The notes under the pieces are model-generated. The model did no database searches, was not told the origin of the DNA, and saw only the letters and a list, made by a program, of their open reading frames with translations. 64,000 nucleotides of DNA from Candidatus Acidiferrales bacterium (lineage in GTDB: Bacteria; Acidobacteriota; Terriglobia; Acidiferrales; UBA7541), in NCBI GenBank assembly GCA_035603395.1, contig DATNKM010000063.1, positions 3,065-67,064 of the forward strand, in the 5' to 3' direction. Positions 1-64,000 of the stretch are shown here, one piece after another (the first letter of the stretch is position 1; each line of letters opens with the position of its first letter). The position numbers were made by a program, and so were the translations under genes.

Positions 1-838
<838 letters not shown>

Positions 839-847
839 CCGTGGCTC

Positions 848-1387
848 CTATTCCGATTCCAGCTGTTCGCGCATACGGTCCAGTTGCGCGCGCACCGAAC
901 TGTCGTACACCGTCGAACCTACGCGCACGACGGTGCCGCCCACGAGCGATTCGTCCTCGTGGAATTGCGCTTCGATTTTCTTTTTCGTCTGCCCTTCCAG
1001 CATTTCGATCAGCTTCTTGCGTTCATCGGCGCCCAGCGCTTGGGCCGACGTCACCACTGCCTCGGCGATATTCTGCCGCGCGTTCAGGTCCACGCGGAAC
1101 ATCTCCTGAATCTCGAACAGCAGCTCCGTGCGGTGGTGATCCACCAGCAGGCACAGGAAATTCCGCACCGAAGGCGCCAGCTCCATCACCGCGCCGATCT
1201 TCTGGATCACTTGGAGCTTGGCTTCGCGGCCTACCGACGGGCTTTCCAGCGTGTGGCGCAGATCGGCCGAATGCGCGAACGCTTCGGCGAACGCCGCGAG
1301 ATCGCTCTTCACGCGATCGGCATTGTTCTGATCAAGCGCCACGTCCACCAGCGCCGCGGCGTATCGTGATGAAACCGGCCCGTTCAA
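848..1387 (-). CDS. atpH: F1 ATP synthase subunit delta (OSCP)
   Basis: 179-aa ORF beginning SRYAAALVDVALDQNN... and ending ...GGTVVRVGSTVYDSSVRAQLDRMREQL, which is the typical delta/OSCP pattern. It lies between atpF and atpA. Confidence 0.9.
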   Translation of the reverse strand: MNGPVSSRYAAALVDVALDQNNADRVKSDLAAFAEAFAHSADLRHTLESPSVGREAKLQVIQKIGAVMELAPSVRNFLCLLVDHHRTELLFEIQEMFRVDLNARQNIAEAVVTSAQALGADERKKLIEMLEGQTKKKIEAQFHEDESLVGGTVVRVGSTVYDSSVRAQLDRMREQLESE

Positions 1388-1408
1388 ATCGATGTCCTCT
1401 GTTTTCTA

Positions 1409-2017
1409 TTAGCTCTTCGCTTGCCGCTGTCCAACCAGCGATGACATCACGGTCACAAATTCGAAGAAGCGAGTGGATTCAACCTTCGGCTGCAATTCTT
1501 TCCGCAGCAGCGCTTCGGCGCGCTCGACGGCCATTCCCGCAGCCAGCGTCTTCAATTCCAGCCGCGCGGCGTGTTCCGTGGCGGCGACTTCCGCCTGCGC
1601 GGCGCGTTCGATCATTTCGGCTTCGGCCCTCGCCAGACCCTTGATGCGTTCCGCTTCCAGCGCCGCCGCTCTCCGGGCCTCGTCGCGAATCTTCGCAACT
1701 TCGGTGTCGATCGTTGCCAGCTTGGCTTGCGCCTCGGCACGCCGCTTTTCGGCAGCCTCGCGGGCCCGCGCGCCTTCGGCGATCTTCTGAGAGATTTCCT
1801 CGGCGTGGCTGCGGAAATAGGCCGGCGCACTCCTGAAGAGATAAAGAAGTATGACCACAACGAGAACGAAGTTGATCCAGCGGAAAACCTGACCGGTCGG
1901 CGAATCCTCGAGCTTGGGCTTGACTGCTTCCTGCGCCAGCACGGGAGCGGCGAACAGAAAGAAAGCGACTGCGAACCGCGCTGTCGAGCTCATCAGGTTT
2001 CGGGCGGAGCGAATCAT
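1409..2017 (-). CDS. atpF: F0 ATP synthase subunit b
   Basis: The C-terminal 202 aa of the 402-aa track ORF carry one N-terminal TM (FVLVVVILLYLF) followed by a long Ala/Glu/Arg-rich helix. The ATG at 2017 overlaps the upstream stop (ATGA). The upstream extension of the track ORF is Arg/Gly-rich junk. An alternative start is 1993. Confidence 0.85.
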   Translation of the reverse strand: MIRSARNLMSSTARFAVAFFLFAAPVLAQEAVKPKLEDSPTGQVFRWINFVLVVVILLYLFRSAPAYFRSHAEEISQKIAEGARAREAAEKRRAEAQAKLATIDTEVAKIRDEARRAAALEAERIKGLARAEAEMIERAAQAEVAATEHAARLELKTLAAGMAVERAEALLRKELQPKVESTRFFEFVTVMSSLVGQRQAKS

Positions 2018-2484
2018 CTCGCCGCGCCTCGTCCAGCGTCTCCAGTGGGTCTGCGCAGAATGGCTTGCACGATCTGGCCCGCGAGTTCCGGCGTGGAGCG
2101 CTCGACTTCCGCTCGCGCTGCTTCCAGCTCCGCGGCGATACGCTTTTTTGCGGCGTTCACGTCGTCCTGGGCGTGCGCCCGCATCGTTTTCAGCAGTCTG
2201 GCGCGGCCATCGAGAGCTTCCTGGCGCGCCGCTTCCTGCTCGGCGTAGATTTCTACCCGCGCTTTGCGCAGCGCTTCGTGGTAGGTATCGAGTTCCTGCT
2301 TCGCTCCAGCTTCGGCGGCCGCAGCTTCCGCGCGGGCGCCTTCGATTTTCGCGCTGCGCTCTGCCATCGCCCTCATGATCGGGCCGAAAAACGCCCAGCG
2401 CATGAAAAAGTAGAAGAGGAGAACGACGATAACCGTCGGCACAGCACCGAGAAACAGTTTTTCGAGCTGGTGGACGATTTCCAT
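2014..2484 (-). CDS. F0 ATP synthase subunit b' (second b-type subunit)
   Basis: 156 aa with an N-terminal TM (VPTVIVVLLFYFFMRWAFFGP) followed by a charged Ala/Glu/Arg helix. It has a 4-nt overlap with atpF. Confidence 0.8.
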   Translation of the reverse strand: MEIVHQLEKLFLGAVPTVIVVLLFYFFMRWAFFGPIMRAMAERSAKIEGARAEAAAAEAGAKQELDTYHEALRKARVEIYAEQEAARQEALDGRARLLKTMRAHAQDDVNAAKKRIAAELEAARAEVERSTPELAGQIVQAILRRPTGDAGRGAAR

Positions 2485-2588
2485 CGTGGCGGAAAGGTAC
2501 TGCGGTCAATCTCCTGGTTGTTTTTTCGAATCCCGGCGTGCTTTTCGCCGCCGCACCACGCGCGCGAGCGGCAAAACTAAGGCGAGAA

Positions 2589-2617
2589 ATTATCGCATCG
2601 GCTCCGCCGCCCGTCAA
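2589..2617 (-). promoter_or_regulatory. Candidate sigma70 promoter for atpF'-atpF-atpH-atpA
   Basis: The minus strand reads TTGACG (2617-2612), a 17-nt spacer, then GATAAT (2594-2589). This sits about 100 nt upstream of the atpF' ATG. Confidence 0.5.
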
Positions 2618-2712
2618 ATGGTTTGGGCCAATCAGCCGTTCAAGCGAACGCGATGTTGTCGTTCAATTCTGCCCAAGACTAAGGATTACACTAAACGCGG
2701 AGAGCACGGAGA

Positions 2713-2747
2713 AGGCCCGAAGACAACGCAAGCGCGTCGCTCCGGGC
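2713..2747 (-). terminator. Candidate hairpin downstream of the TonB-dependent receptor gene
   Basis: GGCCCGAAG ... CTCCGGGCC arms pair at 8 of 9 positions, with an inner ACGC/GCGT pairing. It lies about 30 nt after the stop at 2775. The trailing tract is only weakly U-rich. Confidence 0.3.
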
Positions 2748-2774
2748 CCATCGAGACTTGTTCCTAATACTCGC

Positions 2775-5700
2775 TTAGAACGTCAGCTTCAGCGCAAACT
2801 GAATCTCGCGCTGGCTGTTTGGAACCGTGCCACCGATGAAGCCGGGCGGTGAGGCATCGGGAGTACCGCCGCCGGCCCCGTCGGACCCGCTGAAGAGCGC
2901 CGCATTCGGACCAACGAAATCGGTGCGATTTGCTATGTTGAAGAACTCAGCGCGGAACTGAAGTCCGACCGTTTCCGTGATCTTGGTATCCTTCAGCAGC
3001 GCGAAGTCCAAATTGATCAGACGCGGACCTACGAGCGTGTTTCTCTTCAGGTTGCCGAGTGTGCCCGCCGGTTCGAGCGAATAGCACGCCGGATTAAACC
3101 ATAGCGGCTCGACGAGTCCGGCAGCAGGATTGAGCTCCCTCTTCCTGATATACGGATCGCAGCCTGGGACAACATTGGGACGCGGGATCGCGGCGTTGGA
3201 GTCTATGCCGGCTTGATCGAACCCGTCGGTCACCGTGAATGGAGATCCACTCTGAGCAGTGAAAATCCCGCTGACTTGCCATCCTTCGACAAGCCTATTT
3301 CCATGGAAAGGCAACAAATATACGACGTTGGCCACGAAATTGTGACGCAGGTCGAAGTTGCAATTGCCGCGGTCAAGGGCGGGGTAGTAGGGATCGAGCT
3401 GGCCCTGAGCGTTCTCCCCCTCGGGTCCATACGCTGCAGAACCATCGTCAATGCAGTGCGAATAGGTGTAGGAAGCCTGCATGGTGACGCCTCTGGCCGC
3501 GTGGCGGACCACGTTCACCTGAAGCGAATTGTAGCTGGAATGCCCGGCCGGAAGACCCTCATTAACGTAACCATAGTTGTCGTTAACGCGCTGCGTAATC
3601 GGCTCGACGCCCACAAAAGGAACAAGGCCACCGAAAAAGCAGCTCGACAGGTTAGCGGGCGTCGGGGTGCAAGGTGAACCTGAAGCGTTAACAACTCCGC
3701 CGGCGCCCACCGTGACCGCCGTACTCGTCAGCGACGGATTCACGTTCCGTTGAATCATCAGGTGGGAGCCTTCGGAGCCGACGTAACCTACGGTCAGGAT
3801 CGTGCCCTTGCCGAGATCGTGCTGGATGTTCAGGTTATATTGTTGCTGATAGGGTGCATTCGTTATGTTGAAAGGAACCCCGTCGTCAACCTGCGTGCAG
3901 TTTGCCGCTATGGCGGGGCACCCGGTCGGAGGTACCGTCGGCGGATTCGGAGCGGGATAGGACGCGGGAAACATGTTTGGGAAGCCGGGGCTAAATTGAA
4001 GAGTGAAAATGTAGGGAGCCGAAAAATAGTATGCGGAAGCGTAGGTACGAGGAGCAATGGGATCATGGAAGATTCCATAGCCCGCGCGGAGGGAGGTCTT
4101 ATGGTCTCCGAAAACATCCCAAGCCACGCCGACACGCGGATCAATATTCTTCCTGTTGGGGCTGGTGGCAAACACGTGATGTTCCAGAGTGAATGCCCCG
4201 TCACCAAACGGCGGATCCGTAATGGCATAGAGCGGCCAGCCCGACGGATTGCTGCCGTACTCGTAGCGGACGCCAAGATTCAGAGTCAGACGCGGGCTGA
4301 TCTTCCAACTGTCGTTGATGTACGGAGTGACGTCAATTTCCCGGAAGTAGCGATTGGGATCGGCCGTAAACGGGCTAGGATAGGCACCATACGACTCGAA
4401 CGGAGTGCCTTCCAAGACGCTGGGAGCGGTGAAGAAGAGGTAAAATCCGCCCCATTCGAAGGGGGCGTCGATATTGGACTGGACCCTGGCAATGTCCGCG
4501 CCAAATGTAATGGTATGCGCCCCGCGGGTCCAGGCGACATCATCTCCGGCGCCGAACTTATTCTGAACGAGCTCGTCGGGGGCCAATATGCCGGCGCCCA
4601 CTCCAGCGAAGGGGAGCGGGACTATGAGAGCATCCTGGGCAAATTGGCGGCCCGGAAAGAGGCCCAAGGGGTCACTCGACCCGCTGATTCCCGGCTCCGA
4701 GACCGATCGCTCGTTGGTCCGGACGAAAGTGAATCGGGCCTCGTTTACGACGTTGGCGGAAAATAAATGCTTCTCCTCGAGAGTGAAGTATTGGTTTCTG
4801 GTTGTGTCCAGTTCCGGCCAGGAAGGCAAAGTGGATCCGAATGTTGGAAACGGTACAACGCTGTTTGCGCGGTCGGAAACATACCGTCCAAACAGGGTAT
4901 CGCTTGGGGAAAGCGTGTAATCGACGCGCCCTAGAACATAGTTTTCATTCTGCACGAGGCTGCCAGTGGTAGTGGTGAGGAAATAGCCGCCCTGATCCGC
5001 CGCCGCCGCGGCGCCGGTCTGGAAAGGTGTATACAGGCCCAACAAACCCGCTATCGTCGCGGCGGCGGCCGGCTGCGTGGAGCCACAGCCAAAGGGTATG
5101 TAGGTGTACGGGCCTCCCGTTGTTGGAGCGGGCGTGGGCGGAATGCCCCCCGTGCAACTTGCGGGGAACGGCCCTGCGGCGGCGACGACACTACTCGGTA
5201 ACCATCCGTTATTTACATATGGTTCCGGAACGGCCACGTTTGGGGTCGATTGCCCGAGCGATTGTCGCAGACCTTCATAATTCGCGAAGAAGAACAACTT
5301 GTCTTTCTTGATCGGGCCGCCCACGCTGCCGCCGAACTGGTTCCTACGGAACTCCGGCTTGTCCGGTTCCTGACCCGCCGCGGTGGGGAAGAAATCATAA
5401 TAGCTCCGCGAATCTAGAGCCGAGTTGCGCAAGAATTCGTAGGCAGAGCCGTGGAACTCATTCGTTCCAGACCTGGAAACCGCGTTGACCACCGAGCCGT
5501 TGCCGCCGAATTGCGCGCTATACGTGTTCGTGAGTACCGAGAACTCCTGAATCGCTTCAATTCCGAGCGAGGTGCCCAGGGCGCCCGAGCCAGCCTGGTG
5601 ATTCCAGAAATCGGACACGTCCGTGTAGTCCAACAGGAACTGCTCTCCTTCGGTTCTGGCTCCCGCGATCGAAAAGTTGTCTCCGTTGCCATACAGAGAT

Positions 5701-6239
5701 CCGCCCGGTGCAGGAGGAGCCGGCGTGACGCCGGGCGCCAAGTTTATCAGTTGCTCAAAGTTGCGGCCGTTCAGCGGCAGGTCGCGCATCTGCTCGCCAT
5801 TCACCAGAGAGGAAAGGGCGGTAGATTCCGTTTCCACCTGCGAAACCGTGGATTCCACCGTGACGGTTTGCTGGCTCTGTCCTACTGGTAGAGATAGATC
5901 GACGACGAGTTCGCTGCCAACCGTGATGGCGACACCTTTATGGATCACCGTCTCGAATCCTTGCTTGGAGGCCTGCACGTCGTACGTGCTTACATTCAGA
6001 TCGGGCAGGTTGTATCGGCCCTGATCGTTGGACACCGTGGTTTGCGTTACTCCCGTTGCCGTATTTTTGACTGCGATGTTGGCGCCGGCGATTATCGCTC
6101 CGCTGGCATCCGTCACCGTGCCGGAAATAGTTCCCGTAATGGCTTGCGCTTCGAGGCGCTTCGCGCCGACTGCCAAAAGCAATGCTCCGCCCAGAACGCA
6201 AATAAAAGCGAACTCAATCACTTTAGGGCCCTTGAACAT
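2775..6239 (-). CDS. TonB-dependent outer-membrane receptor with N-terminal carboxypeptidase-regulatory-like domain
   Basis: The start is set at ATG 6239, 8 nt after a GGAGG. There is a signal-like N-terminus (MFKGPKVIEFAFICVLGGALLLAVGAKRLEAQA), then ITGTISGTVTDASGAIIAGANIAVKNTATGVTQTTVSNDQGRYNLPDL (CarboxypepD_reg-like). The body is a long Gly/Asn/Tyr-rich beta-barrel-type sequence ending in ...QFALKLTF (C-terminal Phe). Confidence 0.85.
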   Translation of the reverse strand: MFKGPKVIEFAFICVLGGALLLAVGAKRLEAQAITGTISGTVTDASGAIIAGANIAVKNTATGVTQTTVSNDQGRYNLPDLNVSTYDVQASKQGFETVIHKGVAITVGSELVVDLSLPVGQSQQTVTVESTVSQVETESTALSSLVNGEQMRDLPLNGRNFEQLINLAPGVTPAPPAPGGSLYGNGDNFSIAGARTEGEQFLLDYTDVSDFWNHQAGSGALGTSLGIEAIQEFSVLTNTYSAQFGGNGSVVNAVSRSGTNEFHGSAYEFLRNSALDSRSYYDFFPTAAGQEPDKPEFRRNQFGGSVGGPIKKDKLFFFANYEGLRQSLGQSTPNVAVPEPYVNNGWLPSSVVAAAGPFPASCTGGIPPTPAPTTGGPYTYIPFGCGSTQPAAAATIAGLLGLYTPFQTGAAAAADQGGYFLTTTTGSLVQNENYVLGRVDYTLSPSDTLFGRYVSDRANSVVPFPTFGSTLPSWPELDTTRNQYFTLEEKHLFSANVVNEARFTFVRTNERSVSEPGISGSSDPLGLFPGRQFAQDALIVPLPFAGVGAGILAPDELVQNKFGAGDDVAWTRGAHTITFGADIARVQSNIDAPFEWGGFYLFFTAPSVLEGTPFESYGAYPSPFTADPNRYFREIDVTPYINDSWKISPRLTLNLGVRYEYGSNPSGWPLYAITDPPFGDGAFTLEHHVFATSPNRKNIDPRVGVAWDVFGDHKTSLRAGYGIFHDPIAPRTYASAYYFSAPYIFTLQFSPGFPNMFPASYPAPNPPTVPPTGCPAIAANCTQVDDGVPFNITNAPYQQQYNLNIQHDLGKGTILTVGYVGSEGSHLMIQRNVNPSLTSTAVTVGAGGVVNASGSPCTPTPANLSSCFFGGLVPFVGVEPITQRVNDNYGYVNEGLPAGHSSYNSLQVNVVRHAARGVTMQASYTYSHCIDDGSAAYGPEGENAQGQLDPYYPALDRGNCNFDLRHNFVANVVYLLPFHGNRLVEGWQVSGIFTAQSGSPFTVTDGFDQAGIDSNAAIPRPNVVPGCDPYIRKRELNPAAGLVEPLWFNPACYSLEPAGTLGNLKRNTLVGPRLINLDFALLKDTKITETVGLQFRAEFFNIANRTDFVGPNAALFSGSDGAGGGTPDASPPGFIGGTVPNSQREIQFALKLTF

Positions 6240-6315
6240 ATATGGCCTCCGGTTCGATTGTCGGGATCTCTGGTATTGCGGGTTGACGGGCCCCCCGGCA
6301 CGTCTCATAGGCGCG

Positions 6316-6344
6316 CTTTTACTACCCATATGTATGCATGTCAA
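6316..6344 (-). promoter_or_regulatory. Weak candidate promoter for the receptor gene
   Basis: The minus strand reads TTGACA (6344-6339), a 17-nt spacer, then TAAAAG (6321-6316). The -10 element is poor. Confidence 0.3.
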
Positions 6345-6410
6345 GGGAAATACGTCCTGGAGCTGCACTTAGCTAGATTGCCATCGAGGCTCGCGGAACT
6401 TTCCGAGCGA

Positions 6411-8531
6411 TTAACTTGCCGCACCGCGAGCGTCGACATCTGCGTCCCTGAGAAGCCCGGCCAATTTATCCTGGTCGGAAACCGGAGGGAAGCAGGTGGT
6501 TTCGATGCAAACGTAAGCTTGCGGATTCCCAACATCGATTTGCGGGATTGTTTCGCGGAGGGCGGCGGGCAATCCGGCGCCAGAGAGGGTTTCGGGCGTG
6601 ACGCGCAGGACGGCTTTTCCGTAGCGATAAACGGAGCGAGCGGATTTTTCGAGCGCGGCGGCTTGGGCGTCGCCGGTTGCGCCGGTAATGACGACCTGGA
6701 TCGAATGGCGCGAGTGGAGCAGCGCGCCGAGCGCGTAGGTTGAGGCGAAAAGTCCGTATTGCGGGATCAGGCCGACGAACGCCTCAAGAGTTTTTTCGGC
6801 CCATTCGCGGTAGAGGCGCTCGCCGGTGAATCCGTGCAGGCGGTCGAGGACGATCGCGGCGACTGAATTTCCGCCCGGCGTGGGCGAATCCTGCAGCGGC
6901 TTGCGGCGGACATCGAGGCCGCCCATCGGCGCGGCGTCTTTCGCGCGATCGAAGAACCCGCCGCCTTCCGGATCGCCGAACCGCTCGATGGCCAATAGCA
7001 TGGCGCGTTCGGCAATTTTGAAATAGCGGCGCTCGAGCGTGCTCTCGTATGCGTCGAGCAGCGCGGCGACGGCGAAGACGTGATCGTCGAGTGAGCCTTC
7101 GAGACGCGGGCCGCCCACGCGGTGTAGAAATCCTTTTGATGGATCCCAGGCCTCGGCGAGGATACGGTCAAGCGTCTTCAGCGCGAATTCGCGGCAATCG
7201 GCACGATCGAGGACGTGCGCCGCATCGAGATACGCCGAAACGAACATCGAATTCCAGCCGACGTAAAGCGTTTCGTCGATCGCGGGAATGGGACGGCGTT
7301 CGCGGCGCGCCGCTAGCATTTTGCCCTTCGCGCGGGCGAGCAAAATGCGCGCGTTCGCTTCGTCCATGCCCAGCTTTTTCGCGAGCGCTTCGATGTTCGA
7401 CCCGATCCAGAGGACGTTTTTTTCGGCGTTGTGGTGCATCTCGCCCCGCGGGTCGATGTCGTAATACGCTTCGGCTACGCGGGATTCCTCCGGCGCGAGG
7501 ACGGCGCGGGCCTCTTGCTGCGTCCAGGTGAAATAGTCACCATCATCGTCGAGCGTCTGGTCCGCGTCCTGGCTGGCATAAAATCCGCCGCGCGCGGGAT
7601 CGGAGAGGACTTCGCCGACCCAGGCGATAATGCCCTCGGCTGTTTCGCGGAAGAGCGGTTTGCCCGTTACTTGGTACCCGTGGAGGTAATTCCGCAGAAG
7701 CTCGGAATTGTCGTAGGTCATTTTTTCAAAATGCGGGACGCACCAGCGCTCGTCCACCGAGTAGCGGTGGAAGCCGCCGGCAATCTGGTCGTAGACCCCT
7801 CCCAGGGCCATGCCTTCGAGCGTACGCTCGGCCATCTGCAGCAGCTCGGGGGTGCGCGTGGATTGGTAACGCTCGAGCAGCAGATCGACCGTGCCGGCGT
7901 GCGGAAATTTTGGCTGATGCCCGAAGCCGCCGTGGGTAGGATCAAATTGCTGGTGCGCGGAATCGATCACCGAATCGATCACGCGCGCGTCGAACACTCC
8001 TCGCGCACCGTGAAAGACTTCTGACTTGGCGACGGCTTCGGCGAGGGCGTCGGCCGATTGATCCACGTCTGCGCGCCGCGATTTGAAAGCGTCGGCGATC
8101 GCGAGCAGAATGCGCTTGAAACCAGGCCTGCCGCCGGCGTCGTCGGGCGGGAAGTAGGTGCCGCCGAAAAACGGTTTGCCGTCCGGAGTGAGGAATGCGG
8201 TCAGCGGCCAGCCGCCCTGTCCGGAAAGCGCGCTGACGGCGGACTGGTAGCGCGCGTCGACGTCGGGGCGCTCGTCGCGGTCGACTTTGACCGGGATGTA
8301 GAGCTTGTTGATCATCGCCGCGATTTCGGGATTCTCGTAGCTCTCGCGGTCGATGACGTGGCACCAGTGACACCAGACGGCGCCGATATCAAGCAGGACA
8401 GGTTTTTCCTCCGCACGAGCTTTCGCGAACGCTTCCTCGCCCCATTCGTTCCAGTCGATGGGCTGGTGCGCGGCGGAACGCAGGTAGGGGCTGGCGGAAT
8501 TCTTAAGGCGGTTTTCAGGGACGTCAGACAT
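6411..8531 (-). CDS. Thioredoxin-domain protein of the DUF255 / YyaL type (thioredoxin fold plus six-hairpin glycosidase-like domain)
   Basis: N-terminus reads [65 protein letters not shown]. At 706 aa the length is typical of this family. Confidence 0.8.
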
Positions 8532-9008
8532 GGTGCGGAACTCCGAAGTCGCGTGTCACTTCGCGAGGGTGCCGAACGTTTGTTTTCAGTGAGATAGACT
8601 GAAAACGACCTTGCATGGTGTGACAGTTCGCATAGCGCGATTGGTGGTTGCCGACGGCTGATCGCCAACTGACGCGCGGGCTGGCCCCGACCTGCGCCTG
8701 TGGACTTTTTTCTGGTTCTCGTCCAGCGCCGCCGGGAGCTTCAGGGGCTGAAGCCCAGCTTCCTGGATCGTGCTTTTCTCGCCCGTAAACGGACGACCCG
8801 CAATGCTTTTGCGGATGTGCAGTTCGAGTTTTTCGTTCGCACTTCACATTCATTCCGCGTACGGCTGCACGTCCACGTTAGCAGGATCAGGGCGAAATGA
8901 AAGCGCGGAAAACGGATTGCGAAGGACGGGGGCAATTGCTGTCCTGCAAAAACCGGGGCACGTGGCGGAGGGGGGGAAGTTAGATCCTCGCGAGTCCGAA
9001 AAATGCGC

Positions 9009-9051
9009 TTGCAACTCTTACGGCATTATCGTAGTCTTACATACAGTTGTA
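9009..9051 (+). promoter_or_regulatory. Candidate promoter plus BlaI/MecI-type TACA-NN-TGTA operator upstream of the blaI-like gene
   Basis: TTGCAA (9009-9014), a 17-nt spacer, then TAGTCT (9032-9037), followed immediately by TACATACAGTTGTA. This contains the dyad TACA-GT-TGTA at 9042-9051, 16 nt before the ATG at 9067. Confidence 0.4.
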
Positions 9052-9066
9052 GTAGGACAAGAGGCC

Positions 9067-9447
9067 ATGTCACTACCAAAACTGAGCAAGCTCGATTTGC
9101 AAATCATGCAGGCGCTGTGGGTGCGCGGTCCGCTATCGATTCGCGAAATTCAGGAGTCGTTTCCGGATCGCGGCCGTCCCGCGTATACGACGGTGCAGAC
9201 GATTGTCTATCGCTTGGAAGCGAAGAAGGCCGTGCGGCGAGCGAAGAAAATCAGCAACGCGCATATTTTCGAAGCGGTGATTTCGCGCAACGCGGCACAG
9301 AGCAAGCTGATCGATGATTTTCTGGGAATTTTCGGCGGTCAGGCGCAGCCCGTGATGGCGCATTTGATCGAAACCGGAAAGCTGACGCTGGAAGATGTGC
9401 ACGAGGCGGAGAAGATTCTTCGCAAACTATCCAAGAAGGAGAAGTGA
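9067..9447 (+). CDS. BlaI/MecI/CopY-family winged-helix transcriptional repressor
   Basis: MSLPKLSKLDLQIMQALWVRGPLSIREIQESFPDRGRPAYTTVQTIVYRLEAKKAVRR... is the typical penicillinase-repressor fold sequence. An AGGA lies upstream of the ATG at 9067. The track ORF (8770) is over-extended. Confidence 0.85.
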   Translation: MSLPKLSKLDLQIMQALWVRGPLSIREIQESFPDRGRPAYTTVQTIVYRLEAKKAVRRAKKISNAHIFEAVISRNAAQSKLIDDFLGIFGGQAQPVMAHLIETGKLTLEDVHEAEKILRKLSKKEK

Positions 9448-9518
9448 ATCCGCCCCCTAGCTTGTGATTGAAGAACCGTGATCAGCGGCGACGCTCGATC
9501 CGTCAAGGAGAAGTAAAC

Positions 9519-11837
9519 ATGACGCACGAACTGCTGAACCATCTGTGGCAATCGACGGTTCTCGCGGTGGCAGTTGGGCTCCTGACGTTGTTGTTTCGCA
9601 GCAATGGGGCGCACACGCGTTACGGGCTGTGGTTCGCCGCGTCGTGCAAGTTTCTGATTCCGTTTTCGCTGTTGAGCGACTTTGGCAGGCACCTTAGCTG
9701 GAGGTCCGCGCCGGCGACGATACCGCTGGCGCTGGGAGATTTCGCGCGGCCTTTTTCCGTGTCTGCAGCGGGCGTCGGCGCCCTGCCCGCAGGCGCGCCC
9801 GTGGCTCCGATAAGCGCCGTGCACGGCCCGGGCGTCAATTGGCTGCTCGTCGTCCTAGGCGTGTGGGCCTGTGGGACGATCGCGATTGGCGCGCGGTGGA
9901 TGGTGCAATGGCTGCGCCTGCGCGCGGAAGTGAGAAAGGCGCCGCCAGTGGAACTGAATGTGGCGATTCCGGCGAGATCGTCGGCGACGCCGATCGAACC
10001 GGGAGTAGTCGGCCTGTTCCGGCCGGTGTTGCTGCTACCGGAGGGAATTTGTGAACGGCTGACGCCTTCCCAGATGAAGATGATTCTGGCGCACGAAATG
10101 TGCCACGTGCGCAGGAGCGACAACCTGACGGCCGCGATCCACATGCTGGTCGAAGCGGTTTTCTGGTTTCACCCGCTGGTGTGGTGGATCGGGCGGCAAA
10201 TGATCGTAGAGCGCGAAGCAGCATGCGATGAAGCCGTGCTGGCACAGAGCGGCGACCGGGAGGGTTACGCCGAGGCGCTTTTGACCGTTTGCAAGTTTTA
10301 CGTGGAATCGCCGCTGGCTTCGGCGGCGGGCGTGGCCGGCGCGGACCTGAAGAAGAGGATCGAATGGATCATGACGCCCCGGATCACGCACAAATTGAAT
10401 CTCGCAAAGAAGACGCTGTTGGCGGCCGCCGCTACAGCGACGGTTCTGGCGCCGATCGCGATCGCGTCGTTGTTCGCGATTCCGACGGGGACACTCGCGC
10501 AGACGCAGGGAGCCCACGGCGCGACTTTTCAGAGCGTGACGATTCGGGCGGACGAGCCGAGCTTGCTGAACATGATGATCGGTGTGGGCCCGGGCCGCTT
10601 TAACGCCAGCGGATACACGCTTCGAGAACTCATTGCCTGGGGTTACGACGTGCAAGGCTCTTTGATTTCGGGCCCCGCTGCGCTCGACGCAAAGTACAGC
10701 GTTGACGCCACTGCGCCGGGCGCTTTTACTGAAGCGAATTACACGGCCATCGACGCGGCGCGGGCCATGGTTCGCACAATGCTGGAGGAACAGTTTCAAC
10801 TTCAGGTCCATCACGCAACGCAGTCGGTTTCGGTGTACGTGCTCAGCGCCGGAGGGGCCAACGTCCTGATGAAGGCCGCTTCGCCGGCAGAGCCCGGACC
10901 GGGCATTACCCTGGGCCCGACTTCGATCGGCGGCGGCGCGCTACGAATGGATGACTTCGTGGAGGCGCTGTCACAGCGGCTCGGGCATCCTATCCTCGAT
11001 CAGACCGGTCTGAAGCAGACATACGACTTCAACTTGGATTGGAAGGTGAACGCCACTCCGCCGGCCGCCGGAAATCCGGGCGGCCCCAGTCCGGACGTGT
11101 TGGCGAGCGCGTTGCAATCGCAGCTTGGTCTATCGCTGCAGCCCGCGACCGCTCCAGCGGAAATGCTGATTGTCGATCACGTAACCTTGCCGAAGTCGCT
11201 GGCGCCGGCACGGACGGCAGTGCCGATGGATCCCCTACAGTTTGACGCATACGCGGGGCATTATTTGTTCATGGAAGGAATGGTGGTGAATGTGTTTCGC
11301 GACGGCGGACACCTGTATTCGCAGCCGCCCGGGCGGACGCCCATCGAAATCTTTCCCGAAGCGCAGGACAAGTTCTTCGCCAAGATCGTGGATGCAGAGG
11401 TTTCGTTCGAGAGAGATGCGACGGGAAAAGTCACCGGACTTGTACTGCATCAGGCAGGCCGGGATATCGCCATGGCGCGCTTGGACGAGGTGACGGCGAA
11501 GCAGATGATCGACGCGCAAAATGCGAAGATGCAGCAGAAAACCGCAACGCCGGGAAGCGAGGACGCACTGCGCAGGGACTTGACCGAGCTGGCGAGCGGC
11601 AAGCCCGATTACGACCGGATGAGTCCGGAACTGGCGGCGGTGACGAAGGAGGAGTTGACTGTTTTGCAGCGCGAGTTTCAGGCGCTCGGGACGCTGAATG
11701 CGCTGAAGTTTAGGGGGGTGGACCCGCAGGGCGCGGACATCTACGCCGCCGACTTTGAGCACGGTTCGATAGAGTGCCACATTGCGGTGATGCCCGACGG
11801 CAAGATTGCGAACGTGAGCCTGCGGCCAATGCCGTAG
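9519..11837 (+). CDS. M56 (BlaR1-like) membrane metalloprotease fused to a TIGR03435-type domain and further C-terminal domains
   Basis: AAGGAG lies 8 nt before ATG 9519. It begins LLNHLWQSTVLAV..., has several TM segments, and carries the HExxH motif (AHEMCHVRRSDNL). A TIGR03435-like stretch follows (LRELIAWGYDVQGSLISGP...MLEEQFQLQVHH...LDQTGLKQTYDFNLDW). A DUF3471-like module comes next (FDAYAGHYLF...VSFERDATGKVTGLVLHQAGRDIAMARL). Confidence 0.8.
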   Translation: MTHELLNHLWQSTVLAVAVGLLTLLFRSNGAHTRYGLWFAASCKFLIPFSLLSDFGRHLSWRSAPATIPLALGDFARPFSVSAAGVGALPAGAPVAPISAVHGPGVNWLLVVLGVWACGTIAIGARWMVQWLRLRAEVRKAPPVELNVAIPARSSATPIEPGVVGLFRPVLLLPEGICERLTPSQMKMILAHEMCHVRRSDNLTAAIHMLVEAVFWFHPLVWWIGRQMIVEREAACDEAVLAQSGDREGYAEALLTVCKFYVESPLASAAGVAGADLKKRIEWIMTPRITHKLNLAKKTLLAAAATATVLAPIAIASLFAIPTGTLAQTQGAHGATFQSVTIRADEPSLLNMMIGVGPGRFNASGYTLRELIAWGYDVQGSLISGPAALDAKYSVDATAPGAFTEANYTAIDAARAMVRTMLEEQFQLQVHHATQSVSVYVLSAGGANVLMKAASPAEPGPGITLGPTSIGGGALRMDDFVEALSQRLGHPILDQTGLKQTYDFNLDWKVNATPPAAGNPGGPSPDVLASALQSQLGLSLQPATAPAEMLIVDHVTLPKSLAPARTAVPMDPLQFDAYAGHYLFMEGMVVNVFRDGGHLYSQPPGRTPIEIFPEAQDKFFAKIVDAEVSFERDATGKVTGLVLHQAGRDIAMARLDEVTAKQMIDAQNAKMQQKTATPGSEDALRRDLTELASGKPDYDRMSPELAAVTKEELTVLQREFQALGTLNALKFRGVDPQGADIYAADFEHGSIECHIAVMPDGKIANVSLRPMP

Positions 11838-11873
11838 CGGGAGCTAGGACTGAAGCCTGCCATTATTGGGCGC

Positions 11874-12188
11874 ATGATTTTGCACTGGGAGATTTCGGCG
11901 GCGCTGTTGACGGCATTTCTGGCGCTTTCGATTCAGTCGTATTTATCCGCTTACACCCTGGCGGATTTTCAGCTCGCGCATGTGTACTTCGGGCCGACGG
12001 AAATACGGATCCTGATGATGGCTGGAAATGTGGCGCTGATGTTCTTCCCGCGGTTCGAATTGTTCGGACGCGAATTCTTTCTACTCGATGTCGGTGGGGC
12101 GATCGCGACGGCGGCGATGTTCGGGATGGCGATCGCCGCGTCGAGCAAGCATACGCGCAGGCTCTATAACGAGGAGCGGCTGCCCTGA
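11874..12188 (+). CDS. Small hydrophobic protein, possibly the C-terminal remnant of a larger membrane protein
   Basis: 104-aa ORF with 2-3 hydrophobic segments (ISAALLTAFLALSIQ, ILMMAGNVALMFF, LLDVGGAIATAAMFGMAIAA). No clear RBS. It starts only 37 nt after the blaR1-like stop. Confidence 0.35.
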   Translation: MILHWEISAALLTAFLALSIQSYLSAYTLADFQLAHVYFGPTEIRILMMAGNVALMFFPRFELFGREFFLLDVGGAIATAAMFGMAIAASSKHTRRLYNEERLP

Positions 12189-12222
12189 TGGAACTTGTCG
12201 CGCGCTGCGACGAGAGCGGCTG

Positions 12223-14043
12223 TTAATTCGCCTTCTGCGTGGGGATAAAATCCTCGAAGACGGCGCGGCGCATCAGCGCCGGGGGCAGCAACCCCTGAGA
12301 GAGGATGAAATCGTGGAATTTCTTCTGATCGAATTTCGAGCCGAGCGCCTTTTCGGTGTCCTGGCGCAGCTGCAATAGCCGCGTGTAGCCGTAAAAATAC
12401 GAATTGGCCTGGCCGGGCGAGCGGAAGGTGTAGCGTTCGACTTCGGACTTCGCAAACGGAATGCTCAAATTCACGTCGTCGGTCAGCACCCGCATGGCAT
12501 CTTCGGGCTTGATCTTTCCGGACTGAAGTTCGGGATCGAGGAACGCGCGGGCGGCGCGTTGCAAGCGCATCTGGAGTGAGATCAACTGCCCGTCGAGCGG
12601 CATGTAGGGCTTCATGATGTACTCGGCGTAGAGTCCCCAGCCCTCGACGTTGGTGCTATTGAACGCATAGAGCGCGCGGGCCAGCGAGACGCCGTGCTCG
12701 ACCATCGAATCGAACTGCAGCTCGTGGCCCGGCCGGACTTCGTGCGAGATAATCGTCCAGGTCACCGCGTCGTAGGAGAAGTCGTCGTACTTCTCCTCTT
12801 TCTTTTCGCCCTCGGTCGGAGGCAAATTCAGCGGCAGCACGAATTCGCCCTGCTCGCCGTGATTGTTCAGCAGTGGCGGAGGCACCATATGCGGGGCGGG
12901 CTGCGAGGAGCTTTCCGCCGCGGTCGCCAGGCGGATTCGCGCGGGGCGGTCCGGCAGGGTTACGAGCTGTCGCTTGGTGATGATCTGCTCGATTTCGGCC
13001 AGACGCTTCTTGTAAGAAGGCAGCACTGCGTCGCCAGAAACCTGGTTCTGCTTCAGCCGCCGGCAAACGCTGCGGTAGTCGGTGTCCTTCCATCCGTGCT
13101 CGGCTGCCACTCTGCCTGCGATCACCTGCATTTCGGCCTGATAGACCTTGAACTCGTGATGGGCTTCTTCTTCGAGCCGCGCGATCGGGATGTCGATGCC
13201 GTAGTTTTCAAGATCGAGTGCGTATTCCTCCGGTGGCAGGCGGAAGTCCGTGCGCGATTTCGGCAGCAAATCCGATTTGACCCAGGCATCGTAGTCTTCG
13301 AGCTCGGTTTTCAGTTTCGCGTACGGCTCTTCCCATCCTGGGATGCCGTACTGCTTGAAGAGCGGCGGAATCCCGTCGACGAAATTCTTGTTTCGCGAAA
13401 GCTGTGTTTCGATGTCAACCTTCGCGGGATAAATCATGTTCGGCTTGGTGATCTGCTCGGCGTCGCGCTGTTTCAGGATTTCCGTGAGCGGCTTGTATCC
13501 CGGCTCGACGCCGGCGTATTTTCGCAGGCGTATCAGAGCGGCGTGGCGGCGTTCGGGCGCCACCTGATCGTCCAGCAGCCGGCGCAATCCCTGAAAAACG
13601 TCCTCACTCGCGTTTTCGTACGGGACTTCGCGCGAATCGTTGAAGGCGTAGCTCCTCAACGAAAGTGAGATGGAGTGGAGCAAAATCGAAAGATCCTGCC
13701 GCACGCGCTTGTCGGGCTCGGTCTCGAGGGCGCGGGTCAGCTTGGCCTGGACCTCTTTCGTTTCGGCGATCGCCGCGTCTTCATCTTGCTTGGTCGGCTG
13801 CGAGATTTGTTCGTCGTACTGCGCGAGCCCTTCGGCGGAGGCCGTTTCGGGCGAATGTTTCTTGGTGACGTCGAGCAGCAGTTCCGTGTATCCGTTGCTG
13901 CGCGCGATCCAGTCCTGATCGGGTTTTGCGGAGGGCGCCGGAGCGGTGGGGGCCTGCGGCCCGGCCCACGACGGCCGGCCAATGCTCGCGACGCTCAAAG
14001 CAAGAATACACACCGCTGAAAATGTTCTGCGCTCTCTACTCAC
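12223..14043 (-). CDS. DUF885-family protein (putative secreted metallopeptidase-like)
   Basis: Contains HEVRPGHELQF and the usual DUF885 length. I place the start at GTG 14043, with AGGGGG 9 nt upstream, giving the signal peptide VSRERRTFSAVCILALSVASIG. The track ORF start at 14337 would overlap the DUF2203 gene. Confidence 0.7.
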   Translation of the reverse strand: MSRERRTFSAVCILALSVASIGRPSWAGPQAPTAPAPSAKPDQDWIARSNGYTELLLDVTKKHSPETASAEGLAQYDEQISQPTKQDEDAAIAETKEVQAKLTRALETEPDKRVRQDLSILLHSISLSLRSYAFNDSREVPYENASEDVFQGLRRLLDDQVAPERRHAALIRLRKYAGVEPGYKPLTEILKQRDAEQITKPNMIYPAKVDIETQLSRNKNFVDGIPPLFKQYGIPGWEEPYAKLKTELEDYDAWVKSDLLPKSRTDFRLPPEEYALDLENYGIDIPIARLEEEAHHEFKVYQAEMQVIAGRVAAEHGWKDTDYRSVCRRLKQNQVSGDAVLPSYKKRLAEIEQIITKRQLVTLPDRPARIRLATAAESSSQPAPHMVPPPLLNNHGEQGEFVLPLNLPPTEGEKKEEKYDDFSYDAVTWTIISHEVRPGHELQFDSMVEHGVSLARALYAFNSTNVEGWGLYAEYIMKPYMPLDGQLISLQMRLQRAARAFLDPELQSGKIKPEDAMRVLTDDVNLSIPFAKSEVERYTFRSPGQANSYFYGYTRLLQLRQDTEKALGSKFDQKKFHDFILSQGLLPPALMRRAVFEDFIPTQKAN

Positions 14044-14167
14044 GGATACCGCCCCCTGATTGGAAAAGCCGTCTGAATTTGAACCGGAATCATTGCATGG
14101 CTTGGACGCGGCCGGCGCATTTTTGTAAGCCGCGCTCGGAAGGCGCAGGCCGTCCATCGGCCGCCCG

Positions 14168-14614
14168 TTACTGAATGGGATTGCGATAACCCGAATCGCG
14201 CGGATCGATCGGCTTGCGTCCCGCGAAGCCTTCGTCCTGCGAGTGATAGAAGCGGATGCGGTCTTCGCCCAGCCGCCAGCACAAATAGACGGCCTCGCCG
14301 TTGATGCGTGCGGGGAAATCCAGCAGACCGACTTCAAGATCCTTCACCACGCAGCCGGTGGCGTGGATTTTCTCAAGCGCTGTCTGAATCGCGCCCGCCA
14401 GCCGATTGTGTTCGAGGCGCTGCCGGGCGGCTTTCTCGTGCGCGATCATCAAACCGCCGGACTGCTGGGCGCGCTCGGCCAACTTGCCGAGTTCCTCGTC
14501 GATTTCGTTCAGCTTGCGGCGCGCCTCGATGGCGTCGATCAGGATCGGCTCGATCTCCACGCGCAGGCGTTCGGCGTCGCGGAGGGAAAAGATTCTGGGC
14601 TCTTCGTCGGCCAC
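14168..14614 (-). CDS. DUF2203-family protein
   Basis: 148 aa, reading IFSLRDAERLRVEIEPILIDAIEARRKL...GCVVKDLEVGLLDFPARINGEAVYLCWRLGEDRIRFYH. This matches my recollection of DUF2203. GTG start, 31 nt after the moaA stop. Confidence 0.6.
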   Translation of the reverse strand: MADEEPRIFSLRDAERLRVEIEPILIDAIEARRKLNEIDEELGKLAERAQQSGGLMIAHEKAARQRLEHNRLAGAIQTALEKIHATGCVVKDLEVGLLDFPARINGEAVYLCWRLGEDRIRFYHSQDEGFAGRKPIDPRDSGYRNPIQ

Positions 14615-14645
14615 GGAGGAATTCTGACAGCTTCGTGCGGGAATG

Positions 14646-15626
14646 TCACCCGCCGATCGAAACCATCGTCCGGGATGGAGGGACGAATCCCGGCTCGTTG
14701 ATGCGGTGTCCCTTTTCTTTTTGCGAGACGATGGCGAGGATCTCGTCGCCGATTTCGCGGTCGGTGGCGCCGTCGCGCAGCAGGTGACGCAGGTCGTGGT
14801 CTTCCTTGCTGAAGAGGCAGGTGCGCAATTTGCCGTCGGCGGTCATACGCAGCCGCGAGCACGCTCCGCAGAAGGGCTGCGACACCGGATTAATGAGTCC
14901 GATTTCACCGCGGCCGTCGGCAAAGCGATATTTGCGGGCGGTTTCGCTGCGCTCGTGAACGATCGGGACAAGCGGCCATTTCGCCGCGATGCGCGAATAG
15001 ACTTCCGCGCCCGTAACTACTTTGTCTCGGGCCCACTCGTGGTCTGCGTCCAGCGGCATGAATTCGATGAAGCGCATGATCAGGTTGCGCTCGCGCGCGA
15101 AGGCGGCGAAGTCCTCGACCTCGCCGTCGTTTAATCCGCGCACCAGCACGGCGTTCACTTTCACGGGTCGCAGCCGAGACGCCTGGGCGGCGTCGATCCC
15201 GGCGATCACCTGATCGAAGGTTTTCGTTCGGGTGATGCGCTCGAATTTTTCCCGATCGAGCGAGTCGAGGCTGATGTTGATGCGGTCAAGGCCCACGGCC
15301 ACGAGACGGTCGCAGCGGTCGGCGAGCATCTGGCCGTTCGTGGTAATGGACACATCCCGGACGCCCAGCCCTTTCAGCCGCGCGATGAAGTCCTCGACGC
15401 CGGGCCGCACCAGCGGCTCGCCGCCCGTGACGCGCACCTTGCGGATGCCCATGCTCACCAGGATTCGCGCGAGGCGCTCATATTCGTCCCAGGTGAGCAG
15501 CTCGTCGGACGGCAGGTGCGTTTCCGGATTCGCCGAGCGGCAATAGACGCAGCGGAAATTGCAGCGGTCAGTGACGGAGATCCGCAGGTCGTGGATCTGT
15601 CGGCCGAATTTGTCGGTTAGCGGCAC
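14646..15626 (-). CDS. moaA: GTP 3',8-cyclase MoaA (radical SAM, molybdenum cofactor biosynthesis)
   Basis: LTDKFGRQIHDLRISVTDRCNFRCVYC (CxxxCxxC radical-SAM cluster), the C-terminal cluster FCGACSRLRMTADGKLRTCLF, and 326 aa. GTG start. Confidence 0.9.
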   Translation of the reverse strand: MPLTDKFGRQIHDLRISVTDRCNFRCVYCRSANPETHLPSDELLTWDEYERLARILVSMGIRKVRVTGGEPLVRPGVEDFIARLKGLGVRDVSITTNGQMLADRCDRLVAVGLDRINISLDSLDREKFERITRTKTFDQVIAGIDAAQASRLRPVKVNAVLVRGLNDGEVEDFAAFARERNLIMRFIEFMPLDADHEWARDKVVTGAEVYSRIAAKWPLVPIVHERSETARKYRFADGRGEIGLINPVSQPFCGACSRLRMTADGKLRTCLFSKEDHDLRHLLRDGATDREIGDEILAIVSQKEKGHRINEPGFVPPSRTMVSIGG

Positions 15627-15635
15627 GGGCGCAAA

Positions 15636-15669
15636 TTAAAAAAGCCCAAATCCGCGTTCGGATTCGGGC
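15636..15669 (-). terminator. Intrinsic terminator hairpin in the moaA leader (probable riboswitch expression platform)
   Basis: The minus strand reads GCCCGAATCCG-AACG-CGGATTTGGGC (10 of 11 pairs) followed by UUUUUUAAUUU. It ends about 10 nt before the moaA GTG. Confidence 0.6.
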
Positions 15670-15689
15670 GATAAAGACACCGGCGCATT

Positions 15690-15835
15690 GGTTTGCGCGG
15701 CGTATTTCCCCTTTCCAAACACGGGAGGCCAGGGTGTTTCCGCCCGGACCCTCGTCCCTAAAACCACAAGGGAATCGCCTCGAAGGCCATAGGATGTCTC
15801 TCCCGTAGGCCGTGGAGGTCGGAGAACGTACAGGC
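15690..15835 (-). promoter_or_regulatory. Probable Moco (molybdenum cofactor) riboswitch aptamer
   Basis: The minus strand reads ...UUCUCCGACCUCCACGGCCUACGGGAGAGAC...GGCCUUCGAGGC...GGGUCCGGGCGGAAACACCCUGGCCUCCCGUGUUUGGAAAGGGGAAAUACG. The CUCCGA.C, GCCUCCC and GGAAAGG blocks, and the position directly upstream of moaA, fit my recollection of the Moco RNA motif. No covariance model was run. Confidence 0.5.
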
Positions 15836-15941
15836 CAAGCATAGTCTTGTGGTCGAAGGGAATCAAATCGCATAGTCGGTACGGATATAAGCGGTTACGG
15901 TCGTATGTCGTCTGCAGATAGAGGCGAAAGCCGGCCCGTGG

Positions 15942-16454
15942 TTATACTTTTCCAATCTTGCGTGCCACGAGCTCGCGCAGTGGATCGACCTCGGTTGGCG
16001 AAAATGAGCGCTTGGGCAACATGTTGAAAATGCCTGTGGCGGGATATAACAGAATCAGGTCCTTTGACTCCTGCCAACGGACAAAGGTTGACCACCCCGA
16101 TTTCGAATGCATGTCCTGCGCCCAGTATTTGACGCCGTCCTCATCCAATTGACCGCGATACTCTTTTTGAAGACTTGGATTCCTTTTGAAATACCGTGTG
16201 GCGAGGATTCTCCACAGGAAAAGATCAAAAAAAAGAAAGAACAGGCCCAGACCAATCGCTGCAATTGCCGCCCCGCGATTGTCGTTCGCATCACGCGTCG
16301 TAAGAAGGAAGACCCCGATGCCGATGAAAACCAGGGCAAAGACCCTTGGGAATGAGCGCGGAAGCCGCGGCCACCCAAGAAATTTCGTTTTTTGCAAAGC
16401 CCGTCGCTGACCTTGGTAAAGATCATCTGCTGTCAAGCGAAAATTGACTACCAT
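15942..16454 (-). CDS. YcxB-like membrane protein
   Basis: 170 aa with two central TM helices (VFALVFIGIGVFLL, AIAAIGLGLFFLFFDLFLW) and a C-terminal region reading SKSGWSTFVRWQESKDLILLYPATGIFNMLPKRSF. This is typical of the YcxB family as I recall it. Confidence 0.5.
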   Translation of the reverse strand: MVVNFRLTADDLYQGQRRALQKTKFLGWPRLPRSFPRVFALVFIGIGVFLLTTRDANDNRGAAIAAIGLGLFFLFFDLFLWRILATRYFKRNPSLQKEYRGQLDEDGVKYWAQDMHSKSGWSTFVRWQESKDLILLYPATGIFNMLPKRSFSPTEVDPLRELVARKIGKV

Positions 16455-16467
16455 TCATCCCTACCGG

Positions 16468-17394
16468 TTATGCGCGGCCGCGGCTCATGTTGCGGATTTC
16501 TTTGCGGTAATCGGGGGCGGTAATTTCGATGGTGCGGCACATTTCGTAGAGGCGGGAACGGATGCGCTTGCCGACGCGCTCGGTGAGAGAATCCTCGATC
16601 GCCGGAGCGCGCATGCCGATCACCCGCGAGCTGGCTGGCGGCGCCGCGCCGTTTGCGCCCGGCTCCGCGTCGAGGTAATTCGTCGTCAGCAGCGTCACGC
16701 GCTTCTCGTTATAACGCGTATTGAGAACGTGACCCACGGTTTCAAGTGCCCAGAGTGAAGGCTTGCTCGACCCGACGTCGTCGAGCACCAGAATTTCCGC
16801 CTGGAGCACCGGCTCGAGGACGGTCATTTCCGTGGCCTGATTTTCGGGATTGTAGCTGTCTTGGATTTCCTTCAGCAGCTCGCGGTAATCGTAAAAGAGG
16901 CCGCTGTGGCCGCGCAGCACGATTTCTTTCAGCGCCGCCACGGCGAGGTGTGTCTTGCCTACGCCGCATGGGCCCATCAGCAGTAGCCCATGCTCATTGC
17001 CAACCGGAAATTCAGCGGCAAATTTCTGGACCACGAGCTTCGCTTGCGCCAGGCTGCGATTCCAGGCCGCCTGCTGTTCGCGCGAGACGTTTTCGATGTC
17101 GTTGTCCGCCTCGTAGCTCTCGAAATCGCAGTGGCGATAGCGTTCTGGGACGCGCGCTCGGCCGAGCGTACGCCCGGCGCGATCATCCGTAGTGCAGTCG
17201 CACGGGATCGCCCAGACCGTTTTCGGCGCGCCGGCCGATGCGCCCGGACGGTCCGATGCAACCGCCCGCGCACCCTCGGTGGTGCGCTCCACGACTTTCC
17301 AGCCGCTGCCCTGGCAAATGGGACAATCCGCTCGCGCCATGAAGGAAGAATATGCGGGCGGAACGCGCGGCGCAAGCGCACGTGTGCTGTGCAA
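16468..17394 (-). CDS. DnaC/IstB-like AAA+ ATPase with N-terminal Cys-rich (CxxC...CxC) segment
   Basis: Walker A LLLMGPCGVGKTHLA, Walker B EILVLDDVG, and then RVTLLTTNY. The N-terminus reads ADCPICQGSGW...AIPCDC. The start is ambiguous (TTG 17394 or ATG 17340). Confidence 0.7.
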   Translation of the reverse strand: MHSTRALAPRVPPAYSSFMARADCPICQGSGWKVVERTTEGARAVASDRPGASAGAPKTVWAIPCDCTTDDRAGRTLGRARVPERYRHCDFESYEADNDIENVSREQQAAWNRSLAQAKLVVQKFAAEFPVGNEHGLLLMGPCGVGKTHLAVAALKEIVLRGHSGLFYDYRELLKEIQDSYNPENQATEMTVLEPVLQAEILVLDDVGSSKPSLWALETVGHVLNTRYNEKRVTLLTTNYLDAEPGANGAAPPASSRVIGMRAPAIEDSLTERVGKRIRSRLYEMCRTIEITAPDYRKEIRNMSRGRA

Positions 17395-17513
17395 ATTCTA
17401 ACTGCTGTGGAAAGCGACGAACTTCGGAGCTAAAAACCCCCCAGGCGTTTTCGACCGGGCACATCGCCAAGCCTGGCGCTAGATAAAACGCCTCGCGGTT
17501 GTGGGATCAGCGG

Positions 17514-17918
17514 TTACTTTTCGACGCGAATCGCGTGGCGCGGTGCCGCGCGCACGATTGCATTGGAATTGCGTGCAGGCCGTTCGTTGCCGGCCATGAA
17601 GTCGCGCGTCACTTCGCTGCGCACGAACTTGATGAATGCTTCCATTTGCGCCTGCATTTCCCCCATTTTGTCGCGCATGTTTAAAATGATCTCGATGCCG
17701 GCGAGGTTCACGCCGAGCTCACGCGTCAAATTGAGAATCACTTCCAGGCGCTCAAGATCGGAATCCGTATAGAGCCGTGTGTTGCCCTGCGAACGCGAAG
17801 GCTTCAACAGGCCGACGCGCTCATAGAGCCGCAGCGTCTGCGGGTGGAGCTGATACAGCTCGGCGACGGCGCTGATCATGTATCCGGCCTTCGCCCTGTT
17901 TTTCGTTCGTGTTGCCAT
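17514..17918 (-). CDS. hspR: MerR-family heat-shock repressor HspR
   Basis: YMISAVAELYQLHPQTLRLYERVGLLKPSRSQGNTRLYTDSDLERLEVILNLTRELGVNLAGIEIIL. The ATG at 17918 lies 19 nt after the dnaJ stop and is preceded by GAGG. Confidence 0.85.
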   Translation of the reverse strand: MATRTKNRAKAGYMISAVAELYQLHPQTLRLYERVGLLKPSRSQGNTRLYTDSDLERLEVILNLTRELGVNLAGIEIILNMRDKMGEMQAQMEAFIKFVRSEVTRDFMAGNERPARNSNAIVRAAPRHAIRVEK

Positions 17919-17937
17919 GATTGCCTCGATCGACCGC

Positions 17938-19110
17938 TCAGACCGCCGCACGGGCGAAAATATCCCCACGCGGATTTTCTGGGTCGAGCTTGTCGAGCTC
18001 CTTCATCAAATTTCGAATACGCTCGTCTTCCGGCTTGGGTACTACGATCTGTACTTCCACGATCTGGTCCCCGCGCTTGCCGGCCTGCCTGGCCGAAGGC
18101 GCGCCTTTTTCGCGCAGGCGAAGCTTCTTGCCGCTGTTCGTCGCCGGAGGAATGCGCACTTGCGCGCGGCCGTCGATCGTGGGCACTTCGACTTTTGCGC
18201 CGAGCGACGCCTCGCTGACGGTGATCGGCACGACCGTGTAGAGATCGTCTCCGCGGCGATCGAAGAACGGATGCGGCGCCACTTTTGTGACGATATAGAG
18301 ATCGCCCGGAGGTCCGCCGCCGATTCCCGCATTGCCGCGGCCGGCGACTCGGACACGCGAGCCGGTATAGGCGCCCGGCGGAATGCGCACGTCGAGCGTT
18401 TCCATTTTCTGGACGCGGCCTTCGCCCCCGCAATTGCGGCAGACGGTACGCTGGCGCCCGGTGCCGCCGCAGCGGGCGCAGGTGACCTGAAATCGCATCT
18501 TGCCGCTCACCTGGGTCGTCTGTCCGGTGCCGTTGCACGTGGGGCAGACCTTTTCATCGCCCGGCGCGACGCCCTCGCCGTGGCAGACGCTGCAAGTATC
18601 GAGTCGCGTGAAACTCAGTTTTTTCACCGTGCCGCGCATGGCTTCGGCGAATGTGATGTCGATCTGATATTCGAGGTCGGTGCCGGGCTCGTGCTCGTGT
18701 CCTGCGGATGCGGCAGTGGCCCCGCGGAAAAACTGGCTGAAGAGGTCGCGGAAACTCGCACCGCCTCCGGGGGAGCCTTGTCCGGCCCCGCCGCCAAAAT
18801 CGAAGCCGCCGAAATCGAAATGAATATCTTCGGGAGAAACGCCGCCATAGCCGCCCTGAGGGGGCATTCCGCCCTGGCCCGGCACGTTGAACCCGAACTG
18901 GTCGTACATCTGGCGCTTCTTGGTGTCTGAAAGAACTTCGTAGGCTTCCTGGATCTGCTTGAATTTTTCTTCGGCGGATTTGTCGCCGGGATTCAGGTCG
19001 GGGTGATATTTGCGCGCGAGCTTGCGGTAGGCTGCGCGGATGTCCTTCACCGGAGCTTTGCGCGGCACACCCAGCAATTCGTAGTAATCGGTTTTAGTTG
19101 TGGAGGCCAT
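17938..19110 (-). CDS. dnaJ: Molecular chaperone DnaJ
   Basis: J domain ([36 protein letters not shown]), a G/F-rich region, and four CxxCxGxG zinc-finger repeats. Confidence 0.95.
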
Positions 19111-19154
19111 TGAAATTTGCGCCGCCTTTCCGAGGCGGCGTCCTTCTAACGTGC

Positions 19155-19186
19155 GTAGGGGCGTTCGCCGCGGCGAACGCCCCTAC
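19155..19186. repeat. Perfect 32-bp palindrome in the dnaK-dnaJ spacer
   Basis: GTAGGGGCGTTCGCCG|CGGCGAACGCCCCTAC, where each half is the exact reverse complement of the other. Confidence 0.9.
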
Positions 19187-19226
19187 CAGAGAGATCCTTC
19201 GACCCGACACTGTCGGCTCTGGGGAT

Positions 19227-19249
19227 AAAATCCGGCGTTGCCGGATTTT
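19227..19249 (-). terminator. Hairpin abutting the dnaK stop codon (possible attenuator or bidirectional terminator)
   Basis: AAAATCCGGC-GTT-GCCGGATTTT, a perfect 10-bp stem whose A/T ends give U-tracts on both strands. It overlaps the TAA of dnaK. Confidence 0.5.
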
Positions 19250-21197
19250 AGTTCGGGCGCTTGGAATCGTCGACATCGACGAATTCCGCGTCCACCACGT
19301 CGCCGCCCTGCGGTGGCGTGTGGCTTTCGCCCTGCGAGGCGCTGCCTGCATTGCCTCCGGGCGCACCGGCCGCACCTGCTGCGCCGCCCGCCGCCTGCTG
19401 TGCTTTGTACATGGCTTCGCCGATCCGGCTCAGCGCTTTCGTCAAAGCGTCGGACGCTGCGTTCAGCTTTTCGGTGCCGCCTTCCTTCAAGGCCGACTTG
19501 GCCTGCTCGATCGCGGCTTCGGCGGCTTTCACATCCGCTTCGGCCAGCTTGTCGCGGTTCTCGTTGACCAGCTTCTCGCCCTGATAGATCAGGCTGTCGA
19601 GCTTGTTGCGAGCTTCCACTTCCGAGAGGCGCGACTTGTCTTCCGAGGCGTGCTCGTCGGCTTCCTTCTTCATCCGTTCGGCCTCTTCCTTGCTCAGTCC
19701 GGTCGAGGCGGTGATGGTGATCTTCTGTTCCTTCTTTGTGGCCATGTCCTTCGCGGCCACGTTGAGGATGCCGTTGGCATCGATGTCGAAAGTGACCTCG
19801 ATTTGCGGCACGCCTCGCGGAGCCGGAGCGATACCCACCAGGTTGAACTTGCCGAGCGAGCGGTTGCCGCTCGCCACGGGGCGTTCACCCTGCAGAACGT
19901 GGATCGCCACCTCAGGCTGATTGTCCGACGCGGTCGAGAACGTCTCCGACTTGCGGGTCGGGATCGTGGTGTTCCGCGGGATCAGCACGGTCATCACTTC
20001 ACCGAGCGTTTCCACGCCCAGCGAGAGCGGAGTCACGTCGAGCAGCAGGATGTCCTTCACTTCGCCGCCCAGCACGCCGCCTTGAATCGCCGCGCCGACC
20101 GCGACCACTTCATCCGGGTTCACGCCCTTGTGGGGCTCTTTCCCGTTGAAGAGGTTCTTCACGATTTCGACCACGCGGGGAATACGAGTCGAGCCGCCGA
20201 CCAGCACCACTTCGTCGATCTTGTCCGGAGTTAGCTGCGCGTCTGCGAGCGCCTGCTTCACCGGGCCGACCGTGCGCTGGAGCAGGTCTTCCATCAACTG
20301 CTCGAGTTTGGCGCGGGTCAGCTTGGTCTGCATGTGTTTGGGACCGGACGCATCCGCAGTCAGGAACGGGAGATTGATCTCCGTTTCCTGGAGCTGCGAA
20401 AGCTCGATCTTGGCTTTCTCCGCGGCTTCCTTCAGCCGCTGGATGGCCATGCGATCCTTACTGACGTCGATGCCCTGATCGCGCTTGAATTCCGAAATCA
20501 TCCACTCCACGATGCGCTGGTCGATGTCGTCACCGCCCAGGTGCGTGTCGCCGTTGGTGGATTTCACTTCGACCACGCCTTCGCCAACTTCGAGGTCCGA
20601 AATATCGAACGTGCCGCCGCCGAGGTCGTATACCGCGATGGTCTCTTCCTTTTTCTTGTCGAGGCCGTAGGCCAACGCCGCAGCCGTCGGCTCGTTGATA
20701 ATGCGCAGCACTTCGAGGCCGGCGATTTCGCCCGCCTGCTTCGTGGCCTGCCGCTGGCTGTCGTTGAAATACGCGGGGACAGTGATGACCGCCTTGCTCA
20801 CTTTTTCGCCCAGAAAGTCTTCCGCGGCGGCCTTCAGCTTCTGAAGGATCATCGCCGACACTTCCGGCGGGCTGTAGGATTTGCCGGAAATTTCGACGCG
20901 CGCGTCGTCGTGCGGTCCTTTCACCACCCGGTAGGGAACCCGCTTGGCTTCTTCCTGTACTTCGTCATAGCGCCGGCCCATAAAGCGCTTGATCGAATAC
21001 ACCGTGTTCTCGGGATTCGTGATCGCCTGGCGCTTGGCCACCTGCCCGACCAGTCTTTCGCCGGACTTCGTGATAGCCACCACCGACGGCGTGGTGCGCG
21101 CGCCTTCCTGGTTGGGAATTACAACGGGTTCCCCGCCCTGCATGACGGCAACGACCGAATTCGTCGTGCCCAAATCAATGCCGATAATCTTGCTCAT
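19248..21197 (-). CDS. dnaK: Molecular chaperone DnaK (Hsp70)
   Basis: [19 protein letters not shown]..., 649 aa, unmistakably Hsp70. AGGAG lies 9 nt upstream of the ATG. Confidence 0.97.
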
Positions 21198-21250
21198 GGA
21201 GTCTGCTCCTGTTCGCGTCCGCCCGGCTCAGGTCCGGTTGAAACACGCCC

Positions 21251-21280
21251 ATCATACACATTGAGCCGAGTATTGTCAAG
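21251..21280 (-). promoter_or_regulatory. sigma70-type dnaK promoter overlapped by a HAIR-like (HspR operator) inverted repeat
   Basis: The minus strand reads TTGACA (21279-21274), a 17-nt spacer, then TATGAT (21256-21251). CTTGACA-ATACTCG-GCTCAAT (21280-21260) matches 10 of the 14 specified positions of the HAIR consensus CTTGAGT-N7-ACTCAAG. Confidence 0.6.
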
Positions 21281-21618
21281 TTTCCTGTGTGTCTGTATTC
21301 CTATGCGATGCTGATACTTACAAGCGTTTTGTGGCGAATAGCTGCTATCATCGCCTCGAGTGCCTCCAATTGGGGCTTTTCCCGGCCGTCGATCGTCTCT
21401 TTGCGGCGAACCATGCTCCGGGCCGGCGCATCCTAACCGTCATCGCCGGAAATCGTGCGGCAGGGAACAGGCGGCTGCCGCCGAACGAATTCGCGTTACA
21501 ATGGGGCCGCGATTTTTGATCCGAGCGTGGGGAGGCGGAATTGGCTTATCGATCCGGTGAATTGGGCGCGAACGAGTCGCGCCGGAGCGCTGCGGAGACA
21601 GCTGCAGGGAGGGGGAAT

Positions 21619-22422
21619 GTGTACCGTTTTCTGCTCGTGTGGGTGTTCGCTCTAGTGGCCAGCTTCTCGGCGAGCATGACGGCTGGCGCACAGCCCCCGA
21701 CCGGGCCCGCGCAGTCGAGTGCGGCGCCGCTAACATCGGGCGCGAAATCGGCTACGCCGGTGAACCCGGGGACTTCTACGGCCAAACCGATCGCGAGACC
21801 GGCTCAGGTGCTCGGCGCGCCGGTGAAAACGTACGGATCGAGCAGCGCTCCGATCACCATGGAAGTCTTCACGGACTATGAATGTCCCACGTGCAAACGA
21901 TTGTTCGAAGAGACGCTGCGCCCAATGATTTCCGACTACGTGGCGGCCGGCAAGGTCTACCTGGTTCATCACGATTTTCCACTGCCGATGCACAAGTACG
22001 GATATGAAGCGGCGCGGTGGCTGAACGCGTCGGCCCGCGTGGGCCAGTTCCAGAACGTGGAGGCGGCGCTGTATGACCATCAAGAATCCTGGGCGGCCGA
22101 TGGCGACATCGGAAAGTATGTGGCCGGAGCGATGTCCCCAACCGAGTTCAAGAAGGTCGAGACGCAAATGCGCGGCTGCGGGCTTGGCGCGCCGGCGGCG
22201 GTAAAATCGGCGAGCTTCGCCCTGGGAAGCCAATCCGGTTCCGGGGATGCCTGCGCGGTCGATTCCTATATCGAGGCGGATCGAGCGCTCGGCAATCAAA
22301 TTCCTGTTACCGGCACGCCGACGTACGTGATCAGCTACAAGGGTCACAGGTTGCCGGCCGGCTCGGGTGTTGTCAGCTGGCCGATCCTGAAACAATTTTT
22401 CGATTCGTTGCTGAGCCAGTAG
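21619..22422 (+). CDS. DsbA-family thioredoxin-like protein (secreted)
   Basis: FTDYECPTCKRLFEETLRPMISDYVAAGKVYLVHHDFPL (CxxC). I place the start at GTG 21619, after GGGAGGGGG, giving the signal peptide VYRFLLVWVFALVASFSASMTAGA. The track start is TTG 21541. Confidence 0.75.
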   Translation: MYRFLLVWVFALVASFSASMTAGAQPPTGPAQSSAAPLTSGAKSATPVNPGTSTAKPIARPAQVLGAPVKTYGSSSAPITMEVFTDYECPTCKRLFEETLRPMISDYVAAGKVYLVHHDFPLPMHKYGYEAARWLNASARVGQFQNVEAALYDHQESWAADGDIGKYVAGAMSPTEFKKVETQMRGCGLGAPAAVKSASFALGSQSGSGDACAVDSYIEADRALGNQIPVTGTPTYVISYKGHRLPAGSGVVSWPILKQFFDSLLSQ

Positions 22423-22444
22423 CTCCGCGGCGCAAATATCCCAA

Positions 22445-22978
22445 ATGAGCAACGATACACGACGCAGACTCGGGCGAATTGTGGTGATCGTCGCGCGCGT
22501 GGCGCTGGCGGCGATTTTTCTGTTCGCGGCTTATGCGAAGATGAAGCCGCAGCCTGGAATGCCGTGGACGCCGGGTTCCGTGCGCACGTCGCTTTCGATG
22601 TTCGCGATCGGCGTGGATTCCTACGAGATGCTGCCGCCGTGGGCGGTGAGCCCTTTCGCGCATTTCCTGCCTCCGTTTGAGCTCTTTCTGGGGCTGTGGC
22701 TGCTGAGCGGATATGGCATGCGATTTTCAGGGTTGGTGTCGACAGCGCTGATCTGCGCATTCATTCTGGCGATGTATTCAGCTTACCGGCGCGGGCTAAC
22801 CATCAGCTGCGGATGTTTCGGCCAAGGCGCTCAAATCGGAATCATGGAGTTGATTCGCGATGGCTTGCTATTCCTGCCGCTCGCGCTGATCGTCACGATC
22901 GGCGGTTTCGTGACCAAGCGAAATCGAACCGGTTCAACCCTGCCGCAATCCTCCGCCTCCGTCAGCCACGCGGATTAA
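22445..22978 (+). CDS. MauE/DoxX-family membrane protein
   Basis: Four predicted TM segments, N-terminus RVALAAIFLFAAYAKM, and a CGC motif (ISCGCFGQGAQIG). It starts 22 nt after the DsbA-like gene. Confidence 0.65.
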   Translation: MSNDTRRRLGRIVVIVARVALAAIFLFAAYAKMKPQPGMPWTPGSVRTSLSMFAIGVDSYEMLPPWAVSPFAHFLPPFELFLGLWLLSGYGMRFSGLVSTALICAFILAMYSAYRRGLTISCGCFGQGAQIGIMELIRDGLLFLPLALIVTIGGFVTKRNRTGSTLPQSSASVSHAD

Positions 22979-23985
22979 TTTTTCGTTTCTCCCGACGGGA
23001 GTCTTCGCAGATATTCACCCAGGTGACGACTGAATTCCTGCGCGCCCGCGTAGGTGAGGTGCAAAGGATCCTCGAAAGAATTTTCATCGGGCATCCAGTG
23101 GCTGGCGTCAACGTACTGGGCGCCGATTCCGCCGAGCATTTCTCGGAGATGCGCGCGATATCCCGCCGACCATTGCGGCTGGTCGTAAAACAGGTGCACG
23201 TGATCGGGCGGCATGGGCATTTCGACGAAATAGACATTCGCGCCGGCCGCTTCTGCTTGCAGTGCGATTTCGCGGATCGACGGAATCAGCGGATTGCGCC
23301 TAGCGCGCCCGCATTCGGCGATGAACTCCGACGCGCTGGGATATTCCAGCATCGCGAAATCGACTGAGCGGCCCATCGAATTGGATTTTTCCGGAGGCAT
23401 GCCCTGCTGTGCCAGGGCACGGCGAAACAGTTCGACGCGCTCCCAGACTGTGCCGCGGTCCTCGAACAGTTCAAAGTGGCGCATGATTTCGAACTCCGCG
23501 CGATCGTGCGGGGAAAGATGGTAGTAGCGGCGCGCATACTCCGGCTCCATGTAATAAAGCATTGCGCGATTCCCGATCAGGTCGCGCGTCGAGTATTCGA
23601 GCGGATGCGTGAGCGTGAAATCGAAGAAGCCGAAGATGACCGTGCGCGGGCGCAGTCCCTGCTCGAGGGCGTAACGCAGCATCAGCAGCTGCTCGACGCC
23701 GCTGGATCCTCCCATCGCGAGGTTGATCGAACCCGGCAGTTTGCCGACGCCCATGCCCGCGTCGAACGATGGCTCGTTGAAGCCCACGCCGATCAGGGAA
23801 TTGCCAAGGGCGATGGCTTGCGCGCCTCTGGATTGGCGCACTCGTCCCATCGTCCAGCGGGGAATCGTGTTCCGCGACAGCCGCGCGACCTCGCGATCCA
23901 GCGCCGCCAGCATCAGCACGATTCCCGCAAGGGCAAGAATAAAAATGCGCTTCGGTGCGTCCAATATTCCGACCTTTGAGCTCAA
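22975..23985 (-). CDS. Membrane-anchored SGNH/DltD-like acyltransferase or esterase (hypothetical)
   Basis: N-terminal TM (RIFILALAGIVLMLAAL), an ALGNSLIGVGF segment (GxS block), and a C-terminal EDPLHLTYAG (DxxH block). TTG start at 23985, with AGAGGA 10 nt upstream. It starts 15 nt after the small ORF's stop. Confidence 0.5.
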   Translation of the reverse strand: MSSKVGILDAPKRIFILALAGIVLMLAALDREVARLSRNTIPRWTMGRVRQSRGAQAIALGNSLIGVGFNEPSFDAGMGVGKLPGSINLAMGGSSGVEQLLMLRYALEQGLRPRTVIFGFFDFTLTHPLEYSTRDLIGNRAMLYYMEPEYARRYYHLSPHDRAEFEIMRHFELFEDRGTVWERVELFRRALAQQGMPPEKSNSMGRSVDFAMLEYPSASEFIAECGRARRNPLIPSIREIALQAEAAGANVYFVEMPMPPDHVHLFYDQPQWSAGYRAHLREMLGGIGAQYVDASHWMPDENSFEDPLHLTYAGAQEFSRHLGEYLRRLPSGETKN

Positions 23986-24000
23986 AGCCCTTTTTCCTCT

Positions 24001-24186
24001 TCAGAAATCGATGTAGATGAACTTTGAGCTCTGGCCCGAGAAAACGTAGATCGCGAGCGCCAACGCTGCCCACCAGATCGCCCAAAACCACCAATGCTCC
24101 ACGCGAATCCCAAAACCAGGAGGCGGGTCGTCCTGCGCTCCGCCCATGTAGTCGAAAGCATGCTTCAGCCAGTCGAGAATGGTCAT
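24001..24186 (-). CDS. Small single-pass membrane protein ending in FIYIDF (DltX-like candidate)
   Basis: MTILDWLKHAFDYMGGAQDDPPPGFGIRVEHWWFWAIWWAALALAIYVFSGQSSKFIYIDF. The ATG at 24186 lies 4 nt after the MBOAT stop (the alternative TTG at 24198 overlaps it). There is one TM helix and a short tail carrying the terminal F-x-Y-x-x-F motif. Confidence 0.55.
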   Translation of the reverse strand: MTILDWLKHAFDYMGGAQDDPPPGFGIRVEHWWFWAIWWAALALAIYVFSGQSSKFIYIDF

Positions 24187-24190
24187 CGCA

Positions 24191-25375
24191 TTAGCCAATC
24201 AGAAGTCTCCGGAAAAAATAAAGCGCCGTGTGGACGTCCATGCAAAAAAACGCCCAGGCGAAATTTACGGCCACGTAGGTGAGCAACCACGATCCAAGCT
24301 GCGACCACAGCGGCGGCCGTGCGTCCGGGTCCAGAGGACGAATCTGCCGCCACATGCGCCGTACGACGAGCATCACACCGTGCAACAGTCCCCACACGAT
24401 GAAATTGACGCCCGCGCCGTGCCAGATGCCGCTGACGAACATCGTCACCAGAATATTTGCGTACACCTGGCCGGCGGCGCGCCGCGATCCGCCCAACGGA
24501 ATATAGATGTAGTCGATCAGCCAGCTGGTGAGCGACATGTGCCAGTGCCGCCAGAATTCCGTGATGTTGGTGCGCAGATACGGCCAGTCGAAATTTTCCG
24601 GCACGCGAATGCCGAACAGCCGCGCCGAACCGATGGCGATGTCGGAGTAAGCCGAAAAATCAGCGTAGATCTTGATGCCGTAGGCGAAAAGCCAGAGCAG
24701 CAGGATTGGGCGATACGCGCGGCTGATGTCCGCTGAGTTCAGGTGGCTGGTGTAGGCCGTGAGGACATCGGCGATCGCGAATTTTTTGACCAAGCCGGTG
24801 AGAATGCGCGTGACGCCGCGCTGCCAGTCGATCACCCATGCGCGGGAAATGCCGCGGAGCTTCGGCAGGAAGTCCTGGTATCGCTTGATCGGCCCGGCGA
24901 CCATGGTGGGAAAAAACAAAATGAACGCGAGGTACTCGGTGGCCGTGCCTTCCTCGGTTTTGTTCTTGTATCGATCCACCGCATAGTGAACGAATTCGAA
25001 GGTGAAAAACGATATCCCCAGCGGCAGAAATGCGTTTCGCCAATAGAGAGGGTTGTGCGCCGCGTCGTGCCAGACAAGGCCGGTAAGAAAGTTTCGGTAT
25101 TTGAAGAGGACCAGAAACACCACCGTCTGCGTGACTCCGAACCAGCACACCCACGACGCCGGCTTGTAGAAGCGGCTGACGAAAGATTCCCACAGGAAAA
25201 TAGCGAGGCAGGCGGCTCCGGCGATGCCTCCGAATTGCGTGTACGAGAAATAAGTGAAGAACAGGCCGCCACTCAGGAACATCACCCACGGCCGGCGCTC
25301 CGGGCTTGCGGCGCGGCAAAGTATGGCGCTCGGGATCAGGAAGAAGAGGTAGTAGTCCCAGCTGTTGAAGATCAT
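24191..25375 (-). CDS. MBOAT-family membrane-bound O-acyltransferase (AlgI/DltB-like)
   Basis: 394 aa, polytopic, with RHWHMSLTSWLIDYIYIPLGGSR and FVSGIWHGAG (the conserved MBOAT His region). Confidence 0.85.
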   Translation of the reverse strand: MIFNSWDYYLFFLIPSAILCRAASPERRPWVMFLSGGLFFTYFSYTQFGGIAGAACLAIFLWESFVSRFYKPASWVCWFGVTQTVVFLVLFKYRNFLTGLVWHDAAHNPLYWRNAFLPLGISFFTFEFVHYAVDRYKNKTEEGTATEYLAFILFFPTMVAGPIKRYQDFLPKLRGISRAWVIDWQRGVTRILTGLVKKFAIADVLTAYTSHLNSADISRAYRPILLLWLFAYGIKIYADFSAYSDIAIGSARLFGIRVPENFDWPYLRTNITEFWRHWHMSLTSWLIDYIYIPLGGSRRAAGQVYANILVTMFVSGIWHGAGVNFIVWGLLHGVMLVVRRMWRQIRPLDPDARPPLWSQLGSWLLTYVAVNFAWAFFCMDVHTALYFFRRLLIG

Positions 25376-25554
25376 GCGCCGCCGGTGAAGAGGAATCGAC
25401 TCTAGCTGACAATCGAGGTCAATACAATCAGGGGAGATCGGTAGGTGCTAACAGCCGAAAAAGCAAAGCACCCGATTAGAGAATCCACAGAGTCGGAGCA
25501 GACATCGCGAAGGAAGCAAGATCGAAGGACGGGGCCGAGAAAACCAGGGGGAAA

Positions 25555-26493
25555 TTAGTCGCCGTTTACGGTGGGGGCCGCGGCGCTGGCTATTTTGTCG
25601 GCGGGAGTCGGGTTAACGTTCCGTAGGTAGCGCCAGGGATTTACCGGCGTATTGTAGATGCGGACTTCGTAGTGAACGTGCGGCCCGGTTGCGCGGCCGC
25701 TGTTGCCTTCGTAGCCGATCACATCGCCCGACTTCACATGCATGCCGCTCTGCACGTTGAAGCCGGAAAGATGTCCGTACCAGGTGGTCACGCCAAATCC
25801 GTGGTCGATCACGATCAGGCGGCCATAACCGGCGCGCTCGTCAACTTCCTCGATCACACCGTCGGCGGTGGCGCGTACCGCGTCGCCATAGTGCGAAGCA
25901 ATATCGAGACCGGCGTGGAACGCGCCTTCACCCGAGAACGGGTCAAGCCGCTCGCCAAAATGACCGGTAATCTGCCCAACCACGGGCCAGAGCGAAGGAA
26001 TAATCCCGAGCGTGCTCAGCTGAGCCGCGGGAAGCAGCCGCATGCCGCTGCCGGACATGGACACGGCGGTCACGTTTTTCTGCAAATAGCTGAACTCGTC
26101 GACTGAATTCTGGAACGCGGCGCCGTCGTCGGCCACGGGAGCGGAGTCGGTCAAGCCGAAGGGAGTCTGCCGGAAACGGTTGATGCCGTAGGCCATGGCG
26201 ACTTCGCCGGCCAGCGACTGCAACGAATTCAAGCGCTGATTGGTGTCCTTCACCTGCGTCTGCAGCTGCACGTACTGCTGCTTCAGGTTGTCCTGTTCGC
26301 GACGCAGAGAATTGTAACTCGTGGCTTTCCAGAGCATGCGGGAGTAGGATCCCATTCCTGCGGCGACGGTGATACCACCGACAACTGCAAGCACCGCCAC
26401 CAGATGCAGGACGTACCAGGGCAGGCGCACCCGTCGCATTCCGCCGGTGGCGTTGGAAGCAATAAAAAACGTGTAAGAAGGCTTGCCCTTCAT
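25555..26493 (-). CDS. M23-family metallopeptidase
   Basis: N-terminal TM, a coiled-coil region, then HAGLDIA...GYGRLIVIDHGFGVTTWYGHLS...GNSGRATGPHVHYEVR (HxxxD and HxH motifs). Confidence 0.85.
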   Translation of the reverse strand: MKGKPSYTFFIASNATGGMRRVRLPWYVLHLVAVLAVVGGITVAAGMGSYSRMLWKATSYNSLRREQDNLKQQYVQLQTQVKDTNQRLNSLQSLAGEVAMAYGINRFRQTPFGLTDSAPVADDGAAFQNSVDEFSYLQKNVTAVSMSGSGMRLLPAAQLSTLGIIPSLWPVVGQITGHFGERLDPFSGEGAFHAGLDIASHYGDAVRATADGVIEEVDERAGYGRLIVIDHGFGVTTWYGHLSGFNVQSGMHVKSGDVIGYEGNSGRATGPHVHYEVRIYNTPVNPWRYLRNVNPTPADKIASAAAPTVNGD

Positions 26494-26779
26494 CGTTTTT
26501 CTTCCGCTCTGTGCTTACTTACTTCGGCCGTCCAACCGTCCGCGCCTTGAAACGATTGGCCGTATTCCTCAGAATCCTGCGATCATGAGTCTGAACCGAG
26601 AGCCCTGGTCCGAAACCCGCCGATTGTAGCCACCGTCGCCGGTGGCGTCAACCGTTGATCCGACGTTTTCCACAGGCTGCCGGCCTTGGGGTTCTGGCCG
26701 GGCGCTCTGGACTGCGAGCCGCCTAACGATTACTTTACCCTATTGGCGGAACGCTTCACAACTGTACGGAAGGACAGGT

Positions 26780-27793
26780 TTGAATCAGGAAGCCCAATTG
26801 ATCGAAAGGATTGCGAAGGCCGTGCCGTCTGTTCGAGGCACGCGCGGCGGTGCCAAAGCTCGGAGAGGATTGCGGCTTGGCATCGGCGACGATGCCGCCC
26901 TTCTCGCAGCCGGCAGACGCGACGAGTGGGTCTTGAGCTCGGACGCACTGGTGGACGGGATCCATTTCCGTGTCGACAGCGATCCGCCGGATTCGGCGGG
27001 GTACAAGGCGCTGGCCCGGGCCACGAGCGATCTGGCGGCCATGGGTGCCGAGGCCCGGTTTTTCCTGCTGACACTGGCGCTGCCGGCTGACCGCACCGGC
27101 GCGTGGCTCGACGCGTTCTTGCGCGGGATGAGCCGGGCGGCGCGGGAGCTTGGCATGCGGTTGGCCGGCGGGGATACCACTCGGAGCGACCAGGTCTCGA
27201 TCAGCATTACGGTGATTGGCGAGATCGGCCGGGGGCTCGCCGTAAAGCGATCGGGAGCTCGGCCCGGCGACCGGATCTATGTCAGCGGGCGGCTGGGACG
27301 AGCGGCGCTGGGGCTTGCGCTAATGGAAGCGCGCGGGCGCGCTGCCAAGTTACCCGCGCCGCTGCTCAAGCCACATCTTTACCCGGCGATTCGGATCGAG
27401 CTGGGCGGCTGGCTCGCGCGACATCGCCTGGCTTCGGCAATGATGGATATTTCCGACGGGCTTTCGACCGATCTGGCGCGTCTCTGCGGGGCGAGCGGGG
27501 TCGGCGCGCAGCTGGCCGCCGAGCGGATTCCGTGCGTCAGAATTCCCGCTGCGGCCACGCGAGTGCTGCGCGGCAAGCCGCTCGACCCGCTGCGCATGGC
27601 GCTTCACGGCGGCGAAGATTACGAACTGCTATTCACGGTGCCTCCTGGGAAAGTGAAGCGGCTCCGAAGAGCGCCGGGGTTCGCGCAGCTTGCGGCCATC
27701 GGCGAAGTCCAACGCGGAACGCGAATTACGATTGTCGACGGGGAAGGCAATCGCCAAGAGCTCGAGCCGCACGGCTGGGATCCGTTTTCCTAG
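26780..27793 (+). CDS. thiL: Thiamine-monophosphate kinase
   Basis: IGDDAALL...DALVDGIHF...GYKALARATSDLAAMGA...GGDTTRS are the ThiL/AIR-synthase-related motifs. I prefer the TTG start at 26780, after GGAAGGA, giving 337 aa. The track ORF start at 26642 looks over-extended. Confidence 0.85.
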   Translation: MNQEAQLIERIAKAVPSVRGTRGGAKARRGLRLGIGDDAALLAAGRRDEWVLSSDALVDGIHFRVDSDPPDSAGYKALARATSDLAAMGAEARFFLLTLALPADRTGAWLDAFLRGMSRAARELGMRLAGGDTTRSDQVSISITVIGEIGRGLAVKRSGARPGDRIYVSGRLGRAALGLALMEARGRAAKLPAPLLKPHLYPAIRIELGGWLARHRLASAMMDISDGLSTDLARLCGASGVGAQLAAERIPCVRIPAAATRVLRGKPLDPLRMALHGGEDYELLFTVPPGKVKRLRRAPGFAQLAAIGEVQRGTRITIVDGEGNRQELEPHGWDPFS

Positions 27794-27819
27794 CCGCGGC
27801 ATCCTGCCGGCGCTACACA

Positions 27820-30117
27820 CTACTGCTGGGGTCTTGCCGGCGGCGGTGCTGCCGGAGCGGGAGCGGCTGAAGGTGCCAAGCCCTGCTCGGCGGCGTCAGC
27901 GGGAGGCGCGGTGTCCGGCGTATCGACCTGCACGGGATGCTCGCCGGCCTGTTTTTCGAGCGGAACGACATTTTGAAATGGCTCGACCGGCATGCCCTGC
28001 ATGGCCTGCTGCATGAATTCGATCCAGATCGGCAGCGCCGCGCGGGCCCCGGTTTCCTTCTTGCCCAGCGAAACGTGCGCGTCGTTGCCCACCCACACGC
28101 CGCAGGTAATCTGCGGAGTGAAGCCAATGTACCAGGCGTCGGTGAAGTCGTTGGTCGTGCCTGTCTTGCCGCCCGACGGCCGCCCGATTTCCTTCGCGCG
28201 CACGCCAGTGCCGAACTGCACCACTTCCTCGAGCATCGCCACCATCGTGCGCGCCACTTCGGGCGGAATCACGTCCGTCACGTTCGGGCGCTGATCTTCC
28301 ATCACGACCCCGTCATAGGACGTGACGCGGCGCAGATAGTGCGGCTCGATGTGAATGCCGTCGTCCGGGAAAACCGTGAACCCGGATGTGTGTTCGAGCA
28401 GCGTCAGGTCCGCGGCGCCGAGCGCGAGCGGTAAGACCGGGGGCAGCGGGCTCTGCAGTCCGAATTTCCGCGCCAGCCCGATGGTATTCTCGATGCCGAC
28501 TTTGTCGAGCAGGCGCACTGCCGGCACGTTGCGTGAATCGGCTAGCGCGCGGCGCAGCGTGATGCGCCCTTCGAATTTTTCGTCGTAGTTGTGAGGCGAA
28601 TAATCCTGGCTGCCGGTGTGGAACGTAACCGGCTCGTCGAGCACCGTGTCAAACGGCGAGGCGCCCTGCGCCAAAGCTTCGGCGTACACGTACACCTTGA
28701 AAGAGCTGCCGGTTTGCCGCATGGCCTGCGTGGCGCGGTCGAATTTCGAATCCTCGAAATCGTAGCCTCCGACGAGAGCTTTGATTCCCCCGGTGGCGTT
28801 GTCGATGGCGACGAGTCCCGCCTGCGCGATGGGTACTTGCTCAAGCTCGACCTCGGCCGCGGTCCCGTTGAGCTCCTTGATCTGCACGGTGACCAGATCG
28901 CCGGTTTGCAAAATCTCGGCGGCGGCTTTGTGTCCCGTCCAGGCGAAATCCTGTGGCGTCAGCAGCGCCCGGTATGGACCGATTTTGATGTAGGCGAACG
29001 TCGGCTGCACGGACGTCACCAGCCCCGTGACGTAATCGGCTTTCTGAATGGGCGCCTTCCAGTCGTCGTTTTGGTAACTGTCCAGCGTGCCCAGATGGTC
29101 GCGAAGAATATTCGGGAGATTTCCGCGCCACCCATGGCGCTGATCGTAAGCGTGCAGCCCGTCGCGCACGGCTCGGTCGGCAGCCTTCTGCATGTCCACG
29201 TTGAGTGTGGTGTACGCCCGCAGCCCCTGTTCGTGAACGGCGGCGGTGCCGTAAGTGTGCTCGAGATACTGACGAATTTCTTCCACGAAATAGGGCGCCA
29301 GATCGTTCCGCAGCGATTCCACGTGCAGGCCGAGCGGGAGCTTTTCGGCGGCGTCCGCGGCGGTTTGCGATACCTTCCCGTCGTGCGCCATCAGCGAGAG
29401 CACCAGATTGCGGCGGTTGCGTGCGCGGTCGGGATGAATGATGGGCGAATAGACCGGGCCACGAATGATCGCAGCCAGTGTGGCAGCTTCGGCCAGCGTC
29501 AACTGGCCGACGGGCTTGCTGAAATAATATTCCGAGGCGGCCTCGAATCCGTAGTTGCCGGAGCCGAGATAGATCTGATTGCAGTACATCGTGAAAATCT
29601 GTTCTTTGGTGTAGTGCCGCTCGATTTGGAGCGCGAGCATCGTTTCCTGAAGCTTGCGGTGCATGCTGCGGTCGCTGCGATTCAGGAACAGGCCGCCGGC
29701 CAGCTGCATGGTCAGCGTGCTGGCGCCTTCGGCCACGCGGTGGCTCACGATATCGCGCCAGGCTGCTTCCAGCACGCGCGGGAAATCCACGCCCCAGTGC
29801 TGCTCGAAATGCTGGTCTTCGGTGGTGATGATTGCGTCGCGCAGCACGGGCGGAATCTGATTGTAGGTGACCAGGATGCGGCGCTGCAGCGCGAACGTGC
29901 CGACGGATTGTCCGTCGTCGGCGTACAGCTCCGTGACGATCACCGGGCGATAGTTTTCCAGCGCGTGGATTTCCGGCAGGTCGCTTGAATAGACGAACAG
30001 CAGGCCGACCGCCGCGCCGAATGCGACCGCACAGCACAGCAGGAACGCAAACGCCAGGCGGCCCAGCGTGGTGCCGCCCCCAATCTTCATCGTTGCGCGA
30101 TAAAATCTTTCATCCAC
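27820..30117 (-). CDS. mrcA: Penicillin-binding protein 1A (bifunctional transglycosylase/transpeptidase)
   Basis: GT51 motifs (ITTEDQHFEQHWGVDF, GASTLTMQLA), the transpeptidase SxxK (GSSFKVYVY) and KTGTTN, and an N-terminal TM anchor. Confidence 0.9.
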   Translation of the reverse strand: MDERFYRATMKIGGGTTLGRLAFAFLLCCAVAFGAAVGLLFVYSSDLPEIHALENYRPVIVTELYADDGQSVGTFALQRRILVTYNQIPPVLRDAIITTEDQHFEQHWGVDFPRVLEAAWRDIVSHRVAEGASTLTMQLAGGLFLNRSDRSMHRKLQETMLALQIERHYTKEQIFTMYCNQIYLGSGNYGFEAASEYYFSKPVGQLTLAEAATLAAIIRGPVYSPIIHPDRARNRRNLVLSLMAHDGKVSQTAADAAEKLPLGLHVESLRNDLAPYFVEEIRQYLEHTYGTAAVHEQGLRAYTTLNVDMQKAADRAVRDGLHAYDQRHGWRGNLPNILRDHLGTLDSYQNDDWKAPIQKADYVTGLVTSVQPTFAYIKIGPYRALLTPQDFAWTGHKAAAEILQTGDLVTVQIKELNGTAAEVELEQVPIAQAGLVAIDNATGGIKALVGGYDFEDSKFDRATQAMRQTGSSFKVYVYAEALAQGASPFDTVLDEPVTFHTGSQDYSPHNYDEKFEGRITLRRALADSRNVPAVRLLDKVGIENTIGLARKFGLQSPLPPVLPLALGAADLTLLEHTSGFTVFPDDGIHIEPHYLRRVTSYDGVVMEDQRPNVTDVIPPEVARTMVAMLEEVVQFGTGVRAKEIGRPSGGKTGTTNDFTDAWYIGFTPQITCGVWVGNDAHVSLGKKETGARAALPIWIEFMQQAMQGMPVEPFQNVVPLEKQAGEHPVQVDTPDTAPPADAAEQGLAPSAAPAPAAPPPARPQQ

Positions 30118-30216
30118 CGTGTTGCCATTCTATCGCAGCGGAGAGGCATGCGCGGGGAGGGGAGTTTGTGGCGTGTATCCAGAAATGCGACGCGCGTGCG
30201 ACGTGCCCGGCCGGCA

Positions 30217-30993
30217 TCAGTGGCGGAGAATCGTCGAGACGTGTCCGGAGTTGTCGATTGGATTGCGGTTGTTTTCCTCGCAGATGTATTCAAGCTGATC
30301 GAGATCGCGGTGCCGCGTGTAGCTGCGCACCACGTGCCAGGGCTTTGCCAGAACATCGGGATCGGTCAGCGTCATCTGGTCTTGCATTTTGTCAGGTGTG
30401 GTCAGGCGGATGCGCTCGACCACGTGCAGGTTCGGGCCGTGGTTCAGGCGATTGAACCCGAGCGGAAGCTTGTGACCCAGGCCCACGGTGTCGATCACGA
30501 GCGTGTCGCCCTCCCAGTGGCCGATGGAATTGCCGTTGAACGTGGGATCGACGTCGGCCGGATGGCCGCGGCCGTCGGTGAAGACGCGTCGCACCTGCAT
30601 GTAGGCTTCCTGGATGATCGTCACGCGGCCGGGCGTGAACAGAAATTCGACGTCATACGGCTGCGACATGATTGTGGGCATGCCCGGCGGAACGCAGTTC
30701 GCGCTTTCCGTGGGAGGCTCTTCATTTTTCGCTTCTTCGTCCGTCAGTGTTTTCAATTCCGCGGCGGCTGCGGGTGTGAGCGACGGTTGTTCCGGCGTCA
30801 CACCGGGCGGGGGACCGAAATCATAGGTCCAAATGCCGGACCAATCGGGCAATGACTTCAGCGATTCGACGTTCGCGTAACGAGCGACCTTCCCGTCGCC
30901 TGACGGGTTTGGCGACGCGCTTTGTCCCGGGCAATCGGCGCTAAGACAAACGAACGCCGTGAACGCAAGAATCGATCCGGCGAAGAATTTCAT
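30217..30993 (-). CDS. Secreted hypothetical protein
   Basis: The ATG at 30993 follows GAGGG. Signal peptide MKFFAGSILAFTAFVCLSADCPG. I do not recognise a family. Confidence 0.6.
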   Translation of the reverse strand: MKFFAGSILAFTAFVCLSADCPGQSASPNPSGDGKVARYANVESLKSLPDWSGIWTYDFGPPPGVTPEQPSLTPAAAAELKTLTDEEAKNEEPPTESANCVPPGMPTIMSQPYDVEFLFTPGRVTIIQEAYMQVRRVFTDGRGHPADVDPTFNGNSIGHWEGDTLVIDTVGLGHKLPLGFNRLNHGPNLHVVERIRLTTPDKMQDQMTLTDPDVLAKPWHVVRSYTRHRDLDQLEYICEENNRNPIDNSGHVSTILRH

Positions 30994-31195
30994 GCTACCC
31001 TCATTTCGAAACGGAGCGCCCTCGAAAATACGAGGAAGTCCTCTGACGCGCACCCGTCCAGCCTTCGGCATGAAAACAAATTCTTAAATTCCGGCGGGCA
31101 TTATAGTACTTTATGCAAGCAGCGTGTGCGGCGCCGCGCGGGAGACCTGCATTCGCGCCGCGGTCGTGGATTTGGAAATGGTTTGGGGGTGGGCC

Positions 31196-31594
31196 ATGAG
31201 AAAACTTCAACTCGCGTGCCTCTCCGCGCTGATCGGCCTGATGGCTGGCTCCGCGCTTGCCCACCATTCGTTCGCCATGTTCGACCGCAACAAGGAAACC
31301 ACCATCGCGGGCACGGTCGAGGATTTTCAGTGGACGAATCCGCACAGCTGGATCGAGCTGGACGTGCCGAATGAAAACGGCGGCGTCGACAAATGGAGCA
31401 TCGAGCTGAACAGCCCCAACAACCTCGCGCGGCAGGGATGGCATTCCAACAGCGTCAAGCCGGGCGACAAAATTTCCGTGATCATCTGGCCGCTGCGCAG
31501 CGGAGAAAAGGGCGGCCTGTTCATTTCGCTCACGCTTCCAAACGGCCAAGTCCTCGACGAACTAGCCTTCCGCAACCGCAAGCAACAGCAGTAG
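31196..31594 (+). CDS. DUF6152-family secreted protein
   Basis: MRKLQLACLSALIGLMAGSALAHHSFAMFDRNKETTIAGTVEDFQWTNPHSWIEL. A signal peptide followed by AHHSF...W.NPH fits my recollection of DUF6152. Confidence 0.6.
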   Translation: MRKLQLACLSALIGLMAGSALAHHSFAMFDRNKETTIAGTVEDFQWTNPHSWIELDVPNENGGVDKWSIELNSPNNLARQGWHSNSVKPGDKISVIIWPLRSGEKGGLFISLTLPNGQVLDELAFRNRKQQQ

Positions 31595-31682
31595 GTTTCG
31601 CGCGCCCTCCAAGCAATCCCGCCGATCCGGAGCGCTCGCGCGCCCGGGCGATTGCCGCTCTTCCTGCAAAAATGGCGACGAC

Positions 31683-32129
31683 TTATTGGTTGGCTGCGGC
31701 CTTTGTGGGAGTGCAAAACTCGTCGAAGGCGCGGGTTAGGACGGCGGCGATCGTGAACGGATCGCTGCTTTCGATGTCGCGGCGCTCCATCATGAAAGCC
31801 AGCTTGCCGTCGCGCATGAGCGCGATGGAGGGAGACGACGGAGGATAAGGCAGGAAATATTTCCGCGCCTGCGCCGTTGCTTCAGGATCCTGTCCGGCGA
31901 AGACCGTAGCGAGCACTTCGGGACGATTCTTGTTCGCGATAGCGCGAGCGATAGCTGGGCGTGCCTTGCCCGCAGCGCATCCGCAGACCGAGTTCACGAC
32001 GACCAGCACGGTGCGTTTTTCTTCCTTCAGCGCGCCATCCACGTCGTCGGGCGTCCGAAGCTCCTGGAAGCCAACCCGCGTGAGTTCGTCGCGCATGCCC
32101 TGCACCATAATGTCTGGAAACATCGTCAC
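31683..32129 (-). CDS. BrxA/BrxB-type bacilliredoxin (YphP/YqiW, DUF1094)
   Basis: VLVVVNSVCGCAAGKARPA carries the CGC redox motif. 148 aa. Confidence 0.75.
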   Translation of the reverse strand: MTMFPDIMVQGMRDELTRVGFQELRTPDDVDGALKEEKRTVLVVVNSVCGCAAGKARPAIARAIANKNRPEVLATVFAGQDPEATAQARKYFLPYPPSSPSIALMRDGKLAFMMERRDIESSDPFTIAAVLTRAFDEFCTPTKAAANQ

Positions 32130-32220
32130 TCCTTTGTCGCGGGCCCGTTGGGCCCGATTCCTACCTGATGAGGACTATATCACCTCCTTCAGATCTGATG
32201 CACCAACAGACGGCCCCGCT

Positions 32221-32592
32221 TCACTGGTTGATCATGAAAGTCGACATCTGGTCGAAGAACGCACGGAGGTGTTGCTCGGCTTCCGTCGGCAGCGCGGCTT
32301 CGGCGAACGCGTTGTTCATCAGCCGCATCCAGTTATCGCGCGCCGCCCGATCAATCTGAAACGGCATATGACGCGCGCGCAGCCGCGGGTGGCCGCGCTC
32401 CTCGACGTACCGTTGCGGCCCTCCGAACCGATAGATCAGGAAATCGCGCAGCCGCTTCTCCGCCGCCCCAAGCTCGTCTGGCGGATACATTTTCCCCAGA
32501 ATCGCGTCATCCGGCACTTGCCGGTAGAAGGCTGCCACCAGACGGATGAAACCGTCCTCGCCGATCATTGAATAGATTGCAGTCTCGTCCAT
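32221..32592 (-). CDS. Group II truncated haemoglobin (GlbO/YjbI-like)
   Basis: IYSMIGEDGFIRLVAAFYRQV...RDFLIYRFGGPQRYVEERGHPRLRARHMPFQIDRAARDNWMRLM. 123 aa. Confidence 0.8.
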   Translation of the reverse strand: MDETAIYSMIGEDGFIRLVAAFYRQVPDDAILGKMYPPDELGAAEKRLRDFLIYRFGGPQRYVEERGHPRLRARHMPFQIDRAARDNWMRLMNNAFAEAALPTEAEQHLRAFFDQMSTFMINQ

Positions 32593-32721
32593 AAGCGTGC
32601 GGCCAGTTTACCATTGGCGCGGCCGCGGAAACTTGACCGGCCTGTGCGCCGGGCATAAGCTTTATAGACGCGGCGAGCTTCGTCCCACGCACGCGTGCGG
32701 GACATTTTCCAGGAGATCGAC

Positions 32722-33297
32722 ATGAAAAAATTGCGGCGGGCGGAGTTTCTGAGCTATTTTCTGGCGGGGGTATTCGCTGTGACGATGGTCGCAAGCGCCT
32801 ATGCGGCGCCGAAAAGCATTTATGATTTCACGCTCCCGTTGCTGAACGGCAAGGACGCGCCGCTGGCCGACTACAAAGGCAAAGTGGTGCTGGTGGTCAA
32901 CGTCGCCAGCCGCTGCGGCTTCACGCCGCAATATTCGGCGCTGGAATCGATCTACGAAAAGTACAAGGACCAGGGCTTCGTGATCATCGGCTTCCCAGCG
33001 AACAATTTTGCGGGGCAGGAACCGGGCACGAACGAAGAGATTGCGAAATTCTGCACCGGAAAGTACAACGTGACGTTTCCGGTGTACGGGAAAATTTCCG
33101 TGAAGGGTGATGATCAGGCTCCGCTGTACAGCTTCCTCACGAAAGACGCGAATCCTACGCTTGCTGGCGACATCAAGTGGAATTTCACGAAGTTCCTTGT
33201 CGATCGCGACGGCAATGTGGTGCAGCGGTTTGAACCGCCGGTGACGCCCGATTCGCCCGAAGTGGTTTCGGCCATCGAGGCGCAGCTTAAGAAGTAA
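32722..33297 (+). CDS. Glutathione peroxidase (Cys-type), with signal peptide
   Basis: GKVVLVVNVASRCGFTPQY...GFPANNFAGQEPG...WNFTKFLVDRDGNVV. AGGAGA precedes the ATG at 32722. Confidence 0.9.
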   Translation: MKKLRRAEFLSYFLAGVFAVTMVASAYAAPKSIYDFTLPLLNGKDAPLADYKGKVVLVVNVASRCGFTPQYSALESIYEKYKDQGFVIIGFPANNFAGQEPGTNEEIAKFCTGKYNVTFPVYGKISVKGDDQAPLYSFLTKDANPTLAGDIKWNFTKFLVDRDGNVVQRFEPPVTPDSPEVVSAIEAQLKK

Positions 33298-33327
33298 CAG
33301 TTCGGATTTACGGAATAAGTGGTTCCC

Positions 33328-33376
33328 GGGACCCTCGCGGGGTGTGTCGCTTCGCGAGGGTCCCTTTCTTTTGTTT
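33328..33376 (+). terminator. Rho-independent terminator after the glutathione peroxidase gene
   Basis: GGGACCCTCGCG - 13-nt loop - CGCGAGGGTCCC (a perfect 12-bp stem), followed by TTTCTTTTGTTT. Confidence 0.85.
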
Positions 33377-33632
33377 GCAGTGATTTGGATCCTGAATTAC
33401 TTTGCATGTTGTGTCACTTTGTTGGGCCGACTCGGCGCGAGGAGAGCCACGGCTGAAGGCGTTTAACCCGGAGCGTGTTTCGGCACAGCGATCCGTCATT
33501 ATGTCGGCAATACGGCTGTGGTTATCTCGACCCCGGTGGTGTAGCATCACCGACATATCCGGCATTTTTGAATCTCGGTGACGGAGGTCATGAGACGCAC
33601 GCCCGAAAGCGGGCGTCGGGTCGAACCCTACG

Positions 33633-34064
33633 ATGAAGCTCTCAGGCGTGTTGTCTGCCGCTTTCGCCATTTCCTTAGTCGCGCCTTCGCTCTTTGCCGA
33701 TACCACCGTCAGCTACAAATACGACATTAAACCCGGCGCGGGCGCACCGGCGCGGATGGTCGGCCCCGCCCTGGAAGCCGCCAAGTCCAAGATACCCACC
33801 CGCACGGTCATACAGATCAAAGGCAAGCTGGCACGGGCGACAGGTTCGCCATTCGTGACCGTGTCGGATTTCGATAAGCAAGTCATTACGGTGATCGATC
33901 CCGCGCACAATCAATTCGCGACGGTTTATATGAAGGACTATCAGGATCAGGTGTTGTCGCTGTGCAAGGTTCCATGCCGGCGATGCCGGCGGATGCGCGG
34001 AAAATCATGGACTCGATGCAGTCGAGCTTTTCCTCGCAGAACACCGGAAAGACCGACACGGTGA
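33633..34064 (+). CDS. Secreted protein, fragment 1 of 2 of an apparently frameshifted gene
   Basis: Signal peptide MKLSGVLSAAFAISLVAPSLFA and a plausible sequence up to ...FATVYMKDYQDQVLS (near 33960). After that comes a Cys/Arg-rich tail (CKVPCRRCRRMRGKSWTRCSRAF...) typical of an out-of-frame read. Confidence 0.5.
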   Translation: MKLSGVLSAAFAISLVAPSLFADTTVSYKYDIKPGAGAPARMVGPALEAAKSKIPTRTVIQIKGKLARATGSPFVTVSDFDKQVITVIDPAHNQFATVYMKDYQDQVLSLCKVPCRRCRRMRGKSWTRCSRAFPRRTPERPTR

Positions 34065-34702
34065 TGGGCATCCAAGTCGAAGAAACGGAGATGACGCTCG
34101 CGGTGACGATGCCGGCGAAGCCGGGCGCCGCTCCATCAACCGACGCGATGCCTGCCGCCGAACCGCAGGTGCTCCTCCAGATGGTGATCCATATGTGGAC
34201 GGCCCTGCCGTCTGAGGTGGAACGCGTGCCAGCCCTCAAGGAATTCAGCACAGTTTATGGCGATCCCAGCGCAAACCAGGTGATGAACCCGACCGGTTCA
34301 ATGGGGAAAATACTTGGTTCCTTGCCGGGGATGGGTAAAGGCTTTGCATCGATGATAGAGGCAATGCAGGAGAAGAAGGCCATCATCCTGAAGACCCAGT
34401 TCGAGATGTTCATGCCCATGGCGCAAGCGATGTTGGCGGCGCAGGCCCGGGCAAAAGGAACCGATCAAGCGGAGACTCCGGACGCCACAGCGCCTTTCAT
34501 GGAAATGACGATGGAGCTGGAGAATATTTCGGCAGCGCCGATCGATGATTCGGTGTTCGCGGTGCCGCGGGATTATCGGCTTGTGAGCGTGCCGGAACTT
34601 CTGAAGTCACTCATGCCCGCGCCGCAAGCCGCGGAAGCTACGGATTCGGCGACACCCTCTGCTCCCGTTGCTGCGAAAGCCGAGGCAACGCCACAGAACT
34701 AG
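33962..34702 (+). CDS. Met-rich protein, fragment 2 of 2 of the same apparently frameshifted gene
   Basis: This frame is open from 33878. It reads QGSMPAMPADARKIMDSMQSSF...GSMGKILGSLPGMGKGFASMIEAMQ...FEMFMPMAQAMLAAQ...FMEMTMELE, with no signal peptide of its own. Confidence 0.5.
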   Translation: MQGSMPAMPADARKIMDSMQSSFSSQNTGKTDTVMGIQVEETEMTLAVTMPAKPGAAPSTDAMPAAEPQVLLQMVIHMWTALPSEVERVPALKEFSTVYGDPSANQVMNPTGSMGKILGSLPGMGKGFASMIEAMQEKKAIILKTQFEMFMPMAQAMLAAQARAKGTDQAETPDATAPFMEMTMELENISAAPIDDSVFAVPRDYRLVSVPELLKSLMPAPQAAEATDSATPSAPVAAKAEATPQN

Positions 34703-34727
34703 GATTCAAGTGTGCGCTGCTCGCGCG

Positions 34728-35738
34728 TTACTGAATGCCAAGCAGCGCGCAGGAATTCTTGTAGTAAATCTTCTCGCGGTCTTCCTTCGAAATATCGAGC
34801 GCGTCAATCACTTTGATCGTTTCGCGGATGTACATGGGGCCGCCTTCGGGGTCGAAGGGGGCGTCGGATGCAAAGAGCACGTGGTCCACTCCATAGAAAT
34901 CGAGCGCGCAGACGAGCGCGGATTTTGAGCCGAAGGTCGCCGTGTCCACATAAAACATCTTGAAATAGTCGAGCGGGCGCTTCTTCAGCTCCTTCAGCAG
35001 CGGCTTGTAGTCGACGCTCGAGGTGCGCGCGCCGAGCTGATCCCAGCCGGCGCCGACGCGGCCCTCGAAAAACGGGACCATACCCCCAGCGTGATGGATA
35101 ATGATTTTGAGATTCGGCAGCTCGTCGAGTATTTTCGAAAATACGATTCGCGCCATCGCGGCGCTGGATTCGTAGGGCCAGCCGAACGTCCACCAAATTT
35201 CGTAGAGCGATTCCGGCTCGGCCTGATAATCCGAAAATTTCGCCGTGCGCGCGGGATGAATCCAGATCGGCTTGCCGAGCGCGTGCATTTCCTTGAACAC
35301 GGGACGAAACTCGGGCGCGTCGAGCGCTTGGCCCGCCACATTTGAATAAATCTGAATGCCGCACGCACCCAGTTCCTTTACCGCGCGGCGCGCTTCTTCC
35401 ACCGCACCCTCAGGATCGCGCATGGCGACGGAAGTAATGAAACTTGGAAAGCGCTCCGGGTATTTGTGACAGAGCTCGGCCATGCCGTCGCTGCCGATGC
35501 GCGATAGGTCGCGCCACGCGGCTTTGTCGCCCGCAGCATCCGGCGGAGGTGAGGCCAGGGAAAGAACCTGCTGGTAGCCTTCGAACATGTCCATCACTTC
35601 GAATCGCCGGTCAAGATTCGTCATCATCGGTACGGCTTCGCTGCGGCGGTGCATGTCCTTCATTTGGCCCGTGGTTTTCAGCAGCGCTTCGTGAAATTTC
35701 TTCGGCCAGATGTGCGTGAAGATGTCGAGCTTTCTCAT
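34728..35738 (-). CDS. Amidohydrolase-2 family protein (ACMSD-like metal-dependent hydrolase/decarboxylase)
   Basis: MRKLDIFTHIWPKKF..., IIIHHAGGMVPFF, FYVDTATFGS, and VLFASDAPFD near the C-terminus. 336 aa. Confidence 0.7.
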   Translation of the reverse strand: MRKLDIFTHIWPKKFHEALLKTTGQMKDMHRRSEAVPMMTNLDRRFEVMDMFEGYQQVLSLASPPPDAAGDKAAWRDLSRIGSDGMAELCHKYPERFPSFITSVAMRDPEGAVEEARRAVKELGACGIQIYSNVAGQALDAPEFRPVFKEMHALGKPIWIHPARTAKFSDYQAEPESLYEIWWTFGWPYESSAAMARIVFSKILDELPNLKIIIHHAGGMVPFFEGRVGAGWDQLGARTSSVDYKPLLKELKKRPLDYFKMFYVDTATFGSKSALVCALDFYGVDHVLFASDAPFDPEGGPMYIRETIKVIDALDISKEDREKIYYKNSCALLGIQ

Positions 35739-35759
35739 GATTTCATCCCCCCCATGAAA

Positions 35760-36581
35760 TTATGGATTCGTTCGCGGCGGTTTCGGCGGCGGTTGTTTCA
35801 ATAGCTCGTCGGGATCATCGCTGCGGTCGATATAGCGGCCGGAAAGCGCATCGTAGCGGCCTGATGCGAGCCCGACGCAGCGTCCGGTGCACCACTCCAT
35901 CCCGTCCTGCGGCCCCACCTTGCCCTTCATCTGATTCAGCCGCTCGACCATTTTCGGCACCCAGCGTTGCGCATCGGGATTGCTCATGGTTTCGTCGGCC
36001 ATCGCGGTCATGATCGAGCCGGGATCGAGCGCGAAGACTGTGACGCCTGTTTCTTTCACTTCATTGGCGACCAATTCTGCCAGGCGATTGGCGGCCGCTT
36101 TGCCGAGGCTGTAGGCCGAAAGGCTCGGCGTGTTCATGTGGCAGCGCGGCGAGGAAATATTGATGATGCGGCCGGCTCGGTGCGCGGTCATGCCCGGTAG
36201 TACGGCGCTCATGAACAGCAGCGGGGCGCGCAAATGGACTTCCTGCGCGGCCCACCACTGGTCGGGATCGACGACGCCGATCGGGCCGTAGGGACCGGCG
36301 ATGCCGGCGTTGTTGACGAGCAGCGAAATCGGGCCGAGCTTTTCCGTTGCGGTTTCGATGACGCGTTCGACGTCGCTGCGTTTTGTCACATCGCCCGCGA
36401 TGGCCAGCGCGCGGCCGCCAGCCGATTCGATTTCGCTCGCGACCTGACCGAGCTGAGCTTTGTTGCGCGAGGTGAGCGCAATCGCTGCGCCTTCGGCGGC
36501 GAAGCGTAGCGCGATGCCTTTGCCAATGCCACGGCCCGCGCCGGTGATCAAGGCGATTTGTCCTGCGAGCAATCCACGCAT
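35760..36581 (-). CDS. SDR-family oxidoreductase
   Basis: ALITGAGRGIGKGIA (TGxxxGxG), NNAG, and YSLGKAA (YxxxK). The C-terminal extension ends ...ASGRYDALSGRYI...QPPPKPP. Confidence 0.85.
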   Translation of the reverse strand: MRGLLAGQIALITGAGRGIGKGIALRFAAEGAAIALTSRNKAQLGQVASEIESAGGRALAIAGDVTKRSDVERVIETATEKLGPISLLVNNAGIAGPYGPIGVVDPDQWWAAQEVHLRAPLLFMSAVLPGMTAHRAGRIINISSPRCHMNTPSLSAYSLGKAAANRLAELVANEVKETGVTVFALDPGSIMTAMADETMSNPDAQRWVPKMVERLNQMKGKVGPQDGMEWCTGRCVGLASGRYDALSGRYIDRSDDPDELLKQPPPKPPRTNP

Positions 36582-36771
36582 TTTGTTTGCGCCTTCCGCG
36601 ACAAACGAAGATACAGGCGGAAACGGACAGCGGCAAGGGATTCGGTGCTTGAATCAGAGACGACCTTTGCAGGGCGCCCGTGAAGAAAACTTGCTGCGGA
36701 TAAACCAGTGCACCGGAAGGCGCTTCGCGCCGGCGGTCTTATGCCGGAAGCTCCGACCCGCCTAACGAGCG

Positions 36772-38061
36772 TCACGCGTGTTCGGCGGCGGCTACCAGAG
36801 GCGCGGTGCGTTTGCGGGCCGGTTTCATTATCAGGAGCGCTAACGCTGATACCAGAGAGAGAGAAGCTACGAAGTAGAAGACCGGCGAGTAGCTGTGGAA
36901 ATGATCGAAGACCATTCCGGCCAGCGTCGCACCGACGGCTCCGGCGGTGGTGCCGATAACCATCATGAAGGAGATGACCGGAGGGTAGCCCTTCACGCCG
37001 TAATAATTTGCGGGGAGCACCATCATGGCGGAGAAACAGACACCGAACGATCCGCCGAGCAGGATGGCGTAAAGATACAGGCCAAAACCACCGCTGGCGC
37101 GCATGGCCAACAGCATTCCGGCCGCGAAAACCATCGAGCCCGCCGCCCAAACGAGACGAGGTTCGATGCGATCGGCGACTGCGGCGAAGACAAGAGTGCC
37201 GAAGAGCGCAGACAGCAACATGATCGAGATCGAGGACGCGGCCTGGGCCGGCGTGTAGCCCAGGTCGCGGAGATGCGCATTGCCGTGGGCGATGTAGAGC
37301 GGGTAGCCGGCGCTGAATCCGAGCAGCGAAATCAGAATCAACCAGATCGCCGGTGTGCGAAGCGCGTCCATGAGCGTCCAATCCTCATTCGTTTTGTGCA
37401 CACGTTCCTTCGCGGCACGCTGCGACGAAAGCGCCGCTGCCTCCGTGGCGCCGTCCGGAAACTGCCCAAGATCGGCGGGGCGTTCTCGCACGAATACCAG
37501 GGCGAGCAGAGTGCAGATCACGCTGTTTGCGGCGATCAGCCACCATCCCGCGCGCCAATTGCCGCCAGAGATTCGAATCACTTTGTCGAGCGAGCGCGCC
37601 GCGACGAATCCGCCGAACGTGCCGCCGGTGTGAACGAGGGTGATGGCGAGTCCTTTGTAGCGATTGAACCACCGATTGATAGCGGTTTGCGAGACGAGCA
37701 CGCCACCGGTCATTGCGCCCAGGCCGATCATCACGCCGTACACGAGGTCGGTCTGCAAGCTCGTGTGGACGACAAACGACATCAGGAGCGCGCCCGTCGC
37801 CACCACGCTGCAGCCAAGCGCGGCGGTAAATCGCACTCCCTTTCTGACGATGAGGATGGCGATCAGTGGAGCGGGAACTCCGATCATCAGCTGGTAGATG
37901 GCGTAGGCGAGGCCGAGCTGCGTGCGGTCCCAGTGCAGCGCTTCCGCCATGTAAGTGTTGACGACGCTGGCGCCATAGAGAGGGAAGGCGAAATTCGCGA
38001 ACAGGATAATCCAGAAAATCGCCAGCAGCTTCCAGCCGTAGAAGTTGGATTGTCGCGTCAT
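36772..38061 (-). CDS. MFS transporter
   Basis: 12-TM-type hydrophobic profile. The start is set at ATG 38061 (MTRQSNFYGWKLLAIFWIILF...). The upstream part of the track ORF is Ser/Arg-rich and non-membrane. Confidence 0.8.
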   Translation of the reverse strand: MTRQSNFYGWKLLAIFWIILFANFAFPLYGASVVNTYMAEALHWDRTQLGLAYAIYQLMIGVPAPLIAILIVRKGVRFTAALGCSVVATGALLMSFVVHTSLQTDLVYGVMIGLGAMTGGVLVSQTAINRWFNRYKGLAITLVHTGGTFGGFVAARSLDKVIRISGGNWRAGWWLIAANSVICTLLALVFVRERPADLGQFPDGATEAAALSSQRAAKERVHKTNEDWTLMDALRTPAIWLILISLLGFSAGYPLYIAHGNAHLRDLGYTPAQAASSISIMLLSALFGTLVFAAVADRIEPRLVWAAGSMVFAAGMLLAMRASGGFGLYLYAILLGGSFGVCFSAMMVLPANYYGVKGYPPVISFMMVIGTTAGAVGATLAGMVFDHFHSYSPVFYFVASLSLVSALALLIMKPARKRTAPLVAAAEHA

Positions 38062-38101
38062 CGCCCCCACCGTGCGTGCGCGTGCGTGTATTGCCCTGAA
38101 A

Positions 38102-39547
38102 TTATTGAAGCTCTTCGGCCGTGACCCAGTTGCCGTGGACCTGGTTGCGCAAGCGGAGCGGCAGATGCGCCGTGGCGATCGGGCCTTTGTCGAGATGCTC
38201 GGCTTCGAAGACGAGCAGATCGGAAAGCTGCGTATCGTGCAGGTCGGCGATGAGGGCGAGATAGCCTTCATGGCCCGGCGTGCGCGACGGAATGTGAACT
38301 TCTTCCTGGATCGTTACCGGACGCGTGGGGTGCCACGATTTCAGCTTGCCGCTCTTGATTTCGAGACGGCTGAGGGTGTTGAAGCCCGCGCCGACAGGTC
38401 CCGCGACGATCGGCGCGCCGACCGCGGGGTCGAAACGCTCGTAGTAGCCGATGGAGTAGTCCTTCATGTGGTCCTTATTCGCGATGCGCGGGAAATCGCC
38501 GGCGGGCGCGAGCTTGTACTCCTCGAATTTTTCGCCCGGCTTGGACATGTCGAAACTCCAGCGCACCACTTTGCCGTAGGCGAAGTCCTCGGCTGTGGGA
38601 TGGATGTGCGAGGCCTGCTGGATGAATGGAAACGGAGCGTACTTGCCGATGCCGAAATCGAGGTGGACGAATTTCCCCTCGGTGTGCGCATTCATGAAAT
38701 GAAACGCGGAGCATGCGGAATGCCTGAACCAGCGCATCTGATCGACGTGACCGTCGCGCGGCATGATGCCGACGAAGGCGTCGAGCGAGGGATCGTTGAC
38801 CCAGTGAACGCCGCCGGCTTTCATGCGGTCGAGATCGGCAGTGGTCGGGAACACGGGGAAGATCACGTGTTCCTTCGAGACCGCGAAATCGTGCATCAGC
38901 GAAACGTAGGGAACCTGGAACCACTCCTCTTTGACGAGCTGGCCCTCTTTGTCGGCGACGCAGTAGGAGACGTCGCGCGTGGCCAGGCCGCTGGCTTCGT
39001 AGCCGAAAAAGTGCATTTCCTGCGTTTCGTTGTCAAGCCTCGTATGCGCGGTCATGGTCTGGCTTTTCAGCTTCCCGCCGTAATTGAACACGCCGACGGT
39101 TTCGAGCGTTTCCGGGTCAACTTCGACGGCGTGGCCGTCTTCTTTGAGCGTCAGCAGCCTGCCTCCGTGGAAGATCGGCGTCGTGTTGTTCACACAGCGG
39201 TTGATGCCCTTTACGCTGGGGTCGTCGGTGTACGGATTGCGATAGAGGCCGAAAAGCCCGCGGCGGGCTTTGCGATCGGCTTTCAGGCGGTCGGTCATGA
39301 TGTACTTCATCTTGAAATCGATGTGGCCGTTCTCGAATTTGAAGGCGCTGATCATGCCGTCGCCGCTCAGGTAGGTGTCGTGGCCGAGCATCGGCGGATA
39401 TTGCGGATCGGGGATCGTGCGATACCAGGCGCCGTTGATTTCAGCCGGCAGATTTCCTTCGATCACCAGGTCGTAGATGTCGCATTCCGTGCGCATCGGC
39501 GCGTTGAAGCCGTTGTAATCGAATGAGTCCGGGAACTTCGTTGTCAT
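38102..39547 (-). CDS. Carotenoid oxygenase family dioxygenase (carotenoid-cleavage / lignostilbene-alpha,beta-dioxygenase-like)
   Basis: MTTKFPDSFDYNGFNAPMRTECDIYDLVIEGNLPAEINGAWYRTIPDP...YLSGDGMISAFKF...MHDFAVSKEHVIFP. ATG at 39547. Confidence 0.8.
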   Translation of the reverse strand: MTTKFPDSFDYNGFNAPMRTECDIYDLVIEGNLPAEINGAWYRTIPDPQYPPMLGHDTYLSGDGMISAFKFENGHIDFKMKYIMTDRLKADRKARRGLFGLYRNPYTDDPSVKGINRCVNNTTPIFHGGRLLTLKEDGHAVEVDPETLETVGVFNYGGKLKSQTMTAHTRLDNETQEMHFFGYEASGLATRDVSYCVADKEGQLVKEEWFQVPYVSLMHDFAVSKEHVIFPVFPTTADLDRMKAGGVHWVNDPSLDAFVGIMPRDGHVDQMRWFRHSACSAFHFMNAHTEGKFVHLDFGIGKYAPFPFIQQASHIHPTAEDFAYGKVVRWSFDMSKPGEKFEEYKLAPAGDFPRIANKDHMKDYSIGYYERFDPAVGAPIVAGPVGAGFNTLSRLEIKSGKLKSWHPTRPVTIQEEVHIPSRTPGHEGYLALIADLHDTQLSDLLVFEAEHLDKGPIATAHLPLRLRNQVHGNWVTAEELQ

Positions 39548-39768
39548 GATGGTTTCATCCCCCCAAAGGAATCGGTGCAGTATGAACCTTTCTTCCTCTT
39601 CTCGTATCACCTTCGCGACGAGGCTGTCAACGTGTCCCGCGGCGCTCTGGCACAGCATCCGGAACTCAGCCGTTACAATAACGAACGATCGCGCCGCAGA
39701 GCGTTCCGCGGCCGGCGCGCGGGTGCTACCATACGCATCAATTTAGATTCCCGCGATGGAGTGATTTG

Positions 39769-41211
39769 ATGCCTGACGGAGCCGACAAACCGGCCGCGCC
39801 GCGAGGGGTGATCTCAGCCTCTTCGCAGCTGATCGAGCGGAAGCTTGCCACGATCCTTTCCGCGGACGTCGCTGAATTCAGCCGCCTGATGAGCGAGGAC
39901 GAAGAACAGACTCTGCGCCTCTTTCGCGGACACAAGAAAATCTTTGAGGCGCTGGTCGCCACCCATCACGGGCGCGTTTTCAATACTGCCGGCGATGCCA
40001 TCCTTGCCGAGTTCGCCAGCGCCGTTGAAGCGGTGCGCTGCGCGACCGACGTGCAATCGGCGCTGCGCACGCGCAACGACGCTTTCCCGCCGTCGCGGCA
40101 GGTGCGCTTCCGGATCGGCGTCAACTTGGGCGACGTGATGATTCAAGGGCAGGACCTGCTGGGTGACGGCGTGAATCTGGCCGCACGCCTGCAGACGGCG
40201 GCCGAGCCCGGCGGCATCTGCATTTCGGGCAGCGTGCACGACCAGATTCGCAATAAGCTGTCGCTCGCGTTTCACTCGCTGGGCGAACGCAATTACAAAA
40301 ATATTCCGCAGCCGGTTCGCACTTTTGCCATCTCGGAGTCCGAAGGAGGCATCGTGCTGCCGAGCGCGAAGCCGCACGCCGCGTGGAAGCATCCGGCGAT
40401 TTGGGCGGTCGCGGGAGTATTACTCGCCGCTGGCGTTGGTTACGGTGCTTACGCGTTGTTTCAGCACGGAAAGCTGCCGAATGCGACACCGACGGGTTCG
40501 TCGTCGGCAATGCCCGCATCTCCGACCGTTGGGTTCGAGAGTCCTGCGCCGGTGATTCCGGCAATGGTCCCGCCACCTGCGCCGGAGGTCGTGCCGCAAT
40601 CAACGGGGAGCGCTCCTGCACCGGTGGCGCACAAGGTCGACGCGAAACCGGCCCGAGCGTCCACGCCGCCAGCCAAGCAAGCGGCCCCTGCGAGCGAGGC
40701 CACTCCGTCTCTGGCACCGTCAAAGTCTGACACGCAGCCGGCGGCCGGACCTTCGCCCAGGTCTGCTGCGGCGCCATCGAATTCACCAGCCCTGATCGAA
40801 GTCGAACCGGCGCCCGAACCGGCCGCTCCCGTGACGCACGTTCGCAAGGGCGCACGTCCCGCCGGGGGTTCCGACGCGACCGCGGGCACCTTCGACGGCG
40901 TTTACGCCGGGCAGGTTTGCTACGAAAAAGTCGCAGCGCTGCCGCACCATTGTTATCGCGCGTCCGGAAACGTGAACGGCAACAAGATATCGGGACGCTG
41001 GCTGATCGAGCAGGGGCCGCTGACGATGTTCATGGAAGGCCGGGTCGCGCGGAACGGCGACGTCACGATCCAGATGCACAGCGATCAACCGGATGGCACT
41101 CGCGTGGCGACGATCAATTTAGCCGGCAGCATTCGCAACGGCACGATTTTAGCGGCTGGTAAGTTCCTGAGGGGCCGGGCCGCCAGCATCGACTGGCAGC
41201 TTCAACGATAA
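39769..41211 (+). CDS. Class III adenylate/guanylate cyclase with TM segment, Pro/Ala/Ser-rich linker and uncharacterised C-terminal domain
   Basis: KLATILSADVAEFSRLM...FNTAGDAILAEF...RIGVNLGDV...GDGVNLAARL. TM segment AIWAVAGVLLAAGVGYGAYALF. The C-terminal ~115 aa begin GTFDGVYAGQVCYEK. GGAG lies 8 nt before the ATG at 39769. Confidence 0.85.
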   Translation: MPDGADKPAAPRGVISASSQLIERKLATILSADVAEFSRLMSEDEEQTLRLFRGHKKIFEALVATHHGRVFNTAGDAILAEFASAVEAVRCATDVQSALRTRNDAFPPSRQVRFRIGVNLGDVMIQGQDLLGDGVNLAARLQTAAEPGGICISGSVHDQIRNKLSLAFHSLGERNYKNIPQPVRTFAISESEGGIVLPSAKPHAAWKHPAIWAVAGVLLAAGVGYGAYALFQHGKLPNATPTGSSSAMPASPTVGFESPAPVIPAMVPPPAPEVVPQSTGSAPAPVAHKVDAKPARASTPPAKQAAPASEATPSLAPSKSDTQPAAGPSPRSAAAPSNSPALIEVEPAPEPAAPVTHVRKGARPAGGSDATAGTFDGVYAGQVCYEKVAALPHHCYRASGNVNGNKISGRWLIEQGPLTMFMEGRVARNGDVTIQMHSDQPDGTRVATINLAGSIRNGTILAAGKFLRGRAASIDWQLQR

Positions 41212-41302
41212 GTTCGTTGCGTGGACCCGCCCGCATCCGTCAACGTAGGACGCGCGGGCGACTTTTTCTCGCAGTCTTGCCGAACGCACTCAAGGACCGA
41301 GC

Positions 41303-42310
41303 TTGAACACTTTCCGTTTCACGCGGATTGTTGCAGCTTTCGTGGCATGTCTGGGTATTGCCGCAGCCTTGGCGCAAGATCAGCCCGCGAAGCCGACCAT
41401 CGTGGAGGAACTAGGGCCGCCTCCTGCCTGGGCCTACGTCGTGGATCCACCTGCGAGCGCCGCGAGCGCTACGAAGAATCCCCCGGACAATGAACTGCGG
41501 CACATTCCCGGCAGCATGGCTGCGTTCACGCCCGCCCAAATTGGCGATCTCTACGCTGCGGTCGATTGGCATCCGGGCGCGCACCCGGTGATGCCTGAAG
41601 TGGTTGCGCACGGGCGGCAGCCGGACCTTTTCGCCTGCGGCTACTGCCATTTGCCGAATGGACAGGGCCGGCCCGAGAACGCGAGCCTTGCGGGATTGCC
41701 GACAGTATACATCGTCCGGCAGATGGCCGATTTTCGCGCGGGGCGCCGAAAGGCTTCCGAGCCGCGGCAGGGGCCTGTGAGCTATATGGTCGGCGTGGCT
41801 TCGAAAACGGATGACGACGAAGTGCGCGCGGCCGCCGATTATTTTTCCGCGCTCCAGCCGAAGCCGTGGATTCGCGTGGTCGAAATGAAAACCGTGCCGA
41901 AGACGCGCGCGGCCGGCTGGATGCTCGTGCCGGCGCCGGGCAGGGAACCAATCGGTGAACGCATCATCGAAACTGCGGAAAATCTCGACCAGACCGAGCT
42001 GCGCAACGACGAGTCAGGATTCATCGCCTACGTGCCCGTGGACAGCATTGCGAAGGGGAAAGTGCTCGTAACGACCAGCGGCGGTAAAACGATTCCGTGC
42101 AGCCTCTGCCACGGCCGCGATCTTCGAGGGAAGAATGACGTGCCGTCGATTGCCGGGCGCTCGCCAAGCTACATCGTCCGCCAGCTCTATGACATCCGCA
42201 GCGGCACGCGCAACGGAATGAGCGCGGCGCTGATGAAGCCCACTGTCGCAAAATTGACGCTCGACGAGATCGTGTCAATCGCTGCGTACACGTCATCGCT
42301 TCATCCTTAA
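41303..42310 (+). CDS. Dihaem c-type cytochrome (secreted)
   Basis: Signal peptide (FTRIVAAFVACLGIAAALA) and two CxxCH motifs (CGYCH, CSLCH). TTG start after AAGGA. Confidence 0.8.
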   Translation: MNTFRFTRIVAAFVACLGIAAALAQDQPAKPTIVEELGPPPAWAYVVDPPASAASATKNPPDNELRHIPGSMAAFTPAQIGDLYAAVDWHPGAHPVMPEVVAHGRQPDLFACGYCHLPNGQGRPENASLAGLPTVYIVRQMADFRAGRRKASEPRQGPVSYMVGVASKTDDDEVRAAADYFSALQPKPWIRVVEMKTVPKTRAAGWMLVPAPGREPIGERIIETAENLDQTELRNDESGFIAYVPVDSIAKGKVLVTTSGGKTIPCSLCHGRDLRGKNDVPSIAGRSPSYIVRQLYDIRSGTRNGMSAALMKPTVAKLTLDEIVSIAAYTSSLHP

Positions 42311-42311
42311 T

Positions 42312-43190
42312 TCACCGCTGCCGAGTGCGTTCCGGCTCGCGTGGGATCAACGCGGAGCCGGGCTTTGGCGGCGGCTCGAGCAGAAGCTTATCGAAATGGT
42401 CGCCCGGGAGCAGGAATCGTCCTGAAAGCGCGGCGTATCGGCCGGACGCGAGCTGGACGCACATTTCGGCGCAGCGCGCCAGGCCCGGGGCAGGGTCGGC
42501 GGTCGCCTTCAGATTTTTCAGGTATTCGACCATGTGCGGCACCCACTTTTTCGCGTCAGGCGATTGAATCGTGTACTCGGTCATGTCGGTATAAACCGTG
42601 CCGGGCTCGATCGAGAAAACGCTCACGCCGAATTCTTTCGCTTCCGCTGCGGCGTGTTCCGAAAGACGAATCTGGCTCGATTTTGCCACCGCGTAACCGG
42701 TGAGTTTCGGAGCGAACCATTGCCCGCCGAGCGCGGCCACGTTCACGACCGTGCCCTTGCCCCGCGCGACCATTCCCGGCATCACCGTGTGCATGAAAAG
42801 CAGCGTGCCGCGGACGATCACCGCCTGCGCGCCCCACCATTCGTCGGGATCGTTGGTCCAGACGGGCCCGAACGGACCGGTGACGCCGGCGTTGTTCACC
42901 AGAATCGTCGTCGGACCGAATTGATTCTCGGCCGCTTCGACCGCGCGCATCACATCTGCGCGATTCGTCACGTCGCCAGCGGCTGCGAACGCGCGACCAC
43001 CCCTCCGCTCGATCAACGCTACGGTTTCATCGAGCTGATTCCTGGAACGCGCTGTAACGGTGACGGCGGCGCCTGCTCGAGCGAGTCCCTGCGCAATGGC
43101 CCGCCCGAATCCACGGCCGCCGCCGGTAACAATCGCAGTTTCGCCCGCGAGCGAAATCGACTGGCCGCCGGCCGCCCGCGCCGCGCTCAC
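42312..43190 (-). CDS. SDR-family oxidoreductase (paralogue of 35760-36581)
   Basis: AIVTGGGRGFGRAIA, NNAG, and YAVAKSS (YxxxK). The C-terminal ASGRYAALSGRFL...EPPPKPG parallels the other SDR. Its GTG start overlaps the upstream stop by 4 nt. Confidence 0.85.
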   Translation of the reverse strand: MSAARAAGGQSISLAGETAIVTGGGRGFGRAIAQGLARAGAAVTVTARSRNQLDETVALIERRGGRAFAAAGDVTNRADVMRAVEAAENQFGPTTILVNNAGVTGPFGPVWTNDPDEWWGAQAVIVRGTLLFMHTVMPGMVARGKGTVVNVAALGGQWFAPKLTGYAVAKSSQIRLSEHAAAEAKEFGVSVFSIEPGTVYTDMTEYTIQSPDAKKWVPHMVEYLKNLKATADPAPGLARCAEMCVQLASGRYAALSGRFLLPGDHFDKLLLEPPPKPGSALIPREPERTRQR

Positions 43191-43873
43191 TGAATCGGTT
43201 TCCCCGTCACGGGATGGAGGTAGTGGTAGGGGACGAGCTCATTTTCAGGCCAGAAACTCGCGCGCCGTGCAATCAGCTCGTCGGGACCGTTGGGGTCTTC
43301 GGGAAATGTTGTTGAAAATGGCGGGACGGCATAGCCGGGCTTCACTTTGCCCCAGCCCTGCTCGTACGGCGCGTAGAAAAACACGTTGTAGTTCAGCACA
43401 CCGATTTTCCAGACGCCGTCTTCTTTCAGATACGTGTTCTCGTAAACGCCTGCTTCCCAAAACGCGGGGAAAATCTGCGGCACGCTCTCGTGGCTTCCAC
43501 CCTGCATGAAGCAGCGGTAACGCGCCTGGGCGGACCGACGGTCCGGCGCAATCGTGATCACGTCCTGGAGCAGAAGATGATCGAGCAGCAGCCCATGCAC
43601 AGGGCCATTTTTCCCGACGGCGAATCTTGTGCCGAGCCGCCCGCAATACAAGCGGCGCACGCCGGTCTTGCCCCTGAAAACACCACCCAGAAAATACGTC
43701 TCCCCTTGTTCGGAGAAGAGGTCCACTACCTCTTCATACTTGCACTTGTCCATGAAATAGCCGTAGGCGTGCTGGAGCCGGCGTATCGCAAGCTCATCTT
43801 CGGTGCGGCCGAGGCGATTTTCGAGTTCGCCCACGCGCTTCTCGAGCGCCTGCATTTTTTCGTTGGTCACCAA
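43187..43873 (-). CDS. NTF2/SnoaL-like family protein
   Basis: N-terminal coiled segment (MQALEKRVGELENRLGRTEDELAIRRLQHAYGYFMD), then a SnoaL_4-like body. 228 aa. Confidence 0.6.
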   Translation of the reverse strand: MVTNEKMQALEKRVGELENRLGRTEDELAIRRLQHAYGYFMDKCKYEEVVDLFSEQGETYFLGGVFRGKTGVRRLYCGRLGTRFAVGKNGPVHGLLLDHLLLQDVITIAPDRRSAQARYRCFMQGGSHESVPQIFPAFWEAGVYENTYLKEDGVWKIGVLNYNVFFYAPYEQGWGKVKPGYAVPPFSTTFPEDPNGPDELIARRASFWPENELVPYHYLHPVTGKPIQ

Positions 43874-43892
43874 TCTCCGCTTCGGGACACCG

Positions 43893-44549
43893 TCAGCGCT
43901 GGACGGTCGTCTTTTTGTCTGCGCGCAGCATCCAGTTACCGCGGGGAATGCGGTCCATCTGAAAAAGGTCCGAAGTGCGTGCGTACCACCCCGTGCCGTG
44001 CATGCGCCCGATAAGCTTGAGGCGAGGCGTGTCGATGTAGTGCTTCACGGGATCGATGACCAGATCGTCGCGCACATGCATGGCCAGCACTCTCCCCAAC
44101 ACCAGGCCGTTGTCCGGCCCGAGCTCTACGATCTGCATCAACGCGCATTCCATCGATACGGGGCTCGCGGCAATCCGCGGCGGCTTTACATGAACGGAAG
44201 GAATGGTTTCCAGCTCCGCCTCTATCGTCTCGTTGACTTCAGGCTCAAACTCGATCGCCGTGATGTTCATGGCCTCGGCCATGTCTTCCGAGACGAGATT
44301 CACCACGAACTCTTTCGTCTTCCGAATATTTCGCCGCGTGTCCTTCGCGCGGCCCGGTTCATGGCTCCCGATGCCGATCCCGACCACCGGCGGATCGCCT
44401 GCGAAAACGTTGAAAAACGAAAAAGGAGCCGCGTTCAGTTGGCCGTCCGGATTTAGGCTGGAGATCCACGCGATCGGGCGCGGTGTTACGGTCGAAACCA
44501 GAAGTTTGTATCCCTCCCGAGGAGGGATTTTGCCGAAATCGAACAGCAT
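43893..44549 (-). CDS. Flavin reductase family protein (FMN-binding split barrel)
   Basis: YKLLVSTVTPRPIAWISSLNPDGQLNAAPFSFFNVF. The ATG at 44549 is preceded by AGGAGA. The track ORF start at 44615 would overlap the ALDH gene. Confidence 0.8.
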   Translation of the reverse strand: MLFDFGKIPPREGYKLLVSTVTPRPIAWISSLNPDGQLNAAPFSFFNVFAGDPPVVGIGIGSHEPGRAKDTRRNIRKTKEFVVNLVSEDMAEAMNITAIEFEPEVNETIEAELETIPSVHVKPPRIAASPVSMECALMQIVELGPDNGLVLGRVLAMHVRDDLVIDPVKHYIDTPRLKLIGRMHGTGWYARTSDLFQMDRIPRGNWMLRADKKTTVQR

Positions 44550-44581
44550 TGATGTCTCCTGTGGAAGATCTCTGCCGCTTT

Positions 44582-46030
44582 TTACGCTTCGCTGATGAAC
44601 TTCGTCACCAGGCACGCCTCGAGACCTTCGATACCCTCTTCCGAGCCGTGGCCGCTTTCTTTTACGCCGCCGAACGGCGATTCCGGCACCGAAATCGCGA
44701 ACGTGTTCACGCCCACCATGCCGGCCTCGAGCTGTTCGCCCACCAGCTTCGCGCGATGCGCGGAATTGGTAAACGCGAAGGCCGCCAGCCCGTACGGCAG
44801 GCGATTGGCCTGCTGGATCACCGCGTCATAATCGGAAAACGAATTGATTACTGCGACCGGTCCGAAGGGTTCCTCGTTCATGATACGCGCGGTGTTCGGG
44901 ACGTCGGACAAAACCGTGGGCGCGTAGAAATATCCGCGGCTTTTCAGCCGCGCGCCGCCCGCCTGCACCTTCGCGCCGGATTTTTTCGCGTCATCGACGA
45001 GCGCCTCGACCGCCGCCAGCCGCCGCGCGTGCACCAGCGGGCCCATTTTGTGCTTTTCTTCGATGCCGTCGCCTACCGGCAAGGCCTTTGCGCGCGCGGC
45101 GAAGCCCTCGACGAACTTGTTGTAGATTTTTTCGTGCACGTAAAATCGCGTCGGCGAAACGCAGACCTGGCCGGCGTTGCGATATTTTGCCGTCGCGCAC
45201 GCATCGATAACTTTCTCGACGTCCACATCGTCGAACACCAGCACCGGTGCGTGGCCTCCCAGCTCCATGGTGGTGCGCTTCATGCCTTCGGCAGCCAGCT
45301 TCATGAGCTGCTTGCCCACGGGAATCGAGCCAGTGAACGAAATCTTGCGCACGATTGGCGACGCCAGCAGATACTCGGAAATTTCCGATGGCACGCCGTA
45401 GACGATCGACAGAACTCCCGCCGGCAGTCCTGCGTCCACCAGGCAGTGCGCCACCGCTAGTCCCGCCGCCGGAGTTTCCTCGGCCGGCTTCAGGATGCAC
45501 GAGCATCCCGCGCCCAGCGCCGCACCGATTTTTCGCGCCGGGTTGCCGATCGGAAAATTCCATGGCGCGAACGCCGCGACCACCCCCACGGGTTCCTTCA
45601 CGATCGCCAGGCGAGTGCCTGGCGCGCGCTGCGGCAGCACGCGGCCGTAGGCTCGCCGTCCCTCCTCGGCGAACCACTCGAAAATATTCGCGGACATCTG
45701 CACTTCGACCCGCGTTTCGTGAATCGACTTGCCCGATTCGGTGGTGGCGACGCGTGCGATTTCCTCGGCACGCTCGCGCATCAGGTCCGCCGCGCGCTTC
45801 AGGATTTTTCCGCGCTGGTCGGGAAAAATCGCGCGCCACACCTTGAATCCGCGCTCCGCCTCGGCAAGCGCGCGGTCGAGATCCGCCTTCGACGCGTGCG
45901 GCAGGTGACCGATCACTTCCTCGGTGGCCGGATTGATCACCGGCGACGTCTTTCGCCCATCGCCGGTTAGCCATTCGCCGCCGATGAAAAGGCTCAAATC
46001 CGCATACGTTGATGCCAGTTGTGTCGCCAT
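44582..46030 (-). CDS. NAD(P)-dependent aldehyde dehydrogenase
   Basis: FPWNFP-type segment (FAPWNFPIGN), ELGGHAP, and the catalytic Cys context GQVCVSPTR. 482 aa. Confidence 0.9.
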   Translation of the reverse strand: MATQLASTYADLSLFIGGEWLTGDGRKTSPVINPATEEVIGHLPHASKADLDRALAEAERGFKVWRAIFPDQRGKILKRAADLMRERAEEIARVATTESGKSIHETRVEVQMSANIFEWFAEEGRRAYGRVLPQRAPGTRLAIVKEPVGVVAAFAPWNFPIGNPARKIGAALGAGCSCILKPAEETPAAGLAVAHCLVDAGLPAGVLSIVYGVPSEISEYLLASPIVRKISFTGSIPVGKQLMKLAAEGMKRTTMELGGHAPVLVFDDVDVEKVIDACATAKYRNAGQVCVSPTRFYVHEKIYNKFVEGFAARAKALPVGDGIEEKHKMGPLVHARRLAAVEALVDDAKKSGAKVQAGGARLKSRGYFYAPTVLSDVPNTARIMNEEPFGPVAVINSFSDYDAVIQQANRLPYGLAAFAFTNSAHRAKLVGEQLEAGMVGVNTFAISVPESPFGGVKESGHGSEEGIEGLEACLVTKFISEA

Positions 46031-46210
46031 TTGTGCGCTCCTGTACTGGATTCCGCGATAGTTTCACGTTCGCGCGAGCCGCGTCAAGTTTGCACCGGGG
46101 TTGATCATTTGCACGGCTCGTACCCGGTTATCGGAACCAGTAAATGGCTGGAACCGTCATATGAATGTGGTCGGGCACCCCATACAAATTCATATTGTGA
46201 GGAGGATTTC

Positions 46211-46744
46211 ATGCTGAGGATCCTGATCGCGGCCCTTCTTCTGGGGCTACCGACATATGCGCAGGTGCAATCTTCTGAAGATCATAGCGCGGGCGGATGC
46301 GGCTCGAGCAAGGACGGCTGGGACGTCAAGACGGTCAAGGAACACCCACCGGCCCCGAAACCTACGGACGGCAAGGCGCTGGTTTACGTGGTGCAGACCA
46401 TGGTGGATGCACCGGTGATCGGCGGCAACAAAGCGACCACCCGGCTTGGCGTGGACGGCATGTGGATTGGCGCAAACCACGGGAATTCGTACTTTTTCTT
46501 TCCCGTTGATCCGGGTGAGCACAGCCTTTGCACCGACTGGCAATCGACCCTTTATACGCGCTCTGGCTTGGCCTCCGCGGCGGACCTCAACGCGCAGGCC
46601 GGCCGGACGTATTACTTCCGTATCAAAGTCCGCGATGTGACCAATTACCGCCCAGGAGACGTGGCGATTGAGCCGCTCGACAAATCCGAGGCACGGCTGT
46701 TGCTGGGGCACTCCGAATTCGCTACCTCGCACCCTAAGAAGTGA
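46211..46744 (+). CDS. DUF2846-like secreted protein
   Basis: GAGGAGGA precedes the ATG at 46211. Signal peptide MLRILIAALLLGLPTYA, then ...VDGMWIGANHGNSYFFFPVDPGEHSL...AGRTYYFRI. Confidence 0.5.
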   Translation: MLRILIAALLLGLPTYAQVQSSEDHSAGGCGSSKDGWDVKTVKEHPPAPKPTDGKALVYVVQTMVDAPVIGGNKATTRLGVDGMWIGANHGNSYFFFPVDPGEHSLCTDWQSTLYTRSGLASAADLNAQAGRTYYFRIKVRDVTNYRPGDVAIEPLDKSEARLLLGHSEFATSHPKK

Positions 46745-46790
46745 GCTTCGTCCGCGGAAAGCAGGCGCGGCTGATTTAGAATAGGCGCGC

Positions 46791-47546
46791 TTGCCTTCCG
46801 CCGCTCAACTCGACCGCCTGCGCGTCGTCCTCGTCTGCCCGCGCAATCCTCTGAATATCGGCGCGGCCGCGCGGGCGATGAGCAATTTCGGTGTTCGCCG
46901 CTTGCGTGTGGTGAATCCCTACCAGCCGGCATTTCGTGAGGCGAAATCCGCCGTTGGCGCAGCGGACGTGCTTGCGAGCGCCGAGCAATTCAAGACCGTC
47001 GCCGAAGCCGTCGCAGATTGCACGCTCGTCGTCGGTACTACCGCCGTCGGCAAGCGAAATTTGCACCACCCGCTGCGGCGACTGGAAGACGGTGCGCGCC
47101 TGATTCGCCGGGGCCTCGGCAAAAGCGGGGTCGCGCTGCTTTTCGGCTCCGAAAAATTTGGCCTCTCCAACGACGATCTCAGCTACTGCCACTGGGTGAT
47201 GCGCGTGCCCACCGTTGAAAAAAACATCTCCATGAATCTCGACCAGGCCGTCGCGGTCTGCCTGTACGAACTGATCCGCGATGCGAAGTCTCCGCGCATT
47301 ACTGAGAAGCGCACGCCTGCCTCCGCCGCGGAGGTCGAGCGCATCACCACGCTGCTGCTCGACGCGTTGAACCTCAGCGGCTTTACCAGCCTTCGCCGCG
47401 TGGCGGATTCCGACGAGCGGATTCGGCGGCTGGTGCGCCGGCTGAATCTCCTCGCGAGCGACGCCGTCATTTGGCAGGGCATATTCCGCCAGATTGCGTG
47501 GAAACTGCGCAACCCCCCGCACGATTCCAAAGCCGACACGACCTGA
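46791..47546 (+). CDS. trmJ: SpoU/TrmH-class RNA 2'-O-methyltransferase (TrmJ-like)
   Basis: LRVVLVCPRNPLNIGAAARAMSNFG, LLFGSEKFGLSNDDL, and MNLDQAVAVCLYEL. TTG start. Confidence 0.75.
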   Translation: MPSAAQLDRLRVVLVCPRNPLNIGAAARAMSNFGVRRLRVVNPYQPAFREAKSAVGAADVLASAEQFKTVAEAVADCTLVVGTTAVGKRNLHHPLRRLEDGARLIRRGLGKSGVALLFGSEKFGLSNDDLSYCHWVMRVPTVEKNISMNLDQAVAVCLYELIRDAKSPRITEKRTPASAAEVERITTLLLDALNLSGFTSLRRVADSDERIRRLVRRLNLLASDAVIWQGIFRQIAWKLRNPPHDSKADTT

Positions 47547-47630
47547 CACGTACACGATTGCGCATCCCGCGCCGCGCTCTGGCGCTCCCTGCTTGGCCCG
47601 GTGATAGAGTTGAATCAAGGAATCAGCCCG

Positions 47631-48626
47631 ATGTTCAGCGCAATTCCCGGTTTCCCGTCGCCGAAAAAGCTGCTGCACTACGTCTGGTTTTTCTGCCTGT
47701 TCGTGTGGGGCGGCTCGGCCACGGTCGTGGCCAGTCACGTCGGCAGCATGGCCGTGTGGTTTGAATCGACTCGCCAGCTGGCCTTGCTGAGCTTCTTCGG
47801 GCTGCTCACTTTCGGTTTCTTCTACATACAATACGCCGCCGTCGAGCAGGTCGTCGGCAGGGAACTGAACCAAACGCTGGGCCATCTTCAGGTTTCCGGC
47901 AGCGCAGCGCTCTTCCTCGTCGGCGTCGTTGGAGATGTCGCGGCGCTCGTCTCGAACCATCCGCAATTCGCTGCCATCGGACTGGGAGACACGATTCTGG
48001 TCATTATCTGCATTCTGGGTGAAGGCGCGTTCCTGGTGAACGTGGTGATGACGTTCGTTCTGGCAAAAGATTCCCTCGCGGCAGCGCACCCCGTGATTCC
48101 CATTTCGCGTCCGGCCACTACGCGCGCCGGCTCGCCGATCACGGCGGCGCAGAAAATCGCTTGGCGCTTCAATTGGTCGGGCTCGCCCGCCATGATCTTC
48201 GGCATCGCGGCCGCATTTTTCATTCTCGCGGGAATATTTCTGATCGAAGAATCCGCGGTGCGCATGCCGTTCGTCAAGGACGGCGCTATCATCTACGTGT
48301 CGCCGGGATATCTGTGGCTTCCGCTGGCGATTCCATTCGCAGCCTTCGCCCTGGCGTATTGGCTGATCGAAATTTTCACCGGCTGGATTTTCGACCGCTC
48401 CGCCACGCGCATGAATTTCCTCTGCACGGTCCTCGCCGCGATCGAAGCAATCCGCCTCTACTGGGCGTGGTCGGTCACCACGTCGACTGTCGGGCCGCAG
48501 CCGCCGGGCGCCGCGGATTTTTTCGGCGCCTTCGCCTTCCTGGCCCTCGCCGCCGGCGCGTTCATCTGGAATATCTGGGCGGCCCAGAACGCGCCGGCGC
48601 GGGCTGCTTCCCTACAAACCCACTGA
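47631..48626 (+). CDS. Polytopic membrane protein, function unknown
   Basis: About 8 hydrophobic segments. The ATG at 47631 lies 9 nt after AAGGA (the track start is GTG 47601). Confidence 0.6.
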   Translation: MFSAIPGFPSPKKLLHYVWFFCLFVWGGSATVVASHVGSMAVWFESTRQLALLSFFGLLTFGFFYIQYAAVEQVVGRELNQTLGHLQVSGSAALFLVGVVGDVAALVSNHPQFAAIGLGDTILVIICILGEGAFLVNVVMTFVLAKDSLAAAHPVIPISRPATTRAGSPITAAQKIAWRFNWSGSPAMIFGIAAAFFILAGIFLIEESAVRMPFVKDGAIIYVSPGYLWLPLAIPFAAFALAYWLIEIFTGWIFDRSATRMNFLCTVLAAIEAIRLYWAWSVTTSTVGPQPPGAADFFGAFAFLALAAGAFIWNIWAAQNAPARAASLQTH

Positions 48627-48675
48627 GTTTTTTCTCTTGCCTCGCCGCTGGTACAATCTCGGCGAGGGGTATCAC

Positions 48676-49923
48676 ATGAAATCCCCATTCCGGCGGGCGC
48701 TGCCCGCCGCTTTCTTGTTCGCGTCGCTTGCATTTCCTCATTCCGCCGCGACGCAATCGGCCGCGGGGCAATGGGAGGGCACCGTTGTCGTTGACAACAT
48801 GACCGTCCCGTTCCGCATCGACATCACTGGCAAAGCCAACAAGCTCGAGGCCGCGTTCATCAATGGCGACGAGCGCGTCACGTCCTCGCGCGGCATGCAG
48901 GTGAAGGACGCCGTCGAGCTCGATTTCGATCAGTACGCCGAAACGCTCCGCGGAAATCTGGAAGGCGGCGAATTGAAAGGCATCATCGCTGGCAAATTCG
49001 GGCCTGGGCCGCGCAGCGAGCTTCCGTTCGAAGCGCACCGCTACGTTCCGCAGCCCAACCCGCCAGCGGGCACCGTGCCTGAAATCGGCGGCTTGTGGGA
49101 AATCGAGGTGAAAAGCCCGAAAGGTGAAAACGCTTGGCGCTTCGTCGTGCGACAGACCGGCGCGGACGTCTCCGCCGCGATTCTGCGCGTCGATGGAGAT
49201 ACCGGCGCGCTCACCGGCCGCTTTCGCGACGGAAAATTCATCCTCAGCCATTTTTCAGGCGAGCGTCCTTACCGGATGGAAGCCGCGCCACAGTCCGATG
49301 GTAGCTTGGCGATCACGCTGCACGATTACGCCGGCGCGCGCGTATTGCCCGCCTATCGCCCGGCCGATGCGCGCGCCAAGGGTTTGCCTGAACCAACCGA
49401 TCCAGTGCAACACACGCGCACGGCGGACCCGACGAAGCCCTTCGAATTCAGTTTTCCCGATATTTCCGGCCGCACGGTTTCGAATATGGACGCGCGCTTT
49501 CTCGGCAAAGTGGTGCTCGTGAATATCACCGGCAGCTGGTGCCCCAATTGCCACGATGAAGCGCCGTTCCTCGCGCAGCTTTACGACAAATATCGCAACC
49601 GCGGCCTCGAAATCGTCGCGCTCGATTTCGAAGAGCCGGAGCAGATTGCCGATCTCACGCGCCTGCGCTGGTTCGTCCAGCATTATGGAATTCACTACAC
49701 GGTTCTCGTCGGTGGCGACCCCGACGACGTGAACAAGAAAATCCCGCAGCTGATCAATCTGAACTCCTGGCCGACCACGGTCTTCATCGGCCGTGATGGC
49801 CTGGTGAAAAGCATCCATGCCGGCTTCGCCAGCCCCGCCAGCGGAGATTTTAACGGGCAGCTGAAAGCCGAATTCAGCGCCCGGGTCGAAGCTCTGCTCG
49901 CGGAGCCCGTGCCATCGCGGTAG
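48676..49923 (+). CDS. TlpA-like thiol:disulfide oxidoreductase with long N-terminal extension
   Basis: Signal peptide (MKSPFRRALPAAFLFASLAFPHSAA). The C-terminal redoxin domain reads KVVLVNITGSWCPNCHDEAPFLAQLYDKY...NSWPTTVFIGRDG. Confidence 0.8.
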   Translation: MKSPFRRALPAAFLFASLAFPHSAATQSAAGQWEGTVVVDNMTVPFRIDITGKANKLEAAFINGDERVTSSRGMQVKDAVELDFDQYAETLRGNLEGGELKGIIAGKFGPGPRSELPFEAHRYVPQPNPPAGTVPEIGGLWEIEVKSPKGENAWRFVVRQTGADVSAAILRVDGDTGALTGRFRDGKFILSHFSGERPYRMEAAPQSDGSLAITLHDYAGARVLPAYRPADARAKGLPEPTDPVQHTRTADPTKPFEFSFPDISGRTVSNMDARFLGKVVLVNITGSWCPNCHDEAPFLAQLYDKYRNRGLEIVALDFEEPEQIADLTRLRWFVQHYGIHYTVLVGGDPDDVNKKIPQLINLNSWPTTVFIGRDGLVKSIHAGFASPASGDFNGQLKAEFSARVEALLAEPVPSR

Positions 49924-50041
49924 GCGATCGTTTTTTCCGCGCTCGCCGTGCCTTCTCTGCGCTTCTGCCGTGAATCTTTGTTTTTCTCCTAGTCTTCCGA
50001 TTTCGATAATGGTTCAATGCACCCGAAGTTTTCGGGGGGAC

Positions 50042-52225
50042 ATGCCAATGGGGAAGAAATTCCTTCGCATTTCCGCAGTCGGGTACTGCGGAGCGCTCGT
50101 GATGCTGTTGTCGTCGCCGCCGCTGGTGGCGCAGAACATGCAGATCGGCAACAGCCGTAACGTCGCCACATTCACCGTGGCGCAAGCCACGCAGGGCAGA
50201 GACCTCTACGCGAAGAACTGCGCCAGCTGCCACGGCACGAGCCTGGGCGGCAGCGAATTCGCCAGCTCGCTTCGCGGGGCGTCGTTCACCATGAATTGGG
50301 GCGGCAAAACCGCCGACGAGCTCTTCAGCTTCATCCATACGAAAATGCCGCCCGCCAGCCCAGGTTCGCTCGGACCGGACGCAGCCGCGCAGCTCATCGC
50401 CTTCATCCTGCAAACCAATGGAGTCGAGGCCGGCGACAAGGAGTTCCCCACAGAGCCCGCAGCGCAGGGCGCGATGACGATCCCGCGCGGCGCCACGCAG
50501 CGCAACGCCCCAATGATGCCGCTTTCGCCGCTCGCACCGCCGATGACCCCGGTCGTGCTGCCGAATCCGCTCGAGAAAATTTCGCGGGTCACGGACGCGC
50601 TGCTCGATAATCCGCCGCCGGGCGATTGGCTCCTCTGGCGCCGCACCTACGACGATTTTGGATTCAGCCCACTTAAAGGAATTAACAAAGCCAACGTCAG
50701 CGATCTGCGCGTCGCGTGGGCCTGGTCTCTGCCCAATGGGCAGAACGAAGCGACCCCGCTCGAACACGATGGGGTGCTCTTCGTCGATAGTTACGGCGAC
50801 AAGGTTCAGGCGCTCAACGCCGTGACCGGCGATCTGCTCTGGCAATATTCGCGCCAGCTTCCCAGCGACGCGCGGCTCAGCGTGAAGCGCAATCTGTCGC
50901 TCTATGGCGACAGGCTCTACATGCCCACGTCGGATGATCACATCGTCGCGCTCGATGTGAAGACTGGCGACGTGGTCTGGGATTCTGCGCTCGCCGATTA
51001 CACCAAGGGATACCAGACCACCGGCGGCCCGCTGGTCGCTAAAGGCAAAGTGATGCAGGGCGTAGCCGGCCAGGCGCGCGGCGGAAATTTCATCATCGCG
51101 CTCGACGCTGAAACAGGGAAGGAAGCATGGCGCTTCCACTCGATCGCGCAATCCGGCGAGCCCGGCGACAGCTGGAACGATTTGCCGAATGAAAAACGCA
51201 ATGGTGCCTCCGTCTGGACCGCCGGCAGCTACGATCCGGAGCTCAATCTCGCGTTCTTCGGCGTCGGTCAGACCTACGACACCGGCCCCGTGCTGCATCG
51301 CGTGGACAAGCCTGGAGTTTCCAACGACGGCCTCTTCACCGATTGCACGCTCGCATTCAATCCCGACACCGGCAAGCTCGTCTGGTATTTCCAGCACGTG
51401 CACAACGATCAGTGGGATCTCGATTGGGCGTTCGAACAACAGCTGATGCATCTGGCCGGCGAAGACAATGGCAAGAAGATGGTCGTCACCTCCGGCAAGA
51501 TGGGAATTTACGAGGGCCTGGATGCCGCAACGGGGAAATACATTTTCTCGAAAGACCTCGGTATCCAGAACGTGGTCGCTTCAATCGATCCGAAAACCGG
51601 AGAGAAGACGATCAGTCCCGATGTGGTCGTGGGCGACGGCAAGCCGCACACGATCTGCCCGCATCCCGGCGGCGGCCGCAACTGGATCGCCGGGTCGTAT
51701 AATCCGGAAACGAAAACGGTCTACGTTCCCATGGTCGAATCCTGCATGGACCTGATTCCCGCGCCCGCCGGCCAGCGCGGCAATCTTTCTTCCGGAGTGA
51801 ATTGGTTCATCCGCATGCGGCCCGACAATAGCGATGGAAAGATCGGACGCGTGGAAGCACTCAATCTCGAAACGAAAAAGCCGGTCTGGATCGATCGCCA
51901 GCGCGCCCCGCAATCCACCTGCACGCTCGACACGGCGGGAGGTGTGGTCTTCGCGGGCGCTCTCGATCGCTATTTCACGGCGTATGACGATTCCACCGGA
52001 GAGATACTCTGGAAAATCCGCCTCAACGATATGCCCAGCTCGTGCCCCATCACGTTCAGTGTCGATGGCAAAGAATATCTCGCCGTGGTGGTGGGCGCAG
52101 GCGGCGCGCAAAGCTTCACGTTCCCGGTGCTGGTGCCCGAAATCCGTCTTCCGCCCGACCACGGAGCGGAAATCTGGGTGTTCCAACTGCCGGAGAAAAA
52201 GTCAGCCGCGCAGCCGAAAAACTAG
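50042..52225 (+). CDS. PQQ-type beta-propeller dehydrogenase-like protein with N-terminal cytochrome c domain
   Basis: Signal peptide, then CASCHG (CxxCH) within the first ~70 residues. Propeller-type repeats follow (DWLLWRRTYDDFGFSPL, GDKVQALNAVTGDLLWQY, FNPDTGKLVWYFQHVHNDQWDLDW, AYDDSTGEILWK). Confidence 0.75.
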   Translation: MPMGKKFLRISAVGYCGALVMLLSSPPLVAQNMQIGNSRNVATFTVAQATQGRDLYAKNCASCHGTSLGGSEFASSLRGASFTMNWGGKTADELFSFIHTKMPPASPGSLGPDAAAQLIAFILQTNGVEAGDKEFPTEPAAQGAMTIPRGATQRNAPMMPLSPLAPPMTPVVLPNPLEKISRVTDALLDNPPPGDWLLWRRTYDDFGFSPLKGINKANVSDLRVAWAWSLPNGQNEATPLEHDGVLFVDSYGDKVQALNAVTGDLLWQYSRQLPSDARLSVKRNLSLYGDRLYMPTSDDHIVALDVKTGDVVWDSALADYTKGYQTTGGPLVAKGKVMQGVAGQARGGNFIIALDAETGKEAWRFHSIAQSGEPGDSWNDLPNEKRNGASVWTAGSYDPELNLAFFGVGQTYDTGPVLHRVDKPGVSNDGLFTDCTLAFNPDTGKLVWYFQHVHNDQWDLDWAFEQQLMHLAGEDNGKKMVVTSGKMGIYEGLDAATGKYIFSKDLGIQNVVASIDPKTGEKTISPDVVVGDGKPHTICPHPGGGRNWIAGSYNPETKTVYVPMVESCMDLIPAPAGQRGNLSSGVNWFIRMRPDNSDGKIGRVEALNLETKKPVWIDRQRAPQSTCTLDTAGGVVFAGALDRYFTAYDDSTGEILWKIRLNDMPSSCPITFSVDGKEYLAVVVGAGGAQSFTFPVLVPEIRLPPDHGAEIWVFQLPEKKSAAQPKN

Positions 52226-52738
52226 AAACGCGTCAGCAAGCGTCCTCAACGCAGGCGCGGTGCGGCGGTTGCCACCGCTGCCTGCGGGCGAGGCTCACCT
52301 GTCCGCTCCCAGCGTTTATTCGCAGTGAATCCTTCCGCGTTGCGCCGACGCAGAAACTCCGGTCAACCCGCCATTGATTACAGCACGAAACGCCAGCCGC
52401 CAATCCCTAAATCGCCCTGTGAAACACTATTTCAAAATTTTAATGTGCCGATTTCCAGCCAAAAAGAGCCCATAACTGCATGTAAAAGCGAGCAATATCC
52501 TCATATTTCCGTTTTCGATTATTCCAATTCGTATTTTGCGTTTGTCGTTTCCCGGCGCCTTCCGCAAACTATCTAAGACTTTAAAGTGAGCTTAACGATC
52601 TCGTTTTTCACGTGGAGACGGGATTTTCCCACCAAGCCGGTTTCGGTCGGTGGCGCTGTGGGTTCCGCTGTGGATCTCGTTGAGATTCCGACGACGCCTC
52701 ACGGCCTGATAGTTCCACTTTGAAAAAGGAGATCAAAG

Positions 52739-53554
52739 ATGTCCTCCATTGACTCTGGGGCTCTTCAGCAGCACGGTATCGGTCTGGAACGTTCGGCTCA
52801 ACGCACCCTTCCAACCTCGCCTCCGTCTAGGCGATCCGCTCCGCTCGTCTTTGCTTTGATCGAGGAAGACGCTTCATCCAAAGGCAAGCGCGTAGCCCGC
52901 ACCGGCCTGGCGCTCGGAATTCAAATTGTCATCGTCGGCACCATGCTGCTCGTGCCGCTCGTCGTCACCGAAGCCATCGACCTGCACCAGTTCGACAAAA
53001 CCATGCTGATCGCGCCGCCTCCGCCCGCAGCTCCCGCGCCGCCCGTTGTTCACGCGCAAGCCGTCGCGCCCAAAATTTCGATTCTTCATCCGCAGCTGAC
53101 AGCACCCACGATCATCCCGAAAAAAATTGTCGAGACTGCGTCGGAGATGGGCGGAGGCGCACCCTCAATTTCCGACGCTGGCGGTGTAGCCGGCGGCACG
53201 GGCGACGTCCTCGGCGCATCCCTGGCCGCGGTCGCGCCGCCTCCGTCCGCTCCCGAGCGCCCGAAAGGTCCGATTCGCATCAGCTCCGGCATGAAGGAAC
53301 CGCGTCTTCTCGTCGCTCCGCCGGTTGAATATTCACCCATCGCCAGAATGGCTCGCATCCAGGGCACCGTCACACTCGAAGCCGTCATCGATGAACACGG
53401 CAACGTCACCGAAGTGCGCGCCATCAGCGGTCCCGCGTTGCTCTACCAGTCAGCCATCAAGGCGGTCACCGGCCGGAAGTACGAGCCGACCTATCTCGAC
53501 GGTCAAGCGGTCGCTATCCGCCTCGACGTCACGGTCAACTTCCACCTGAGCTAA
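52739..53554 (+). CDS. tonB: Energy transducer TonB
   Basis: AAGGAGA RBS, a TM segment (LALGIQIVIVGTMLLVPLVV), a Pro-rich spacer (APPPPAAPAPPVV), and a C-terminal TonB domain (YSPIARMARIQGTVTLEAVIDEHGNVTEVRAISGP...). Confidence 0.85.
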   Translation: MSSIDSGALQQHGIGLERSAQRTLPTSPPSRRSAPLVFALIEEDASSKGKRVARTGLALGIQIVIVGTMLLVPLVVTEAIDLHQFDKTMLIAPPPPAAPAPPVVHAQAVAPKISILHPQLTAPTIIPKKIVETASEMGGGAPSISDAGGVAGGTGDVLGASLAAVAPPPSAPERPKGPIRISSGMKEPRLLVAPPVEYSPIARMARIQGTVTLEAVIDEHGNVTEVRAISGPALLYQSAIKAVTGRKYEPTYLDGQAVAIRLDVTVNFHLS

Positions 53555-53636
53555 GCAGCGCCCCGCTCTCGCCCGAGTTCCGCGCGCCGGCGTGGCAGGC
53601 AGCAGCTGCCGCGCCGGGGCAAACCCCTCTGCCGCT

Positions 53637-54455
53637 TCAGCGAAGCGCCGCCAAGAAACTTCTCAGCGCCGAAACGCACTCCTCCGGCCGATCGATATAA
53701 ATCTCATGTCCCTCGCCGGCAATGCGTACGATTTCTCCTCGCGCTAGTGCCGCCGCGATCCGCTCCTGGTCCGCCATGGGAGTCGCCGCGCTCCGGGTAG
53801 GCGCGAGCACCAGCGCCGGCAAGCTTATTTGCGCCAGTAACGGCGTCACGTCCGTCGTTGAAACCACGCGGCTGTATGCCACCAGCGATTCCTTCTTCGC
53901 CCGCGCAAACTGCCGGATCGACCATTCCGTTCGCGCCTCATCCCCGCGCGGCGCTGTTCCCGGCTGCGACAATAGTTTGCGCGCCCAGCCCTCCGACCCC
54001 ATTTCCGTCAGCGCGCCTTGCCAGGTATCGTGGCCCAGGGCCAGGAATTTCTGCTCCGCCGGCCCGATCGTCGTCGGCGTACCGCACAGCGTCAGCGACC
54101 GCACGCGCAACGGATGCGTCGCCACATACCCGACCGCCAGCATTCCACCCGTCGATTCGCCCAGAAGATGCACGTCGCGCAAATCAAGCGCATCGCAGAA
54201 TGCCGCCAGATCCCTCACCAGCTCTTCGAACGACCATGGATACGCATCGCCCGGATCGCCTGACCCGCCATGCCCTCGCAGGTCGCGCCGGATCACCCGA
54301 TAATCACCCGCCAGCATCGGCACCCAGTGCCGCCAGAATTGCGAATTCCGCCCAAAGCCGTGCTGGATCAGAATCGTCTGCCGCGCACCCCACGGCGCAG
54401 TGAAATCGTCATCCTCAAAATACGTCACATACCCGTTGATCGTAATTTCAGGCAT
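53637..54455 (-). CDS. Alpha/beta-fold hydrolase
   Basis: HGFGRNSQFW (oxyanion region), the nucleophile elbow GESTGG, and a C-terminal GEGHEIY. 272 aa. Confidence 0.8.
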   Translation of the reverse strand: MPEITINGYVTYFEDDDFTAPWGARQTILIQHGFGRNSQFWRHWVPMLAGDYRVIRRDLRGHGGSGDPGDAYPWSFEELVRDLAAFCDALDLRDVHLLGESTGGMLAVGYVATHPLRVRSLTLCGTPTTIGPAEQKFLALGHDTWQGALTEMGSEGWARKLLSQPGTAPRGDEARTEWSIRQFARAKKESLVAYSRVVSTTDVTPLLAQISLPALVLAPTRSAATPMADQERIAAALARGEIVRIAGEGHEIYIDRPEECVSALRSFLAALR

Positions 54456-54511
54456 CGTTTTTTCGCACAGACGGCCGCCGCGAACGACAGCGCGTCCGCT
54501 TCGCTGCCAGG

Positions 54512-55102
54512 CTAGGGTTTCGGCGGCGCTGTCGTTCGCGGCGGCAGATCATCGAAAATCTCCCGTTTCGCGAATTTCCACTTTCCATCCTCGCGCTTCA
54601 GCACGTCCTCATAATGTCCCGCCCCCGCCACTACCGACTTGCAGTCCCGCGTCGCAATCGTTTCCCAATAAGCCTGATCGGTTGCCGTGTCTCCATCGAT
54701 ATGCAACGAAAGATTCGTCACCACGTGCATGGTCCGCGGCGTTCCGGGCGGCACCGGGCACGCAGAAGGCGTCGTAGGCACCGCCTGCCCGCCCGCCGCC
54801 GGCAGCTTGGTGAAGAATTCCGTGATTGCCGCCGGCCCCGTGCGCTTCGTCGCGCCACCCTGCATGATCAGCTGGCCGTCCTTCGCAAAGAACGAGCCAT
54901 ACACCACCCAATTCGCCGAATCGAGCGCCCGTGGGTAATCTCCCATCAACAGCTGCTCGATCTCCTGACGGTCCTCAATCATCTTCATCCGAGCCGCAGC
55001 ATCATCCTTTTGGCCCTGCCCGAACGCTCCGTTCGCCGTGCACAAAATCAAAACCGCCGCCGAAATGAGAACTGTCCTCACCGCCCGAAGTTGTCCCGTC
55101 AT
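54512..55102 (-). CDS. Secreted NTF2/SnoaL-like protein
   Basis: The ATG at 55102 follows GGGGGA. Signal peptide (VRTVLISAAVLILCTANGAFG), then MIEDRQEIEQLLMGDYPRALDSANW..., which is typical of SnoaL_4/DUF4440-like folds. Confidence 0.6.
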   Translation of the reverse strand: MTGQLRAVRTVLISAAVLILCTANGAFGQGQKDDAAARMKMIEDRQEIEQLLMGDYPRALDSANWVVYGSFFAKDGQLIMQGGATKRTGPAAITEFFTKLPAAGGQAVPTTPSACPVPPGTPRTMHVVTNLSLHIDGDTATDQAYWETIATRDCKSVVAGAGHYEDVLKREDGKWKFAKREIFDDLPPRTTAPPKP

Positions 55103-55302
55103 GGCATCCCCCGTTATTTCGCTCGGCTTCTCCGCGCCCTCAGCGTTTCTGCGGTCGGGCTTCGATGACATTTCTCATGCGCCTCAGTGCTGCCGTGGCT
55201 TTCCCTTGCCACCCGCGACGTTGTAACCTGTTTTGCCATTTTGCGCTAGGCCCCCGCCGCGTGATCGGGCGCCGTGCGGGATTTCCGAAGGAGGTATTCA
55301 AG

Positions 55303-56007
55303 ATGAACCTGCAAAACGCGGTGGCATTAATCACAGGCGGCAGCAGCGGCATAGGACGCGCGATCGCGCAGACTCTCGTCTCCGCCGGAGCCCGCGTGGC
55401 CATCACCGGACGCGACGAACGCCGCCTCGCCGATGCCGCCGCCGCGCTCAAAGTCCACGCGATCCGCGCAGACGTGACCAAGGAGGGCGATGTCGACCGC
55501 ACCTACCGCGAAGTCCTCGAAAAATTCGGCGATCTCGACATCCTCATCAACAACGCTGGCTTCGGCGTCTTCAAGAATCTCGTCGAAATGGACCTCGCCG
55601 ACTTCCAGTCCGTCTTCGCCACCAACGTCACCGGCGCTATGCTCATGGCCCGCGGAGCCGCGAAACATTTCATCGCCCGCCAGCGCGGAAACATCGTCAA
55701 CATCTCCAGCACCGCCGGCCTCAAGGGCGCCGCCCGAGGCACCGCCTACTACGCCAGCAAGTTCGCCCTCCGCGGCATGACGGAATGCTGGCGCGACGAG
55801 CTCCGTAAACACAACGTCCGCGTCATGCTCGTCAACCCCAGCGAAGTCCTCACAAATTTCTCCACCATCGCCGGCTTCGAACAAAAACCAAACGAGACCA
55901 AGCTCCGCCCCGAAGACATCGCCCTCATGGTAAAAGCCATCCTCGAAATGGACGACCGCGGCTTCACCCCCGAACTCTCGGTCTTTGCCACGAACCCCAG
56001 AAATTGA
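55303..56007 (+). CDS. SDR-family oxidoreductase
   Basis: AAGGAGG RBS, ALITGGSSGIGRAIA, NNAG, and YYASKFAL (YxxxK). Confidence 0.85.
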   Translation: MNLQNAVALITGGSSGIGRAIAQTLVSAGARVAITGRDERRLADAAAALKVHAIRADVTKEGDVDRTYREVLEKFGDLDILINNAGFGVFKNLVEMDLADFQSVFATNVTGAMLMARGAAKHFIARQRGNIVNISSTAGLKGAARGTAYYASKFALRGMTECWRDELRKHNVRVMLVNPSEVLTNFSTIAGFEQKPNETKLRPEDIALMVKAILEMDDRGFTPELSVFATNPRN

Positions 56008-56068
56008 TTTCGGTCGTCAGTCGGATCGCTCCAGGGAATGAAGGGTTGCGTCTTCGCCCGAAGGCAAA

Positions 56069-57211
56069 TCACAGCGGCGCCAGCACGGGCGGCGGCTCCC
56101 CGGATGTGTCTCGCGCCGGTGGTTCGGGCCCGAGCAGCGACGCCAGAGGCGAATATCGCGGCGCGAAAAAATAAATCGCATATGCCGGGAAAAACACGAT
56201 GATTGGTACGCAGATCAGCGCTACGGCAAACAGTAGAAGCGCCAGCGCAATCAACCCGAGAATAACCGCTGCCGAAATCGTGTAAAGGTTCCAGCCCCAT
56301 CCCGCCGCATGCCCGGCAAGCACCGCTAGGCCCCCAACTCCGCCGAAGATGATAAGCAACACCACGAGCGCGATGATCGCGCCGATCCCGAAGACGATCG
56401 TGGCCGCGATAGTCAGCCCGATTTTTATCCCGATGTACGCGGCGTAGCCGCCTTTCTCGAATCCGAGCCCTTGCCATAGCCTGCGCCAACCTTCCATCAC
56501 GGATAGGTCTTCCAGTGCCATTTGCGGGACCACAAAATCCTTGGTCATTACGCTGACCACTGCCGCGAATATAAGCAAGGCAATTAAGATCAAAAATAGG
56601 ACCAGTCCGCCGAGCACGAGTCCCAGTACATGGTCACCCGCATGCGTGAACCAACCGGCGGCGTAGGCGCACGCCGCCGGGATGCCGATGGCGATCAGCA
56701 GAACCGCGAAAATCGCCAGCATGAACAAAAGCCGCCACAGAAAAAGACGGAAGCCGGGCTGCTTGCGCCGAGTCCACCCGCGGCGGACGTGACACGCCCG
56801 CGCAACCACGCTGTCGAACAGGACGAATTGCATTACGCTGCTGATATACGTGAAGAGCACCAGCAGCACAATCGCCAACGCAATCAGCACGAAGGCCAGC
56901 CCGGTCCATGATGCGGGGTGGTGGGTGAACAGCGCCGCTAAATCGCCGCTGGGAGCCTGTGGCGATCCCTGGTTCTGTGTATCCGCCGGCAAATTGAAGT
57001 TGCAACCGCCGAAGGAACTCATCTCCCCAGCCAGAAGTCCCACGAAAGCCAATCGTACCCATTGGCCGAGGCGGAATGGCCGCAGCAGCATCTGCTCGGT
57101 ATGTCGAAAGGCTGGCTGTATCACGTCGCCCGCGGAAATCGGCAAACGCGCACCTCGATCGGACGGATTGCTCGCTCGACAGAAAGTACTGCGAAGCTTG
57201 TAAGAGAGCAA
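56069..57211 (-). CDS. Polytopic membrane protein, function unknown
   Basis: At least 6 long hydrophobic segments in the 380-aa ORF. The exact start is uncertain. Confidence 0.55.
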   Translation of the reverse strand: MLSYKLRSTFCRASNPSDRGARLPISAGDVIQPAFRHTEQMLLRPFRLGQWVRLAFVGLLAGEMSSFGGCNFNLPADTQNQGSPQAPSGDLAALFTHHPASWTGLAFVLIALAIVLLVLFTYISSVMQFVLFDSVVARACHVRRGWTRRKQPGFRLFLWRLLFMLAIFAVLLIAIGIPAACAYAAGWFTHAGDHVLGLVLGGLVLFLILIALLIFAAVVSVMTKDFVVPQMALEDLSVMEGWRRLWQGLGFEKGGYAAYIGIKIGLTIAATIVFGIGAIIALVVLLIIFGGVGGLAVLAGHAAGWGWNLYTISAAVILGLIALALLLFAVALICVPIIVFFPAYAIYFFAPRYSPLASLLGPEPPARDTSGEPPPVLAPL

Positions 57212-58021
57212 TTACATCGTGCCCGGCCCAACACCGATTCGACAGATTCGGGCGCTGGGCCGAAAACGGATCGCGCCAAAGCAGCCAATCAAAAGACCCT
57301 GACCGTTCTGCCGCAGCTAACCATCGAACTCCAGAAGAAAGCCGTGGAGGCAGGCGAACAAGCCGGCCGTTCGCGCCTCAAAAGTCCGCACACGCTCACC
57401 CTTGCGCTCACCTCTGCACGTACTAAGATAGTCGCGTGACGACCAGCACCAACATTCGCGACGCAGTCGCCAGTCTCCAGAGTACGACGCCCGGACTGCG
57501 CCCGCCCGCGCGCACTAGAAAAAGTCTACAGGCGCACATACTTTTTTTCTTCGGACGTCGCAGTATCATGGACACCATGAGCAGAAGTTTCAGACGTCGA
57601 ACAAACGCCGGCCACCGCGCCGCCGCAGCGATCCTCGGCGCGGACAGCACCCATCTGCGCCAAAAAGGGCGGGACTGGGTCATACCCTTTTTCAGCCCTA
57701 ACTCATTGAAAACAAACAATCGGCACACCGAAGGAGTGGGACGCTTTTTCGAGGCATCGATTCTAGATACTGTAATTCCCGTGACTGGATTCGTCCCCGT
57801 TTTTCACAGCATTCGGCACCAAACGAAGTGTCACAGCATGCAAGGTTCTTTCACGCGTAAGCTATTGAAAACAAAACACGGGCGCCGTCGCGAAGGGACA
57901 CGCAAACGGGATGCTCGGGTGGTAGATTCTTTGCTCGGACTTGGTCCGCTTTTCAGCGCCGAATCCGGGAATCTCCCGGCCTCGCGCGGTCATCGGATAG
58001 CCTTTCAGGAGGAACCACGAC

Positions 58022-59131
58022 ATGCGATTGAATGAGTACGTCACGCTCGGCCGTACCGGACTTCGCGTCAGCCCGCTCTGCCTGGGCGCCATGGGCTTCG
58101 GCACCGCCTGGGGCTGGGGCGCCGACGAAAAGCTTGCTGTCGAGATGCTCGATCTCTACGTCAAGGATGGCGGCAACTTCATCGATACTGCCAACGGCTA
58201 CCAAAACGGCCAGAGCGAGCAGATCGTCGGCAAATTTGTCGCCGAACGCAAGCTCCGCGACCAGGCCGTCATCGCCACGAAATTCACGTTCGGCACGCAG
58301 CAGGGAAATCCCAATGCCGGCGGCAACGGCCGAAAAAATATCTACACCGCGCTCGAAGCCTCGCTCAGCCGCCTCGGGACCGATTACATCGACCTCTACT
58401 ATCTTCATTCCTGGGACATGATCACGCCGGTCGAGGAAGTCATCTCCACGCTCACCGATCTCGTCCGGGAAGGGAAAATCCGTTATTACGGGCTGTCCGA
58501 CACGCCCGCGTGGTATTTCACCCGCGCACAAACGCTGGCGGAGAAAGGCGGCCTCGAGCGATGCGCCACGCTGCAGCTTGAATACTCGCTCGCCGAGCGC
58601 AATATCGAACGCGAGCATATTCCCGCAGCGCAGGAGCTCGGCATCGGCCTCTGCCCCTGGAGCCCGCTCGCTGGCGGATTGCTTACCGGAAAATACAAAC
58701 GCGAAGCCAACGGCGGCAGCGGCGAAGGCCGGCTCACGGCACCGAATCCGATCTTCAATAAATTCACGGAGCACAACTGGCGAGTGCACGACGTGCTGAT
58801 CGACGTCGCGAAGAAACTCGGAAAGCCGCCCGCGCAGGTCGCCATCAACTGGCTCGTCACCCAGCCGGGCGTCACCTCCGTGATTTTGGGCGCCACGAAA
58901 ACCGCGCAGCTCGCCGACAATCTCGGCTCGCTCGATTTCGCGATTCCCGCGGATCTCCGCAAGCGGCTCGACGAAGTGGGCAAGCCCGAAGCCGTGCATC
59001 CTTACAACTTCTACACGCCGGGAATTCAGTCCCGCGTCAGCGGAAATACTTCGGTGCGCGAATGGCGCCGCGGTTACGTTTACGAAGGTCCGCTCGCGCC
59101 AGCGCCGGAGAAAAAAGCCAGCGCGAGCTAA
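58022..59131 (+). CDS. Aldo/keto reductase
   Basis: AGGAGG RBS. MRLNEYVTLGRTGLRVSPLCLGAMGFG...FIDTANGYQNGQSEQIVG...DLYYLHSWD...LSDTPAW. Confidence 0.9.
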   Translation: MRLNEYVTLGRTGLRVSPLCLGAMGFGTAWGWGADEKLAVEMLDLYVKDGGNFIDTANGYQNGQSEQIVGKFVAERKLRDQAVIATKFTFGTQQGNPNAGGNGRKNIYTALEASLSRLGTDYIDLYYLHSWDMITPVEEVISTLTDLVREGKIRYYGLSDTPAWYFTRAQTLAEKGGLERCATLQLEYSLAERNIEREHIPAAQELGIGLCPWSPLAGGLLTGKYKREANGGSGEGRLTAPNPIFNKFTEHNWRVHDVLIDVAKKLGKPPAQVAINWLVTQPGVTSVILGATKTAQLADNLGSLDFAIPADLRKRLDEVGKPEAVHPYNFYTPGIQSRVSGNTSVREWRRGYVYEGPLAPAPEKKASAS

Positions 59132-59134
59132 TCC

Positions 59135-60409
59135 CTACGCGACGGGCGCGGGAATTTTTCGCGCATTCTCGGCTGCGGGAAGCTCGTCGAGCTTCCGCAG
59201 CTCGGGAAACAGCCCGGCCCACGCGAGCGTGACGACGATCGCGCCGATTCCGCCGATGACCACGGAGGTGACGGTGCCGAACCAATGCGCCGTCAAGCCC
59301 GATTCGAATCCGCCGAGCTCGTTCGACGTGCCGATGAAAATCATATCGACGGCGTTTACGCGGCCGCGCATCTCGTTCGGCGGCACCAGCTGAATCAGGA
59401 TGCCGCGAATCACCACGCTGACCATGTCCGTCGCGCCGGCCAGAATCAGCGCGATCATCGAGAGCACCATGCTGTGGGAAATGCCGAACAGGATCGTGGC
59501 CAAGCCGTAAGCCGCGACACACCAGAACATTTTCGCGCCGGCGTAGCGGCCCAGCGGCCATTTCGACAGCAACAGCGCCATCGCGGCCGCACCGATCGCT
59601 TGCGCGCATCGCAACAGGCCGAGTCCCCACGGCCCGGTGTGCAGAATGTCGTGCGCGAACGCCGGCAGCAAATAGACCGCGCCGCTGAGCAGCACCGCAA
59701 ACATATCGAGCGAGATCGACCCCAGTACCATTTTCTCGCGCCAGATGTAGTGCAAGCCGGCGAGAACTGTTTTGCGGCTGAAGGATTCGCGCGCGCGCGG
59801 CCTGAATGTCGGCTTCACGCCGAGCATCGAAACCGCGGCCGACGCAGCAGCGATCGTGGCCATCGCGTACACGGCGGACGGGCCGCGGAACAGCGCGTAG
59901 ATCAGCCCGCCGGCCGCCGGCCCCATGATCGTGGCCGCTTCGAAAATAATCGCGGCCCAGGTAAAGGCACCCTGGAATTGTTCCTCCGGTACGAGCAGCG
60001 GCAGAATCGCGCGGCTCGCGGGGGCGTTGAAGCAGCGCACCACGCCGACGAGCACGACGACACCGTAAATCAGAAGGATGGAATGGATGTGACGCAAACT
60101 GATCGTGAGCAGCAGCGCCGAGCACACCGCGAAACCCGCGTACCCTACGGTGAGAATTTTGCGACGGTCGTAGCGATCGGCGGTGTGGCCGGAAACAAGA
60201 AAGAGAAGAATGCCAGGAAGAAACTGCCACAGGCCGACGAGGCCGAGGTCAAGCTTGCTCTTCGTGATTTCGTAGACCTGCCAGCCGATGGCGACCGATT
60301 GCATCTCCGTGGCGAGCACGATGAAAAACCGCGCGGTCTGAAACAGCCGGTAGGAGGGATAGGTGAACGCTACGGAGCTTGCGTGCGTGGGAGTCCCGGA
60401 AGCAGCCAT
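59135..60409 (-). CDS. MFS transporter (EntS/MFS_3-like exporter)
   Basis: YRLFQTARFFIVLATEMQSVAIGWQVYE...GHTADRYDRRKIL. 12-TM profile. Confidence 0.8.
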   Translation of the reverse strand: MAASGTPTHASSVAFTYPSYRLFQTARFFIVLATEMQSVAIGWQVYEITKSKLDLGLVGLWQFLPGILLFLVSGHTADRYDRRKILTVGYAGFAVCSALLLTISLRHIHSILLIYGVVVLVGVVRCFNAPASRAILPLLVPEEQFQGAFTWAAIIFEAATIMGPAAGGLIYALFRGPSAVYAMATIAAASAAVSMLGVKPTFRPRARESFSRKTVLAGLHYIWREKMVLGSISLDMFAVLLSGAVYLLPAFAHDILHTGPWGLGLLRCAQAIGAAAMALLLSKWPLGRYAGAKMFWCVAAYGLATILFGISHSMVLSMIALILAGATDMVSVVIRGILIQLVPPNEMRGRVNAVDMIFIGTSNELGGFESGLTAHWFGTVTSVVIGGIGAIVVTLAWAGLFPELRKLDELPAAENARKIPAPVA

Positions 60410-60489
60410 CGCAAGTTACTTTGCCACAAAACTTCGTATCGCACGAGACGGGTGAAGGAGTCGCAGCGGATCGCGGGCGCGCAGTGAGA

Positions 60490-61158
60490 CTATTTCGCCG
60501 AGCTGGTGCCGAGCATGCCGTCGAAGAATACGCCGAGCAGATCGCGCGTGTCCTGTTCGGAAACCATCGACGGATCGACGATATGTTCGAGCGCAAGCGC
60601 GCTGGAAAATGCGCCGAATCCGGCTGCAGCGGTCGTGAAAGAAACCGGAAGCGTGCGGCCGGTGACGTGCGTGATGCGGCGAAGCAGGTCCGCGGCGGAC
60701 TCCCGCAGACGGCGTTGGCGCGCGCGCAGCCGCGCATGCGCTTCGGGATGGCGGATCGCGAACATTTTGAATTCGAGCGTCAACAGGGAAAGCCGCCGAT
60801 CCTGCGTCTTCTGGACGTAATGCTCGCGGAGCGCTCGCAGAAGTTTCGCGGGACTTTCCTGTTGGGCGATCAGCGCGTTGACCTCGCTCACGCGCTGCCC
60901 CACCCAGCGCTCCAGTAGCGCGAGAAAGATGTCTTCTTTGCTCTGGAAATTGGCGTAGAAGGCACCGCGCGTGTAACCGGCGAGGCTCGCGATATCTTCC
61001 AGGCGCGCGGCTTCGAATCCGTCGCGCGCAAAGATTTTTTCCGCGGCTTCCAGGAGTTTCCGGCGGGTCGCTTCGGTGCGCGCCTGCTGTCTCGAGGGCG
61101 CTGCGGAAACGGGGCGGGCGGCGACCGCCTGAGATCGTCGCGGAAGTGGCTGGGTCAT
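60490..61158 (-). CDS. TetR/AcrR-family transcriptional regulator
   Basis: TRRKLLEAAEKIFARDGFEAARLEDIASLAGYTRGAFYANFQSKEDIF (TetR HTH). Confidence 0.9.
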   Translation of the reverse strand: MTQPLPRRSQAVAARPVSAAPSRQQARTEATRRKLLEAAEKIFARDGFEAARLEDIASLAGYTRGAFYANFQSKEDIFLALLERWVGQRVSEVNALIAQQESPAKLLRALREHYVQKTQDRRLSLLTLEFKMFAIRHPEAHARLRARQRRLRESAADLLRRITHVTGRTLPVSFTTAAAGFGAFSSALALEHIVDPSMVSEQDTRDLLGVFFDGMLGTSSAK

Positions 61159-61217
61159 GGTCTCGTCATGGCGATCTACGCCGTTGCCGGTTGAAGCAGC
61201 AATGACGCTGCGCGAGC

Positions 61218-61246
61218 TTTACAGCATACATACACGCATGTATATT
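61218..61246 (+). promoter_or_regulatory. Candidate promoter with embedded palindromic operator between the TetR gene and the DHA2 exporter gene
   Basis: TTTACA (61218-61223), a 17-nt spacer, then TATATT (61241-61246). The inverted repeat ATACAT-N6-ATGTAT (61226-61243) lies inside the spacer and -10 element. Confidence 0.45.
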
Positions 61247-61280
61247 ATTTAAGAGTCCCCAGAATTACAACAGGGAATTC

Positions 61281-62885
61281 ATGGCAGCCGCTGCAGCCGT
61301 AATCGATCACGCCTCCTGGCGTCCGCGCTACAATCCCTGGCTCGTCGCCTTCACGGTGACGCTTGCGACGTTCATGGAGGTCCTCGACACGTCCATCGCC
61401 AATGTGGCGCTGCCGCACATCGCCGGGACGTTCGGCGCGAGCACGAACGAAGCCACCTGGGTGCTGACCAGTTATCTGGTGTCGAACGGAATCGTGCTAC
61501 CAATCAGCGCATGGCTGGCCACGCGCGTGGGCCGCAAGCGATACTACATGTTCTGCGTGGTGGTGTTCGCGGGCAGCAGCTTTCTGTGTGGTCTGGCACC
61601 AACTCTGGGAATGCTCGTCTTTTTCCGTATCGTGCAGGGCGTCGGCGGCGGGGGATTACAGCCCAGCGAGCAGGCGATCCTGGCGGACTCGTTCACTCCC
61701 GAGCAGCGCGGCATGGCGTTCTCGATTTATGCAATGGCAGTGGTGCTCGCGCCGGCGATCGGCCCGACGATCGGCGGCTACATCACTGATAACTACAGTT
61801 GGCGCTGGATTTTCTATATCAACGTCCCCATCAGCATCCTCTCGCTTTTCCTGACCTCTCGCATCGTTGAGGATCCGCCGTACCTGGCGCAGGAAAAGAT
61901 CAAAGCGGCGAGGGCGGGTATCGACTATTGGGGCCTGGGACTGGTGGCGCTGGGCGTCGGTGCGTTGCAGATGGTGATGGACAAGGGGCAGGAGCTCGAC
62001 TGGTTCGGCTCGCACTGGATCACCTTCGGCCTGATTTTCTCGGCGATCATGCTGACTGTTTTCATCTGGCGGGAATGGCATCATCCGCATCCGATCGTGG
62101 AGCTCACGCTATTGAAGAAACGCAATCTGGCCACGGCGATGCTTTCGATGGTGATGCTCGGGATGGTGCTGTACGGCATGACGGTCGTGCTGCCCCAGTT
62201 TCTGGAGACCTTGATGGGTTATTCGGCCGCGCAGGCGGGCGAGTGCATGGCCCTGGGCGGCTTCCTGATGATGCTTACCATGCCCATGGCCGGCGCGCTG
62301 AGCGGGAAAATGGATCCGCGCTACTTGCTGGTGTTCGGCTACGGAACAACCGCGCTGGGTCTTTACTACGTGGCGACGCACATCAGCCTGGACATGGGTT
62401 TTCCCACGGCCGCGATGCTGCGGACGTATCAAGTGGCCGGACTTGCGTTCATTTTCATTCCTTCGAACGTGCTGTGCTATCAGGGAATTCCGCGCGAGAA
62501 GAGTAACCAGGTAGCCAGCATGATGAATTTCGTACGCAATATCGGCGGCAGCATCGGAATTGCGTTGGTCAGCACCCTGATCACGCGCGCAACGCAGCGC
62601 CGGCAGAACTATCTGGCCGCGAACATGAATAACGGGAACCCACGCTTCCGCGACATGGTCAACGGCATGTCCGCCACGCTGCACAGCCAGGGTGTGAGCG
62701 CGGCCGACGCGATACATCAGGTCTACGGCCGGCTGACGTTCATGATGGAGCAGCAGGCCGCGGCGCTGGCGTACCGGGATGTGATCGCGCTGCTGGCTGT
62801 CGTGGTCTTGTGCCTGGTGCCGCTGGCGTTCCTGATGCAGAAACCCGCAGCCGCACCACCGAAAGACGCGCCGCCCGCGCACTAA
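61281..62885 (+). CDS. DHA2-family (EmrB/QacA-like, 14-TM) MFS efflux transporter
   Basis: WLVAFTVTLATFMEVLDTSIANVALPHIAG...RVGRKRYYM...RIVQGVGGGGL. 534 aa. Confidence 0.85.
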   Translation: MAAAAAVIDHASWRPRYNPWLVAFTVTLATFMEVLDTSIANVALPHIAGTFGASTNEATWVLTSYLVSNGIVLPISAWLATRVGRKRYYMFCVVVFAGSSFLCGLAPTLGMLVFFRIVQGVGGGGLQPSEQAILADSFTPEQRGMAFSIYAMAVVLAPAIGPTIGGYITDNYSWRWIFYINVPISILSLFLTSRIVEDPPYLAQEKIKAARAGIDYWGLGLVALGVGALQMVMDKGQELDWFGSHWITFGLIFSAIMLTVFIWREWHHPHPIVELTLLKKRNLATAMLSMVMLGMVLYGMTVVLPQFLETLMGYSAAQAGECMALGGFLMMLTMPMAGALSGKMDPRYLLVFGYGTTALGLYYVATHISLDMGFPTAAMLRTYQVAGLAFIFIPSNVLCYQGIPREKSNQVASMMNFVRNIGGSIGIALVSTLITRATQRRQNYLAANMNNGNPRFRDMVNGMSATLHSQGVSAADAIHQVYGRLTFMMEQQAAALAYRDVIALLAVVVLCLVPLAFLMQKPAAAPPKDAPPAH

Positions 62886-62910
62886 GGGGGCCTCTGCCGC
62901 TGCGATCCGT

Positions 62911-63672
62911 TTATTTTGGCGCCAGAAGCCGTACCACGTCGGCAAGGTGGCTCTTTTTCGCGATCATAAGGGCCGTCTCGCCGCGCTGATTACGGATTTC
63001 AATGTTGGCGTCTCTTTCGACCAGCAGCCTTGCTGCAGGAGTTAGATCGATCGCGCCTCCTGCCGCGGCCATCATCAGAGCGGTGTTGCCGTCGTTGTCC
63101 CGGGCATCGATGATGGCGCCGTGGTCGAGCAGAAGCTTCATGTTGTCGGTGCGCGACCAGGATATGGCGTCCATCAGTGCCGTTCTTCCAACCTCATTCT
63201 TAGCATTTGGATTCGCGCGCTTCTCCAATAGCAATTTCATGGATTCGTAGGTATCCGGCATGTCGATGATGGCGCAAATGCAGGCGGCCGACATTAAGGC
63301 GGTATTGCCGAATTTATCCGCGGCGTCGGGATTGGCTCCGTTCACAAGGAGCTCGTTTACGGCGTCGGTCTGGCCATAGGTCGCGGCTACGATCAACGGC
63401 GTGCTGCTGCCGTTTTCGGGTCCGTCGCGTGCCTCGATTTGCGCGCCGCTTTGAAGCAGAAGCCTGATTGTGCGGGAGTAGGCGGAATTTGGGTCTGCCT
63501 TGGAGGAGTATCTTCCTTTGAAGGTTTGATTCGATTCGTTTGTAACTTCCATCATGGCGATGGGTAGGCCGTGCGCTGCTGCGAATAGCGCCTCGTTTTT
63601 GTCCTCGAGACTGAATCCCTTCGCCAAGAACAGCCCGACCGCATCCGAGTTTCCGCGTTCGGCGGCGGTCAC
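62911..63672 (-). CDS. Ankyrin-repeat protein, downstream fragment of an apparently frameshifted gene
   Basis: Repeats such as GSSTPLIVAATYGQTDAVNELLVNGANPDAADKFGNTALMSAA, GRTALMDAISWSRTDNMKLLLDHGAIIDARDNDGNTALMMAA, and RGETALMIAKKSHLADVVRLL. The nominal GTG start at 63672 sits in mid-repeat. Confidence 0.6.
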   Translation of the reverse strand: MTAAERGNSDAVGLFLAKGFSLEDKNEALFAAAHGLPIAMMEVTNESNQTFKGRYSSKADPNSAYSRTIRLLLQSGAQIEARDGPENGSSTPLIVAATYGQTDAVNELLVNGANPDAADKFGNTALMSAACICAIIDMPDTYESMKLLLEKRANPNAKNEVGRTALMDAISWSRTDNMKLLLDHGAIIDARDNDGNTALMMAAAGGAIDLTPAARLLVERDANIEIRNQRGETALMIAKKSHLADVVRLLAPK

Positions 63673-64000
63673 AAGGATTGTTCCACCGTCGTCGTATGGG
63701 ATATGGGGGTTCGCGCGCCGTGATCGAGCAGAAGTTTCAAAGTGCCGGCTTTCGCGCCTTCCGCGGCGTCACTTAGCGGGGTCTCGCCGCGGAAGTTTCG
63801 TGTGGAGACGTTTGCTCCTTTGTCGAGCAACAGGCGCACGATTTCCGTGCGGTCGTTTAGCGCGGCAAGCATCAGGGCCGTCGTGCCGTCCTGGTACGTG
63901 CTGTCGACGCTGACTCCTTCACTGAGAAGACGGCGAACCGCTGCGAGATCGCCCGTTTCGGATGCTTTCAGCAGCTGCTGGTTCGAAGGTGTCGAAGGAG
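63669..64000 (-). CDS. Ankyrin-repeat protein, upstream fragment (5' end beyond the right edge)
   Basis: Reverse translation from the window edge gives ...QQLLKASETGDLAAVRRLLSEGVSVDSTYQDGTTALMLAALNDRTEIVRLLLDKGANVSTRNFRGETPLSDAAEGAKAGTLKLLLDHGAR, followed by a short out-of-frame tail and a stop at 63669. Confidence 0.6.
   Translation of the reverse strand, partial: PSTPSNQQLLKASETGDLAAVRRLLSEGVSVDSTYQDGTTALMLAALNDRTEIVRLLLDKGANVSTRNFRGETPLSDAAEGAKAGTLKLLLDHGARTPISHTTTVEQSL

Follow-up and report, generated by a model that had tools for sequence, protein, structure and literature searches.

A separate DltX-like microprotein joins an AlgI/PatA-like MBOAT and a DltD-like protein in a three-gene module of diderm Acidobacteriota

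The Dlt pathway D-alanylates teichoic acids in Bacillota, and PatA-PatB pairs O-acetylate peptidoglycan in Gram-negative bacteria. An acyl-tyrosine relay has been worked out for Dlt and PatAB between 2023 and 2025. To our knowledge, Dlt is currently taken to be the only pathway with a separate microprotein and a carrier protein, and all other MBOAT-SGNH pathways are described as having the motif fused to the MBOAT and being fed by acyl-CoA. What, then, does a Dlt-like gene trio do in a diderm acidobacterium? The question is raised by a locus in a 64-kb stretch of DNA (the window) from a Candidatus Acidiferrales bacterium, in which a sequence-only reading had seen a DltB/DltX/DltD-like relay without nearby dltA or dltC. 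Our analysis supports this proposal, and nothing that we found overturned it.

The gene anatomy is established: three ORFs lie on the minus strand, and the positions, motifs and spacings first noted for them were correct in every detail. The MBOAT acyltransferase gene (24191..25375, 394 aa), recognised by its Pfam MBOAT match, is followed by a microprotein gene (24001..24198) supported by its ORF and its homologues. The ATG of the latter at 24186 is located 4 nt past the MBOAT TAA stop and gives 61 aa; starting from an alternative TTG at 24198, the ORF would be 65 aa long and share 8 nt with the MBOAT gene. The microprotein ends in F-I-Y-I-D-F, directly before the TGA at 24001-24003. The SGNH-like ORF (22975..23985, 336 aa), assigned by Pfam, AF2 and Foldseek, opens at TTG 23985, 15 nt beyond the microprotein; an alternative TTG at 23964, the start chosen by most homologues, gives 329 aa. 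The three genes are probably translationally coupled. A simple scan revealed no promoter or terminator signals above background within the locus and a promoter-like site at 26651-26623. As context, an M23 peptidase gene (25555..26493, Pfam Peptidase_M23 E=7e-31) is found 180 nt upstream of the module on the same strand, and its neighbourhood partner, a PBP1A gene, at 27820-30117.

The microprotein is a real gene. Its product, annotated as 'hypothetical protein' in public records, comprises an N-terminal helix, an acidic Pro-rich linker, a Trp-rich transmembrane helix and a C-terminal tail (helices 3-14 and 25-60 in the AF2 model, pLDDT 77). Homologues fell into 69 clusters at 90% identity and 142 at 50% identity, and the same tail was found in 78 species genomes. 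This tail, GQSSKFIYIDF (24004..24036, Tyr58 at 24013-24015, minus strand), is invariant in the microprotein alignment (A1). In a first analysis of 86 loci, 85 had the microprotein directly behind the MBOAT, as did the distant lineages L170, L173, L174 and L175. When the SGNH-like protein alone served as bait, a microprotein was present between the MBOAT and SGNH genes in 70 of 70 loci; 68 carried GQSSKFIYIDF and the remaining two were frameshifted. It is thereby established that orthologous loci conserve both the microprotein gene and the Tyr motif at its end, also where the loci were found without the ORF as bait. The last 11 residues are encoded by 122 distinct DNA versions, in which every codon varied synonymously and the sole amino-acid change was Ser-to-Thr. 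Selection therefore acts on the peptide and not on the DNA.

The gene product has the traits of a DltX-type shuttle, namely a single membrane pass, a gene beside that of an MBOAT, and FxYxxF with an invariant Tyr at the C-terminus. The DltX of L. plantarum terminates in NQAKFIYNEF (PMC13653941), so that both share a terminal K-F-I-Y-x-[DE]-F, and the window's KFIYIDF is closer to the DltX KFIYNEF than fused motifs are. In contrast to DltX, the window microprotein carries an additional, conserved helix (LEYLGG) in its N-terminal part and stays below the Pfam DltX threshold: PF12459 did not match it at E<=10, and one of 26 family members was matched weakly (E=0.012). In the opposite direction, a search of 1.84 billion proteins with the microprotein profile recovered no Bacillota DltX at E<=1e-3, and we hence treat common ancestry with DltX only as a possibility. 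The N-terminal segment is acidic in the window's clade and contains Arg and Lys in the distant branch; because of the acidic segment, the positive-inside rule alone gives no support for an N-in/C-out topology. The sequence-only reading had also described small partners as proposed for other MBOAT/SGNH pairs. This is contradicted by the literature consulted, in which non-Dlt MBOAT-SGNH pathways lack a DltX-like microprotein and have the motif fused to the MBOAT, the separate (split) microprotein shuttle being otherwise known only from Dlt (PMC12148441).

Could the microprotein be a mere structural or assembly subunit, comparable to KdpF, with a tail that is a binding epitope and a Tyr58 that is never acylated? 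Conservation by itself cannot tell binding from catalysis, and invariance extends beyond Tyr alone to all 11 tail residues. However, the distant branch retains only a Trp, a Gly and the terminal F-x-Y-x-D-F, so the most divergent relatives preserve precisely this motif at the extreme C-terminus, and in DltX and PatA the C-terminal Tyr motif carries an acyl-Tyr ester (PMC12148441). We regard the purely structural role as very improbable and, by analogy with these proteins, propose Tyr58 as the acyl-accepting residue.

The MBOAT itself combines features of two systems. It matched PF03062 with 112.1 bits (E=4e-32, gathering cut-off 27) and contains RHWHMSLTSW with His279 (24539..24541, in WHMSL) and SGIWHGAG with His319 (24419..24421, in IWHGAG), both on the minus strand with codons checked. 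In the alignment with S. thermophilus DltB, His279 corresponds to residue 289 and His319 to His336, the catalytic His of DltB (PMC11035591). The best solved sequence relatives were DltB structures (8jem and 6bug, E about 3e-32), and the sole NCBIfam match was the DltB equivalog TIGR04091, which at 182.6 bits reached half of its curated cut-off of 375. As in Dlt, the protein is a roughly 400-aa MBOAT without fused motif; it is of DltB length and ends ...FFRRLLIG, without a C-terminal FxYxxF extension. PatA/AlgI-type enzymes, in contrast, are about 470-500 aa long and bear the motif themselves, on two additional transmembrane helices. The fused reference MBOATs measured 469-494 aa with FLYFxF at the end, compared with 394 aa here, and the fused MBOATs examined ended in FLYFxF or FIYFQF. 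Relative to PatA, the microprotein is equivalent to two elements of the fused extension, its peripheral helix and its last transmembrane helix. One apparent natural MBOAT-microprotein fusion (L042, 469 aa) was explained by a frameshift within the MBOAT; the usual stop is present in the correct frame.

The core sequence, on the other hand, shares 39-44% identity with fused AlgI/PatA-type MBOATs (PatA-PatB and AlgI/AlgJ/AlgF/AlgX or WssH-type systems) and 30% with DltB. The YIPLGG[SN]R motif of these fused enzymes also sits between both His motifs of the window MBOAT (P-L-G-G-S-R-R, 24479..24499, minus strand, located by the DltB alignment). The core is nearer to AlgI/PatA in sequence, but the partner is not AlgJ/AlgF-like by profile.

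This motif bears on the acyl donor. The horizontal helix HC of DltB docks DltC via Met302, Val305, Ile306, Met309, Lys312 and Arg317 (PMC11035591). In the window MBOAT the segment aligned to HC is YIPLGGSRRAAG, which does not have the hydrophobic Lys/Arg character of HC, and IPLGGSRR occupies the position of the DltC-docking helix. GG[SN]R was found in 97 of 101 other distinct MBOATs of microprotein-bearing loci as well as in 4 fused ones, and one close relative reads GGSQ instead of GGSR. It was absent only from three MBOATs (L049, L083 and L170), exactly those that adjoin an FkbH loader and an ACP. We read P-L-G-G-S-R-R as a likely signature of a soluble acyl-CoA donor, a view based on these three ACP-linked loci from at least two lineages and on a presumed role of GGSR in CoA binding. 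Since the MBOAT lacks the DltC-docking helix and its core is nearer to AlgI/PatA, the donor is not entirely open and acyl-CoA is favoured. The early assessment had left both donor and acceptor open; for the donor, soluble acyl-CoA is now the better-supported guess, with acetyl-CoA as the default.

A true carrier-dependent Dlt-type pathway would instead require a carrier for an aminoacyl or other acyl group, loaded by a ligase or FkbH-type enzyme whose gene lies in another part of the genome. Such a pathway would suit an MBOAT whose best solved relative and sole NCBIfam match is DltB, and a split shuttle as otherwise known from Dlt alone. Moreover, the three loci with ACP and FkbH loader beside the module indicate that the family is able to use carriers. 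However, neither dltA nor dltC, which accompany Dlt, was present in the 64-kb window, and the regions flanking related loci did not contain them either. No adenylating enzyme was detected among the 20 window ORFs scanned (19 of at least 312 aa plus a 177-aa MauE-like ORF), and none of the window ORFs of at least 40 aa resembled an acyl carrier protein or FkbH in a carrier scan seeded with the WDS-type ACPs of the three exceptional loci. Beside about 98 other distinct loci we likewise saw no ACP, FkbH or ligase/adenylation motif. A less sensitive scan with E. coli AcpP, B. subtilis DltC and a GxDS pattern, which missed the WDS-type ACPs of L049, L083 and L170, likewise gave no match. Together with the replacement of the docking helix by IPLGGSRR, the loss of this motif exactly in the ACP-linked relatives and the DltB model score at half its cut-off, this makes a carrier-dependent pathway unlikely for the window module, and we favour the acyl-CoA-fed enzyme.

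The third protein had been described as SGNH-like, and this description stands. Its G-N-S block with the putative nucleophile Ser63 (23797..23805, codons checked) and its D-P-L-H block with Asp306 and His309 as putative acid and base (23059..23070, from alignments), both on the minus strand, provide the Ser of SGNH/GDSL block I and the Asp-x-x-His of block V. Gly61 and Ser63 were invariant among 32 SGNH-like sequences from several phyla with about 33% mean identity; Asp306 and His309 were invariant in alignments A2 and A4 and nearly so in A3, where the exception is a truncated sequence. Profile matches were weak: Lipase_GDSL_2 gave E=6e-4 and 20.8 bits against a cut-off of 32.9, at the C-terminus only, and Pfam DltD (PF04914) gave 12.6 bits against 22.7 (E=0.085), covering only the C-terminal 80 residues. 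Of the profiles suggested at the outset, that for MBOAT hence matched above its cut-off, that for DltD fell below it and that for DltX did not match. The homologues bear the precomputed Pfam family PF27429 'LB_356', and a literature search for this name returned only unrelated papers.

The AF2 model (pLDDT 77, pTM 0.77) predicts an N-terminal helix at residues 12-37, and in a Foldseek search against the PDB the top five matches were DltD of four species (among them 6o93, 7dxm, 6pfx and 3bma), with probability 1.0, E of 1-2e-4 and modest TM values of 0.31-0.43. According to this model the protein is DltD-like in fold: it has an N-terminal anchor, and among solved structures its SGNH-like domain comes nearest to DltD. 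The family profile run against PDB sequences found no DltD and gave weak PAF-acetylhydrolase matches; its matches to designed TIM barrels, which have WKQVEILRR in common with it, were spurious. As in Dlt, an N-anchored protein of this fold is encoded adjacent to the other components. In this respect the module differs from PatA/AlgI-type systems: the partners of the fused AlgI-type MBOATs examined are AlgJ-like and were not matched by the profile of the window protein.

Most proteins of SGNH fold are hydrolases, and after DltD the best Foldseek matches were esterases and acetylhydrolases. One might suppose that the SGNH-like protein works as an esterase, deacylating or editing the polymer, or that the MBOAT acylates the acceptor directly while the tail only regulates or docks; six Armatimonadota loci indeed contain MBOAT and microprotein but have no SGNH gene next to them. 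We consider this improbable. The SGNH gene was tightly linked in 79 of the 86 loci, often overlapping its neighbour or lying within a few nt of it, and linkage was kept in the distant lineages despite the changed gene order in L174. Furthermore, the characterised partners DltD and PatB are transferases to which the Tyr motif hands over its acyl group (PMC12148441). The three genes stay together while their neighbours vary, and linkage statistics establish that this arrangement is far beyond chance.

The architecture is therefore a hybrid of an AlgI/PatA-like, CoA-type MBOAT core, a Dlt-like separate shuttle and a DltD-like last enzyme. We think it likely that the module operates a DltB/X/D-style tyrosine relay fed by acyl-CoA, which O-acylates a polymer outside the cytoplasmic membrane. 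The proposed chemistry is that of DltB-DltX-DltD and PatA-PatB, and with PatA/AlgI-type systems the module would share the diderm host, a likely acyl-CoA donor and a terminal FxYxxF that is read as acyl shuttle. We infer the direction of transfer as follows. The MBOAT would draw the acyl group from a cytoplasmic thioester donor, most likely soluble acyl-CoA, and pass it through its tunnel by means of His319 and His279 onto Tyr58 in the periplasmic C-terminal KFIYIDF tail. The transmembrane helix of the microprotein would be packed between the MBOAT and the SGNH-protein anchor, in contact with both, and the tail would swing into the active site of the DltD-like protein and acylate Ser63, with His309 as base and Asp306 as acid. 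From there the acyl group would be handed to a hydroxyl of an envelope glycan. OatA/OafA-type AT3-SGNH proteins likewise take acyl groups from a donor in the cytoplasm and, with an SGNH domain as the last station, deliver them to an extracytoplasmic glycan. Unlike the module, they have an AT3 rather than an MBOAT membrane domain, are single fused polypeptides and do not use an FxYxxF shuttle.

As acceptor, a rough estimate gives an exopolysaccharide, capsule or LPS glycan about an even chance, and peptidoglycan in the window's clade a smaller but substantial one. The M23-PBP1A synteny is clade-specific, with identical order in L001-L003, and an M23 neighbour was common to 22 of the 86 module-bearing loci analysed. 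A bolder and doubtful reading is that of a third, widespread MBOAT-SGNH architecture with a split DltX-type tyrosine shuttle beyond Bacillota. Here the donor class would be legible from GGSR (acyl-CoA where present, an FkbH-loaded carrier where lost), and peptidoglycan would be the acceptor in the Acidoferrales clade because the M23-PBP1A neighbourhood is conserved. If true, loss of GGSR would mark an envelope acylation that relies on a carrier but is not Dlt, and that might involve a glyceryl-type unit.

The locus and its relatives break the Dlt/non-Dlt dichotomy, because a separate shuttle is combined with a CoA-type MBOAT and, in a minority, an FkbH loader and ACP are encoded as well. They offer a natural system for asking what sets donor choice in bacterial MBOATs, with the GGSR signature open to mutagenesis, and suggest a function for a 'hypothetical' microprotein family and for PF27429. 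They also suggest that Acidobacteria, which are abundant in soil, possess an envelope modification that has so far escaped study.

Whereas Dlt belongs to Bacillota, the module is hosted by diderm phyla without teichoic acids. We found it in Acidobacteriota, Verrucomicrobiota, Planctomycetota, Armatimonadota, Myxococcota and one Coriobacteriia MAG; a tblastn search of plasmids with the SGNH-like protein gave no match. Two cultured carriers of the module that lend themselves to genetics are Acidicapsa dinghuensis 4GSKX and Acidobacteriaceae bacterium KBS 83.

Three co-directional ORFs occupy positions 22975-25375 on the minus strand of the window, and all three genes described by the sequence-only reading are indeed present. 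The MBOAT gene (24191-25375, minus strand) encodes 394 aa (Pfam MBOAT E=4e-32) and carries the motifs RHWHMSL (His279) and IWHGAG (His319), whose counterparts in an alignment with S. thermophilus DltB are residue 289 and its catalytic His336, respectively. The microprotein gene, on the same strand, starts with an ATG at 24186, 4 nt past the TAA stop of the MBOAT gene, and comprises 61 codons ending in GQSSKFIYIDF. Starting from a TTG at 24198 would lengthen the product to 65 aa and overlap the MBOAT gene by 8 nt; in some homologues this is the sole start available. Fifteen nt beyond the microprotein lies the TTG start (23985) of the minus-strand SGNH-like ORF of 336 aa, preceded by GAGGAAAAAGGG; initiation at a TTG at 23964 gives 329 aa, the length typical of homologues. 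The SGNH-like protein has a hydrophobic N-terminal helix, a GNS block (Ser63) and a DPLH block (Asp306, His309). Identical public proteins (HXO88175.1, HXO88174.1 and HXO88173.1) come from a 'Candidatus Acidoferrales bacterium' MAG, and 'hypothetical protein' is the public label of the microprotein and of nearly all SGNH-like copies. In keeping with a diderm host, the window also encodes a CarboxypepD_reg/OMP-barrel protein outside this locus.

The small ORF is a real gene. Its homologues form 69 clusters at 90% identity, and an HMM search without word index against 1.84 billion representatives gave 142 clusters at 50% identity. A word-indexed search and a genome scan by the pattern GQSSKFIY were both biased towards the motif. 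We therefore repeated the analysis with the SGNH-like protein as bait, leaving the small ORF unused. A metagenome scan with the SGNH-like alignment recovered 80 loci, 70 of which had sufficient upstream DNA. The microprotein gene was found directly upstream of the SGNH-like match in all 70; in 68 it was intact and ended in GQ[ST]SKFIYIDF, and in two it was interrupted by a frameshift. Thus, the small ORF and its terminal tyrosine motif are conserved at orthologous loci, a check that the sequence-only reading had proposed. Frameshifts in the microprotein gene of L126 and L143 (L numbers designate related loci) lie in metagenome assemblies and reflect sequencing errors or pseudogenes. Counted over all loci, there are 122 DNA versions of the last 12 codons, with synonymous changes at every codon, including AGY/TCN serine switches and all three stop codons, and with a single amino-acid change, Ser to Thr. 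It is thus the peptide that is under selection. Invariant in the most distant branch are one tryptophan of the transmembrane segment and the very C-terminal F-x-Y-x-D-F, and a glycine five residues ahead of this motif is nearly so. The AF2 model of the microprotein consists of an N-terminal helix (residues 3-14), a proline-rich linker and a long helix (25-60), with the tail modeled at low confidence.

The SGNH-like protein is an orphan by sequence. Lipase_GDSL_2 and DltD matches were sub-threshold and confined to the C-terminal part, and neither sequence nor profile searches found a relative in the PDB. Precomputed annotation assigns its homologues to Pfam family PF27429 'LB_356'. For an AF2 model built from 36 sequences (pLDDT 77, pTM 0.77), the top five Foldseek matches in the PDB were DltD structures from four species (probability 1.0, E about 1e-4, TM 0.31-0.43), ranking ahead of generic SGNH esterases. 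An alignment spanning several phyla (mean identity about 33%) shows no variation at Gly61, Ser63 and Asn88 or in the motif W-x-x-V-E-x-x-R-R, and almost none at Asp306 and His309.

In the Dlt system, DltB transfers D-Ala from the phosphopantetheine of DltC to the invariant tyrosine of FxYxxF in the microprotein DltX, and DltD accepts it on a serine before handing it to lipoteichoic acid (PMC12148441). PatA auto-acetylates an FxYxxF motif fused on extra helices to its own C-terminus, using acetyl-CoA as donor, and PatB then picks up the acetyl group from the motif (PMC12148441). According to PMC12148441, MBOAT/SGNH pathways other than Dlt have no DltX-like microprotein and bear the motif on the MBOAT itself; the claim of the sequence-only reading that the literature had proposed small partners for other MBOAT/SGNH pairs needs to be corrected. 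The tail of the window microprotein, GQSSKFIYIDF, compares with NQAKFIYNEF in L. plantarum DltX (PMC13653941), whereas the fused MBOATs examined end in FLYFxF or FIYFQF. The window MBOAT resembles DltB in length and in having no fused motif, and its sole NCBIfam match is DltB, at half the cut-off. Its core (residues 119-351), however, has 39-44% identity with fused AlgI-type MBOATs against 30% with DltB, and it shares YIPLGGSRR with the fused enzymes. This segment lies at the site of the DltB horizontal helix HC, in which Met302, Val305, Ile306, Met309 and Lys312 dock DltC (PMC11035591). The window MBOAT is both DltB-like and AlgI/PatA-like. The partners of plasmid-encoded fused AlgI-type MBOATs gave no match to the SGNH-like profile. 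By the curated models, the module proteins are not members of the DltB, DltX or DltD families, yet they would work like them. We found no description of such a module in the literature on DltX-, DltB- or DltD-like proteins or on MBOATs with FkbH. Overall, the Dlt-like three-part relay is supported, with corrections concerning the literature and the likely donor, and the module is best viewed as a novel form of the MBOAT-SGNH acyl-tyrosine relay in which a split shuttle serves a CoA-type system of diderm bacteria.

No carrier or ligase was found within the 64-kb window, in agreement with the sequence-only reading, which had left the donor open. Three related loci hold an FkbH-domain loader (about 600 aa) and a PP-binding carrier of 84-87 aa beside the module: L049 (Bryobacteraceae; 6604-8656) and L083 (Granulicella; 6683-8729), on the same strand as the module, and L170 (2774-4848), divergent from it. 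FkbH enzymes load glyceryl-type units. All three FkbH proteins lie well above the TIGR01686 cut-off of 147 bits, at 290-317; two of the carriers reach 25.9 and 26.6 bits for PP-binding, and the third, at 20.6, falls just below the cut-off of 20.8. Among about 100 distinct sequences, [IV]P-x-GGSR between the two histidine motifs is absent in exactly the MBOATs of these loci (L049 8773-9948, L083 8835-10001, L170 4886-6004), which have VPVARLRVGSWKP, LPVARFPWWSPP and APLSLAFGGAIP at this position. GG[SN]R is kept in the 97 other distinct MBOATs from microprotein-bearing loci and in four fused ones, and one close relative has GGSQ. No ACP was found near any locus with a GG[SN]R-bearing MBOAT or near the GGSQ relative. 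These three loci support the view that the module family can receive acyl groups from a carrier protein and that such feeding goes along with a change in the segment matching the DltC-docking site; they stand for few lineages, though at least two. The GGSR motif may serve as a sequence marker for the type of donor, and the three systems would be a carrier-dependent, non-Dlt envelope acylation. Given PLGGSRR and the lack of carrier and ligase within 64 kb, the window MBOAT most likely uses soluble acyl-CoA, with GGSR presumably contributing to CoA binding.

In the proposed mechanism, the MBOAT (His319, His279) would transfer an acyl group, probably acetyl, from acyl-CoA to Tyr58 in the microprotein's periplasmic tail. 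The DltD-like protein would then accept it on Ser63 and pass it to a glycan hydroxyl. We infer the periplasmic position of the tail from the fused enzymes, whose extension comprises an inward TM helix, a cytoplasmic peripheral helix, an outward TM helix and the motif; the microprotein matches the final two of these helices. Its N-terminal segment is acidic in the window's clade, giving no positive-inside support, and contains Arg and Lys in the distant branch.

The first analysis covered 86 loci, 78 of them from species-level genomes with the microprotein tail. All but one of them have an MBOAT gene directly upstream in the same orientation; in the exception, the contig ends just upstream. Seventy-nine have an SGNH-like gene immediately downstream. 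The distant microproteins in L170, L173 and L175 are again flanked by MBOAT and SGNH-like genes. Hosts are mostly Acidobacteriota, including two cultured carriers (Acidicapsa dinghuensis 4GSKX and Acidobacteriaceae bacterium KBS 83), besides Verrucomicrobiota, Planctomycetota, Armatimonadota and one Polyangiaceae MAG; a few bins labelled Eremiobacterota or Saccharimonadales may be mis-binned. One of the carriers is a Verrucomicrobiae chromosome, OY970277. Any other neighbor is common to at most 22 of the 86 loci. Genes for polysaccharide export and synthesis adjoin the module in several lineages, and peptidoglycan enzymes do so in the window's clade. L073 has Wza/Wzz-type export genes and an AT3 acyltransferase, L005 two Poly_export genes, L049 a GT4 glycosyltransferase and L054 an NAD-dependent epimerase/dehydratase; the neighbors in L004 are unrelated genes.

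The M23 peptidase/ThiL/PBP1A context is specific to the window's own clade. These genes lie upstream of the module (25555-30117, ThiL on the opposite strand), recur in this order in L001-L003, the three loci listed with called genes, and are each common to 21-22 related loci. Together with a sigma-70-like site (TTGACG-17-TACAAT) upstream of the M23 gene in the window, this arrangement may reflect an operon link to peptidoglycan metabolism. Convergent to the module and before dnaK, the window encodes a MauE/DoxX-like membrane protein (22445-22978) and a DsbA/thioredoxin-like protein (21541-22422). In L001-L003, such genes likewise follow directly after the module, before dnaK, and two opposite-strand neighbor clusters at matching positions are common to 17-19 loci.

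Some loci depart from the usual arrangement. An adjacent SGNH gene is absent in six Armatimonadota loci (L061, L062, L063, L070, L075 and L077); the longest of these, L061 and L063, show an opposite-strand gene for a small secreted protein followed by a sugar ABC transporter, with a gene for a GGDEF-EAL protein upstream. In L070, the 3' end of the microprotein gene (...HMESKFIYIDF and stop) occurs twice more (2685-2774 and 2841-2975), both copies falling within about 400 nt past the intact gene and roughly 155 nt apart; this may be a genuine duplication or may stem from the assembly. An apparent MBOAT-microprotein fusion in L042 (8777-10186) was rejected as an MBOAT frameshift, due to metagenome sequencing error or a pseudogene. 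An Acidobacteriaceae contig (L081) encodes a fused-type MBOAT ending in ...FIYFQF (210-965) about 8 kb from a split module, so that one genome can hold both architectures. In a MAG of the monoderm Coriobacteriia (L174, 4538-7123), the triad has the order SGNH-MBOAT-microprotein, and the microprotein, at only 40 aa, lacks the N-terminal helix.
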